The notes under the pieces: generated by a model
What the model saw: the letters and a program-made list of their open reading frames with translations, nothing else
Told to the model about the DNA's origin: nothing
Database searches by the model: none
Part shown: one piece after another, positions 1-64,000 of the stretch
Position numbering within the stretch: the stretch's first letter is position 1
Layout: every line of letters starts with the position of its first letter
Translations under genes and position numbers: made by a program
Origin: Scyliorhinus canicula
Lineage: Eukaryota
Direction of reading: 5' to 3'
Assembly (NCBI RefSeq): GCF_902713615.1
Contig: NC_052164.1
Location: forward strand, 81,381,830-81,445,829
Length of the DNA: 64,000 nt

Positions 1-79
1 CTTGTTTTGGTGTATGGATTTCTGTACGGGATTTCTGTTCTCCAGCTTTTTTTATTCATTCAGAGTATGTGGGTTTTGC

Positions 80-340
80 AGGCTGGGCCAGTATTCATTG
101 CCAATGCCCTAGAGAAGGTGGTGGTAAGAAGTGTTTTGAACCACTGCAGTCCGTGTGGTGTACTAGCTACAGTCCTTTTAAGGAGAGAGTTCCAGAGTTT
201 TGACCCAGCGACAGTGAAGGAACAGCGATATATTTCCAAGTCAGGATGGTGACTTTGTGGGGAACTTCTGGATGGTGATGTTCCCATGTATCTGCTGCCA
301 TTGTCCTTCTAGATAGTAGTGGTCATGGGCTTGGGATGCG
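80..340 (-). mobile_element. CR1/L2-group LINE 3' fragment
   Basis: Minus-strand frame reads ...SFTVAGSKLWNSL...PHGLQWFK, typical of the C-terminus/3' end of fish CR1/L2-type LINEs; a related copy lies at ~53140-53570 (+). Confidence 0.6.
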
Positions 341-526
341 AAACCTGTGCCATTCCGGAGACCTGATCTGACTCACACAAATAAACTCCTGGAATGTACA
401 TTGAGAATTTAATAATCAGGGCTCTATTCTGCTTGAAAAAACTAGTAAGTTAATATTTGCAAAGTCTGACCCAATATACAAGTGCTAAAACTACCGAATG
501 AAATTCAAAATGGCAGCAGTTCTTAC

Positions 527-620
527 CATTCTTATCATGTTTAAGACCGTTTGATAACCCTTGAAGCGAACTGGATTCAGAAAGAAAATTAAAGTGTTCT
601 GGATTCTCTGGACACATTTT
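527..620 (-). CDS. Candidate internal exon of an unidentified minus-strand gene continuing beyond the window start
   Basis: Acceptor tatactttag and donor G|gtaaga flank 94 nt of non-repeat sequence with two open frames (KMCPENPEHFNFLSESSSLQGLSNGLKHDKN or KCVQRIQNTLIFFLNPVRFKGYQTVLNMIRM). It lies downstream of the CpG/X-box promoter at ~4030. Confidence 0.4.
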
Positions 621-817
621 CTAAAGTATATCAGGAAAACAAATTGCCACACTGGACACACAGATCTATTTCAACCAAAAATCTTGCACTCGTATGAAAT
701 TTGATACGTCAGAAAGACATTGCAGAATGCCACCATGTTGAATAAATGAAAATGTACAAACACAAGTGTTAGAAAAACAAAGGTAGTTTTAAGGGATTTA
801 CATTTATATTGCTAGCT

Positions 818-988
818 GGAGCTGGTTTAGCACACTGGGCTAAATAGCTGGCTTTTAAAGCAGACCAAGGCAGGCCAGCAGCACGGTTCAATTCCCGTAC
901 CAGCCTCCCCGAACAGGAGCCGGAATGTGGCGATTAGGGGCTTTCCACAGTAACTTCATTGAAGCCTGCTCGTGATTTTCATTTCATT
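818..988 (+). mobile_element. tRNA-derived SINE (family B; other copies 7228-7396 -, 7579-7706/14100-14140 -, 55640-55790 +)
   Basis: Head gctggtttagcacac, B-box ggttcaattcc and tail ggggcttttcacagtaacttcattgaagcctacttgtgac recur four times in the window. Confidence 0.75.
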
Positions 989-2415
989 AACCATAAGAAT
1001 CAAGGTATAGCTTTAAGTGGTTTTAATTTAATGTTTCTGTGCCTGGAACAGTAAAACTTGTAGATTCCTGCTGGCCAAAAATGCTTGGAAGTGTGATGGT
1101 TGGTTAAGTTCCAACTGTGTTCTATTGTGCTTAGAGATGGCTATGGCATGAATAATAAATAGTAGGGGTGTTGCTTAGCAACAGGAGGCCACCTTCCTTT
1201 GTTTACAGTTTTAATTGGAAGCCAGAGCAGTTGGAGCCAGGTCACAGAGGACTGAACAGCTCTTAACTTTGCCAGGTGAAACTGGATAGCACACGGGAGT
1301 TGCAAAGATGTAGATTTCCTAAGGAACAAAATACAGTCACAATAACCAAGGAATTGGTCAGAAAGACTGTCTAAGAAGACTGGAGTTAAGTGAACAGAGA
1401 CCATGATTTTGTTCAAAAGAATTCAAGGAAGGGTAAACAAAGTAATCTGAGTTAGAGACAATCACAGTAACTAAATTTAAAGTGGGGCAGCAGACTTCAG
1501 AGGTAGATGAAACGTTTGATGTCATTTTAATACCATCAGGGAATCGAAGGTTAAACCAATTGTTAGCAGTTTGCACAGCAGTTAGACCACAAAATTCTGT
1601 GAAATTCACTATGAAATCCTGGACTGGATTCACTGTTAAAAGTGGAATGGAAGCTTTGTTTGTAAGTGTCATTTGTAAAAACTGGACTGGATTTCGGAAT
1701 GCAAACCACCAAAGGAAAGCATTATTCTGAGAAAAATTTGTTTTTGGTAGTGGAATTTGAAAACTCTCATGTGTCAATCATCTGGAGGGAATCTGAGGAG
1801 AAAATCACAGATACTAACTTGCGTTCAGAGCAGACTGTGTACTTGACCATAGTCATTTTGTAAGCGCAAAAGGGACATTTTGTGTTAATGAGACCATTAT
1901 ATCTTAAGAAGTAATTTGTTATTGAAGTTAATCTTTAAATCCATGTGTATTTGTTAAGCTAAGGGGGGGGGGGGGGGGAAATAAAGGAGAATTGATTAAT
2001 AATCCAACTTTTTATGTTTAATAATTATTTTCTTGTTAAAACTAATTAGCAGTAGGGGTGGCACAGTGGTTAGCACTGCTGCCCATGGCACTGAGGACCC
2101 GGATTCGATCCCATACCCGGGTCACTGCCTGTGTGGAGTTTGCACATTCTCCCCGTGTTTGCGTGGGTTTCACACCCACAACACAAAGATGTGCAGGTTA
2201 GGTGGATGGGCCACACTAAATTGCCCCTTAATTGGAAAAAAAATAATTGGGTACTCTAAATTTATTTTTAAAAATAAAAAAAAAATTAAAAACTAATTAT
2301 CAGTCCTGTGACTCTGTTGCTCCACATTTTAGAAAGAAAAACGGTCTTTTGAGTCAGGGTTCCATTCTAGGACCTTCCTTCCTGTCCAGTTATACCTTCA
2401 ATTATGATCATAACA
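989..2415 (+). mobile_element. Probable solo LTR / LTR-like element, interrupted by a SINE
   Basis: Ends in ...gatcataaCA like the other LTRs here. Part of it is present again as an inverted fragment at 2525-2640. The left boundary is uncertain. Confidence 0.4.
2053..2290 (+). mobile_element. HE1/V-SINE variant with A-rich tail
   Basis: tRNA head with A/B boxes, V-domain (gtggagtttgcacattctccccgtg), poly(A)-like tail, flanked by duplicated aaaactaatta. Confidence 0.8.
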
Positions 2416-3304
2416 AAAGGAATAATGCATAACAGTAAAATGCATTCAGTCAAAAAAGTGGTTGACTAAAAATATTTTAAGTAGACTTCTGAATGCAGGT
2501 TTAAATATTACCTTGGCTAACAAAGTACATCTTAAGATACGATGTTCTCATTAACACAAAATGTCCCTTTTCAGCACACAAGATGACTGTGGTCAAGTAC
2601 ATACTCTTCTGAACCCATGTTAGTGTCTGAGGTTACCTTATCTCCTTCCTCCGAGTTTTCAGAAGTCTACTCACTACATTTTAGTCAACCCCCTCTGAAA
2701 ACTCAGAGGAAGGAGGTGAGGCAAAGGGGTTGGGTAGGAGTTCCAGAGGGTAGGAACAAGATGACTAAAATAATAGTTGGCGATGCACAGTGAAAAGTAG
2801 TGGGTGATAATTAAAGAGATGAGAGGAGAAGCAAACAGTCAAATATGAGGCAACTAAAGATGAAGATAAGGATTTTAAAATTGCTTTGTATAGCATGTGA
2901 TGTAGGTATGATCTAACAAGGATGAAAGTAATGGAACTACAAAGCTTTAATTTATGTACCAATACGATTTCCACTTTCCATTGTTATGGTGATTTTCTTC
3001 AGCTGTTGGATACTACCGTTTAATACTGTTTGCTTGAAGTATCTTTAATTTGTTAATACCTCCTTCCTTATAAATTTCAAGTTTATTGCTTAGGGTGAAC
3101 ATTGTATATATGTCATTACTTTTGTTGCTGTTTGATAAGAATATTCTTGAATTTGAGGAGCAGTGTTCACAGTAGACTGTTCTACTTGAAACGCTTCCCA
3201 TGTGGGTAACAACGTCCCTTTGTGCAATACACCAGCAGGCAATATAGCATTACACCATTTCAAACTTTGTAGTTTGCTGGATTATAATTATTCTCAGCAT
3301 CTCA

Positions 3305-3547
<243 letters not shown>

Positions 3548-3764
3548 TTAAAGGAACTGGACAACATAAATGTGACTAAGACATTTTTAACTAAATAAAT
3601 AACTGGAATGCCTACTGTTAGTACTTCCAACTTGGCAAACTCCCAGTTTTATTTTCACCCTAATGCAAAGTAGGTCAGGAGGTCTGAACTTGTCGACGGG
3701 GCAGCTGACCTCTGAAGAGGCTGCTTGATGTTTAGTTTTATTTCTGATATGTCAATTGCCTTAA

Positions 3765-4050
3765 ACAGCCGGTTTCTAGATTTTTTCCCCCGCGAGAAGC
3801 AGCAGGCTGTGAGGGCAGTCCCGGCCTCCACCCCCAGGCCGGACGGCGGCCGCCAAACCCTCCTCCCGCCCGGGAGGAGCATAGGCGGCCTCTCCCCTCC
3901 TCCTCACCCCTCTCAACAGAAGCAGCTTCAAATTCCCCCCTCCCCTGCCCTCGGCCCCTCTCACCTCCTGAGAGCCCGTCAATTCCCGCAGAACGGCCCG
4001 TTTTTCCGCAGCACCACCCACTGTTGTCATGGAAACGGCCTACCCCGACC
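3765..4050 (-). promoter_or_regulatory. CpG island / promoter with RFX X-box (GTTGTCATGGAAAC at 4023-4036)
   Basis: Local GC/CpG enrichment in an AT-rich background, GC-box-like motifs and a near-consensus palindromic X-box. The direction is inferred from the candidate exon at 527-620. Confidence 0.6.
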
Positions 4051-4200
4051 CCCAAGGAGCATAAATCCCAAAGAGTGCAAATGACCCAAAATAATATAAA
4101 TGATCCATAAGAATGTAAATAACTCCCAAATAGCAAAAATAACCCCAAAGAGTGTAAATGACACTAAAAGTATAAAGGACTTTATACTTTATACTTTATA

Positions 4201-4541
4201 CAGCAGGGTAGCATGGTGGTTAGCATAAATGCTTCACAGCTCCAGGGTCCCAGGTTCGATTCCCGGCTGGGTCACTGTCTGTGTGGAGTCTGCACGTCCT
4301 CCCCCTGTGTGCGTGGGTTTCCTCCGGGTGCTCCGGTTTCCTCCCACAGTCCAAAGATGTGCGGGTTAGGTGGATTGGCCATGCTAAATTGCCCGTAGTG
4401 TCCAATTAAAAGTAAGGTTAAGGGGGGGTTGTTCGGTTACGGGTATAGGGTGGATCCGCGGGTTTGAGTAGGGTGATCATGGCTCGGCACAACATTGAGG
4501 GCCGAAGGGCCTGTTCTGTGCTGTACTGTTCTATGTTCTAT
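4201..4541 (+). mobile_element. HE1/V-SINE with CR1(HER1)-type tail (other copies 5873-6213, 18651-18983, 26058-26385, 34585-34890, 45802-46130 on +; 10860-11189, 38343-38639, 52446-52795 on -)
   Basis: tRNA-like head (ggttcgattcc), V-domain gtgggtttcctccgggtgctccggtttcctcccacagtccaaagatgtg, tail ggccgaagggcctgttctgtgctgtactgttctatgttctat. Confidence 0.9.
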
Positions 4542-4674
4542 GACCCCAAGAGCAAAAATGACCCCAAAGTGTCGAAATGACCCCAAAGAGTGTAAATGAC
4601 CCAAAACAGTACAAATGACTCCAAAAAGCATCAACCACCCAAAGACTATAAATGATCTCAAAGACTGTGAGTAA

Positions 4675-4940
4675 TAATGTCACAAGTAGGCTTACATTAA
4701 CACTGCAATGTGAAAATCCCCTAGTCGCCACACTCCGGCCCCTGTTCGGGTACACAGAAGAAGAAGAATGTCATAATTACCTAACAACACATCTTTTGGG
4801 ACTTGTGGGAGGAAAGCAGAGCACCCAGAGGAAATCCACGCAGACACAAGGAGAACGTGCAGACTCCGCACAGTGACCCAAGACAGGAATCGAACCTGGG
4901 GCCCTGACGCTGTGAAGCAACAATGTTAATTACTGTGCTA
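4675..4940 (-). mobile_element. V-SINE subfamily with alternative tail (other copies 18218-18432 -, 44495-44745 +, 63712-63999 -)
   Basis: Same head and V-domain as the HE1 copies, but ends in gcgactaggggattttcaca...gtaagcctacttgtgaca, the tail shared with family B. Confidence 0.8.
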
Positions 4941-5547
4941 AATGACCACAAAGGGTGCAAATAGCCCAAAAGAATATAAATGATCCATAAGAGTGTAAAT
5001 GACACCAAAGAGCACAAATGACCCCAAAGAGTGTAATTGACCCAAAACAGTACAAATGACCCCAAAGAGTATAAATGACCCCAAAGAGTGTAAATGGCCC
5101 AAAGCGTGTAAATTACCCAAAAGAGTATAAATGACACAAAGAGGTCATGAGGACTCCCAGCTCCACCCTTACTGTGATCTGTTTCTAAATTAATCAAACC
5201 GCTTGTCCCACATTCAGTGTTGGATGAGCGGAAATTCGCAGTTAAATATTAGGATGGTCAGAACAATTTGCTTTCGGCACGGAAAAAATAGTTCAGACCA
5301 GTATTCGTATTTCCGAGTTCTTTCTGGTGCTCCAGATACAAGAGTAGTTCGGACTAGTATTCTTATTTCCCTGTTTTTATTGTTTTTTTGTTCTGCATTA
5401 TATTTGTGTCTCCCGCCTGCCACACTTTGCACTCCGTCACCTGACTTCATTTCTCTCTCCCTGTTAATTGTCTGAGGCTGAACCACTCTGCTTTGGCAAC
5501 CTTGGTGTTGTTTGATCCTCCCTCCCCCCCCCCCCCCCCCCCCCCCA

Positions 5548-6500
5548 AGATGTGCCACTGCACAGATCAAGACCACCTGCTGCCACTTCTGTAACATCGT
5601 CCATCCCCTATCTGTCCCTGCCTCAGCTCATCGGCTGCTGCAAATCTTATCCATGCCTTTGAATGCTAAACTCGGCCATTCCAACACCCTTTTATGAATC
5701 CCTCACACTCAGTAAATTTGAGGTCATCCAAAATTCTCCTGCCTTTGTTTACATTCACACAAAGGTCGATCCCTGTGCTGGTCAGCGCCATTGGCTCCTC
5801 GTTAAGCAATGCCTCTAATTTTTAAATTCTCGTCCTTTTTTCAAATCCCTCCATGGCCTTGCCCCCTCCATAGGGCAGCACGGTAGCATGATGGTTAGCG
5901 TAAATGCTTCACAGCTCCAGGGTCCCAGGTTCGGTTCCTGGCTGGGTCACTGTCTGTGCGGAGTCTGCACGTCCTCCCCGTGTGTGCTTGGGTTTCCTCC
6001 GGGTGCTCCGGTTTCCTCTCACAGTCCAAAGATGTGCGGGTTAGGTGGATTGGCCATGCTAAATTGCCCGTTGTGTCCTAAAAAGTAAGGTTAAGGGGGG
6101 GGTTGTTGGGTTACGGGTATAGGGTGGATACGTGGGTTTGAGTAGTGATCATTGCTCGGCACAACATCGAGGGCCGAAGGGCCTGTTCTGTGCTATACTG
6201 TTCTATGTTCTATATCATTATAATCTCTTTTAGGCTCACAACCCTCTGAGATACCTACACATTACTAATTCTGGCTGCAAGAACCCCCAATTTTAACTCC
6301 TCCACCAGTGATAGCTATCTTTTCATCTGCCAATGCCTTATGCTCTGAAAATCCTACCTTAAAACTTTCCACCCTGCTTGGAGATACTCTTTAAACCTAG
6401 GTCAAGTCATCGGTTTTTATATCTTATGTGGCTTGATGCCAAGTTTTTGTTTTCCAACACTCCTGTGAGGGACTTTGGGATGTGTTATTATGTTATACAT
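5548..6500 (+). mobile_element. L2 LINE 3' fragment, interrupted by V-SINE 5873-6213
   Basis: Decayed L2-like RT C-terminus (ccatgcctttg..actcggccattccaac..aaatttgaggtcatccaaaattc) and tail ctttgggatgtgttattatgtta. Confidence 0.55.
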
Positions 6501-8430
6501 TTATTGCCTTACCCTAATTCCCTTTGAACTCAGTGGCTTGCCAGGCCGATTCAGAGTGCATTTAAGAATCAACATTAGCTATATTAATGAAACTTGTTTA
6601 TGGCCTCTCAAAATGTCTGGGGCTTACAGCTACCTCTAAATCCACAGACAATGTAACTTCCTTCATTTCTGAGCTTTTCCTTTGGCTAATTCTTCTTAGC
6701 CAGGAACTAAATTGTGTCAAGGTATGGGGAGAAGTGGAAGAAAATCTGTCAGCATTAACATATTCAAATAGTAAGATGTCTTTCCTCTGTAATTAGATAT
6801 AGATCAGTGTGCCAAACTTGAGTCTCCATGCTGATACAACTACTTACTCAAAAATGTAAAGATGTTTCAATATTCCTTTCCTTTGAAATTTAAACTGAGT
6901 TTCCACAATGCACACATCATTAAATAACCAGTCAACTACTTCACATTCCATGTTAGCTTTGACGCAGGTAGTTTCGGATGCCCTGACCAAAACACAACCT
7001 CTCGATTGGTCATGGTTACAACTAGGAAATGCTGCAACTGTTTTAAAGAGGCAACACTGAATCGGGCCAATGCTGACGTTAGCATGAACAGATTTAATAT
7101 TTCAGTGTAACATCGGAGGGTTAAAAACAAGATCTCAAAAGCAACGGTGCACAAGAACAGGATGAAACTGAAATAAGATGCAGATCCCTGATGCTTTTCT
7201 TTATTCTTTCTTGGGATGTGGGCATTTAATAATAGCTTATTGTCACAAGTAGGCTTCAATGAAGTTACTGTGAAAAGCCCCTAGTCGCCACATTCCGACA
7301 CCTGTTCGGAGAGGCCGGTACGGGAATTGAACCCGCGCTGCTGGCCTTGTTCTGCATTAAAAACCAGCTTCTTAGCCCACTGTGCCAAACCAGCCGCTAA
7401 TAGAATTTCAACGGAAGCGATGGAGCCATAAAAATCAGAGATGGGGGCTTACTACGTTGGAGACATAATATCAACACCTCTTAGAAAGAAGTGCATTGTT
7501 CTGGCTGTTAGAGCAAAATTTATTTTAAAACATAGAAAATAGGAACAGGAGGAGGTCGTGCAACCCTTCGGGCCTGTTAATAATGATCACTTATTGTCAC
7601 AAGTAGGCTTCAGTGAAGTTACTGTGAAAAGCCCCTAGTCGCCACATTCCGGCACCTGTTCGGGGGGAGGTCGGTACGGGAATTAAATCCGCATTGTTCT
7701 GCATTATGTCATGTGAGAGTACCTTTACAAAATGGGTGTTTATAAAATAGCTGTAGTGGATGTACCTTTAAGAAATGGGTGTTTACAAGTGATGTCAGAG
7801 TGTGGGTGGAGCTGGGCTGTCTGCCTGCTTTTACTTTCGCTTTGAGCAAGCAGCGACAGGGTCTGTTTAGTTTTGTTTTAGATTTGGAGAAGCTGCAGTC
7901 ACAGCAAGATGTGTATGAATCTCTGCAAGATAAAGAATGTTCATTTGGTGATTTCAAAGTGGTAATTGCTTTCAGAAGAGAAATTAAACCTGATGTCTTT
8001 CTGTAAAAAAGGTTCTTTTGTCTTATGGATGTTGCAAGGAAAGATTAAGAGTTACTTTTAGAGAACTGTATTCTTTCAGGGATTTATTGGTGTTGATAGT
8101 TGTTAAGATGTTCACTGTGGGTTTATAAAGTGTTAACTAGTTTCATAAATGAACATTGTTTTAATTTAAATGTACTTCAGCTCTCTGAAGCACCACACCT
8201 GCAAAGTAGGCCCCCATAACCACAATTTATTCAAAGTTGTGGGTCAGGTGAACTCCATGGTACACTTTGGGATTCTCTAAACCCTGGCCCATAACAAATT
8301 GGGGGCTCGAGAGGCAAAAAGTCTATCTCTTGGATTGGCTTAGTGAACTTAAAGACAGTGAGGGATGAGCATATTGTGTTTGCTTTTCAGGTGTGGTGTT
8401 CCAGTTTAAGGAGGGAGTATGTTGTGGACA

Positions 8431-10470
8431 ATGGCTCTTTCAGAGGCTCTGAAGTTTTTATGGTGAAGACGGTCACACGCAGTACCTTACGGAGCGTGAC
8501 TAAAAACAGGCGTTTAGATTTGGCAAAAACATTGCAGTTAACATTACCTGACAAAATGCGAAAAGATGAGGTACTTACCGCGCTCGCTGAGCATTTAAAA
8601 TTGTCGGAGATACAGTCTGACTCTTTGGAAATGACAAAGATCCAGTTGCAGATTAAGCAACGTGAACATGAAAAAGAATTAAAGCAGCATGAATATGCAA
8701 TAAGAGAAAAAGAGAAAGGGAGATACAGATCAGGGAAAAAGAAAACAAGAGAGAAGAAAGTACAAAAGAAAGCATAGCCGTGACAGAACAAAAAGAAAGA
8801 GAAAGGGAGGTACAGATCAGGGAAAAAGAAAAAGAGAAAGAGATAGGGAGGAAAAAGAAAAGGAGAGAGAGGAAAGGGAGAAAGAGAGAGTTTGAAATTC
8901 AGAAAATGACCATGAACCATGACAGTCAGTTAAAATTGGCGGATGGAAAGAAAAACATACGGTCTGAAGAGCACGATGAGGATAATGAGCGTCATAGTCA
9001 AATGCTTGGTGGGGATCTATTTAAATATGTCCACGAAGTGCCAAGGTTTGATGAGAAGGAGGTAGAAGCATTTTTCATTTAATTTGAGAAGGTAGCTAAA
9101 CAAATGAAATGGCCACAGGACATGTAGGTATTACTGATTCAAACAAAGCTGGTAGGTAGGGCTAGTGAAGTGTTTGCATCACTGCCGGAGGAGGCATCAG
9201 GGACGCATGAGGAGGTGAAAGAATCCATTTTAGGTGCTTATGAACTAGTGCCTGAACCCTTCAGACAAAGGATTAGAAATTTAAGGAAAGAACCTGGTCA
9301 AACATAGATGGAGTTTGAAAGGATCAAACAGTAATTCTGATAGGTGGATAAGGGCTTTGAAAATAGACCAAACGTATGAAGCTCTCAGAGAAATTATACT
9401 TTTGGAGGAGTTTAAAAATTCAATTCCTGGTGTAGTGAGAACACATGTGGAAGAGCAGAGGGTTAAAACTGTGAGGTCAGCAGCAGAAATGGCAGATGAT
9501 TATGAATTAGTTCATAAATCAAAGCTTGGTTTTTGACATCAGTTTCAGCCTGTGAGGGGTGGAAACTAGGGACATGAGAAATACTCATGTGGTAGAGGTA
9601 AAGGAGATCTGATGGGAGATAATAAGGAGAGTGTACCTCAGATTTTTTTTTAAATCCAGGAGGGTGGAAAATAAATTAAAAGTTTTAAATCTTTTCACTG
9701 TAATAAACTAGGCCATGTAAAGTCAGTGTGGGTGGTTGAAGAAAAGCACTGGGAAGGCTGATGTGGTAAAACAGGATAAGACAGTGGGATTTGAAGTGAA
9801 GGAGGTGCAAAAGATTGTACAGCCTGATCAAGAGGTGAGTGATAAGAAGGTGCCAGATCTCTTTAAAGAATTTACTTGTGTGGTAAAGTTTACTCATGTG
9901 TACCAGAAGGAGCAGGTAAAGAAGTCACAATTTTAAGAGATACGGGAGCTGGTCAATCTTTAATGGTAAGAGATAAGGAGTTATGTAGTTTGGGAAGAAT
10001 GTTGCCAGAAAAGGTGGTAATATGTGGAATTCAGGGTGAGAAGAGAAGTATTCCATTGTATAAGGTAAGGTTGGAAAGTCCAGTGAAGAGTGGTGAAGTG
10101 GTAGTACAAGTAATAGAGAAACTATCTTGTTCAGGAATATAGTTTATTTTGGGTAATGATATAGATGGATAGCAGTTGGGAGTGATGCCTACTGTGGTTG
10201 ATAAGCCAGTGGAAAATCAGACAACTGAAGTGTTGAAGGACAAATATCCTGGGATTTTTCCGGATTGTGTAGTAACAAGGTCGCAAAGTCACAGGTTAAG
10301 ACAAGAGGAAAAATCAAAGAGTGAAGATAAAGTTGAAGTGGAATTATCAGAAACAATTTTTGATCATATGGTTGAAAAAGAAGAACACGTGGAGGATGAG
10401 GCAGATATTTTTAGTTCAGGAAAATTGGCAGAATTACAACAGAAAGATATAGAAATAAAGCGGATGTATT
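8431..10470 (+). pseudogene. Gmr1 gag (SCAN-like capsid, zinc knuckle) and aspartic protease, frameshifted
   Basis: VPRFDEKEVEAFF; DRWIRALK..LREIILLEEFKNSIP..VRTHVEE; CCHC remnant at ~9695-9725; protease motif ILRDTGAGQSL. Confidence 0.85.
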
Positions 10471-10499
10471 AGAAATCATATACAGAAGAGGAATCTGAG

Positions 10500-11830
10500 T
10501 GTATACCGGAGTGTTATTACCATAAAAATTATGTCTTGATGAGGAAATGGAGACCTTTACATATGCAGCAGATGAAAAGTGGGCAGAAGTTCATCAAGTA
10601 GTATTTCTGGTACGGTATAGAAAGGAAGTGTTGCGGTAGCACATGAAGTATCAGTGGGAGGTCATTTGGGAGTAAAGAAAACACAAGCTAAAATCCAAAA
10701 ACATTTTTATTGGCCTGGACTACATAAAGGTGCAGTTAAATGTTGTCGATCATGTCACACATGTCAAGTGATAGGGAAACCTCAAGCAGTGATAAAACTA
10801 GCACCCTTAATACACATTCCAGCATTTGAGGAACGTTTTACAAGTGTCTTAATTGATTAAACATAGGACATAGAACATACAGTGCTGAAGGAGGCCATTC
10901 GGCCCATCGAGTCTGCACCGACCCACTTAAGCCCTCACTTCCACCCCATCCCCGTAACCCAATAAACCCTCCTAACCTTTTTGGTAACTAAAGGCAATTT
11001 ATCATGGCCAATCCACCTAACCTAAACATCTTTGGACTGTGGGAGGAAACCGGAGCACCCGGAGGAAACCCACACAGGCACGGGGAGAACGTGCAGACTC
11101 CGCACAGACAGTGACCCAGCGGGGAATCGAACCTGGGACCCTGGTGCTGTGAAGCCACAGTGCTAGCTACTTGTGCTACCGTGCTGCCCAGGATTGCATA
11201 GGACCACTTCCTAAAACAAAAAGTGGGAATCAATATCTTTTGACTATAATAGATGTGTCTACTAGGTTTCCAGAGGCCATTCCAATACATAATATTACAG
11301 CTAAAAAGGTTGTGGAGAAGTTACTTAAATTCTTTACTGGAGATAGACTACGCACAGAAATGCAATCGGATCGAGGATCAAATTTTACCTCAAGGTTATT
11401 CAAAGACGTTATGGATAGCGTAGGAATAAAACAATTTAAATCAACTGTGTACCATCCAGAATCGCAGGGAGCGTTAGAAAAGTGGCATCAGACATGGAAG
11501 ACAATGTTGAGGGCTTATTGTCAAGATTATGCAGAAGATTGGGATAAGGAATTCCATTCGTACTGTTTGCAATGAGGGATGCACCTAATGAGTCAACCAA
11601 ATTCAGCCCTTTTGAACTAATTTTCAATCATGAGTGAGTGAGAAATCGGAACTTACATTATTGGATTATGTGTCGAATTGTTACCAGTGGTAGGTGAACC
11701 TTTAAAAGCAAGGTTTTGTGGACCTTATCAGATTGAAAGGAAATTAAGTGAGGTGAATTATGTGGTGCGAACGCCAGAGAGAAGGAAAACTCACCGAGTG
11801 TGTCATGTGAATATGCTTAAAAGGTACTTT
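10500..11830 (+). pseudogene. Gmr1 integrase, interrupted by V-SINE 10860-11189
   Basis: HHCC (GGHLGVKKT..YWPGL..CRSCHTCQ), ID|CIGPLP, QSDRGSNF, YHPESQGALEKWH and GPY motif. Confidence 0.88.
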
Positions 11831-12049
11831 GAACGGGAAGGAGAGCAAACGGAGGAGGTTTTAATGATTCTAACTCAAATTGACGAACCAAGTCCAGATG
11901 ACTGTGAATTTGACATACCTCAAATTAAATTGGAAAAAGAGGGTGTTCGTAAAAATTGGGAAAAATTGTTAATTTACCTTCCAGAGGAAAAACAGACTGA
12001 CCTGAAAGAGTTATTGATATCACATGAGCAAGTTTGTGGAGGTAAGTTG

Positions 12050-13333
12050 GAATGCACTAAAATGGCTATACATGATGTAGATGTGGGAAATGCTGTTCCA
12101 ATTAAACAACATCCATATAGACTTAACTCGTTAAAATTGGCATAGGTTAACAAAGAAATTGAAAGTATGCTTAAAAATGGTATAATTGAAGTGGGTTGCA
12201 GCCAATGGAGCTCACCCATAGTGATGGTACCAAACCGGACGGTGCCCAACGGTTGTGTGTGAACTATAGAAAGGTTAATGCTGTTACAAGAACAGACTCT
12301 TATCCTAACCCACGTTTGGAGGATTGCATTGAAAAAGTGGGACAATCAGCTTTTATTTCCAAACTGGAGTTACTTAAAGGTTACTGGCAGGTACTTTTAT
12401 CCGAAAGGGCGAGGGAGATTTCAGCTTTTGTGACTCCAGGTGGTATATACTAATTCAAAGTTATGCCATTTGGCATGAAAAGCAGCCCAGCCACATTTCA
12501 ACGGTTAACTAACAATTTACCCAATTGTGCAGTATACATCGATGATCTGGTAATTTTCAGCCAGGCATGGAAAACATTTAAAATCATCTGATGGAGTTAT
12601 TCGATTGACATCAGATGGGTTTGGTGGTAAACCTAGCCAAAAGTGAATTTGGAAAAGCCCCAGTCACTTTCCTTGGCCATATAATTGGACAGGGTCGAAT
12701 GGTTCATGGGATGTGAAAACAAATGTTATTGGGGAGTTTCCAATACCCTCGACATGAAGGGAAATAATGTGATTTCTTGCCATGAGTGGATTCTACCGGA
12801 CATTTGTGCCAAATTTTAATAGTGTGGTTACTCTACTGAAGGACTTGCTGAAGAAACGTAGCAAATTTAAGTGGACAGCGGAGTGTCAACAGGCATTTGA
12901 CTGCCTGAAGGCTGTGTTGACCACTGCTCCTGTGTTAGCCATCCCAAATTATACCAAACCATTCAAAGTTGCTGTTGATGTAAGTGATGTGGGCATGGGT
13001 GCAGTGCTTCTACAAGACGATGACGACGGACTAGAGCGGCCTATTGGTTATTTTTCAAAGAAATTGAATTCTCATCAGAAAAAGTATTCGACGATTGAGA
13101 AGGAGACTTTGAGTTTGGTGCTGGCTTTGCAACATTTTCACTTTTACGTGACCAGCAATCCGTCTGACATCATTATATATACCGATCATAATCCATTGAC
13201 GTTTTTGGAGCGATTGCGGAATAACAATGTAAAACTGTTTCGCTGGAGTTTATTGTTGCAGCCATTTCATTTAAAAATAGTACATATGGCAGGACGAGAA
13301 AATGTGACAGCCAATGCTTTGTCACGAATGTGA
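12050..13333 (+). pseudogene. Gmr1 reverse transcriptase and RNase H
   Basis: PIKQHPYR, RLCVNYRKVN, LLKGYWQV, YIDD at 12535-12546, RNase H VDVSDVGMGAVL..YSTIEKETL..YTDHNPL. Confidence 0.9.
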
Positions 13334-15201
13334 TGAACAGAAGCAGGTCCAGTTGGAGGAAGAACTAAAATGGATTGTTATTATAAATGTTTGCATGTTT
13401 TGTTTCATTAAAAAATAAATGTTTATTCACTGCCCATATTTCTTAAAGGAAAGCAAAAAGGTGAAAAATGAAACCACCGTGAAGTTGATGGTTTATTTTT
13501 TTTCTTGGGGGGAGATGTCAAGTGAGAGTACCTTTAAGAAATGGGTGTTTCTAAAATAGATGTTGTAGATGTACCTTTTAAGAAATGGATGGTTATCAGT
13601 GATGTCAGAGTGTGGGTGGGGCTGGGCTATCTGGCTGCTTTTACTTTCGCTTTGAGCAAGCAGCTACAGGGCCTGTTTCATTTCATTTTAGATTTGGAGA
13701 AGCTGCAGTCACAGATGTGTATGAATCTCTGCAAGCTAAAGAATGTTTATTTGGTGATTTCATAATGGTAACTGCTCTTAGTGGAGAAGTTAAACCTGAT
13801 GTTGTTCTGTGAAAAGGGTTCTTTTTATCTTATGAATGTTGCAAGGAAAGATTAAGAGTTACTTATAGAGTACTGTATTCTTTGGGGGATTTATTGGTGT
13901 TGATAGTTAAGATGTTTACTGTTGGGTTTATAAAGTGTTAACTGGTTTCATAAACAAACATAAAAGTACTTCAGCTCTCTGAAGCACACCTGCAAATTAG
14001 GCCCATGTGTTCCTCATAACCACAATCTATTAAAGGTTATGGGTCATGTGAACTCCATGATAGACTTTGGGGTTCTCTAAATAAACCCTGGCCATGACGA
14101 TACAAGCCAACTGTTTAGCCCATTGTGCTAAACCAGCTCCACTTCTACCATTCATTATGATCAGGGTGGATCGTCCAACTCAATAGCCGAATCCCTCTCT
14201 TCCCCCCCCAACCACATCTTTTGATCCCCTTCGCTGGGCTTTAGAGATTCCCAGCACATTCAGTAAATCCTGAAAGGCTAATTTGACATTGAGATGGGTG
14301 GCATTAAAGGATATTCTCTGGTTTCAATTTATGTCCACTGACTGGGAAGAGGCAGTTTTGACCTTGTGTGTTTCGCAGCTTACAGAGAGACATTGCGAGT
14401 TGTTTGGCGACTCAAAGTCCTGGGAGCCATTTATAGCTCAGTGTAGCCGAGTCTGGAGCTCAGACAAGCCCAGGGGGCAAGGCCAGTTTATTGAAACTAG
14501 GAGTCTGCAAAAGAGTTGGTGGCATGCCTGTAATTAGAGATCAAAGTGCAGCTTTGGAAGCCCATGGAACCGGAGACATGCAGGGTAGGTGGATTGTCCA
14601 TGATAAATTGCCCCTTAGTGACCAAAAAAGGTTAGGAGGGGTTATTGGGTTACAGGGATAGGGTGGAAGTGAGGGCTTTAGTGGGTCGGTGCAGACTCGA
14701 TGGACCAAACGGCCTCCTTCTGCACTCTATGTTCTATAAGAGAATGAACCATCAAGAGCTGTACAATTATGGAGACAGTCAATGTCAGAGTGGATCTTGA
14801 GGTATTTCGTAAGCTTTAATCTTCATAAGACCCAAAATCCCTTGAGTTTTAATAAAGGCTTGTCACTCGCAGTGGTCACTGACATCTGGATGCATTGCTA
14901 AGAAATCCATGGGATCTGTTTTGATCACATCTGCCAATGATGATCAACCAGTTTGCCTGCTAACTCATTTACTTCGTCAATTCTGAATGTTGAGGGTACA
15001 AGGTAAATATTGCAAATAATTTTACTGTACAGCAATATTTATTTTGTTTACAGCCAGTGGAATCTTGTGCTTTTTCTCAGAGTGGGTAACTTGTCTACAA
15101 TAAACAAAATAAATTACTAGTCCCAAAGTGGATTGAAACAGTTATCAAATACTTGCTGTCTTACGTCTTAGAAGCTCTACGTAGGCAGCTGATGCTTAAA
15201 G

Positions 15202-15882
15202 CAGTGTTTTTCAAAACTTTTTTTCCTTGGACCCATTTTTACCAACCGGCCAACCTTCGGGACCAACCTAGCCAACCTTTGCGGTCCACGCCAGCTAAGC
15301 TGTGCGACCCACCATTTTCTCTTGCCGGCTGACCTGTGCGACCCACCATTTTCTCTTACCTCGTTTGCTGCTGACAAAAATGGATGAAATCGTTTTGGGT
15401 CCCTTTGGCCCTCGTACACTCTCCTCCAATGGAACCTGTTGGATGAAGGTGAAGCCTTCCCATGTCAGAAAGTATGGAGTCTCCATCTGTCCAAAGATCT
15501 GCATTTTTTTCCCCTGTAAAATTTTATTAAATAAAACCCTCCCTGAACTTGTAAAAACAAAAGAAAAAAAATGAATAAAATAAATCAATAAAATACCCCG
15601 GAACTTGTAGAACAAAAGGCTGCGACTGTTTTAAAAAATCAAGTGGCCGCACTGCACATGCCTGCCTGATCATCGGCACGCATGCACATAATTTTGAACA
15701 TGCGCGCCAGTGATATGGCACGCATGTGCAGTGCAGCCACATTTGTTACATGTTCACAGCCATTTTCAGCCTGCGTTATTAACAGCCGTCTGCTGTTGCG
15801 TGCAGATTTGGGCAATGGGGAGCGCCGCAATGGATGGCTCCGCGACCTGCCCGACACCCACCCCCGAGTTTGACAATGCCTG
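15202..15882 (+). mobile_element. Non-autonomous hAT (Charlie-like) DNA transposon
   Basis: Imperfect TIRs cagtgtttttcaaa / gtttgacaatgcctg and a degenerate 8-bp TSD (gcttaaag / ctctaaag). A related end fragment lies at ~55800-56041 (-). Confidence 0.65.
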
Positions 15883-17210
15883 CTCTAAAGACTCCTCAAA
15901 GCCCACTCTGAGTATCTTTATCATTAGCTTGTATCAATTGTCAGTGTGCTCGTGAGGCACCTTAGTTGTTCCTAGAATCAATGAATATAGTCATTGTTTG
16001 CAAGACATCAAAACACAAATAAATTGTTAATATAATTGGTCAAGTACAGACAGCACTGTGGGAAACAACTGAACTAGTCCCTGCCAATCCAATATATTGA
16101 ATTCTCTCCCCAAACTATGAACATACAAATTAGTAGGCCACCCAGCCCCATGAGCCTGCTCAGTCATTGTATAGGATCATGGTTGCCTACCCTGTTAACC
16201 TTTCACACCCTTGTTTAGTCAAAGAATCTCTCCATCTTTCTCCTCAATCTACCGCTCATGAAGCTTTAGAACACTTGTCCCAATTGCTCGTGATCAGTTT
16301 CAAATTTCAACTCCTGTGGAGCATCTCAAAAAGGTGATGCATAAAATACAGTGTTTGTTGTACCTTAAACAACATATTTAGACTGCTCTTGCTCTAAAAT
16401 TTCAGATAAAAAATATAAATTTACAATGGGACTTGACAAGAAATTTCAAAGATCGCTGCAATAATGGAAGGTGTGAATTTATTTAGCTGTCTTATTTCTA
16501 ATGGTCAAAACAGAGGCAGGGTTTATTTTCAATAAAAATGAGTTCCATTTTCAATGTTGTTTTTTTTAAATTTCATGGCACAGTGCTAACAAAAAAGTGG
16601 AGGCCGAGTAAAATGATTTACTGGACATGGGGTTCTTTACAGAGGTAGTCATTCAGATCCTCTTTATCCCACAGTCCTATGTACACCAAACATTTCAACA
16701 CATGATTTTAAAAAATTAAACCAGTTTCTGGCCAGATGATTAATTAAGCTTCTTAAAGATCAGCAACAGAAAACAAACCAGAAAGTCACACCATGTGCAG
16801 TAATATATAAATTACTTACAGTATGGCGCTTAACTAAGCACTCTCTCTCCTAGAAAGATATGGAAATTAGAAATTTAAGCACCAAGTTGTCAGATTTATT
16901 ATGCACTATTTAACTGGGAAGAATTTCACCAAGTAGTTAAAGCAGCTGTGTTTTAAACTGCTGATTCGTAGGTCAAAGGCTCAAATTAGAAGAAACAAAA
17001 TTAAGCCTCTACTAGCTTCATTACAATTAATCAGCAAAGCCTGCAACTTAAAAGGCCAAACACTACAGAAAGAAATTTAGACATTCGGCGTTTAACATTT
17101 TACATGTCAAAACAGAGCCCATTTTCAAGTTGCCAACCTTGATTGGAGAGCAAAAAACTAAACAGACAGAGTTTGGCGGGGGAGGTTTCTGGGTGCCATT
17201 AGTCAGTCCC

Positions 17211-17352
17211 TTAGCCCGAGCTCTCTTGCTTGCTATTGTCGCCATTTTCTAGGTGAGTCTTTCTCTTCTTCTCATCGGCTTTGGTTTCTTTAAATATATG
17301 CATCCTGTAAAACTGGAGCTCTTTGATGCTCTCACAGATGTCAGCTAATGCT
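17211..17352 (-). CDS. REXO2: Oligoribonuclease REXO2, exon 7 (last coding exon)
   Basis: ttttcag acceptor; (R)[46 protein letters not shown]; ExoIII Asp retained. Confidence 0.95.
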
Positions 17353-18086
17353 CTGAAAAGCAACAGATAAGAGTTCAGAACTAGAATTAGTTCATGTAAT
17401 GAAATTACTAAAACCCTGCAAAATAATGCACTTTTAGTAGGTAGTTTTCTCAACTTTCTTTTATCGGAGGTAAAGGGCTCTAATACTTTGTGCATATGTT
17501 CATATGTCAACAATAAAAACTTGTCCACAATCCCTGTCTGGGTTATTCAACCAGAGGGCATTACAATCATACTTGATGATATCTTCATCTGTAGTCACGT
17601 GTGCCATTTCTGCACTAATTCCAAGTTAGTCCATTTTCATCTACATCAAGCTGGTCTTTCAGCATTTTAAACCTTTAACAATGCTACCAAGATATTTTCA
17701 TACATCAACGTATGGCCCTCCAGAATAGGATTTCAAAACATGCAGCCACCTAGAGGCAATTATGTAGAATGCCATGAGACAGAAATCTGGATAAATATAT
17801 CTAGGCTTGTTACACTTTCAGCCAGTGGGAATAGGGACTAGAAGAATAATGAGTCATTTTTCCACCTTTCTGACCCACATTCTGCACTGTAAATTCTATG
17901 ATCTATGACCCACAGAGCTTTCAGAAGCAATACGAGGGTCATTCAGTGCTGATATTATCAAATTTTCAAACAAGTTATTTTTTTTGTGAACAGTATTTGA
18001 AGTTAAAGAGGCAAGATTTGAAACAAACCAGCTCACTGCAATTCTAATTGATCCTCTAAAATAGTTAGCAAAAGCAAAATGCTCAC

Positions 18087-18140
18087 CGATGTGATGCTTT
18101 CTTCTTTGGTGCATCTTCATACTCATCTGGATACCAACGT
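18087..18140 (-). CDS. REXO2: REXO2 exon 6
   Basis: 54 nt, AG/GT sites, RWYPDEYEDAPKKKASH(R), containing the DEDDh His. Confidence 0.95.
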
Positions 18141-19256
18141 CTGAAAATAACAAAAGCAAAAGAGATTTAAACCTGATAGTTGGATGTAGGAAGTATAAAC
18201 ATTTGAGTTTATCACAATAATAATCTTGTGTCACAAGTAGGCTTACATTATCACTGCAATGAAGTTACTTTGAAAATCACCTCATCGCCACACTACGACA
18301 CTTGTTTGGATACACAGAGGTAGAATTCAGAATGTCCAATTCACCTAACAAGCATGTCTTTTGGGAGGAAACCAGAGCTCCCAGTGGAAACCCACGCAGA
18401 CATGGGGAGAACCACTCTGCTGCCATGCCACCATAAAAGGGGAATAATAAAATTGCATAATTTGTATTGAAAAATTACATAATTGAATAGAACTATAGTT
18501 TTTACATCATGTTGTTAGGTGAAATAATGCCTCAACACTTTTATTCTTGTAGCAATCCTTCGTTTGCTGAATTTCATTTTGATGCCACCAAAGAGAAAAC
18601 AAAAAAAAACACAAGACATTCTCCTTGGTGGCTAGGTTTTACATTGGAAAGGGCGACACGGTAGCACAGTGGTTAGCAATGTTGCTTCACAGCTCCAGGG
18701 TCCCAGGTTCGATTCCCTGATTGGGTCACTGTCTGTGCGGAGTCTGCACATTCTCCCAGTGTCTGCGCGAGTTTCCTCCGTTTCCGGTTTCCTTCCAGTC
18801 CAAAGATACGCAGGTTAGGTGATTGGCCATGCTAAATTTCCCTTAGTGTCTAAAAAATGGTTAGGTGGGGTAACTGGGATGGTGTTGAGGTGCGGACTCA
18901 AGTAGGGTGCTCTTTCCCAGGACCAGTGCAGACTCGATAGGCTAAATGGCCTCGCTCTGCACTGTAAATTCTATGATTCTATGAAATTGGAAGGGATAAG
19001 GTTCAGGAATGAAAGAAAGAACAAGCTGACACATTAACTATAGATCGGAGTGTAATTTCCTGTGTTAGAAGTACACATCATATGTTGCAGGTGAGCCACT
19101 CTTGTGCCGTGGTGATCTAGTGGGCTCCAATCAAAATCTGCAGAACAAATTTTTAAAAAGTGCAGAGTGCCTAAGATACTCACGTTTTTATGTTGTATTT
19201 TAATACCATTGCTGTTCAGTTACAAGCAAAATTGAATACAACAGCAAACCTCTTAC

Positions 19257-19365
19257 CTGCATAATTCTTTGATGGTGCTGACATCAATTATTCTGTAATG
19301 CAGGTGCTTCATGAATTGTGGCATATACTTATCCAGAAACTTTTTATCAGCGTGAACTGAATTTC
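19257..19365 (-). CDS. REXO2: REXO2 exon 5
   Basis: 109 nt, (G)[35 protein letters not shown](R); ExoII Asp. Confidence 0.96.
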
Positions 19366-19929
19366 CTATAAATAAAAATATTTAGAACGTGAATCTTCTG
19401 CTGCACATCGCTTTTCCCCTTTTGAATTTTCCACTCTCCTCTCCTGGAGGACGCCAACTCATGCAAGCGTACCTTCCAAGTGCCTGCAGAACCCGTAATT
19501 CCACTTGGATAAACCAAATTTTAGAATTACTTAAGTGAGCCAAAAATATCTTGAGCAGGCTCAATGTGCTGCCAGAAAAAGCTGCTACCACCATTGACCT
19601 CTTTCTAACAGCAGTGAGTGGGTGTGACTATACCAGATGGACAGCAGCAGTTCAAGGTAGCTCAAAACCACCTCATGGGCAATGGGTTATAAAGGCTGGT
19701 CTAGACAGTGATGTCTGCACCCAATGAAAGAGTAAATAAATTTAACAAAACACACCTTTCTTCTAGAAATTTCTTTGGGTTTGATCTATTTGACAATACT
19801 AGTGTTTTCAAAAAGGTGTTACTACTTGCCAAGATCATGAAGTTACTCTACGTTAAATGTAAGCAAAATAACCACCAGCATTATGAAAAAAACCATGTAA
19901 ACCATACAATACCTTAGCTAGTGTCATAC

Positions 19930-20041
19930 CTGCAAGAGGACAGAGACCTGGTGGGGTATGTTGTCGTATAAAGGACAAAAACTCATATTCTGCTTGCTGT
20001 AGGCTGATCTTGCTATCCCGCACTGCTTGTGTGAGGCCTGA
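19930..20041 (-). CDS. REXO2: REXO2 exon 4
   Basis: 112 nt, [37 protein letters not shown](G). Confidence 0.96.
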
Positions 20042-20875
20042 CTGCAAGGAAAGGGAAAAACATATATTCACATGGAGCTACAGGAATACGTTATTTGGAT
20101 ACAAAAACAAAATCAATATTTTTGAATATATCTCACCAACAGGAGTTATATCTTAAAATTGAACACTTTGTCCATTAAGAGACATTTTCTTCACTTTTTA
20201 TGTCCCATGCTCTAAACATAATTTTAGAGAGACACTGTAAAACCTCATCAGGCATGCATAGTTTTCAGGCAACATGTTAAAGGGCCAAGAGCTTGGCCAG
20301 AGTGTGCAGAGTAATTGAGCCGTTTGAAATTCACATATTCTGTCCTTCAACATAATTTTAAATTATGCCTTAATTTATAATGGAAACTGCACAAATCTAC
20401 CTTCTTGTAATTGTACTTTCCCACCATTAATAATGTTGCAGTGTCACCAATATTTGCTGCAGCATTAATGGTAAGCCTATCGGTGCGTGGAAAAAGAGAA
20501 ATGGGAACAAGGTGGCTGCAGATTTGTGGGGTTGGGGAGAAGAAAAGAAGACAAGGCTCCTTAGGCAAGTCAAAATGGCAAAGTGGCTGTTGCAACAACT
20601 CCAGGACAGCTAGAGTGTTAAGACAGGGCAAGGAGAATGAATCTACAGGCATCCAGAACATCTCCTCACCAAACAACCCAGGGCCTGGTGATAGTGAGTA
20701 AAAGAGCAGCTCACCTCCAATCACAAGCTCTCCCCCAATCCTCACACAATAACACACTCACTCACCCACCCTCCTCACACTAAGTGTAAGTGACCGCCCG
20801 GAGGCTGGATGTGAGCCAGGCGCACACATCTTACACGCTAACAGACATTTTATTTAAATCAATTTCTTGCTCAAT

Positions 20876-21601
20876 GATGAATGTGGGAGTTTTATTTGGA
20901 TTGGATTGTATATCTATATGTTGCAGTCATGTTATTAATCTAGGTTCAGATATCCAGACTCTGTCTGCGTGAGCTGCAGTCAAGAGGTTTTGGAGATAAT
21001 TATTGATTTTAACCATTTATTTGTTTACAAAGAGATGCCTAATGGAAATTTGTTACAATTGCTGGAGCTTTCCTGGAGAGTAGATAATTTGAGCGTTTAG
21101 ATTCGTAAGCAGGTCATGGGGTCGGAGTGGGATAGAGATAATGTAATTAATGGGAGGAGCCACATCTGTAGAAAGAAGTTATGGTTGTAGGACATTTTAG
21201 TCTGACAAGGACAGAAGGATCTGCAGGCTATTACTGAAATGGTCTCTCTCTCTCTCTCTTTCCCTCCAAGCAGTCTTCCAAGTAATCTCTGTACAAGAAT
21301 ACAGCAAAATTCATCCTGTGTTGTTAGCCTTATTTACCACTGGCTTTTGACCCGTAATGGGTTTTGCTTTTAAGTTAGTAGATAACGTTTTTAAAGAATT
21401 GTTTACTGTTAATTGAAAAACTATTTTCTGTGATGTTAATGTAGTTACTCCGGTGTTAATAATATTGGTTTCAATACAGATCCTAGTTTGTTAGTAGAAT
21501 CACTCCTGGGACAAAGGGTCCTTTCCCGAGTTTTACAAATTGAAAAACTGTTGTAGTCTCATCCGGTTCCCAAATATAAATTGGTATCTGGTCCTGCAAC
21601 A
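20876..21601 (+). mobile_element. Probable solo LTR in REXO2 intron 3
   Basis: TG...gcaaCA ends and composition resembling the other LTRs; TSD not clearly seen. Confidence 0.4.
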
Positions 21602-22387
21602 TTTGACATTGCTTTTCTTTGATTAGAAAGTACGTTTTCTTCTTCTTCATACCTCATGGAATTCATGTTTAATGTGCCAGACCTCATCTTTCCAGAATTT
21701 GCTCATCAGCCTCTTGACCGAGTGAAAAAATTTAAATGTGATCCCTTGCGCGAGAAGGTTAGATAAACCTAGTCTAAAACCAATCAAAATATTTTACACA
21801 GCTGTCAGCATAGCAAACTTGTTTCTTCAATCCAGTTTCCTCATTATCGACTGCAATGCCAAAGTGGCAAGTTTACATACGCAGTGTTCATTATATGTAA
21901 ACAGAAAAATTTGACATGACGTGCAAACAGACTTATCCTTCTACAGCAAATTACAATTCATTAACCTCCCTCCCCACCCCAACTCTATTATACTCCCACA
22001 AGGAACTTGCACAAAAAAAAAGGAGGCAGAAAATGTCGTTTTTCAAGCTCACCCTGTTTTTTTGGGCAGATTGGAAGACAAACAAAATGAAAACAATCAT
22101 TAGTTCCTAATACTGTAGATTACATAGTCATTTTTCAAGATGACTTCTTCAAAACAATCTATTCAAACTAGGGAGGGTGCTTAGAAACATTTCAATTTTA
22201 TTTCTAAAGTATTTTGCAATTATCTTTTAAAGGACAGGGATTATCGTCAATAGACCTACCACATACTGAACCAGAAAAACAGGAAATGCCATAGGAACTG
22301 TTCTAAGCAAACTTGGTATTAAAATCTTGTTCTTTTGAAGGGAGCAAGCAAGATTGACATTTCAGACACAAAGTATGTAAATGTTTA

Positions 22388-22588
22388 GTCGGTTTAGCTT
22401 ACTTGGCTAAACAGCTGGTTGGCGATGCAAAGGAAGGCCAGCAGGGTGGGTTCAATTCCTGTACCAGAGGTTATTCAAGAAGGCTCTGCCTTAGGTGTGT
22501 GATCCTCAGGTTAAATCACCACCAGTCAGCTCTCACCCTCAAAGGGGAAAGCAGCCTATGGTCATCTGGGACTATGGCAAATTTATTT
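22388..22588 (+). mobile_element. tRNA-derived SINE (family C; other copies 23757-23970 -, 53262-53450 +)
   Basis: Head ggtttagc..ggttcaattcc and body gtgatcctcaggttaaatcaccaccagtcagc..gcagcctatggtcatctgggactatggc, three copies. Confidence 0.75.
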
Positions 22589-22647
22589 ACTAAATGTTTA
22601 GTTATGCAGAAGTAACAATGTAATTGAAATAGACAGCAGCCACATAC

Positions 22648-22725
22648 CTTCCCATGATGTTCTGTACACCACTCTGACATGCCATCCAGTAGCTCATTTG
22701 GCTGGTTAACAATCAGATGTGGACC
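22648..22725 (-). CDS. REXO2: REXO2 exon 3
   Basis: 78 nt, [26 protein letters not shown], cag/gtatgt sites. Confidence 0.96.
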
Positions 22726-22843
22726 CTGATAACAAGAGAAACACCAGTGACATGGGCATTTTATTTTGCAATTTAAAACACATCCAAAAGGCATCATTTA
22801 AAGTACCCTCTTTTCCAGGGGTTGTAAATTTTAGACATCTTAC

Positions 22844-22927
22844 CTCAGCTAAAATATTCAAATCTGAATCGGTTATAATGCAAGCCATCTCTATGATTTT
22901 ATCTTTTTCTATGTCCAATCCAGTCAT
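22844..22927 (-). CDS. REXO2: REXO2 exon 2
   Basis: 84 nt, [28 protein letters not shown], tag/gtaaga sites. Confidence 0.96.
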
Positions 22928-24349
22928 CTATTCAAGGGAAAAAAAAAAGGAAAATAACAGATGACAAGATCTTTCTCCCTGTAGCATTTCCATAGTAAGT
23001 AGAAGGCACAGTACTGCACATAATCTTTGAACAAATGGTAGTCTCTTGGAAACCTAAAGCACCACACTATTATGATAGACAGGACATTATTCGGTTTCTC
23101 TGCTTCCATCTTTCCACTTCTACACATGACATAATATACAAGTTGCAAGTGTGTGCACAGAACAGCAGAGAAGCTTAAACTGTCTCCATGTACAAAAACC
23201 TAAGTGACCGTTGTTCAGTAAACTCCACATTTAAAAATTCAATTACATGTTCCTTCATATTGGGTCCACAATCAAAAACAGGACTGCACCATTGTTTCTG
23301 GGGTAGTCAATTGCTTTTGAACTCAATCACAGCAGGAGATTCCCAGGACAGCACAAAAACTTTGTGGAGGGGGGGGGGGGGTCCTAGAACAGGAGAGGGG
23401 TCAGAAATCACAAACAACTCACGTCAGACCCTGGCATGTGACCAACCAAAATTGAAATGGGCTCATTCCATTAAAGCCCCAAACCAGATTTCACAAGGAA
23501 TGTGCAACGGTGAAGTTAAGGTGTTGGAATGAACACAAACCCCCAAACAATCCATCTCATCACTCCTACAAGTACCACGTGTCCCACATGTGGCAGATGT
23601 CAAGCCATCAAGCCAGAGTAGAAACAAATCATCCTCAATCCCAAAGGACAGTCAAAGAAGGAGACACCAAGAAAAACCACAGACTCTGGGGAATGGGTTT
23701 GAAATCCACAAAATGAAACAAGCTTACAGCACAGCCAATATAAAGTTTAAAAAAAAGTAAAGTCACCATCACCCAAAATGGCCATAGGCTGCTTTGCCCT
23801 TTGAGGAAGAGGGCTGACTGGTGGTGATTTAACTTTAGGATCACCACACTTCAGGCAAGGGGCAAGGTTAGAAATCAGGCCTTCACAAATAAACTCAGCC
23901 AGAACAGGAATTGAACCCACACTGCTGGCCTCACTCTGCATCACAAACCAGTTGTTTAGCCAAGTGAGTACGACCTCTAAAAGACAAGAGATAAAGCTAA
24001 TCCTACCAATTTGATCAATTTTAGTTATCCAGCTCACTGCACCTCATTTTCCCACCAACATAGAAAGCCTGTGCACCACCACCTTCCACCAAGAAACAAC
24101 AAACAGACTTGCTTCCCCCAGTTTCCCCATTCCTCTGCTAAAGTGCACAATTCTCCAACAAGCACCTAAACAACAGACACCAGCAGCTCACAAAGGGGGA
24201 AAAACATACTCACATCATCTCTCTCTCTCTCTGGCACATTCCACATGCTGCCCAAACAGTACCACCAGGCATATAAAACAAAAACATTCCCAATTTCCAA
24301 CATCTGTTCAACTGAAACCATAGACTAAACAAATTCTTGAATTAATCAA

Positions 24350-24350
24350 T

Positions 24351-24379
<29 letters not shown>
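24350..24379. repeat. (CA)n microsatellite
   Basis: Pure CA run in REXO2 intron 1. Confidence 0.95.
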
Positions 24380-24382
<3 letters not shown>

Positions 24383-24696
24383 TGCTGGGGATAAAAGATT
24401 CTGACACAAACACCCAAAACTATCACTTGCTGCAAGTGTCTGTACCCTAAAGGAAACGATTGCCTTAGTGGGGCGGGGGTTTAAAATACAAATAATTTAA
24501 AAAGAAACTATATGGAGGCAAATGACACAATTTTAAAGGGGGGAATCGGTGAAAGTAAACTTTAGTGAGTTGGGCCACAATTCGGTGGAAGCCCAGTTAT
24601 AAATTCTGCTCAATACAAAAATGTTTCCATCGTCCTGCAGGCTCCAGTGACCATTATAAAGTTTCAGCTGGCTGGAGGAAAAGGGGGGGAAATTAC

Positions 24697-24954
24697 CTCC
24701 AGATCCACCCAAACCATCCTCTTGGCCATGCCCTGGGCTGCCATGGTAGTCAGATAGCGGATGGAGGTGAGCGATCCGGCGTGGCGAGGACACGACGGCG
24801 GCGACTTCCCGCTGTGGTCGGGCCTGGGACAGGCCGGCGGTGGAGCAGTGAGAGGGGCAGGGCGATGGCGGCCGGGACAGGGGGTACGAAAGCGACCGAC
24901 TGCCGCCCCAGCAGCAGCTTTAAGACCCGCGCCCCACATACGCAGGCGCACCAT
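24697..24954 (-). CDS. REXO2: REXO2 exon 1 (Arg-rich leader plus MAAQGMAKRMVWVDLE)
   Basis: ATG at 24954 in gccATGg context and a second in-frame ATG at 24744 (accATGg). ExoI motif WVDLE, donor GAG|gtaatt. Spliced CDS is 837 nt = 278 aa plus stop. Confidence 0.9.
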
Positions 24955-25091
24955 GGCCGGCGCTGCCACTCCGCCCGACGGCAGCTTCGCAACAGGCCCC
25001 GCCCACACCCACCCTGTCGCAAAACGACATCCTCCTTGACTCCGCCCCCCAGCTGGTGTTGATGGTGCAACAGGGATTGTGCAAGTTCAAT
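24955..25091 (-). promoter_or_regulatory. REXO2 CpG promoter / 5' UTR with GC boxes
   Basis: CpG-rich, with gccccgccc (~24997) and ctccgccccc (~25040) immediately upstream of the ATG. Confidence 0.6.
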
Positions 25092-25811
25092 GGGCGAAAT
25101 TCTCCCCCCCCCACGACGGGTGGGAGAATAGCGGGAGGGCCTTCCCGACTTTTTTGACGCCCTCCCGCTATTCTCCCCCCCCCCCCGAAATCCCGACACG
25201 AATCGCTGCCGCCGTTTTTTTACGGCCGGCAGCGATTCACAGCTGTTAGAAGGGCCGAAGTCCCAGCCCTTTACGACCTTTTTACGAACGGCAAACACAC
25301 CTGGTCCTGCCATTCGTAAAAACGTCGTGACCACCTGGAAAAAAATAACCATGGCACCGATTGGCACGGCAGTACCACGGCAGTGCCAAGGGTGCCATGG
25401 GCCCGCGATCGGTGCCCACCGATCGCGGGCAGCGGGCCCGATGCCCGCGCACTATTTGTCCTTCCGCCGCCCCGCAGTATCAATACGCGGGGCGGCTGAG
25501 GGGCAACCCGGACCGCGCATGCGCGGGTTTCGCGCAAAAACGCGATGACGTCACCCGCGCATGCGCGGGTGGAGTCTTCCCACCTGCGCATGCGCGGCTG
25601 ACGTCATATGACGCGTCAGCCGGCGCTAAGTCCGACAAGCGGGCTTAACGATTTTCGTTAAGCCCGACTTGTCGGGGCCTCCGACGTCGGGCTGCTAGCC
25701 CCGACGGGGGACCAGAATCGGTCCCCCGTCGGGAAGGGGCGCGATGCCGTAAAACCCGCCCGGGTTTTACGGCAGTTTGACGATTTCTCCCGTTTTGGGA
25801 GAATTTCGCCC
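25092..25811 (+). mobile_element. PIF/Harbinger-type MITE, copy 1 (hairpin-array element)
   Basis: 15-bp TIR GGGCGAAATTCTCCC, 3-bp TSD AAT, no transposase, near-identical to 26581-27302 and 41899-42623. Confidence 0.88.
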
Positions 25812-25889
25812 AATACTTCTCATCAAATCTCAAAAGGTCTCACTAAGAATGTTGCTTTATGTTAACAATTACTGTCAAGTTTGCATATA

Positions 25890-27480
25890 AACACCATAAA
25901 CTAAATTATTTATTCAACAAATTATATATACATGCTATTATTCTTTATTCAGTAAATTATACACACACACCATAAATTCTTGTCTTTATTAAATAAATTA
26001 TACACACATTCTTATATATACACATACATTTGACCAGCGCAGACCCGATGGGCCAAAGGGCAGCACGGTAGCACAAGTGATTAGCACTGTGGCTTCACAG
26101 CGGCAGGATCCCAGGTTCGATTCCTTGCTGGGTCACTGTCTGTGCGGAGTCTGCACGTTCTCCCCATGTGTGCGTGGGTTTCCTCCGGATGCTCCGGTTT
26201 CCTCCCACAGTCCAAAGGTGTGTGGACTAGGTGGATTGGCTATGATAAATTGCCCTTAGTGACCAAAAAAAGGTTAAGAGGGTTTATTGGGTTACGAGGA
26301 TAGGGTGGAAGTGAGGGCTTAAGTGTGTTGGTGCAGACTCGATCGGCCAAATGGCCTCCTTCTGCACTGTATGTTCAATGTTCTGTGCTGCTGACCTCCA
26401 TGACATCATAAACTATATTCTTTATTCTATAAATTATACATACACGCCATCAACTATATTATTTATACAATGTATTTTATGTTCATACCATAAACTATAT
26501 TCCTCATCTAATGAATTATACATACACACCAGAAACTATATTATTTACACAATAAATTATACATACACACCAGACACTATGGGCGAAATTCTCCCCCCCC
26601 CACGACGGGTGGGAGAATAGCGGGAGGGCCTTCCCGACTTTTTTGACGCCCTCCCGCTATTCTCCCACCCCCCCGCCGAAATCCCGACACGAATCGCTGC
26701 CGCCGTTTTTTTACGGCCGGCAGCGATTCACAGCTGTTAGAAGGGCCGAAGTCCCAGCCCTTTACGACCTTTTTACGAACGGCAAACACACCTGGTCCTG
26801 CCATTCGTAAAAACGTCGTGACCACCTGGAAAAAAATAACCATGGCACCGATTGGCACGGCAGTACCACGGCCGTGCCAAGGGTGCCATGGGCCCGCGAT
26901 CGGTGCCCACCGATCGCGGGCAGCGGGCCCGATGCCCGCGCACTATTTGTCCTTCCGCCGCCCCGCAGTATCAATACGCGGGGCGGCTGAGGGGCAACCC
27001 GGACCGCGCATGCGCGGGTTTCGCGCAAAAACGCGATGACGTCACCCGCGCATGCGCGGGTGGAGTCTTCCCACCTGCGCATGCGCGGCTGACGTCATAT
27101 GACGCGTCAGCCGGCGCTAAGTCCGACAAGCGGGCTTAACGATTTTCGTTAAGCCCGACTTGTCGGGGCCTCCGACGTCGGGCTGCTAGCCCCGACGGGG
27201 GAGCAGAATCGGTCCCCCGTCGGGAAGGGGCGCGATGCCGTAAAACCCGCCCGGGTTTTACGGCAGTTTGACGATTTCTCCCGTTTTGGGAGAATTTCGC
27301 CCTATGTTCCTTATTTAATAAATTATACATACACACCAGAAACTATTATTTATCCTATAAATTGTACATACAGACCATGAAGTGTATAATTTATCCAATA
27401 AATTATTCATATACACCAAAAACCATATTATTTATTCAATAAATTATACATACACACCATAAGCTACATTATTTGTCCAG
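25890..27480. repeat. ~41-bp AT-rich minisatellite (aaactatattatttattcaataaattatacatacacaccat), interrupted by a V-SINE and MITE copy 2
   Basis: Degenerate units at 25890-26025, 26405-26580 and 27303-27480. Confidence 0.8.
26581..27302 (+). mobile_element. PIF/Harbinger-type MITE, copy 2
   Basis: Same TIRs; TSD TAT (26578-26580 / 27303-27305). Confidence 0.88.
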
Positions 27481-28191
27481 AACTTGAAAGGTTAATTAAA
27501 ACAGGAGTCATTGAACTGGTTACCACCTGTGATTGGAAAACACAACAGTTCCTGTGTTAAAGCATGATGGTTCAGTAATAATATGTGGGAATTTTTCAGA
27601 GATCCGTAGTTCTAAATTCTGAGTGGGCTGTCTATTGTGCAATGTTACCCAGATGACATTCTTATTACAGGTTCAAATGTCGAAGAACATGGAATGAATT
27701 TGGAAGCTACTCTAGCACAAAGTCATAGGAAGCTACTCAAGCATAAAGTGACTTTATGCAAAGTCACAATCTCGGAGAGTCAAAAAAGAAAAGTGTGAAT
27801 TCATTAAGTCTTCTATTAACTATCTGGGTCATATTGACAAAGACGGTTTACATAAAGAATATAAAGAAGGTGGCTGAGATCCTAGGAGCACCACGCCCGC
27901 AGAATATGACGTAATTGAAGTCATTTTTAGGATTGCTCAATTATTATGGCAAAATCATTCCTAACATAGCAACGCGGCTGAAGCAACGGCACACTTCACT
28001 TTGTGCCAAACAAGCTTGGCATTGGAATGAAAAATGTGAAAATACTGATCAAAATGTCAAAGATGTTTTTAAAAGGTCGGAGTTATTGGTCCGTTACAAT
28101 CCAAAGCTGAGCTTACAGCTAGCTGGCAATGCATAACCCATGAGGTTGGCACAGCTGTCTCCCATGTAATGACCTCAGGAGAGGAATGAAT

Positions 28192-31100
28192 ATCTTTTTC
28201 GGCGCAAGAAGGCTCCACCATTACCTTTATGGACATCCATTTCCTTGGATAGCCATCTTGCCGTGGTGTAGAGGCTTGACTGTTCTATTGATGCCAAGAG
28301 AAATGCCATCGGGAATATTAAACTCCTGGCTGGGTCACCAATGACAGGTTGGTGGGGTCGAACCAGATAAAGCGCAATTCAAAACAAGTCCTCAAAGGCG
28401 GATGGGAGATGTTTGTATGGTATCAACCGCTGCGATGGCGGATGAAGGCTGCAGCAGTGGGGAGATCCCCAGTCGTCGAGGCCCTCTTGCCACTGGAACT
28501 GGACCTAGCCTCTGTCAAGGAAATTGTATCTGCTGATGTACAATGGCATACAGATATTAAAAGATATCCCACACTAGGCGTCTACTTAGAGGAAACTAAC
28601 ACATCCCATACACAGACAAACCTTGTGGCGGTCGGTGAGCAGTGACGGGGACAGGACCAGGAAATCTGGAAGTCCCCAGCTTTGGACCGGCAAGTAGACG
28701 GTGGAGTTTGATTCAGTCGTTTCACTCTTGGAAAATGAACAGGAGATCGTTTTGGCAGCTTTTTTTTTTACAACTGAGCATCCCTCTTCAGGATCCACTC
28801 TGCTCATCCCGCGTGAGGAAAGGTGCTCCAAAAATAATCTGTTCTGCCTCTGTTCCAACTTGGCTGGAAAACTGCTTTCAGCAGGCTCATCTACCTGCAG
28901 TCAGAAAATCTAAGTTAAGCTCAATTTCAGAACCTGGGATGTACGAACCCTCATGGATAATATGCAAAACAATTGACCGGAGTGGAGAACTGCCCTTGTT
29001 GCCCGTGAACTCAGGCACTTCAACAATGATGTCGCTGCCCTGCAAGAGACCTGAAGAGCAGGTGAAGGGCAGCTGAGGGAAGGTGACAGTGGTTACACCT
29101 TCCTCTGCAGAGGGAACCCAAGGATCAGCCCAGGATGCATGGAATTAGATTCGCCATCAAGAACAAATGCATCAACTAATTTTCCGACCTCACTGTCGGC
29201 ATCAACAATCACCTCATGCCCCTCCGTCTACAACTTGCCAAGATTCAGCAGACAACGGTCATGCATGCCATTGCCCAGTCCTTGATGAGTCCAAAGAAGG
29301 CTTCTAGTCCACCTTGGACACCATACTCTCCAACATTCCTAAGGAAGATAAGATTATTGTCCTTGGGAATTTCAATGCCAAGGTTGCAAAGGTCTTGCTG
29401 TTCTGGAAAGTAACGATGGAAAGGAAGGAGTTGGGAATTGCAACTCCAACGGGGTTCTCCTGCTTACCAAATGGGCGAACACCATTTTGGCATCACTAAC
29501 ACACTGTTCCACCAAAAAGACAAGTTCAAGAATTCCTGAAGACATTCACGATCAAAGCACTGGCGCATGATTGAGTTCGTCATCGTCCGATCCTGAGACC
29601 TAAAGGATGTCCTCATCATCAAATGATGACCAGTGCAAATGACTGCTAGACAGACCACTGGCTCATCTGCTCCTTGATTTCCATCAAACTCCACCAGACG
29701 CAGCGTAAGATGAAGAACCAGCTCAGAAAAAAGATCAACATTGAGGGGCCTTAAGAGCCAAGCATACTTGTGAACTTCCCAATGTATCCTCCAAAATCGC
29801 TAAAGTGTTCACTCTAATGGAGTGTAGGAAAACTGGAAAGAGCTGAAGACAGCCACTATCTCAAACTGTGAAGAACCATGGACTACAAGACCAGGAAATA
29901 CCAAGAGTAGTTTGATGAGAACGACCACACCATCTAAGACCTCATCAACACTCTCTGCACTTGGCAAAACAGCATTACCAGCAAGGCAGAGAGGAGAACT
30001 CATCAAACAGCAATGGTGGAGGTACAAAGAAACACTAGGGAAATCAAGACCCAATGTTGGACTGAGAAAGCTAAGAAGCTGTAACTTCTCACTGACAAGC
30101 ATGACATCCGGAGCTTCTTCAGTGGCACCAAGGCAATATAGTGACCCAATACATTAGACCTCAAAGCGGTGTGGAGTAAGGATGGAGCCCTCTTGAGAGA
30201 CAAAGAAAACATCAGTCTTTGATGGAGAGAACACTTCATAGATTAGGACTTGTTTGAGGAGATCGCCCAACTCCCAATCAAAGATGAACTTGGACTCTCA
30301 CCAAGTGTGGATGAAGTCGAAGCCAGCATTAAGCAGATGAATAATGGAAAAGCCGCATGAGCAGAAGGAATACCAATGGAGATTTTCAAACTTGGATGAG
30401 ATGAGATCAACTGTCATCTCTATCAGCTGTTCCTAAAAATCTGAGACAGAGAAGAAATTCCTGCCGACCTCAGCGATGGTGTCATCCTCGCGGAAGGAGA
30501 CAAAGTGGACTGTGAACTACTGAGGAATCGCCCTACACTCCATCACAGGGATTGCCCGAATCCTCGCTAGTCGCCATCTCCCAGTCTCAGAAGAAATCCT
30601 TTCGGAAAGCAGTGTGGCTTCCGACCAAACTGTTGAACAGCGGACATAATTTTCACTGCTCAACAATTTTAAGATAAATGCCAGGAGCAACATCACCACC
30701 CAACATGGCCTTCATCGATCTGATGACTCAGTCAATTGGGAAGTGCTATGGAAGACCCTGTCAAAGGTCGGCTGTCCAGAGAAATTCATCAACATCCTCC
30801 GACTCTTCCACGACAAGATGTCGGTGACAATCCTCCCCGATGGAAATAAGACATCTTATTTTCTCCATCTTCGTCACCACCATCCTTCACCTTGTCAAGA
30901 ACAAGCTTCCCAGCGGACAGGCATTGTCTACAGGATGGACGGAAAACTTTTCAACCTCAACCGGTTGAAATCCAAGAAGGAAATGACACTAACATTGCTT
31001 GTGGAACTTCAGTATGCAGATGACACCGCTATACCCACCTTATCAGAAGAGAATCTCCAAGCCATGCTTGACACCTCCACGGAAGCATCCTGAAGAATCG

Positions 31101-32723
31101 GTCTCAGCCACAACCACAAGAAGATTCAAGTCCTTTACCAACCTGCCCGAGGACAATATCTGGTCTCTTACTCCATCGAGATCAGTGGAGAAACCCTACC
31201 AAATGGGAAACATTTCCCCTACCTGGGGAGCCACTTCTCATCTAAGACTGACATCGATGCTGAGATCCAACATTGTATCAAATCCGCGAGCACCTCTTTC
31301 GGACGCCTAAGGGCAAGAATCTTTGACGACCACGACATTCATGCTGACACCAAGATCCTCGTGTACAAGGCAGTCTTCCTCCAAACTCGGCTATATGTCT
31401 CAGAAACTTGGACTACATACAGACACTAAGGCACTGGAGTAGTACCATCAACATTGTCTGAGACGGATTCTCTGCATCAGCTGGGAGAACCAGCAAACTA
31501 ACATCAGTGTCCTTGAAGGAGCCAGAAGCACCAGCATCAAGGCAGCGATGATCCAAAACCAACTCCACTGTGAAGAGGTATATTTAGGTTTAAGAAGGTA
31601 GATTTAGGTATTATGAAGTGGATTTCGATATGAATCTATTTATTAGTTTTAAATAAAACGCAAGGGCTCATATGAGCGCCTGCTTGCAGATACAATGTGG
31701 TGGCTGCAGACATATACCTTCAGGCCATTGCTATGGCAACAGATATAACTCCCAAGGACTTGTATGCCTGCACACATAAAGTTAATTGGTGCCAGGCAGT
31801 TGCTGTTCACGTGATCATCATAGAACACAGGACAATGGAAGGGAGTCTGGGGACAATAACTCAGGCGTATACTTAATCTAATAACTGTCTGGAAGTTTGT
31901 CGATAAATAGAGGCATCTATGCGCCTGCCGATATTATAATATTATGTACATGCCTTGATTATGATTGGTAACTATACTCATTTGTAATGTATTATGTAAT
32001 CCTAATTATTAATTGTGAGTGGACCTAGATAATGTTTGAACAAATGTATTCTTTTGATTGGTGTTTGTTAATTACTTCAGATAACAGGGAAAAGTATAAT
32101 TGACCTGTATTTGCTGTGCCCAAGAAGTTGGCAAGTCATCTAGTGATAGCTCAGCTTATATTTTATTGCTATAGCTTGCAACAAAAGTTTAAACTGGAGT
32201 TCAACTATAAGTGTCATCTGGTCAGTTGGAGAGCGAAGTACGCTATAGTTGAAAAGCTACTGCCGAAATTCCCGCAACAGCTGGGCCGGCCATGTACTTA
32301 GTTAGGATTTCACAGTTTCGACTGCCAAAGCAAAACTTGTTTTCCCAGCTCAAGGAAGGCGCTTTAACTAAAGGAGGACAAAAGATTCACTTCAAAGACA
32401 TCCTGAAGGCCTACCTCAAGAAATGGAACAAAAGTGACTTAAAAGCTTGGGAGACTCTTGCTCAGAAGAGACCTACTAGGAGGAACCTCCTGATTGAAGG
32501 GACACAATTCTTCGAGAGCTCGCCACGGCAAGAGGAGGCCTGGAAAAGGAGCTTGAGAAATAAATACCAGCAATTTGGAGTCCAAGGACCGACCCCAGCT
32601 CCAGGTTTGGGCACATCAGCCACACAAGGACCCACAGAACTCAATACCAGTAACACAGAGTTTCTTAGGTTTTTTTAGGTGGACAATCATACTCGTTAGC
32701 AAGTGATCGCCAAAGAAGAAGAA
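28192..32723 (+). mobile_element. RTE-clade LINE, near full length and decayed
   Basis: APE start (..GTW.VRTLMD at ~28925), IIVLGNFNAKV, RT ELQYADD (~31010), QL.WAGHV, (GAA)n tail at 32714-32723. Confidence 0.85.
31571..32279 (+). mobile_element. Solo LTR inserted in the RTE LINE
   Basis: TG..CA ends, 4-bp TSD actg/gctg; removing it restores the RTE motif QL(R)WAGHV. Confidence 0.75.
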
Positions 32724-33758
32724 ATCGATAATTTTACTCTTTTGGCTGGCCTTCGACCCTGAGCTACAACCTTTGGGCCGCATAAGGGTAGTCCTTTAGC
32801 AGCTGGTTGATTGCACAGATGGTCTTTGATTTTATTTTCAGCGCATGATTATGGTATCTAGTATGCTAAGTCAGAGCAGCAAGCAAATGAGGACACTTTA
32901 TTCAGACTGCCGCTGCAAGTCAAACAGGAATCTGAAGAAAATTTCATAAATTCCTTACATCTCTTTCACGTGGACAATGTACCGGTGACCTCATCTCAAG
33001 TACAGAAGTATATAAGAACGGATCCAATGATGGGGATGGTTATGGATATAAAACAAAAAGCTATGTTAACAAATGTGCAGTGAAAGAATCCAGACCTCAA
33101 GCCCGACATCACGAGGTGACTTGAGTTGACAATTCACAGTGGAGTTCTGCTGTGGGGTTTTCGAGTGATAATTCCTCCGTGCCTGCGTAATAGAATCCTT
33201 GATCGGCTACATGAAAGTCATCCTGGTGTGGTTAGGATGAAGGAATTGGCGTTCAGTTATTTTTGGTGGCCGGGATTAGATGCCAAAATTGAGGAGAAGG
33301 TGGGGTAATGCCAACTACAGAAAGGAATACTGCACCACTGCAACCTTTGCATCCATGGGAAAGGCTGATAGCCATGGCAGAGAATCCTTATCGACTATGC
33401 AGGGCCAACTGAGGGGCATATGTGATGGTCAACGCACAAATACCGAACAAATAATTGCGAAAACAGCTGAGGCATTTACAAAGTTCGGAAGGCCAGAGCA
33501 ACTTGTGAGTTATATTGGGACTCAATTTACTTCAACAGTGAGTTTGAAGATCACTTAAAGGGGATAGGCATGCACCATATTAAATCTGCTCTGTATCACC
33601 CAGCAACCAAAGGGTTGGCCGAAAGATCTGTGCAATCGCACAAGCAAGCAGTAAAGTCAACAGGAAATCATCGCTCTTTATCTTGACATGTTAGCAACTT
33701 TCTAATGTCGTATAGAAATTCCACACATTCAACCTTGCAATGTCCTTTGTTACCTTAC

Positions 33759-34143
33759 TGTAGTGTGTTTGGTAGCACTACTGTGTGCATGTTGCGTTAC
33801 TCAACCCAGTTGCTGAAGAGGCTTTCTGTACCTTGATGAAGAAAACTCGAAGTCGTCCAGAGGTATTGAAAGGTTTATTGAGTAACTAAGTTAACAACTG
33901 CGTGAATTCTTTACTTTAAGATCAATACCCGTAGAAAGGTTACAAAGTCTATACGCAGCAGCTATGTCTGACCACACTAGTCACCCTGAGCTAAATCAAT
34001 GCTCCTGCTCTCGTCACAGTCTAATCACTAAGAGGGAGAAGAGCTGCTTGCGCCTGGCTTTTACACCCGCCAGTGCTGCCCTCTAGTGATTTTCCAATTT
34101 CCCATTAACCCCTTATGTACATGCACACACAAAGATCACTACA
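33759..34143 (-). mobile_element. Solo LTR within the Gypsy integrase
   Basis: Terminal inverted repeats TGTAGTG...CACTACA; AATAAA on the minus strand at ~33875. Confidence 0.6.
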
Positions 34144-34904
34144 AAATGTTCACCAGCGATGCTACTTTCAACAGGAAATTGAGATCGCAGTTCAACCACT
34201 TGGCGCCACCTACAACTTTGAAAATTTTCCGGTGAAAGTATCAAATACAAATGGTTAGATACAGCAAAACTCTAAGAGTAGAGTGTTTAGCCATGGGAAA
34301 TGAGTTTAGATGGGAACTATACCTCGAGTGAAAAATGGACTCGAGCCATCATTTTAGCGAAGACAGGTCTGATATTTACCTGATGTTCAAACTATCGATG
34401 GATGAGTTCGGCATCGGCATGCTGACCAGTTATTAGCTTCACAAAGTGAATGTACAGAGTCTTCACAAGAGATAATCACATCAGAGTGTATGGACAGTGA
34501 GATGACAGAACTGAGGTCCACTACTGCAGAAACTACTAAATCTGTCACTACAGAATCGTCAGTGCCACTAACAAGTGAACAGGAAGACAGGTGACACAGT
34601 GGTTAGCACTGTTGCCTCATAGCGCCGGGGACCTAGTTTCAATTCCGACCTCGGGTGACTCTGTCTGGAGTTCGCACATTCTCCCCGTGTCAGTGTGGTT
34701 TTCTCTGGCTGCTCCGGTTTCCTCCCACAGTCCAAAGATGTGCAGGCGAGGTGGATTGGCCATCTTAAATTGCCCCTGAGTATCCAAAAGGTTAGGTGGG
34801 GTTACTAAGTTATGGGGATAGGGTGGGGCTCTTTCAGAGGGGTGGTGCAGACTCGATGGGCTGAATGGCCTCCTTCCGCACTCTTCTATAATTCAATGAA
34901 ACTC

Positions 34905-35215
34905 TTAAAAGGCTTTCGACAGAAGTGACAAGGGTAACTCGGGGAGAGAATTTAAGGAGCAGTAATACACTGAATCGGGACTGATGGTGCAGAGTAAGGG
35001 TTAAGCTAGAATTGTTTCACTTCGTTTTGAGCAGGCAGTTGAGATAGAATAAAGAATTGAAAATAAGGATGTGAACTTTGAATATGATACATTGGGATGA
35101 CTGGAACTTAGTGGAACATGAAAGAAACAGAAGGCTGGTGGGAGTGCTGGACTTTGTATGGACACAGATTTTGTACAGTGGAGTTTGTAAACAGGAGGGC
35201 ATTTGAGAATTCAGT
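34905..35215 (-). mobile_element. L2 LINE 3' fragment
   Basis: Minus frame KICVHTKSSTP..LSCS....QCIIFKVHILIFNSL, L2-like C-terminus. Confidence 0.45.
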
Positions 35216-36490
35216 TTTATAGGTATTGATGTTAATTAGGGTTTCAGCATTGGAAAGAGGGCGTTTACAGGAGTGTTTCAAAGGTGGAGCAATGTACTCC
35301 TGGCAGATGCGATGGATGGAAATATGTTTTTCTGGGGGTTGAGAAGGATTTTGTGATTGTGGAAAATTGGAGGCACCCATGGATTTTGCTGGTGTTCAGA
35401 TGGAGGTTTTCTGTTGCTCAGCCAATTGGTTAGAATGGCCATGGAAAAAATTCTCATTCCTTGAATATGTGCGCACTAGGAATGCCACTATTGACAAAGA
35501 TATCCACACACCCAGGAAGCAAGTTCTGTCTCCAACTGACTCCATGATCCTGCCTGGAAGCATCATAGGCTTTCAGCTGAAAATTAAAGTCAAACTCTCT
35601 AACAGGCCTTTGCCTTTACCCTCTTGCCGTTTGGCATAGAATCCTATGTCTGCCACAGGTGCCATATAAAAACCCTGGAATGCTGACCCCAATGACATCC
35701 GGAGGTCCATCAAGAGAATTCAGCCATGGGACAAAATCACAAACAACAAGGTCCTTCATTGGATTGGGTTCCACAGCATGAAGACCAACCTCAGAAATTT
35801 CAACTTGGACAGGCAGGCCATGTCTTCCACATGGATGACCTCTATGGGAAACTGTCTCAGGTCAAACATCAAAGTGGTCAGTTGAAACGATATAAGGACA
35901 CCCTAAAAAAAAAAGAGCGATGTGAATTGCTGCATTACAGACCATCTCTCTTGGGAAAGACTGCAGCTGAGTGATGGATGGGGAGGCAAGTGTTGAATCA
36001 ATGGCAGTGAAGTCAGTAGTTTTAGCAGACTTGAGTGTCACTGGCACATAAGAACATTTGCCCTGTATTTGCGAATGATGTGGCCAAGGGATAGCACCTA
36101 TCTGATTAACCAGAAAATCCTTGAATGTTACAGCGCAAGAGGCTATTTGGCCCATGATACCTGTGCTGGCAAGGGACAAAAGAAGGATCCCAGGTGCGTG
36201 GATTCAGGACCAATCATTACAATAATAAGTAAATATTATTAAAAGCGCATTTAGTCTATTCAGATTTATTTTTGTTTGCCCATGAGGATGAGAGATGTCT
36301 AGTCCTGGGGAATGGAATATTGTGGATCTGAAGCAATTCTCTGTAAGTGTAACAGGATGGGAGTGCTCCCCTTCCATTGGACCAGCTGTATATCATTTCA
36401 ACCAACTGCACCAGTGTAGTTTCACTCATTTTCCTTACTCACCCATGTTTTATCTCCTCACTGGATTACCAAACCAGTATTCTGCCTTCC

Positions 36491-37890
36491 TTTTTAAAAA
36501 AATGTATTTTATTACAAACATGTATCAAATCAGGTTACAGCGAACAAACACCCCGGGAAACATGCTTCCCAAGAACCAACTATATAGTCTGTTCAGATTT
36601 TTCCCTTTTTTCACCCCCCTCCCCCATGACGAGCAGCCCCTCAAACACAGTCACAAACACCGCCCATCTTTCCTCAACCCCCCTGAAGAGCCCCATAACT
36701 CATACTTTATCTTTTCTAATCACAGGAAGTCATACAGGTTACCCAACCAAACCGCTACCCACGGTGGCGATGCTGACCGCCACTCCAGCAAAATTCGCTG
36801 CCGTACAATCAGAGAGGTGAAGGCCAAGACATCAGCCTTCCTCCTCTCCATGAGCTCTGGCATCTCTGAAACCCCAAATATCGCCACCAAAGGGTCCGGG
36901 TCCACCTCCTCCTTCACTATCCTGGCTAAGACTGCAAACACTCCCGCCCAGAATCTTTCCAATTTTTCGCAACCCCAAAACATGTGCGCGTGATTTGCTG
37001 GCCCCCTCACTCACACTCATCTGCTACCCCCTGAAAAAACCCACTCATTCTCAGCCGAGTCATATGCACCCTCTGCACCACCTTAATTTGTATCAGGCTC
37101 ATCCTTGCACATGAAGAGGTCCCGTTTACCCTCCGCAGTGCCTCACTCCATGCTCCCCAATTAATCTCCCCTCCCAAAGCCGCTTCCCATTTCTCCTTGA
37201 TCTTCACCACCCGCTCGCCTCCCTGCACCCCCAGCCACTTGTATATATCCCCAATTTTTCTCTCCCCTTCCACATCCGGGAGCAGCAGTTGCTCCAGCAG
37301 GATGTATCCCGGCTACCTAGGGAGCCCCCTCCAGACCTTTCGTGAAATGTCCCTAACCTGCAGATACCTGAACTCATACCCCCTCGACAGTTCTACCCTC
37401 TCCCTTAGCTCTCCAGACTGTCAAACTATTCCTCCAAATATAGATCCCTCACCTTGACCAGCCCCACTTCCCTCCACCTCCTGTATACACTATCCATCCC
37501 ACCTGACTCAAATTCATGATTCTCGCACAGCGACGTTAGCACTGACATCTCTTCCACCCTAAAATGCCTCCTCAACTGATTCCATATCTTCACTGTGGAC
37601 TGCACCACCGGGCTCCTTGAATACCTACTTGGAGCCATTGGCAACACTGCCATCACCATAGCCCTCAAACTAGACCCCTCACAAGATTCCTCCTCCATCC
37701 TAACCCACTCCACCCCTTCTCCTTCCCACCACCGCTGCACCTTGTCCACATTCGCCGCCCAATAATAATGAAGTAAGTTCGGAAACGCCAACCACCCTGC
37801 TGCCTCTGCCTCTGTAGCAGAGTCCTCCCCACCTTCGGCACCTTCCCCGCCGATACAAAGTCAGAAATGATTGTGTCCACTTTCTGAAAA
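36491..37890 (-). mobile_element. L1-clade LINE, 3' portion of ORF2
   Basis: LAFPNLLHYYWAA; C-terminal CCHC (CE..RGPANHAHMFWGC); aataaaa plus A-rich tail at ~36491-36512. Confidence 0.85.
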
Positions 37891-38019
37891 AAACAGCCTT
37901 GTGACTTCCTGTGTACTAAGCATCCGCGCATGGCATGGAGAGTACAGTGCCTTGTGGAACCAGTGTTCCTGCTGCTGTCTGAATATTACAGCTGCTACAC
38001 ATCACGGTTGGAATTCTTA

Positions 38020-38113
38020 AAATAAACACCGGGAATGCTGGAAATGTACAGCAGGTCGGTCACCACCTGTGGAAAGAGAAACAGAGTTAATCTTTCAGGT
38101 TGTTACCTTTCAT
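38020..38113 (-). mobile_element. Penelope-like terminal fragment (other copies 41210-41315 +, 43785-43885 +, 44270-44375 -)
   Basis: Recurrent ctctctccacagatgctgccagacctgctg motif preceded by a hairpin plus GAAA, typical of fish PLE ends. Confidence 0.55.
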
Positions 38114-39454
38114 CCCCCACCTGCAGTAGACGCCAATGGGAATAACTTCAAGAAGACTCGTGTAGGAGTAATGTTGGATGTAAATGGGAAGGAGAGGTAA
38201 CTAGAAATAAAAGGGAAGAAACTAGGAGTGACAATTGGGGAGGAGGTAGTTTAGAGAAACCAAATATGGCACTTTGGAATGGGAGAGAAATTAGGATGGG
38301 TATGGAGGTGGAGAGGTGTAATTCTTGGAAAGTGCCACTACCCATAGAATCCCTAGAGTGCAGATGGCCATTCAGCCCCTTGAGCTTGCACCCACTTCCC
38401 CACCCTATTCTCACAACCCTACATAACCTTTGGATACTTAGGAACAATTTACCATGGCCAATCCACCTAACCTCCACACCTTTGGACTGTGGGAGGAAAC
38501 TGGAGCACCCATGGGAAACCCACGCTGACACGGGGAGAACGTACAGACTCCACACAGACAGTCACTCATGGCTGGAAACAGACCCAGGTCCCTGGCGCTG
38601 TGAGGCAGCAGTGCTAACCCCTGTGCCAACGTGCCATCCACTATGAGATGAGAGGGTAGATTGTGACTGTATTAATTGGAAGAGGATTTGAAGAAGGAGG
38701 ATGCCATCTTAAAGTGTGCCCGTTTAATTGGGGAATGGAAGAAAATCACCCGCTAGATCTAGACTGGCACCAGAAGCTGCTAAAAGCTATTTTAAAGAAA
38801 TGTTTTAAATGAATTTGCTTCCTGCACTCCTGACAACATGATTTGGGGAATAAGTCAGATTTGAAAATTCCTCTGCGATTGGGGAATTATTTTCAAAAGT
38901 AAGTTAGTTTGATTTTTTTCCAGTTGGTAATAGAGTAGTTTTCAATGAAGAATGAATACATCTGCTTAAGGTTGTAAAATGTAATGCCATCGTGCATTAC
39001 AGATTCCGAAATACTGGAACCTGCAGAAAATAAATTCTATAAATCAAAGACTTATCTAGACAGTAGGACCCAGAGCACAACCTTTTTGTCTTCAACATTT
39101 GATTTTCCATTCTTGTTTTCATGCACAGCATTAAAACACCAGGTAGAAACCCTAAGTTTTTTTTTCTGTGATATATATGATGAAATGATGACTACCCCTG
39201 CATTTTGAGTAATAAATTGCAGGGTAGATTCTGATACCTGGATTCGAAGGATTAAATTACAAGGCAAGCTTTCACAAACTAGGGTTACATTCCTGGAATT
39301 TAGAAGGTAGAAAGATGATGTGGTCAAAATGTTCAAAATATTAAGGGGAACAGATAGGGAAGGCAGGGACAAACTATTTGGGGATTCTAGGACGAGGGGG
39401 CATAGTCTAAAAATTAGGGGTGAAATTAGGAAACATTTTGTACACATAAGAAAA

Positions 39455-41130
39455 ACATCCATGGCTAAGCAAGGAAGTTAAGGGTAATATAAAGACAAAA
39501 ACTAAAGCATACCATATCACAAAGGCCAATAGCAGGCTGGAAATATGGGAAACTTTTAAAGATCAACAAAGGGTTCCCAAAAATATAATAAAAAGAGCAT
39601 AGATAAATTATGAAAGAAAAGTAGTGCAGAATATAAAAAAGAGCAAAAGCTTCTATAAGTATATAAAAAGGGAAGAGAGTAGCTAAAGTGAATATTGATC
39701 CCTTGGAGAATGAGACCAGGTTGTTGCCTTTCATTCCCACCTGCAGTAGACACCAATGGGAATAACTTCAAGAAGACTCGTGTCGGAGTAATGTTGGATG
39801 AAAATGGAAATGAGAGGTAAATAGAAATAAAGAGGGAAGAAACCAGGAGTGACAATCCATCTACACGTCCTGCTGCCTGGGGAAAGCGGGCAGCATAATC
39901 AACGACCCCTCCCACCCGGCTTACTCACTCTTCCAACTTCTTCCATCGGGCAGGAGATACAGAAGTCTGAGAACACGCACGAACAGGCTCAAAAACAACT
40001 TCTTCCCCGCTGTTACCAGACTCCTAAATGACCCACTTATGGACTGACCTCATTAACACTGCACCCTGTATGCTTCATCCGATGCCGGTGCTTATGTAGT
40101 TACATTATATACCTTGTGTTGCCCTATTATGTATTTTCTTTCATTCCCTTTCCTTCCCATGTACTTAATGATCTGTTGAGCTGCTCACAGAGAAAAAAAC
40201 ATTTCACTGTACCTCGGTACACATGACAATAAACAATTCCAATCCAATTGGGGGGTGGGGGGGGGGGGGGGGGGGGTAGGAACACAATATGGAAAAGATA
40301 CTAAATCAATATTTTGCCTCAGTTTTCACGGTGGAGGGCACTAGTACCATCCCGATAGTAACAGGCACTGCAAAGGTAATAGAAAGGGAGTAACTTGGAA
40401 CAATCAATAGGAAAAAGTACTAAACCAAGTATTAGGATTAAAGGCAGACAAGTCCCCAGGGCCTGATGGCCCACATCCTAGGGTCTTAGGCAGTAGAGTT
40501 AGTAGATCCATTGTTTATAATATTCCAAAATTCCCTGGACGCGGGAAAGGTTCCAGTGGACTGGAAAATGCTAATGTAATGCCCTTATTCAAAAAGGGAG
40601 GGAGGCAAAAAGTTGGAAAGTACAGAGCAGTCTGTTTAATATCTGTTGTTGGGAAATTGTTAGAACCCATTATTAAGGATGTAATAACAGGACATTTGGA
40701 AAATCAAAACGCTATCCCATCAGAGTCAGCATAGTTTTATGAAGGGTAAAGCATGTTTGATGAATTTGCGACAGTTCTTCTAAGATGCAACAGCCAAGTC
40801 GATAATGGGGATCATGTAGATGTAGTATATCTGGACACCCAGAAAGCATTTGATAAGGTGCCACTTAATGAGTTAATACACAAAGTAAAATCACATGGGA
40901 CTATGGGCAATTTATTAGCTTGGTAGAAGACTGGCTAATCGACAGAAGATGGGGAGATGGGATAAATGGGCCTTTTTCTGATTGGCAAGATATAACTAAT
41001 GGGGTGCCACAGGGTTCGGTCCTGGGGACCCCAACTATTTTACAATATATATTAATGACTTGGATGTAGTGATAGCAGGTACTATAGTCAATTTGAAGAT
41101 GACACAAAAATAGGCGGGATATTAAAATAT
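39455..41130 (+). mobile_element. CR1 LINE ORF2 fragment, interrupted by a Rex element
   Basis: KADKSPGPDG.HPRVL, VYLD.QKAFDKVP, GVPQGSVLG, YINDLD motifs. An inverted CR1 3' piece lies at 39195-39450. Confidence 0.85.
39853..40247 (+). mobile_element. Rex1/Babar LINE 3' end
   Basis: IYTS.CLGKAGSIINDPSHPAYSLFQLLPSGRRYRSLRTRTNRLKNNFFPAVTRLLN*, followed by a 3' UTR and (ccaat) tail. A tail fragment also lies at ~60580-60690 (-). Confidence 0.8.
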
Positions 41131-41386
41131 TATCTGTGCGATTCAGATATTGAATTAAGTTTATTGCCAAAAAGGGATGACAGGAAAGTGGATTTGAGAC
41201 CACACCCAGAGCAGCTTTGATAAAGAGTCATCCGACTCGAAACATTAGCTCCATTCTCTCTCCACAGATGCTGCCAGACCTGTTGAGATTGTCCAGTATT
41301 TTCTGCTTTTGTTTTAGCTTTGTTCTGATTGAATGGCAGAGCAGGCTCCAAGGGCTGAATGGACATCTACTGCTCCTAAATCCTAT

Positions 41387-42837
41387 GGGCGCGATTCTCC
41401 CATATGGGGAGAAATCGTAAGGCTGCCGTCAAATCCGGGCGGGTTTGACACCAGCCCCCCCCTTCCCGACCGGGAACCGATTCTGGTCCCCGGTCGGGGC
41501 TAGCAGCCCGACGCCGTAGGCTCCGGCAAGACGGGCTTAACGAAAATCGTTAAGCCCGCTTGCCGGAGTTAGCGCCGGCTGACGCGTCATATGACGTCAG
41601 CCGCGCATGCGCAGTTTGGAAGACTCCAACCCGCGCATGCGCGGGTGACGTCATCGCGTTTTTGCGCGAAACCCGCGCATGCGCGGGCCGGGTTGCCCCT
41701 CAGCCGCCCCGCGAATGGATACTGCGGGGCGGCGGAAGGACAAGTAGTGCGCGGGAATCGGGCCCGCTGCCCGCGATCGGTGCCCACCGATCGCGGGCCC
41801 ATGGCACCCTTGGCACGGCCGTGGTACTGCCGTGCCAATCGGTGCCATGGTTATTAATAGCGAGTTTGTGACGCCGTTTTTACGAACGGCATGACCAGGG
41901 GCGAAATTCTCCCCCCCCCCACGACGGGTGGGAGAATAGCGGGAGGGCCTTCCCGACTTTTTTGACGCCCTCCCGCTATTCTCCCACCCCCCCGCCGAAA
42001 TCCCGACACGAATCGCTGCCGCCGTTTTTTTACGGCCGGCAGCGATTCACAGCTGTTAGAAGGGCCGAAGTCCCAGCCCTTTACGACCTTTTTACGAACG
42101 GCAAACACACCTGGTCCTGCCGTTCGTAAAAAACGTCGTGACCACCTGGAAAAAAATAACCATGGCACCGATTGGCACGGCAGTACCACGGCCGTGCCAA
42201 GGGTGCCATGGGCCCGCGATCGGTGCCCACCGATCGCGGGCAGCGGGCCCGATGCCCGCGCACTATTTGTCCTTCCGCCGCCCCGCAGTATCAATACGCG
42301 GGGCGGCTGAGGGGCAACCCGAACCGCGCATGCGCGGGTTTCGCGCAAAAAACGCGATGATGTCACCCGCGCATGCGCGGGTGGAGTCTTCCCACCTGCG
42401 CATGCGCGGCTGACGTCATATGACGCGTCAGCCGGCGCTAAGTCCGACAAGCGGGTTTAACGATTTTCGTTAAGCCCGACTTGTCGGAGCCTCCGACGCC
42501 GGGCTGCTAGCCCCGACGGGGGACCAGAATCGGTCCCCCGTCGGGAAGGGGCGCGATGCCGTAAAACCCGCCCGGGTTTTACGGCAGTTTGACGATTTCT
42601 CCCGTTTTGGGAGAATTTCGCCCCAGGTGTGTTTGCCGTTCGTAAAAACGGCGGAAAGGGCTGGGACTTCGGCCCATCTAACAGCTGAGAATCGCTGCCG
42701 GCCGTAAAAAAACGGCGGCAGCGATTCGGGTCGGGACTTCGGCGGGGGGGTGGGAGAATAGCGGGAGGGCGGCAAAAATGTCGGAAAGGCCCTCCCGCTA
42801 TTCTCCCACCCGTCGTGGGGGGCGGAGAATTTCGCCC
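41387..42837 (-). mobile_element. Harbinger-type MITE, copy 3 (diverged subfamily, opposite orientation), containing nested copy 4
   Basis: TIRs GGGCGCGATTCTCC / GGAGAATTTCGCCC and TSD TAT; ~723 bp after removing the nested copy; inserted in a CR1-type tail. Confidence 0.85.
41899..42623 (+). mobile_element. Harbinger-type MITE, copy 4, nested in copy 3
   Basis: Perfect 15-bp TIRs; TSD CAG (41896-41898 / 42624-42626). Confidence 0.9.
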
Positions 42838-42989
42838 TATGTTCCTCAAGCACTCAGAGCAGAGAATTTAATTTTGAACAGTATTTTTTTAAATCACGCT
42901 GATATCCAATAAGCTGTTGCGCATTTTCTAAATGAAAACATGATTTAACATGTTAAAGATAACATGCATGCCAGGCCCTAAAGTCCAGG

Positions 42990-43451
42990 TTCGAGGGGCG
43001 GAAGTGGATGTGATGGTTGGTGACTAGCGGGGCGGAAGTGAGGCGGGGGATAGCGGAACGGAAATAAGGCTGGAGGGGTGATGCGGAAGTGGGATGGGGG
43101 TAAGGTAGCAGGACGGAAATGGGGTTGGAGGTGAGCGACGAGCGGGGCGGAAGTATAGCTTGAGGTGGTGACAAGCGGGGAGGAAGGAAGACGGGTGGTG
43201 AGTGACTCGTGGGGCGGAAGTGGGGCCTGAGGGTCGGCGCCGTGGGGGAAGGGGCCGAAGGTCGGAGCTAGCGGGGCGGAAGTGGGATCCAGGTCGGAGC
43301 TAGCGGGGCGGAAGTGAGGCCCAGATCGGAGCGAGCGGGATGAAAAGAGGCGCCTGATTCGTAATTGGGGTCGAGCGACTTAGCCTACGGGGTTGGGGGG
43401 AGGGTAGGGTAGAGGGAACGGGACGGGGGAAGAGTTTGGACTGAAGGCACC
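42990..43451 (+). promoter_or_regulatory. RBM7 CpG promoter with ETS/GABP plus GC-box array
   Basis: Seven CGGAAGT cores, mostly as GGGGCGGAAGTG, between ~42995 and 43320, upstream of the Kozak ATG at 43452. Confidence 0.75.
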
Positions 43452-43544
43452 ATGGGGGTATCGAGCGACGCGGACAAGACATTGTTCGTCGGGAACCTGG
43501 ATCAGAGAGTGACGGAGGAGCTTCTGTTCGAGTTGTTCCTGCAG
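43452..43544 (+). CDS. RBM7: RNA-binding protein 7, exon 1
   Basis: accATGg; MGVSSDADKTLFVGNLDQRVTEELLFELFLQ (RNP2); donor CAG|gtggg. Confidence 0.93.
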
Positions 43545-44032
43545 GTGGGCCAGGGCCTGTCGAGGCCTCTCCGCCTCGGGGTCTTCCCTTCTCCCGTCCC
43601 GACGGTTCCCGCTTGTTCCCCAGGGTAACCTGGGGCTGTTCAAACTCTATCCTGAATTCTCTTCATCTGGTGCGCGCGTTAACTGGGTCAGATTCAAATC
43701 TGCCATTTAAACCAGGAGAATGTTTGTGCTGCCAGCGGGAGAAAGTTTCCCAGAGAACAAATTTACAAAAAGAACCCCCTCCCTTTCTGACCAAGAGTCT
43801 TCCAGACTCGCCGGGGCTTCTCTCTCCACAAATGCTGCCAGACCTGCTGGGTTTATCCAACCACTTTCTGTTTTTAGTTCAGATTCACTGCTTGGCTTTA
43901 ACCTGTCTGGTTGCTTCATTAACTCCCCCAGCCACTTTGCAAGTCGATGGCTGTGTGTGTGTATGTGAACTGAAAATGTGTACCCGCTCTCTCTGCGTCT
44001 CACTTTCCCCACCCCTTTTGCTGTTTTGCCAG

Positions 44033-44195
44033 GCTGGCCCACTCCTGGCAGTAAAAATCCCCAAGGACAAGGATGGAAAATCAAAGCAGTTCGCGTTTGT
44101 GCATTTCAAACACGTGGAGTCGGTCCATTATGGAAAAGACTTGTTGAATGGGATACAACTGCATGGCAAGGCCATCAAGATCCAGTTCAGATCAG
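44033..44195 (+). CDS. RBM7: RBM7 exon 2
   Basis: 163 nt, AGPLLAVKIPKDKDGKSKQFAFVHFKHVESVHYGKDLLNGIQLHGKAIKIQFRS(G); RNP1. Confidence 0.95.
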
Positions 44196-45273
44196 GTGAG
44201 GAACGGTTCTCTTTCATGTTTCGCTTTGCAACTTATTTCCTGCTTTTACCAGGCGATGATTCCAATTCTAAAAGCAAGATACTGCGGACGCTGGAAACTG
44301 AAACAAAAACACATGATACTGGAAAAACGCAGCATGTTTGAAAGCATCTGTGGAGAGAGAGTAAAGTTAACCTTTATTGTAAATTTGTCACTCTTGATTT
44401 TTCCAGATCCGAGAGAATGTAAATCTGTTGCCAGGTGTCCATTATTTGAGCAGGTTGTAGATATTTCTGGTTGCATTTGTTGGAGGTGGATGGGATGGCA
44501 GGATAGCACTGTCACTTCACAGCGCAAGGGTCCGAGGTTCGATTCCCGGCTTGGGTCACTGTCTGTGTGGAGTCTGCATGTTCTCCCCGTGTCTGCGTGA
44601 GTTTCCTGATTTGCTTGTTAGGTGAATTGGACATTCTTGTGTACCCGAACAGGTGCCGGAGTGTGATAACTAGGGGCTTTTCACAGCAACCTCATTGCAG
44701 TGTTAATGTAAACCTACTTGTGACACTAATAACAATTATTATTAGTATTAACGACTGTGCAAAGATTCTTGTCAATATTGCAACCAATAATTTTGTAATT
44801 TGACTTAATTTTTTTTGACAATTGACCCAATTTAAAGAGGAGTTTGATATTTTTATCATTGTGGAAATATTTTGGACTTTAAACCAGATGTACCACCATA
44901 ATTCTGTGCACTCTTGAGCTACTAAGCCATCAGCTGATCTGGTGCTTTGCAAATGGACTGTGATAATGCTGTTACTACCAGTCATAACGTTTTACAACAC
45001 AGTAAGAGACTTCTTGGCCCATCGTGATTGTTGGGGTATGTCTTCTGCCAGCCATAAATTAGATGCTTTTAATTAGAGTGGAGATGCTGCTTCTGGTTTA
45101 AGCTGTTGCGGGAAAGTGGAATGTAAGTGAATTTGCAGGAAAGGCAAGCAGCAACATTGGTCGTTTTCTTCTATTGAGATCCACAGATTTAAAATGTATT
45201 TCCTAATGCAGGAAAATTTAAAATCAACTTTTGTATTTAATATTTGCAGTAATTTCCGGTCTTGTTTTCCTAG

Positions 45274-45367
45274 GCAGTATTCATGAATCTCGGGAAGGAA
45301 GTCCCCAGTCTCCGAATTCAACTGCTTCTCTCAGTCCGTACAATTCTAACCAGTTCAGCAATAACCG
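45274..45367 (+). CDS. RBM7: RBM7 exon 3
   Basis: 94 nt, tag/gtatag sites, phase-compatible; (G)SIHESREGSPQSPNSTASLSPYNSNQFSNN(R). Confidence 0.85.
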
Positions 45368-46574
45368 GTATAGACTTGTCAATTCTTTTATTCTTTGGTT
45401 TGTGCGTGATTCGGAATGTAATCTGTTATATCAGACTTGTAAAAATACAATTGCAATCCACTTCATTTGGTGGACCTTGCAAGGGTGTTAGTGCTGCTTT
45501 TTAGATTCTGAATATTAGAGTTGTCTTTTCTGTTTTGAATTCCTGAAGTTTTTCTGAGCTAGAGTTGGGAGCCATACTGATTATTGGCATTACTTGTTAT
45601 ATCTGGGGAATTTTGGATGATGTTTGTTTGGCACTTCCATACAATTGTATGACTATCTAGCCGCTGTAATTGTGTGGAAAATCTGACATAAAATCACTGT
45701 TTGCGGTTGTCTCAAACCATGTGCATCGCATTCGAAGTTAGTGCCTGCATCACAAGGCGACATTAACAAATGCACCAAATAGAGTTGTCACAACTCTGTT
45801 AGGGCCTCACGGTAGCATGGTGGTTAGCATCAATGCTTCACAGCTCCAGGGTCCCAGGTTCGATTCCCGGCTGGGTCACTGTCTGTGTGGAGTCTGCACG
45901 TCCTCCCCGTGTGTGCGTAGGTTTCCTCCGGGTGCTCCGGTTTCCTCCCAAAGTCCAAAGATGTGCGGGTTAGGTGGATTGGCCATGCTAAATTGCCCGT
46001 AGTGTAAGGTTAATGGGGGGATTGTTGGGTTACGGGTTACGTGGGTTTAAGTGGGGTGATCATTGCTCGGCACAACATCGAGGGCCGAAGGGCCTGTTCT
46101 GTGCTGTACTGTTCTATGTTCTATGTTCTACAAGAAACTTGAGACATTGAAGATATTACCAACGGTTAAGAGAATTTCAATACATTCAATCTTAGTTGCC
46201 ATTAATTTTCATCTCATTATATTCCATGCAGTTCATATGTTGTAAACGTAACTCCATGAATCAGATCTCTTAGATTCTGGAAACAGCTGAAATAGATGTG
46301 GGGGGGGGGGGGGGGGGGGTGCAGTGAGCTAAATCCTGCACTTTCTTTCCCAACCGAATAAACATACAAGTTAATTAGGACAATAGAAGTTGGGGATTAG
46401 AAGAATGATTTTAAGTTAAAACACCAGGCAGAAGCCTTGGAGGGGGGGAGAGGAGAAGAAGAAAATGTCCAAGTGATAAATGGTGGGATTGTGGAGTATT
46501 GGGGCTCTTCCTGTACCAATGCAATTTTGCAGCATTTCTGAATTGTATTTGAACAGATTCTTGCAGTCTGGGAC

Positions 46575-46925
46575 TGTCTACAAAATTATGAGGGGCATAG
46601 ACGGGGTAGATAGTCAGAGACTTTTTTTTCCCAGGGTAGAGAGGTCAATTACTGGGGGGCATAGGTTTAAACTGTGAGGGGCAAGGTTTAGAGGAGATGT
46701 GGAGGCAAGTTTTTTTTTTTTTACACAGCGGGTAGAGGAAACTCATTGCCGGAGGAGCTTGTTGAAGCAGGGACGATAGTGACGTTTAAGGGGCATGTTG
46801 ACAAATACATGAATAGGATGGGAATAAAGGAATACGGACCCCGGAAGTGTAGAAGATTTTAGTTTAGATGGGCAGCATGGTCGGCGCAGTCTTGGAGGGC
46901 CTGTTCCTGTGCTGTACTTTTCTTC
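46575..46925 (+). mobile_element. CR1 (HER1-like) LINE 3' fragment in RBM7 intron 3
   Basis: VYKIMRGIDGVDSQRLF..TGGHRFK; tail gggcctgttcctgtgctgtac, shared with the V-SINEs. Confidence 0.8.
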
Positions 46926-47031
46926 TTTGTATATATTTTAGTTCTATTGTTTCTTGGATCCTGTTGTAAAGTGTTCCACCTTTTCTTGTGTGCTCTCTCT
47001 TTCTCACCCTGACTCCCACACCCTGTGACAG

Positions 47032-47134
47032 ATTTGGCCGGGGAATGGATAACATTGGCTCTCCAATATTTGCAACTCCCCAGCCTGTACAGAGATCATT
47101 CTCTTCACCTGATAGTCTTCAGCGGCAGGTCATG
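47032..47134 (+). CDS. RBM7: RBM7 exon 4
   Basis: 103 nt, FGRGMDNIGSPIFATPQPVQRSFSSPDSLQRQVM; conserved QRSFSSP; donor ATG|gtaagt. Confidence 0.93.
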
Positions 47135-47694
47135 GTAAGTAACGTCACCTTTTCATTAATAATCTTATTTCCTGCCAAGTTTATTGGGATAAAACTATTG
47201 AGCCTCAAATGAAATACAGATTTCAAGGTCCAGTATACTACTGTACTCTAATTCAGATATCATACATGTACTTTTTCCAGTAAAATGTCATTTTAAGAAC
47301 CATTACTCTTTATGAAAGCCCGTTTTTCCCTTTTTATCAATTGCTGTTTGCAGTATGTTTTTCAGTGCTCTCATCCTGAAATTCCCTGCATGAGTACATA
47401 CCTCCTAAATATTTAAGAATATATTGTTTACATATGCCATATGTAGTTCCAATACCTTCTATCAGGTAACCCCCAGTCTTGTCTTCCTTGGGTTATCTTT
47501 GATATCAGTTAAGCATTTTGGGGTTAGCGTGGTTTTTGATTTGCATATGCTTTGACCACTCATGCTATTTGCAGTGTTTCTGGGTAATAAAACGGCTTCA
47601 TGAACTTGTATCCCCACTTTTACAGGAGTCATTCTTTTTCCTGTTCTATCGGAATTAACTTAAGATATGGGTTCCATCACTTTTTTTTGTTTTC

Positions 47695-48073
47695 AGCCAT
47701 GGGATGTGGTCATCACTGACAAGACCAGCAGTTGTTGTCCATCCCTAAGTGCCTTGAACTGAGTGATTTGATGGGGTATTCATTTCAGAGGGCCGTTAAG
47801 AGTCAACCACATTGGTGAGCCTGGAGTTACATGTAGGCCAGACCAAGTAAGAGCCAGCTGATTTCCCTCCCAAAAGGGCATTACTGGTCTTGATGAGGGT
47901 TTTTTTCTTACAACAATCAATGATAATTGGCATGGTCACCATTACTGAGACCAACTTTATATTTATTAACTGAATTCAAATTCCACCAATTTTTGTGCAC
48001 TGGGGGTTGTGTCCTCCAAAGCATTAGCTTGGGCCTCCTGGATCATCAGTCCCGTGATTCACACTATGCCACC
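47695..48073 (-). mobile_element. tRNA-derived SINE with CR1/L2-type tail (SacSINE1/Deu-like) in RBM7 intron 4
   Basis: Minus strand begins ggtggcatagtg..ccaggaggcccaagctaatgct and continues tggcctacatgtaactccag..gtggttgactcttaac. A tail fragment also lies at ~6500-6580. The family name is tentative. Confidence 0.55.
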
Positions 48074-48485
48074 ATCTTTCTTCTGTACTCTCTTTGAAAG
48101 GGCTATTTATCCAATTAATCTTACTCCCCTGGTCTTTTTCCATAGCCCTGCAAATTGTTTTTCCAAGTATATATACAATTTTGTTTTCAAAGATTTTGAA
48201 TCTTTTCCCCCACCATCCTTTCAGGTGGTTGCTGGATTTTAAAGTATTTTCTTTGTCTTTTCTCCTGCTTCTTTTCCAATTGGCTTGAATTTTTAACCTC
48301 CGGATGGTAATTTTTCTGCCTGTTGAATCGGTTTATCCTTCCTAGTACTAATCACCTTCAGGTGTTGTATTTGTCAGTTTTGTACCTGCATATAACTTTC
48401 ATTGATTGTGCTGATTGCTCTCTCCTGTCAGCTCTGATTTTGAATTTTGCAGATTTGAAAGCTTTGATTTTCTTTTAACTTGCAG

Positions 48486-48920
48486 ATGAACAATATGTGG
48501 CAGCAACACGCCAGGGGAGGGCAGCAGAATTATAGTTCCTCAATGCAGCAGTCGAATGCCAACAACCGATCCACGCAGCAACAACCCTATCGAGGAGCGC
48601 CTTCTAGCCAGCAATCAACGCCTCCGAATTATAACACCCCTGTCCAACCAAGGTCATCCAGTCCAAATTCACGAATTACATGGCAATCGGAAAAATCATC
48701 ATCTGGCGGCCACAGGCAGCAGGCGCATTCATCCTACCGATCAGATGATGGCCATTTTACTCGAGATGGCCACTTCCAGGATCACAGTCCGGACCAACAC
48801 TATAGGGGGAGCCGCGAGCCTGAGTCCCAACACGACCAAAGCTCTCACCACAACAGAAGTTGGGATTATGATTACAGGAGGGAGCCCGCTAGAGGCAGCA
48901 GACGTCGAAATTGGCAATGA
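48486..48920 (+). CDS. RBM7: RBM7 exon 5 (last coding exon)
   Basis: ttgcag acceptor; Q/S/R/H-rich low-complexity tail ending RRRNWQ*. Spliced CDS is 888 nt = 295 aa plus stop. Confidence 0.88.
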   Translation: MNNMWQQHARGGQQNYSSSMQQSNANNRSTQQQPYRGAPSSQQSTPPNYNTPVQPRSSSPNSRITWQSEKSSSGGHRQQAHSSYRSDDGHFTRDGHFQDHSPDQHYRGSREPESQHDQSSHHNRSWDYDYRREPARGSRRRNWQ

Positions 48921-51900
48921 ACTGTGATTGGTTGGGTTGGGTTTAAACCCCTTTCCCTCCAAACGATTGGAATTTGAGGAACTGTTCAGTGAAAATGAAC
49001 TGAACCTGAACACCACCTCCATGGTTTAAAAAATTTTCTATACCTAATTGTAATTTTTTTCACTGGCGAGTTGGGATGCCTGCACAGAAATTCCCTGTTT
49101 GTAGAATTTACAACACAGGCCCTTTGGCCCATTTGTCTTTCTGACTCTGTCCCCTCCCCACTGAGATTTATCCAATCCCCTCTTAATGCTCCCCTTTGTC
49201 TCAGTAGCTGCTTGTTTAAAAAAAAAAAATCCCTGACTTAATAGTGCTCTGTTTGGGAATTAAGTTATCCAGCTTTCCCAATTAGTTCCTTTCCAATTAA
49301 TTCCTGTCTCATTCTCATGAACGGCCTGCGTGGGGAGTGGTTGGGCAGCTAGTTCTGCATTGTGTGAGATGTACTTTTTAGAGACAGTATTAAAGTTTCA
49401 CCAGAGCAAAAAAAAAATGTCAAACATGACACTGTCCCATTCAGACTGCATGCAAGTGGAATCTGCTTGGAGCATACATGCAGATGCAATACTCAAAATT
49501 GTGCCAAAATCCATACACAAGCTGTGGATCTTTCAGGAAAAATAAATTGTCGTACAGACCAGCCTTTTACTAGATTTTCCACCCCTCAGTACCTTCTGCT
49601 GTTTGATTTCTAGAGGCAATGGCTATTCTTGTTGACCAAAGCTGCCCCGGATTAATCAGAGCTGTGAACAATTGACTTATTAATTGGATTCTCGGCCGGC
49701 CTCTAATGCGTACCTCAGAATGTCAGTGCTCTTCCAAACAGTGCTTACTTTTTGTCTAAACTTCTGGCAAGTCCAGATGCAGCACAATGATCCGAAACTG
49801 CTCCTCAGCAAACAAGGGATTACTCACACTGACCAGCATTAGACCTACTGACAAAATCGGTTCTTGAACTGGATTCCACTAAATTCATTTACAGCTACAT
49901 CTGGTAAACTGATTTTAAAATGTGTGATTTGCTCACTGAACCAGGTCCTATTTAAACAGTGTCTGAAATATTGGATTTCTCTTCATAACTTCAGTTCAAA
50001 CCCAAGTCATTTCTTTTTTTTTTCACAAGAATAGAAGGAGATTTAGATGAGCGAGTTTGAGATGGCAAAGTCCAATAAAGCAATCTGATGAAGTGAGGAA
50101 TTTCAAGAATGATGGACAAGAATTTTAATCTGAGAGGTTATAAATATGAGCTGTTTCTTGGCTTTACTCATAAGCTAGGATAGAAGTTGTTGAGTGCCGT
50201 TTTCCATGTGTTCAGTTTGTAATGTGAGATCAGCGTCCTCCTAATATAATGTCAAACCAGCTCTTATATCGGCGATCAAATCATAAACCACTATTTGGGA
50301 TGTTTAGGTGCAGGAATCTTGGTCGTGGCTTCGATCCCTGCACTTCATACTAAACAAATAGATAGCACAGTGCCCAGGCAATGGGTAGCGCCTGAGTTTC
50401 TATTTGCTCAAGAGTTGTCGCTGTTTTCTGCAAGTATCACAGGATAAATGCAAGCAGTTTATCGCTGTATTACTGCCTTAGAGCAGTGTTGGCCTTCACA
50501 CTGGCAGTAAGGTTCCTTTTTGGGAGTAGTTCACATGCAGATACATTCTCAATACAGTAAATGTAGAGTGCAGCAGGTATTTTCTGTTGGTATTACACGT
50601 TGCTAATTTTTGTCTTTAATTTTCACATTCTTCATGGTATTATTACATCTAACCAAACATTGCATTTTCCCTTGGAAGCTAGCATACTCATTGTTTTTGT
50701 TCTGGACTTTAGTTGCAAATGAGGAATTATGTATTCTCTGGTCTTCAGATCACCAGCAAAAAAAAAAGTTATAACGTAAAAGAAACAGTTGAGAATTTGT
50801 TTTTAAAAAAGCAAGATTTGTATAGATTTTTTATGTAGCTCTCCTTTTCTTTTTAAAACCTGGATTCTTGGAAAATACTGGAATTTTTCCAGGTTGTACT
50901 CCACCTGAGTACATGTTTTTAAAATCCATATTCATCATTTGGTCCCTTCAATTTAATGTTTTCATTTTACCTTTTTGTAATCAAGGTCTTTTGACTTTGT
51001 TCCCTTTTAATTTTTGTTTTTGAAATGGGAAAGTTAACTTGCTGGCTAAGAAAGTGGAATTGGAGGAATTTTGAATCCTAGGAAAAATTGCACTGCTGTT
51101 TAAATTTTAGTGTTATTTAGCTCTTTGTACAGCTGGTAATTTGTCTGCAAATGTGCAATATTTTTAAATACTTCATCATCCTTTTCTAGAGTAAGATCTG
51201 CTTATCAGTTCCTGATAGTATTTGCTCCACAAACCAATTTCTCAATGCCAAATGTAATGTCACCCGATTCTGTATTAATTGACATTGTTCATATAAAGGA
51301 AAATATGATTTTCGAATGTATTTTCTTCAGGTTATAAATTGTATTCTAATCCTTTTGTCTGGGAAATTTTACAAATTAATGGTTTTGCAACTTTTATTTT
51401 TCTTTCTCCTATGTAATGTTGTGAAGACAGTGCAGCTACTTTTTAAAAACCAGCAACATTTTGCAAGTAAAGTGTTTATCCTCTTCATTGTTTATGCACT
51501 TTTTTGGATAAAAGTATGATTTTACATGAATTTATTTGCATTGTGGCCGAGTTTCAAGGCCTCTCACAATGATAATTTCATATGATTCATTGGTCCTGAG
51601 ATTTTAGTCGTAAGTCCAGGTTTTAGTTTCCTGATGATGTCTTATGCCCTGCAATTTTGGGCTATGTGGATTGGAGTATAAAATTACAATTACATGAATG
51701 GATTAAGTAAGATGGATTTCAATGTAATGTCGTCCATTTCGACCAAAAAGGGATTGATTTGGGGTTTTAAAAATAGTGAGAAATTAGGAACAGAGGAACT
51801 TTAAAAAAAAAAAAATCAGTCACACACTATTCAATGGTTAATGGAATGCAAGCTTTTTATATCTGAATATCTATGGGAGGATGCTATGCAAACAGCTTTG

Positions 51901-52034
51901 CAAAGCCCAGTTTAAACTCTAGTTGGAGTACTGAGCATCTTTCTGAGCACTGCACCATACAGTAAGTAATCTTGGAAGAAGTGTAGATTCGGCAGAATGT
52001 TGGGGTTCAATTTGAGGAGATTACATAATTAAGG

Positions 52035-53116
52035 CACCAGTCAGGACTGCGACCATTTCAAAAATGCTGGCCGTGACCAGCTTTTAGAATACTGGCTGTC
52101 ATGCGAATGCAATATGCAAGCCTGGAGCTCAGCGAGGCAGACCACCTCCTCCTCCTGATATCAGTGCGCTGATCCAGGAGCAAATTCTTTACGGGGTTTT
52201 CTCCAGAAGTGGCAGCAGATAGCAGGTCACGAACCCCGTACACAGACGTCATGTGCTCTGGGTGTGAGAGAGGTTCCTCTATTTTGCAGCTGCCAGCAGT
52301 GCTGATGTGAACTCCAGGGCTTCTGGAGAACAACCCATGAAGAAGCTGAAAACAGGAACAAAGCAGTATAAAGATGATTTTTTTTGAGGTATGAGTTTGT
52401 TAATTGTGCCACTGCAAATGAGGATGCAATGTTAGTGTGTGTTTCATAGAGTATCATAGAATTTACAGTGCAGAAGGAGGCCATTCGGCCCATCGAGTCT
52501 GCACCGGCTCTTGGAAAGAGCACCCTACCCAAGGTCAACACCTCCACCCTATCCCCATAACCCAGTAACCCCACCCAACCTAAGGGCAATTTTGGACACT
52601 AAGGGCATTTATCATGGCCAATCCACCTAACCTGCACATCTTTGGACTGTGGGAGGAAACCGGAGCACCCGGAGGAAACCCACGCACACACGGGGAGGAT
52701 ATGCAGACTCCGAACAGACAGTGACCCAAGCCGGTATCGAACCTGGGACCCTCGAGCTGTGAAACAATTGTGCTATCCACAATGCTACCATGCTGTTATA
52801 TGCTGGGAAGTACTGACAAATGAAAGATTAAAACCCTCAACTTCAAAGGCATTTCAAGACTAAGCACGGTGAGTTCGAGGACAAAGTTTGATTCTTTTTT
52901 AGCAGCTGCAGTGAGATCTTTAATTATGAGTTAAAGCCCTGAACAGAGATGTAACATTCAATGACAAAGCTAGTGTGACATTGTGAGGACCTAACAGGCT
53001 CACCTGTCACATTAAAGGTGAGCACAAATGGTGGGTTATGAAGCTTAGGTGACATGGGTCCCAAAGGATGCCCAGTTGGCAAAAATGGGTCCGGGCAAAA
53101 AGTTTGGGAAAAAATG
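52035..53116 (+). mobile_element. Internally deleted hAT (Buster/Charlie-like) element with BED-finger remnant, split by a V-SINE
   Basis: KQYKDDFL.YEFVNC...CV|ICWEVLTNERLKPS..RHFKTKH resembles the Buster/ZBED5 N-terminus; end aaaaatgggtcc..aagtttgggaa. The left boundary is approximate. Confidence 0.6.
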
Positions 53117-55872
53117 ATCAAGAAAGACAAGGGCATATGTCAGCTGGGAACGCCACCATATGGAAGTTTCCCTCCAAGCCGTTCACCATTTTGACTTGGA
53201 AATATATTGCTGTTCTTTCTCTGGAAGCCTAACTGGCACTGGGGGTGTACCTACACCACAAGGGGCTGATTTGGTTCAGTTGGCTCGACAGCACGAGTTT
53301 GATTACTACACCGGCTGAGGTTATTCATGAAGGCCTTGCCTTCTCGACCATCCCCCTTGCCTGAGGTATAGTGATCCTCAAGTTAAATCAGCACCAGTCA
53401 GCTCCCAAGGGGAAAGCAGCTGACGGTTATTTGGTATTATTGTGACTTTACACCACATGGACTGCCGTAGTTCAAGAAGGCAGCTCATCACCAACTTCAC
53501 AAGGACAATTCGGGGTGGGCAATGAATGTGGGCGGCCAGTAAAGCCCACGTACCTTTTGAATGAATAAATTGGTCAAGTATTCCCTGCAGTTTGGGCCAT
53601 TTAAGTGGTGATGCGGCAGCAACTTTAGCTTTTTCTGAAACAAGTCAAAGTTTCCTGATGGTAGGTCAAAGAGGCATCAGCATAAAATAAGAGCCAGGCT
53701 ATTCAAGAAGGAAGTTAGGAAACACTTGCACAAGGGGTGATAGAAGTGTGCAATTCTTAAAAAGCAGTCGATGCTTTATAATTGAGGGGCATAGCTAAAG
53801 TGGATAGAAAGGGCTTATTTCCTCTACCAGAGCGATGATCAATATGGGCATAGATTTAAAGTAATTTGGCAGGATTAGAGGGGAGGTGAAATATTTTTCC
53901 CAGAGGGGGGGGGGGGTCTCTGCAATTGAGTGTCTGGAAGGGTGACAAATAGAGAAACCCCACACACACACACAATCCAAAAATGTGCAGATTAGGTGGA
54001 TTGGCCAAGATAAATTGCCCTTAATTGGAAAAAAAATAAAAATACTTGGAACATGTATTTGAAATGCAGTCACCTACAGGGCTACAGACCCAAGAGCTGG
54101 CTAGTGGGATTAGGCATGCTTGTTCTTTTGGTCAGTACAGATATGATTGGCTGAATGGCCCTCTTGTGCTATTAAATTTTCTATATCTCTGCTGGTTCAA
54201 TTTAAAATCTCTTTAAATTTTAAGTAGCCAAGGCAAGGATTCACATTCCTTGTTGAATGATACAGCGGATTTGACGGTCTGAATAGCTTATTGTTCCATG
54301 AATAGTGCTATGGATTTGGATACCTTTCCGTATGAGAATTGACTATAAATCCAGCTCAAAGACATTTATGGCAAAGAGCAACAGCACCATAATTCAATTG
54401 AACATTTCTGATCCGTATGCAGCGCAGTGCTTTATGATTGCCAGTAGAATCCCGGGATTGGATTTCTACCTTATTCAGCTAGGAATTCCTGTAATGAAAA
54501 ATACTTTTATGTAGTGAAAAGGCAAGCTGACATGGGTGTGAAGATAAAAAAGTAAATCATGAAGTTATGTGGTTTCTGTCTGTACAATTAGAGCAGCTTC
54601 GGGCTAACCGTGACCTGCAGTATTGTTCTTAGTGTGTGCTGCTTGTACAGCAAATTTTAGACAGTGACTGAAACTCGTCTGCAGTGCCATGTTTTAAATA
54701 CAAGGTCAATCCTGTAACTGGGTTTACCATAACCAGGGAAAGTGCGGTTAACATTTGATGGACTTGGTCTTGAAGATGCAGGGTTATTGCAATTAATGTT
54801 GATCTTTTAGTATGGGTTTATAGCTAATCTGACATAGGACATATCCAATGTCTTTATTAAAATGCTCACTAGGGGCTGACAACAGTTCACTGTTCCTGTA
54901 ATACAGTTTGCATTCACAATTTTACTCTCAGCAGTGTGATTGTGGGGGAAGATCTACATCTGAATCTTGCTGGGAATTAACAGGTTTCTCGTGAAATTGT
55001 GATCATTTTGTCACATGCAGAATATTGTGCATGCTTAGCAATTGATGCCCTTGAACCTACTGGGGATATAGTTCCTCCTGTGCTACCCTCACACCGAGGT
55101 ATTGTTAAAGGTTTGCGAATGATAATCCATAATTGCAGGACAGAAGCAGCCTCCGATCCAGTATTGACATTCAGACAATTTTAATCAAGAGCTGCTTCCA
55201 TGAGTGGTATTTCCTCACAGCCATTTTCTCTTCCATTTTCCCCAGTCTAATAACCAGTGTTCCAAATCTAAATGCTGACATCTATCACCAATTTTCTAAT
55301 CCTTATTGATTTGTGTTCACATATACTCATGCATTTCTCAGTTAAGTGTACTTCATCTACTAGGCAGGCGACTCAACTGTAAACCAATTAATCTCGGCTC
55401 TCCATCGAGTGACTGCAAAAACGTTTTAATTGTTCAAAATGAGAGTACATACAAATTATAATTCTGGTGTGAAGACATAGTCTCCGTGTTTTAGGTTTGT
55501 TTTTGAAATTGCGACGGTGCATTTCTTGATTTATGCCGGTAAACGTTTTTTTTAGAAATATTTTATTGTACTTTTTTAACCACTTTTAAACAAAACATAG
55601 ACTAACAACTAAACAGTAAGAACCTTCCCCCACTACCTTTTAGCACAGCCTAAATAGCTGGTTTTTAAAGCAGACCAAGGCAGGCCAGCAGCACGGTTCA
55701 ATTCCCGTACTAGCCTCCCCGGTCAGGTGCTGGAATGAGGCGACTCGGGGCTTTTCACAGTAACTTCATTTGAAGCCTACTTGTGACACTAAGGGGGGAG
55801 GGGAGGCAAAGGGGACCCCCAAAACCATTTCCTCCATTTTTGACAACGACAAATAAGGTAAGAGAAAATCGT

Positions 55873-55999
55873 GGGTCGCGAAGGCGGCCGGGTTGGGTCG
55901 CGAAGGTCGGCCGGGTTGGGTCGCGAAGGTCGGCCAGGTTGGGTCACGAAGGTAGGCCGGGTTGGGTCGCGAAGGTCGGCCGGGTTGGGTCGCGAAGGT
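55873..55999. repeat. 23-bp tandem repeat (gggtcgcgaaggtcggccgggtt) x~5.5 in an hAT subterminal region
   Basis: Seen directly; adjacent to the TIR aagtttgaaaaacactg at ~56025-56041. Confidence 0.85.
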
Positions 56000-56287
56000 T
56001 GATAAAAATGGGTCCCTGGAAATAAAGTTTGAAAAACACTGTTCTCACCCAATGCCCACAATTGCCGATGTTGTATCAAAAAAGGACCTGCAGAAGCCCT
56101 GCAGCTTTGAGCACGACCAGAACATGCACATGTGCGCAGGATGATCCCCTTCAAACACTGAGTTCATCTATCCTCCACCCCATTGAAAAACGGACTCATT
56201 CTCCCCTTAATTATTATTATTTGTGAGGTGTGCTTGAAACACTACCTTTAGCTGAATGAGACTCAACCTTGCACAAGACGAGGTCAC

Positions 56288-59226
56288 GTTCACCCTCCTT
56301 AGTGGTAGGGGAATCTGCGGGTGCCAGGTCCCGGAGGGAGTTTGTGTCATGTCAGCCGTCGGGGTTTCTACGTATGCGTACTGGGTGTTGGTGTGGAGGA
56401 GCTGGACCCTCTCGACCAGGGGGTCAGACTTATGGCTCCTTACATGTTTGCGGATTAGGATGGGCCCCAGGACGGAGGCGAGACTCGGAGGTGGATTTCC
56501 TAAGGAAAACAAACAGGCGGTCATGAGGGGTCTCGTTCGTGGCTGTGCAAAGGAGGGACCAATGGAGTGGAGCGTGTCGGGGAGGACCTCCTGCCAGTGG
56601 GAAACTGAGAGATTCTGAGACCATAGGGCCAGGAGGACGGCATTCCATACCGTCGCGTTCTCCCTCTCCACCTGTCCGTTTCCCCGGGGGTTGTAACTGG
56701 TAGTCCTGCTCGAGGCGATGTCCTTACCGAGCAGGTACTGACGCAGTTCGTCGCTCACAAACGAGGAGCCCCGGTCACTGTGGACGTAAATGGGGAAACC
56801 GAACAAGGTGAAGATACTATGTAGGGCCTTAATGATGATGGCCGTTGTCATGTCGGGGCAGGGAATTGCAAAGGGGAAGCGGGAGAACTCGTCAACGACA
56901 TTGAGGAAATACGTGTTGCAGTTGGTAGAGGGGAGGGGCCCTTTGAAGTCGATACTGAGGTGCTCAAAGGGCTGGGATGCCTTCACCAGGTGGGCCTTAT
57001 CCGGTTGATAGAAGTGCGGCTTACACGCCACGCAGATTTGGCAGTCCCTGGTCATGGCTCTGACCTCCTCTGTGGAGTAGGGCAGGTTGCGGGCCTTGGT
57101 GTAGTGGAGAAGCCGGGTGGCAGAGGTCACCGTGATGTCCCAGAGTCGGTCATCTTGCGCGCTGGCGCATGTGCCACGGGACAGGGCATCTGGGGGCTTG
57201 TTGAGCTTCCCAGGATGATACACTATATTGTAATTATATGTGGAGAGTTCGATCCTCCACCTCAAGATTTTATCGTTCTTGATCTTGCCCCGCTGTGTAT
57301 TATCAAACATGAAGGCTACCGGCCGTTGGTCAGTGACGAGGGTAAGCCTCCTACCAGCGAGGTAGTGCCTCCAGTGCCGCACAGCTTCCACGATGGCTTG
57401 GGCTTCTTTTTCGACTGAGGAGTGTCGAATTTTGGAGGCGTTGAGGGTACGGGAGAAAATGTTACTGGCCTGCCCGCCTGATTGAGGGTGGCGGCGAGGG
57501 CGACCTCTGACACGTCGCTCTCCACCTGGAAGGGGATGGACTCGTCCACCGTGCACATGGCGGCTTTGGAAATATCTGCCTTGCTGTGGCTGAAGGCCTG
57601 GCGGGCCTCAGCCGGCAGTGGGAAGATGGTAGCTTTGATCAATGGGTGGGCTTTCTCCGCATAGTTGGGCACCCCTGGGCGTAATAGGAAAAGAACCCGA
57701 GGCACCCTCTTCAGGGCCTTGGGGCAGTGGGGGAGGGGGGAGTTGAACGGGGCGGCGCATACGTCCGGGTCAGGCCCTAGAACTCCATTATTCCACAACG
57801 CAGCCGAGGATGGCTAGTCTGGTTGTGCGGAAAACGCATTTCTCCTTGTTATAAGTTGAGGGTTGAGGCTTGGGCGGTTCTGGAGAAATTTCTGGCGGCG
57901 ACTGGCTTACAGTCGCGGTGAGATTTGGGAAGAGCGGGGTGGGTCGACCTTCAGGGTCGCGAGGCTACAAAGCGGTGAGGGGGGGTAGGGGCCCGCCGAG
58001 CTTCAGTGTCAGGCCCCTGAGGTTGCACTGGAATCCAGTCCCAAAAGGAGAGTAGCGCAGAGATCGGGGTAGTACGTATAGCTTGAAGTTTGCGTATTTG
58101 ATGCCTTGTATCGCGAGTTCGCGCAGTGTCCCCCCCGGATCTGCACTGAGTGTGATAGTTTGGAGTGCGGGGGAGATTTGGAGCGAACAGCGCCTTATCG
58201 TGTCTGGGTGAATGAAGCTCTCCATGCTCCCAGAGTCAAACAGGCAAGGCATTTTGTGTCCATTGACCCAGACGGTCACCATGGAGTTCCGGAGATGTTT
58301 TGGTTGTGACGGGTCGAGGGTGACCGCGCCGAGTTGCGGGTAGCCGGTGTAGTCGAGGTGATGGGGTCATCCCAAGGTGGCTGCCCCCGTGGGACGCATC
58401 TGTCGGGCGGCGAGGAAGATGGCGTCCAAGATGGTGGCCCCCATGAGTCGCACATGGCGGGCTGCATGGGAGACGGTGGCCAAGAAGCAGCCCCCGTGAG
58501 TCCACGCGTTTTGTGTGGAGTTGAAGATGGCTGCAGCCACGGACAACACGAGGCAGATGATGAGTCCGGAGGCGGCGGAGCCGGCAGGCACGCAGCCACA
58601 CTGCGGGGTCTGTGGGCCTGTGAGTCCGAGAGTCGGGCCTGCGATTTGGAGGATTTGGACCTGGCCAGGCAAACTTTGGCAAAGTGTCCCTTTTTGCCGC
58701 AGTCGCTGCAGTTCGTGTTCCGAGCCGGGCAGCGCTGCCTGGGGTGCTGTTGCTGACCGCAGAAATAGCAGGGTAGCCCCCCGGGCTGGGTGGGCAGCTG
58801 CGTGGCACATGCCTGGTCGGGGGTCCACGAGGGGGTCGCGTGATCGGACGGGAACGCGTTGAGGCTTTGGAATCCTACTCCTAAGGAGGTGGCTAGTTTT
58901 ATCATCTCTTCTAGGTCGAGGGCACCTTTCTTGATTAAATTGATGTGACCATCAATTCACGTGAGGCAGAGAGTTGAAGTGAACAGTGGTTTTAATCGGC
59001 TAGAACAGTGACTGCCTGCGACTGCTCTGCAAGTGAGAGCCGCCTACAGGGCAGCTGCTCTTTATACCTCCCCTCATGGGGGCGGAGCCAGTGGCAGAGC
59101 CCACAAGGGCACCAACATGATACATTCCGTGTCGTACAGTACAATGTCCAGAGGTGGAGCCCACTGGGCAACAGCATGATACAATGTAATACAGTGGTGA
59201 AAGGTTAGTACAATAATTTCACCACA
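56288..59226 (-). mobile_element. Ty3/Gypsy LTR retrotransposon with internal deletions (5' LTR 58941-59226)
   Basis: gag with two zinc knuckles (CYFCG..HPRQRC, CSDCGKKGHFAKVC), protease LFDSGS, RNase H (ESDVSEVA, HSSVEKEA, TDQ), integrase (IDFKGPLP, HSDRG, GNGQVERE), PPT-like ggagggtgaa at ~56290. Most of RT is missing. Confidence 0.88.
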
Positions 59227-60376
59227 GCTTGTACATTTTTCTCTCCGCTAATAGCTCTGGAGATGGACTGTTCACATACCTGAGATCAACCTCCATAATA
59301 CCAGTTTTTCTCTCTCGCCCCCGTCCTTGCCTCTGCATCTACATATGTCTTGAAAGATGTAATTTCTCCCCTAATTACTATCTTCAGCACTTCCCATAGT
59401 ATCAAGGGTAAGACTTCCAATTATCATTGCTCAAAATGCCACCCTGGATAACCCGGAGACCCTCACACAGAGCTCCAAGTCCGCCAACAGACCTATATTT
59501 AACCGCCATCCCTTGCGATGCCCCCCGGCCCACTTCCCAACTCCAAGTCTACTCATTTTTCCAATTAAGGGGCAATTTAGCATGGCCTATCCACCTACAC
59601 TGCACATATTTGGTAATGGGGTGAGATAAACGGTGACCCGGGCCGGATCGAAACCTGGGTCCTCGTTGCCATGAGGCATCAGTTCTACCACTGCGCCACA
59701 GTGCCACCTGGGCATGGTCAGAAATGACCACAGCTGTGTACTCAGACTTCTTCATCCCTGCCCACAGCACCCGGCTCACGCCAAAGTAGTCAATCCTGGA
59801 AAACATGCTGTGAACTGAGGAAAAGAACAAAAACTCTTTATTCCCCGAACCGCCCAGGGTTTGCTCCTCTCCGTTTCGTCCATAAGTGCATTAACAGCTT
59901 TGCCATCCCCACAGGGACCAGCGACCTTGGCTTCGAGCGATCCACCCTGGGGTCTAGCACGCAATTCATGTCACAACACCCCCCCCCCCCCCCCCCCCCC
60001 CCCTCAATGATTGGTATCTCGATCTGGTATCTCTGCCAGCAATCTTTTCATGAACATGGTATCATCCCAATTCGGGGGGTATGCATTCACCGCCTGTTTG
60101 CCTTCTAACATCCCTGTTACTATAACATACCACCTGCCTGTGTCCACTCTCACCGTCTTCCCTTTTATTAACGAGAATTGTCAACCCTCGAACCCTGCTG
60201 TCGAACCCTGAATGGAAAACTTGGCCCACCCATGCCTTCCGAAGCTGCGCCTGATCCCGTTCAGGCATGCCCGTCTCCTGCAGAAACATCACTTCGGCCT
60301 CCAGGCTCTTTAAATGAGCAAAAACCCATGCTCTTTTGACTGGGTCCCCCAGACCCCGCACATTCCAGATGATCAC
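59227..60376 (-). mobile_element. L1-clade LINE endonuclease region, interrupted by SINE 59550-59706
   Basis: IIWNVRGL..KRAWVFAHLKSL..VMFLQET; FFSSVHSMFSRIDYF; VISDHA. Confidence 0.82.
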
Positions 60377-60750
60377 CCTTGCTGGGGGCCTCTCACCCTC
60401 AACCTCGGGTCAGCCATTACCACCGTGATAAGTCATCGCTTCGCCGATGATTCTCAGGCCGCAGGTCCCCCTAAGCTGGTGACCTGTCCCACCTCAGTGA
60501 TGGAACAAAGAAAAATTCCTGGTTACTGCCAGTCCCCCCCGCCCCGCCCGCAGTCAGCAGACAGTCTGACGCCTCCTTCTAGATTTGATTTGATCTATTG
60601 TCACATGTACCGAAGTACAGTGAAAATATTTTTCTGCTGCCAAGGGAACGTACACAGTACGTACATAGTAGACACAAAAGAATAATCAACCCATCGAATC
60701 TAACCTAACTGGCCCAACAAGTCGCAACTTCCATTAACTAGTCTACTCCC

Positions 60751-60999
60751 TGTGGTGAGATAACCACTGTAGTTATGTGTACTGCAGTAGGGGGATGTAC
60801 GCCTGTACCTGTAATACAGGTTCCTCCGGTAAGCCCCTGCCGGCTAGCTCCGCCCACAGGGAGCTTATGTATAAATGTATGAGAGCTGCTCAGACCCTTA
60901 GTCTACTGTTGCAGATGGAGGGACAACATCGTACAACAATAAAGCCTCTATTGAACCAGTCTTTCGGCTTTGAGTATAATTGTTATTGTTAGCGCTACA
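60751..60999 (+). mobile_element. Solo LTR (249 bp)
   Basis: TG..CA ends, perfect 5-bp TSD CTCCC, internal TATAAA (~60870) and AATAAA (~60938). Confidence 0.85.
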
Positions 61000-63030
61000 C
61001 TCCCTAGCACCCGCTGGGAGACCAGCCCCCCCCCCCCCCCCCCTCCTCCACCCTCCAGGCCCCACGTGCTGGTAAATTGAGCACATGCTGAATGTACTGA
61101 TATTCAGTTAATTTAATCTACTGCTCAGCAGGAAATACTGTAATCACTGTGTTTTTAGATATAAAGACAATGGCGGCACTTTAATTGAAGCAGTATTTTT
61201 AAGGCTAAGGCTATACTCACCATACCGTGGGGCAGCTATTTGTAAATTTTTAAAAATCAGCTTGGATATTTAACTAGCATGAATCTTGCACATTTTAATA
61301 TGCAAGTACTGATCTTGCTGATAGATGTTACACTTCAGTTGTGATCCTTTGACACAAATCAGAATATTTCACTCACAATGCATTTTGCCTGTTGTGAAAA
61401 CTTGATATTAATATCCTCTGTCAGGGAAAGGAAATACAAGTAAGCATGGAAATAATTTCATTCGTAGGCAAATTTAGAATCTATAATTTAGAGAACACTT
61501 AGGTAACGTGGACTAATGGGAAGCAGTCAGCATGGATTTGTAAAGAGCAGTTCAATTAAACTTTTTATGGCAATTCGGGGATGAAGAAAATGCAGTGAAT
61601 GTTCTCTCCAATTCTAAAATCACAAGGCATTGCAAAAGATGTCAGAAAAGTGATGTACCAAAAATGTGATGGAGGATTTCTTGGGATTTGGTGATCTATG
61701 AATAGCGTACGTTTTTCAGACAGGAGAAATATCTGAGCCGAACTTGTCTGGTGTTCGCCATTAAAATATCCCTGCCTTGTTCTCGTGAATATCTGTTTGC
61801 TGAGCACCAATTGAGTAGATTTGCATATTGTCAGAGTGAGGATGTAGCAGATGCAAATTTTCTGAGCTCGAACTGATGTTACACAAAGTAAGATTGAGAT
61901 GCGAGATGAAGCAGCTACCCGTGATCAAATCAAGGTGCATGGGAGGAGCTTTTCTGAGTATGGGTAGTTGGCATGTTTTCCAAGACCTTTCTTTTTGATT
62001 TCAGAGTGAGAGGAAGGTAGGGGTGAGCTTTAAGAAAGAGCGATCCTGAGCACCACTTGGGGAAACTTCTGCTGAGAACAGGAAAATGCTCTGTTGTCTT
62101 TTTTTTTGGCAGTAGATTACAGAGATGCAAAATAGAAGCTTATGAAAAGAGTTAGTGTTGTATGAAAGAAATAGTGTACCTTGAAAGCAGAATGAGCTGC
62201 ATTTGTAGAAACAACCACCAGGAGGCAATGCTAACCAGTTGGATCAAAATCTTTAATACTGCACCAAGTATAATCTTGGCTTGAAGAGTAAATAATTGTG
62301 TATTGGTGAGAGGCAGAGGAACTGCCCTTTATGATATTTGTGTAAAAACTCTCAGATAACACTGCAAAAGCCCAAGAAGTGATGGTGTATGATAGTTTGT
62401 GAAATGTAGCTCAATTTACTTAAAGGAGAAATTATGAATATTGCATGAAAGGGGACAGAATTTAACAGTCACTTCATGAAAGCTTGTGAGGAAGGTGCTG
62501 TCGTTGTTAGCTTGATAGAATTCCTATCGTAGGCATTATTCATTGCTCCATGACATAGATCAATTAGGGAAGGTTATAAATCTCTAGAATAGGCTCTTGA
62601 ATATGAACTGATTCTTCAAAATATTGGGTTTTGGATTTAAATTGCCTCCCACCCCTTCAAAGTTTTGGATATGAATTTCCTACCTCACTCCCCCCCCCCC
62701 CCCCCCCCCCCCCCCCACACTTGAAAATGTTGGGTTTTGATTTAAATGTGCTCTCTCTCCCCCCCCGCCCCCCAGCAAAATTTTTCCTGAGGGAGCCAGA
62801 GAACTGTCTCTCGAGACCCAACAAACACTTGCAGTTTGGCACAATTATTCGGTTGGGGTCTAGTACCCAGTTATGGTTGAGCATCGGGTCTGATTATTTC
62901 AGCCCACAAGCGGGCAAAATCAAAATGTTTTCTGCCTTTCATCAATGGTGTGAATAGGCCCTTCAGCCTTGCACGTAATTTATACAATACATAAAGCAAT
63001 GAAGAAGCCAGAAGAGCGGGGGGGGCCAGA

Positions 63031-63321
63031 TTACCCCCCCCCACCGAGGACCACAGAGGCCACCCGCGCAGCCAATTCGTGCCGGCAAATACCTGGTGTA
63101 ACATACGCCGGCGGGACTGGCATAAAACGGGCAGCCACTCTGCCCATTGCAAGCCGGTGAATCGCCGGGGGGGGGCGCTTCCAGTGGTTGTCGACCGGCG
63201 TGGTGTGATTCCCGCCCCCGCCAGATCCCCGGCGCCGGAGAATTCGGCAGTCGGTGGGGGCGGGATTTACGCCGCCCCCCGGAAATTCTCCGACCCGGCG
63301 GGGGGTCGGAAAATCCCGCCC
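63031..63321 (-). mobile_element. Truncated GC-rich MITE related to the Harbinger-type element
   Basis: One TIR-like end (GGGCGGGATTTTCC on the minus strand), CpG-rich palindromic interior, flanked by CAT-GTCTTTT. Confidence 0.55.
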
Positions 63322-64000
63322 CATGTCTTTTTAAAAAAAACATTTTGAAGTAAAGTCTTAATAGAGAAATGCCAATGTGATCCCTAGGGGATGCTTAACA
63401 TACCATCCAACAACATAGACCTATGACTAGAACTGGAATCTACTGTGTTTGAATGGACTGTTTGCAAAGTTCTCAGGTAAAAGTCTGAAAACTCTCAAAG
63501 TCAGTTTTATTAAAAAAGAGGGACCCATTGAGTTTGCTTACACGTCTTGAGAAATGCTTTCTTGCTTAATGGGATGAAATTTTCAGGTTAATTTTGATTG
63601 CCAGTAAAGCATCAGGACTCAATCCATGGTGCTATTCTGTGCTTCACCTTTATTTTGTTTCGATCTGGGAAAAGTTGGCTCCACAACCTGTAAAATTCAG
63701 TGCAGCACACCTAATAATCTTTATTGTCATAAGTAGGTTTACATTAACACTGCAATGAAGTTACTGTGAAAAGCCCCTAATCGCCACTTTCCGGTGCCTG
63801 TTCGGGTACACAGATGACCAAATTACCTAACAGCACGTCTTTCGTCCCTTGTGGGAGGAAACCAGAGCACACGGAGGAAACCCACGTGGACACGGAGAAC
63901 ATGCAGACTCCGCACAGACAGTGACCCAAGCCGGGAATTGAACCTGGGACCCTGGAGCTGTGAAACGACAGTGCTACCCACTGTGCTACCGTGCCGCCCA

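Follow-up and report, generated by a model that had tools for sequence, protein, structure and literature searches.

A probable Harbinger-type MITE of the catshark with a chain of unrelated palindromes that is kept in two abundant subfamilies

A stretch of 720 bp in the genome of the catshark Scyliorhinus canicula is crowded with short inverted repeats, and raises the questions of what kind of sequence it is, whether its capacity for self-pairing is maintained and, if so, whether the palindromes work as hairpins in DNA, as binding sites or as RNA. All positions given here refer to the window, that is, the whole stretch of DNA that was analysed (64,000 nt, without any N). The stretch of interest, called c1 below, occupies 25092-25811 and is bounded by perfect 15-bp TIRs, GGGCGAAATTCTCCC at 25092-25106 on the plus strand and its counterpart at 25797-25811 on the minus strand, with the TSD AAT on either side (25089-25091 on the left, 25812-25814 on the right). 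Matches to the TIR pattern number eight in the 64,000-nt window against 0.10 expected, and they mark four copies. The second copy, c2 (26581-27302, plus strand, 722 bp), is 99% identical to c1 and has the TSD TAT. The third, c3 (41899-42623, plus strand, 725 bp), is 98% identical and has the TSD CAG; it is nested within the fourth copy. The latter, c4, has the opposite orientation to c1-c3 and is split by the c3 insertion into a right-hand part of 512 bases (41387-41898, minus strand) and a left-hand part of 211 bases (42627-42837, minus strand), with the TSD TAT at 41384-41386 and 42838-42840. Identity among c1-c3 is 98-99%, whereas c4 appears to belong to a second subfamily and differs from them by 57 substitutions and one 1-nt insertion (92% identity). 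The copies in the window adjoin gene starts.

The window copies are genuine insertions, as indicated by three observations. First, c2 sits in phase within a 41-bp AT-rich tandem array, and excising c2 together with one copy of its TSD restores the phase of the array. Second, contigs of two public runs bridge 41894 to 42623 and so represent c4-type copies that lack c3, which demonstrates that uninterrupted copies of this type exist. Third, no Pfam domain was found in the ORFs overlapping the copies, and these ORFs are not common to the copies. The abundance of the family was assessed with Logan contigs of four public runs, which were aligned to 41300-42900, leaving out contigs of less than 93% likeness. 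The DNA run of one species contributed 4097 aligned contig pieces and the DNA run of a second species 1087. Over the c3 part as well as the c4 part, the summed word depth, which is not to be read as a copy number, reached 1e4-1e5. Further copies were sought by exact pattern in metagenome contigs and in contigs of prokaryotic genomes, with no matches. The segment 25092-25811 is a copy of a DNA transposon of MITE size, without coding capacity and with a very high copy number, that is present in two shark species. Copies of 720-725 bp with 15-bp TIRs and, in all four cases, 3-bp TSDs are typical of MITEs, as are homogeneous subfamilies at high copy number, seen here in the contig pieces and in the likeness of c1-c3. 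The copies are also rich in CpG, with an observed/expected ratio of 1.22-1.26 within all four compared to 0.30-0.67 in the flanks; the diverged c4 retains 90 CpGs (ratio 1.22). The preliminary description of this locus, according to which it is a MITE of about 720 bp with 15-bp TIRs, intact CpGs and three near-identical copies that speak for a young element, is thus borne out by the perfect TIRs, the 3-bp TSDs, the absence of coding capacity, the CpG ratios and the identity of c1-c3.

Short TIRs starting with GGG and 3-bp TSDs with A or T at the central position are features of the PIF/Harbinger superfamily (PMC2213677, PMC2836001). The TSDs of c1-c4 (AAT, TAT, CAG and TAT) have a central A or T in four of four cases, and none of them is TWA. 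The zebrafish element Harbinger3_DR is reported to integrate into the palindromic consensus AAACACCWGGTCTTT, with CWG within it (PMC3016246). The empty site of c3 agrees with this consensus at 12 of 15 positions, a level reached by only nine of the 63,985 15-mers of the window (frequency 1.4e-4). This site within c1, c2 and c3 themselves, at 25295, 26786 and 42105, accounts for three of the nine; in c1 it comprises 25295-25309 (ACACACCTGGTCCTG, the loop of hairpin 3 and the first bases of its right arm), and it was into the corresponding site of c4 that c3 inserted. The other three insertion sites agree with the consensus at 9, 8 and 6 of 15 positions. The GGG-TIRs, the length of the TSDs and the nested site of c3 all agree with the assignment to PIF/Harbinger that had been proposed earlier. 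Within the 64-kb window these TIRs are not accompanied by any autonomous element, transposase or Myb-like partner, and a Pfam search of its longest ORFs returned no Harbinger transposase, the only hits being fragments of LTR-retrotransposon pol (RNase H, integrase) and an RRM exon. Very probably the element depends for its mobility on a trans-acting transposase of PIF/Harbinger type whose target preference resembles that of Harbinger3_DR, a partner that we infer from the ends and the target sites.

About 12-14 unrelated palindromes, in which nearly all pairs are Watson-Crick, form an ordered chain that makes up the body of the element and surrounds a conserved CpG-island-like motif cluster. 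Perfect inverted repeats whose arms measure 10 nt or more and whose loops do not exceed 35 nt number 12 in c1, compared to an average of 0.055 in dinucleotide shuffles of the sequence, none of which has more than 1. The fold computed for single-strand DNA has an energy of -266.5 kcal/mol compared to -145.8 +/- 5.7 for the shuffles (z = -21), and 69% of the bases (about 248 pairs) are in local helices. Starting from the left end, hairpin 1 (25118-25181) has arms of 23 nt at 25118-25140 and 25159-25181, which are 96% complementary (19 perfect), bear the TIR-inner motif GGGAGAAT / ATTCTCCC and enclose an 18-nt loop. Hairpin 2 (25200-25238) consists of 12-nt perfect arms and a T-rich loop of 15 nt. 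The 21-nt arms of hairpin 3 (25273-25328) are 90% complementary in c1, with 20 perfect in c4. Hairpin 4 (25349-25400) combines perfect outer arms of 10 nt (25349-25358 and 25391-25400) with an inner repeat (25361-25373 and 25377-25389), and is directly followed by hairpin 5 (25401-25430) with 14-nt perfect arms and a loop of only 2 nt. Hairpin 6 (25456-25506) is less regular, its 20-nt arms being 85% complementary (10 perfect). The central CpG-rich motif cluster (25513-25607) forms the largest palindrome, with arms of 28 nt at 25545-25572 and 25580-25607 and an alternative pairing between 25513-25528 and 25553-25568. Towards the right end follow hairpin 9 (25632-25675; arms of about 20 nt, one bulge), hairpins 10 (25700-25733) and 11 (25745-25774), both with 14-nt perfect arms, and a subterminal hairpin TCTCCC / GGGAGA (25785-25811, minus strand) which continues into the right TIR. 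All ten inverted repeats listed when at least ten had been claimed were recovered, either exactly or shifted by a few bases.

The hairpins are mutually unrelated, as in a self-BLAST of the element each palindrome matched only its own arms, with the exception of the triple CCGCGCATGCGCGG. The possibility of a whole-element foldback was considered and rejected: the local inverted matches in the self-BLAST are 27-66 nt long, and end-to-end pairing is confined to the 15-bp TIRs. Whole-element palindromic MITEs and foldback elements such as Made1 / mir-548 precursors are likewise DNA transposons without autonomy for which strong self-pairing is predicted (PMC1784062). In foldback or Made1-type MITEs, however, the two halves pair as one long hairpin, whereas the catshark element pairs locally in many units.

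The diverged copy c4 allows the maintenance of the chain to be assessed. Its substitutions were scored against a local minimum-energy structure computed for the consensus of c1-c3, in an alignment that consists of the four window copies, one of them diverged. Substitutions affect 27 of the 496 paired positions (5.4%) and 30 of the 226 unpaired positions (13.3%), so that the stems carry 2.4-fold fewer substitutions than the unpaired parts (Fisher P = 5e-4). The preliminary description had named a lack of compensatory changes among diverged copies as evidence against its view; instead, four compensatory double changes were found in c4, all of them still Watson-Crick, where 0.48 were expected (P ~ 0.001). 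They are located at 25276/25325 in hairpin 3 (A:T in c1-c3, C:G in c4), 25635/25672 in hairpin 9 (A:T to G:C, in the same order), 25706/25727 in hairpin 10 (G:C to C:G) and 25751/25768 in hairpin 11 (A:T to C:G). Broken pairs number 15 in c4 compared to 30.6 expected. For these expectations, the substitutions of c4 were moved at random among positions with the identical base. As a control, the 3' partners were slid by 1-3 columns, and this left 0-1 compensatory pairs. When c4 is folded by itself, the predicted structure contains 250 pairs, of which 200 occur in the consensus structure as well; 15 consensus pairs are lost in c4 and 12 pairs are gained that c1-c3 lack. The fold of c4 (-280.7 kcal/mol, z = -15) is in fact slightly better than that of c1, and the perfect inverted repeats of c4 likewise number 12, the arms of some being longer (23, 20 and 17 nt). 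The earlier claim that a diverged copy keeps the hairpins is thus true for c4. The broader claim of a maintained structure holds insofar as the hairpins are kept despite sequence change, as seen in the stem deficit and the four compensations; as to its cause, selection is not separated by these data from template-switch mutation.

The differences of c4 are not scattered evenly. There are 23 gaps of 3 nt or less between neighbouring differences where 13.1 were expected (P = 2e-4), and 43 of the 57 substitutions are transversions. With each clump taken as one event, unpaired parts and stems would differ roughly 1.6-fold, by our own estimate. The loop of hairpin 5, CC in c1-c3, reads GG in c4, as would be expected of a loop flip. 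Whether the other loop and spacer differences of c4 could be inversions of the c1 loops as well was checked by eye on the alignment, and this explanation was rejected, as it fits hairpin 5 only. In one stem of the central cluster, a base is inserted in one arm between the subfamilies and is accompanied by a matched re-pairing in the other.

The contigs also bear on the status of c4. Out of its 58 differences, a single one, a CpG to TpG change at 41450, is contradicted by all contigs, and three further ones are polymorphic among them. The list of positions that vary among the contigs includes none of the eight compensatory ones, absence from this list being no proof of identity. High-depth variants at 41529 and 41530 in c4-type contigs fall on stem positions and have no listed change at the partner. 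Judged by the c4-type letters present in many copies of two species, c4 looks like a member of a second abundant subfamily and not like an old decayed copy. Since these letters are carried by many copies in both species, the paired changes appear to have arisen in spreading lineages. The private stem changes of c1, c2 and c3, in contrast to those paired changes, are all uncompensated. In c1 a C to A change in hairpin 4 breaks one inner pair. The private change of c2, C to G in hairpin 10, is a variant found also in about a fifth of the contig depth. Several private changes occur in c3, two of them CpG transitions, and none is compensated.

How can a chain of hairpins be kept through 8% divergence in lineages that spread, and decay in the copies that stay? 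We put at close to an even chance, perhaps slightly below, the proposition that the palindromes act as DNA and not as RNA, and that self-pairing is a cis feature of the spreading lineages. According to this model the element would self-pair, as single-strand hairpins or as extruded cruciforms, during excision, gap-repair copying or replication. Its arms would be re-matched by intra-strand template switching, giving paired changes in one step. Fewer descendants would come from copies or masters whose pairing is lost, which amounts to lineage selection, and resident copies would merely decay. A combination of the two processes is favoured, in which template switching supplies the paired changes and lineage selection removes the masters without pairing. 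What speaks against this model is that hairpins are not known to be required at any step of PIF/Harbinger transposition.

The strongest competing explanation keeps the first of these processes and dispenses with the second. The hairpin chain could be a pure mutational by-product of fold-back or template-switch synthesis, during repair in the course of amplification or during ordinary replication, with no cis function and with each paired change a single templated event. We regard this as rather unlikely, yet much of the substitution pattern is what it predicts. Template switching yields perfect stems, compensatory changes and loop inversions, and footprints of this sort, including one-step compensation and stem extension, have been documented (Monttinen and Loytynoja 2022, PMC8794818); c4 compared to c1-c3 presents the same picture, with the apparently flipped loop of hairpin 5, three of the four compensations being double transversions, the clumping and the excess of transversions, and the matched indel-type changes in the stem of the NRF1 cluster. 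Template switching is, however, a mutational mechanism and not an element family, and taken alone it leaves the lower substitution density of the stems unexplained. Copying from arm to arm should not in itself lower the rate per site, and therefore the stem deficit, together with only half the expected number of broken pairs, counts against a pure by-product. So do the private changes of resident copies, which stay uncorrected, and the persistence of about 12 independent palindromes in both abundant subfamilies.

A more specific version of the functional model was also considered. Here a vertebrate element of PIF/Harbinger type would need the hairpin chain as a cis structure when it is mobilised or copied, at a step that involves single strands or cruciforms, and the NRF1/E2F/CRE cluster would keep the copies unmethylated and available for this step, so that the element would represent a eukaryotic DDE counterpart of the hairpin dependence of bacterial REPIN and IS200-type elements. 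This proposal is an unlikely one in our estimation. The closest functional analogues are the REPINs, bacterial REP doublets served by RAYT transposases, which resemble the catshark element in being short non-coding mobile DNA with a kept capacity for hairpins. In REPINs it is this capacity rather than the exact spacer that is kept, and compensatory changes are common on both sides (PMC3116915). The likeness is one of function only: REPINs are single hairpins of bacteria, have neither TIRs nor TSDs and are moved single-stranded by HUH-type enzymes, whereas the catshark element, compared to REPIN and IS200-type (HUH, Y1) elements, resides in a vertebrate host and has DDE-type TIRs, TSDs and a dozen hairpins.

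Among eukaryotic elements, Tourist-like MITEs and other non-autonomous PIF/Harbinger elements (mPing, the zebrafish derivatives of Harbinger3_DR) are alike in their length of less than 800 bp, lack of coding sequence, GGG-TIRs, 3-bp TSDs with a central A or T, and high copy number. What sets the catshark element apart from Tourist-like MITEs is the presence of about 12 unrelated, co-varying palindromes and of an NRF1/E2F/CRE cluster, and the fact that none of its four TSDs is the classical TWA. A literature search found no description of such an architecture, nor of a matching shark or catshark family. As a probable Harbinger-type MITE the element is of a known kind, and its architecture is unusual and seems not to have been described before. 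The common view of MITEs is that they are deletion derivatives, passive in nature, of which nothing but the ends is important. In the catshark family, whose copies run into the thousands in two shark species, about two thirds of the interior is self-pairing and survives the divergence between the subfamilies via paired changes. Should selection act on the pairing, then a cut-and-paste transposon of the DDE type relies on secondary structure in its DNA; if the pairing is a by-product, the family constitutes a large natural record of template-switch mutation in the vertebrate germline. In either case its copies spread CpG-island-like NRF1/E2F/CRE clusters and palindromes prone to stall replication forks through the genome.

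The motif content of the element suggests a further explanation, in which no hairpin forms at all. The palindromes would be dyad-symmetric sites in duplex DNA for dimeric proteins (NRF1, CREB/ATF, E2F, the transposase or a Myb-like partner), and the element would mimic a CpG island, which either keeps the copies unmethylated and accessible or makes them donors of promoters and enhancers. The central cluster contains the NRF1-type motif GCGCATGCGC three times (25515, 25557 and 25586), the CRE motif TGACGTCA twice (25546 and 25599) and one E2F-type motif, TTTCGCGC (25528), and all six are kept in both subfamilies. With 3 substitutions in 120 nt (consensus 401-520), the cluster is among the parts that diverged least between them. 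In this comparison the effect of the motifs and that of pairing are confounded, the cluster being also the largest palindrome. The high CpG ratio inside the copies relative to the flanks would fit such a role, as would the short motifs outside the cluster: near the ends, the octamer from the inner part of the TIR (ATTCTCCC / GGGAGAAT) is present at four places, in either orientation (element positions 8, 31, 79 and 706), and CGTAAAA occurs five times. However, most arms are 12-23 nt long and the loops extend up to 32 nt, which is far beyond known dimer sites, and there is no motif common to the hairpins. Moreover, the compensations preserve self-complementarity and yet alter both half-sites, which a sequence-specific dimer would not tolerate unless it had co-evolved. 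As an account of the hairpin chain, dimer binding is improbable. The NRF1/E2F/CRE cluster may nevertheless serve accessibility.

That the element is transcribed and its stem-loops work as structured RNA or as precursors of small RNAs, an option of the preliminary description, is very unlikely in view of the base pairs themselves, 97-98% of which are Watson-Crick on both strands. No strand asymmetry was observed, as the fold energies are alike and G:T pairs number 5-7 on the top and 8-12 on the bottom strand (2-4% of pairs), and the three double transversions among the compensations have no wobble intermediate. Hairpin 1 and the NRF1/CRE hairpin do have the size of pre-miRNAs, with 23-nt arms around an 18-nt loop in the former and 28-nt arms in the latter. 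Substrates of Drosha and Dicer, though, need longer arms than most of those present here, which measure 12-14 nt with loops of 2-6 nt. In Rfam no family reached its gathering score, the best match being mir-328 with 31.7 bits against a threshold of 70, and all matches were to generic hairpins. Element sequence in both orientations does occur in contigs of runs guessed to be RNA, one of them with SMART cDNA adapters, but presence in cDNA is expected of passengers in introns and UTRs for a family with thousands of copies. Taken together, the Watson-Crick pairs on both strands, the double transversions, the sub-threshold matches in Rfam and the expected passenger cDNA point to DNA rather than RNA features. 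Four junctions with cDNA adapters were noted, including those at the element termini 41386/41387 and 42623, and all are located at (A)TGGG. Their interpretation as 5' ends of RNA was rejected, as (A)TGGG is the 3' end of the SMART oligo and strand invasion by this template-switch oligo is the likely origin.

The published palindromic 15-bp target of the zebrafish transposon Harbinger3_DR (ACACACCTGGTCCTG) was found to have a 12/15 match inside the putative PIF/Harbinger-type MITE itself. It runs from the loop into the right arm of one palindrome, hairpin 3, located at 25273-25328 in c1. The match is at 25295-25309, 26786-26800 and 42105-42119 in c1, c2 and c3, respectively, the three 98-99% identical copies of this ~720-bp element, and only nine 15-mers of the window score at least 12/15 against the Harbinger3_DR target. 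The point at which c3 is inserted in c4, a copy of the second subfamily in the opposite orientation (41387-41898 and 42627-42837), is exactly the target-like site of hairpin 3, with CAG as the TSD (window 41877-42648).

The host sequence of c2 is a 41-bp AT-rich tandem array, with flanking parts at 26403-26580 and 27317-27479, and the phase of the array was restored once c2 and one copy of the TSD were removed. Downstream of c1, from about 25860, there is an AT-rich stretch which, judged by its appearance, seems to resemble this array. Nine bases at the right junction, TAT followed by GTTCCT, are common to c2 (27303-27311) and c4 (42838-42846), the flanks being otherwise unlike. These common junction bases may reflect a family-specific target preference, unlike the Harbinger3_DR consensus.

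The element was also present in a second species. In the public DNA sequencing run from organism B (X10), 45% of the 31-mers sampled from the 1.6-kb stretch (41300-42900) were found, which is about the share of c3, and contigs of both element subfamilies exist in this run. Near-identical copies in two species suggest that the element was recently active in both, that substitution rates in sharks are slow, or that there was interspecies transfer.

In the contigs of another run, which carries SMART cDNA adapters and is presumed to be RNA (X14), the template-switch oligo was joined to the element only at (A)TGGG, namely at 41385, 41929, 42623 and 42662, and these sites include both termini of the element. 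The junctions, which could pass for transcription starts at the TIRs, are probably a strand-invasion artefact. The NRF1, CRE and E2F motifs of the element copies were confirmed. Downstream of the c4/c3 pair, at a distance of about 0.8 kb, is an ORF on the plus strand (43613-44341) with an RRM_1 domain (E = 7.5e-9).

Just upstream of c4, a separate high-copy repeat, seen in the stretch 41300-41362, has its end at about 41362; its word depth in X1, a DNA run from organism A, was about 8000, and ten contigs part ways at its end. Fragments of LTR-retrotransposon pol were located at 56207-57556 on the minus strand (RNase H and integrase core) and at 12782-13333 on the plus strand (RT-RNase H). A dispersed repeat of about 200 bp, unrelated to the MITE (families D2/D5/D7; 4-7 copies, 81-97% alike), occurs at 4204-4401, 5879-6076, 26065-26277 and 45808-46020, one copy sitting between c1 and c2.
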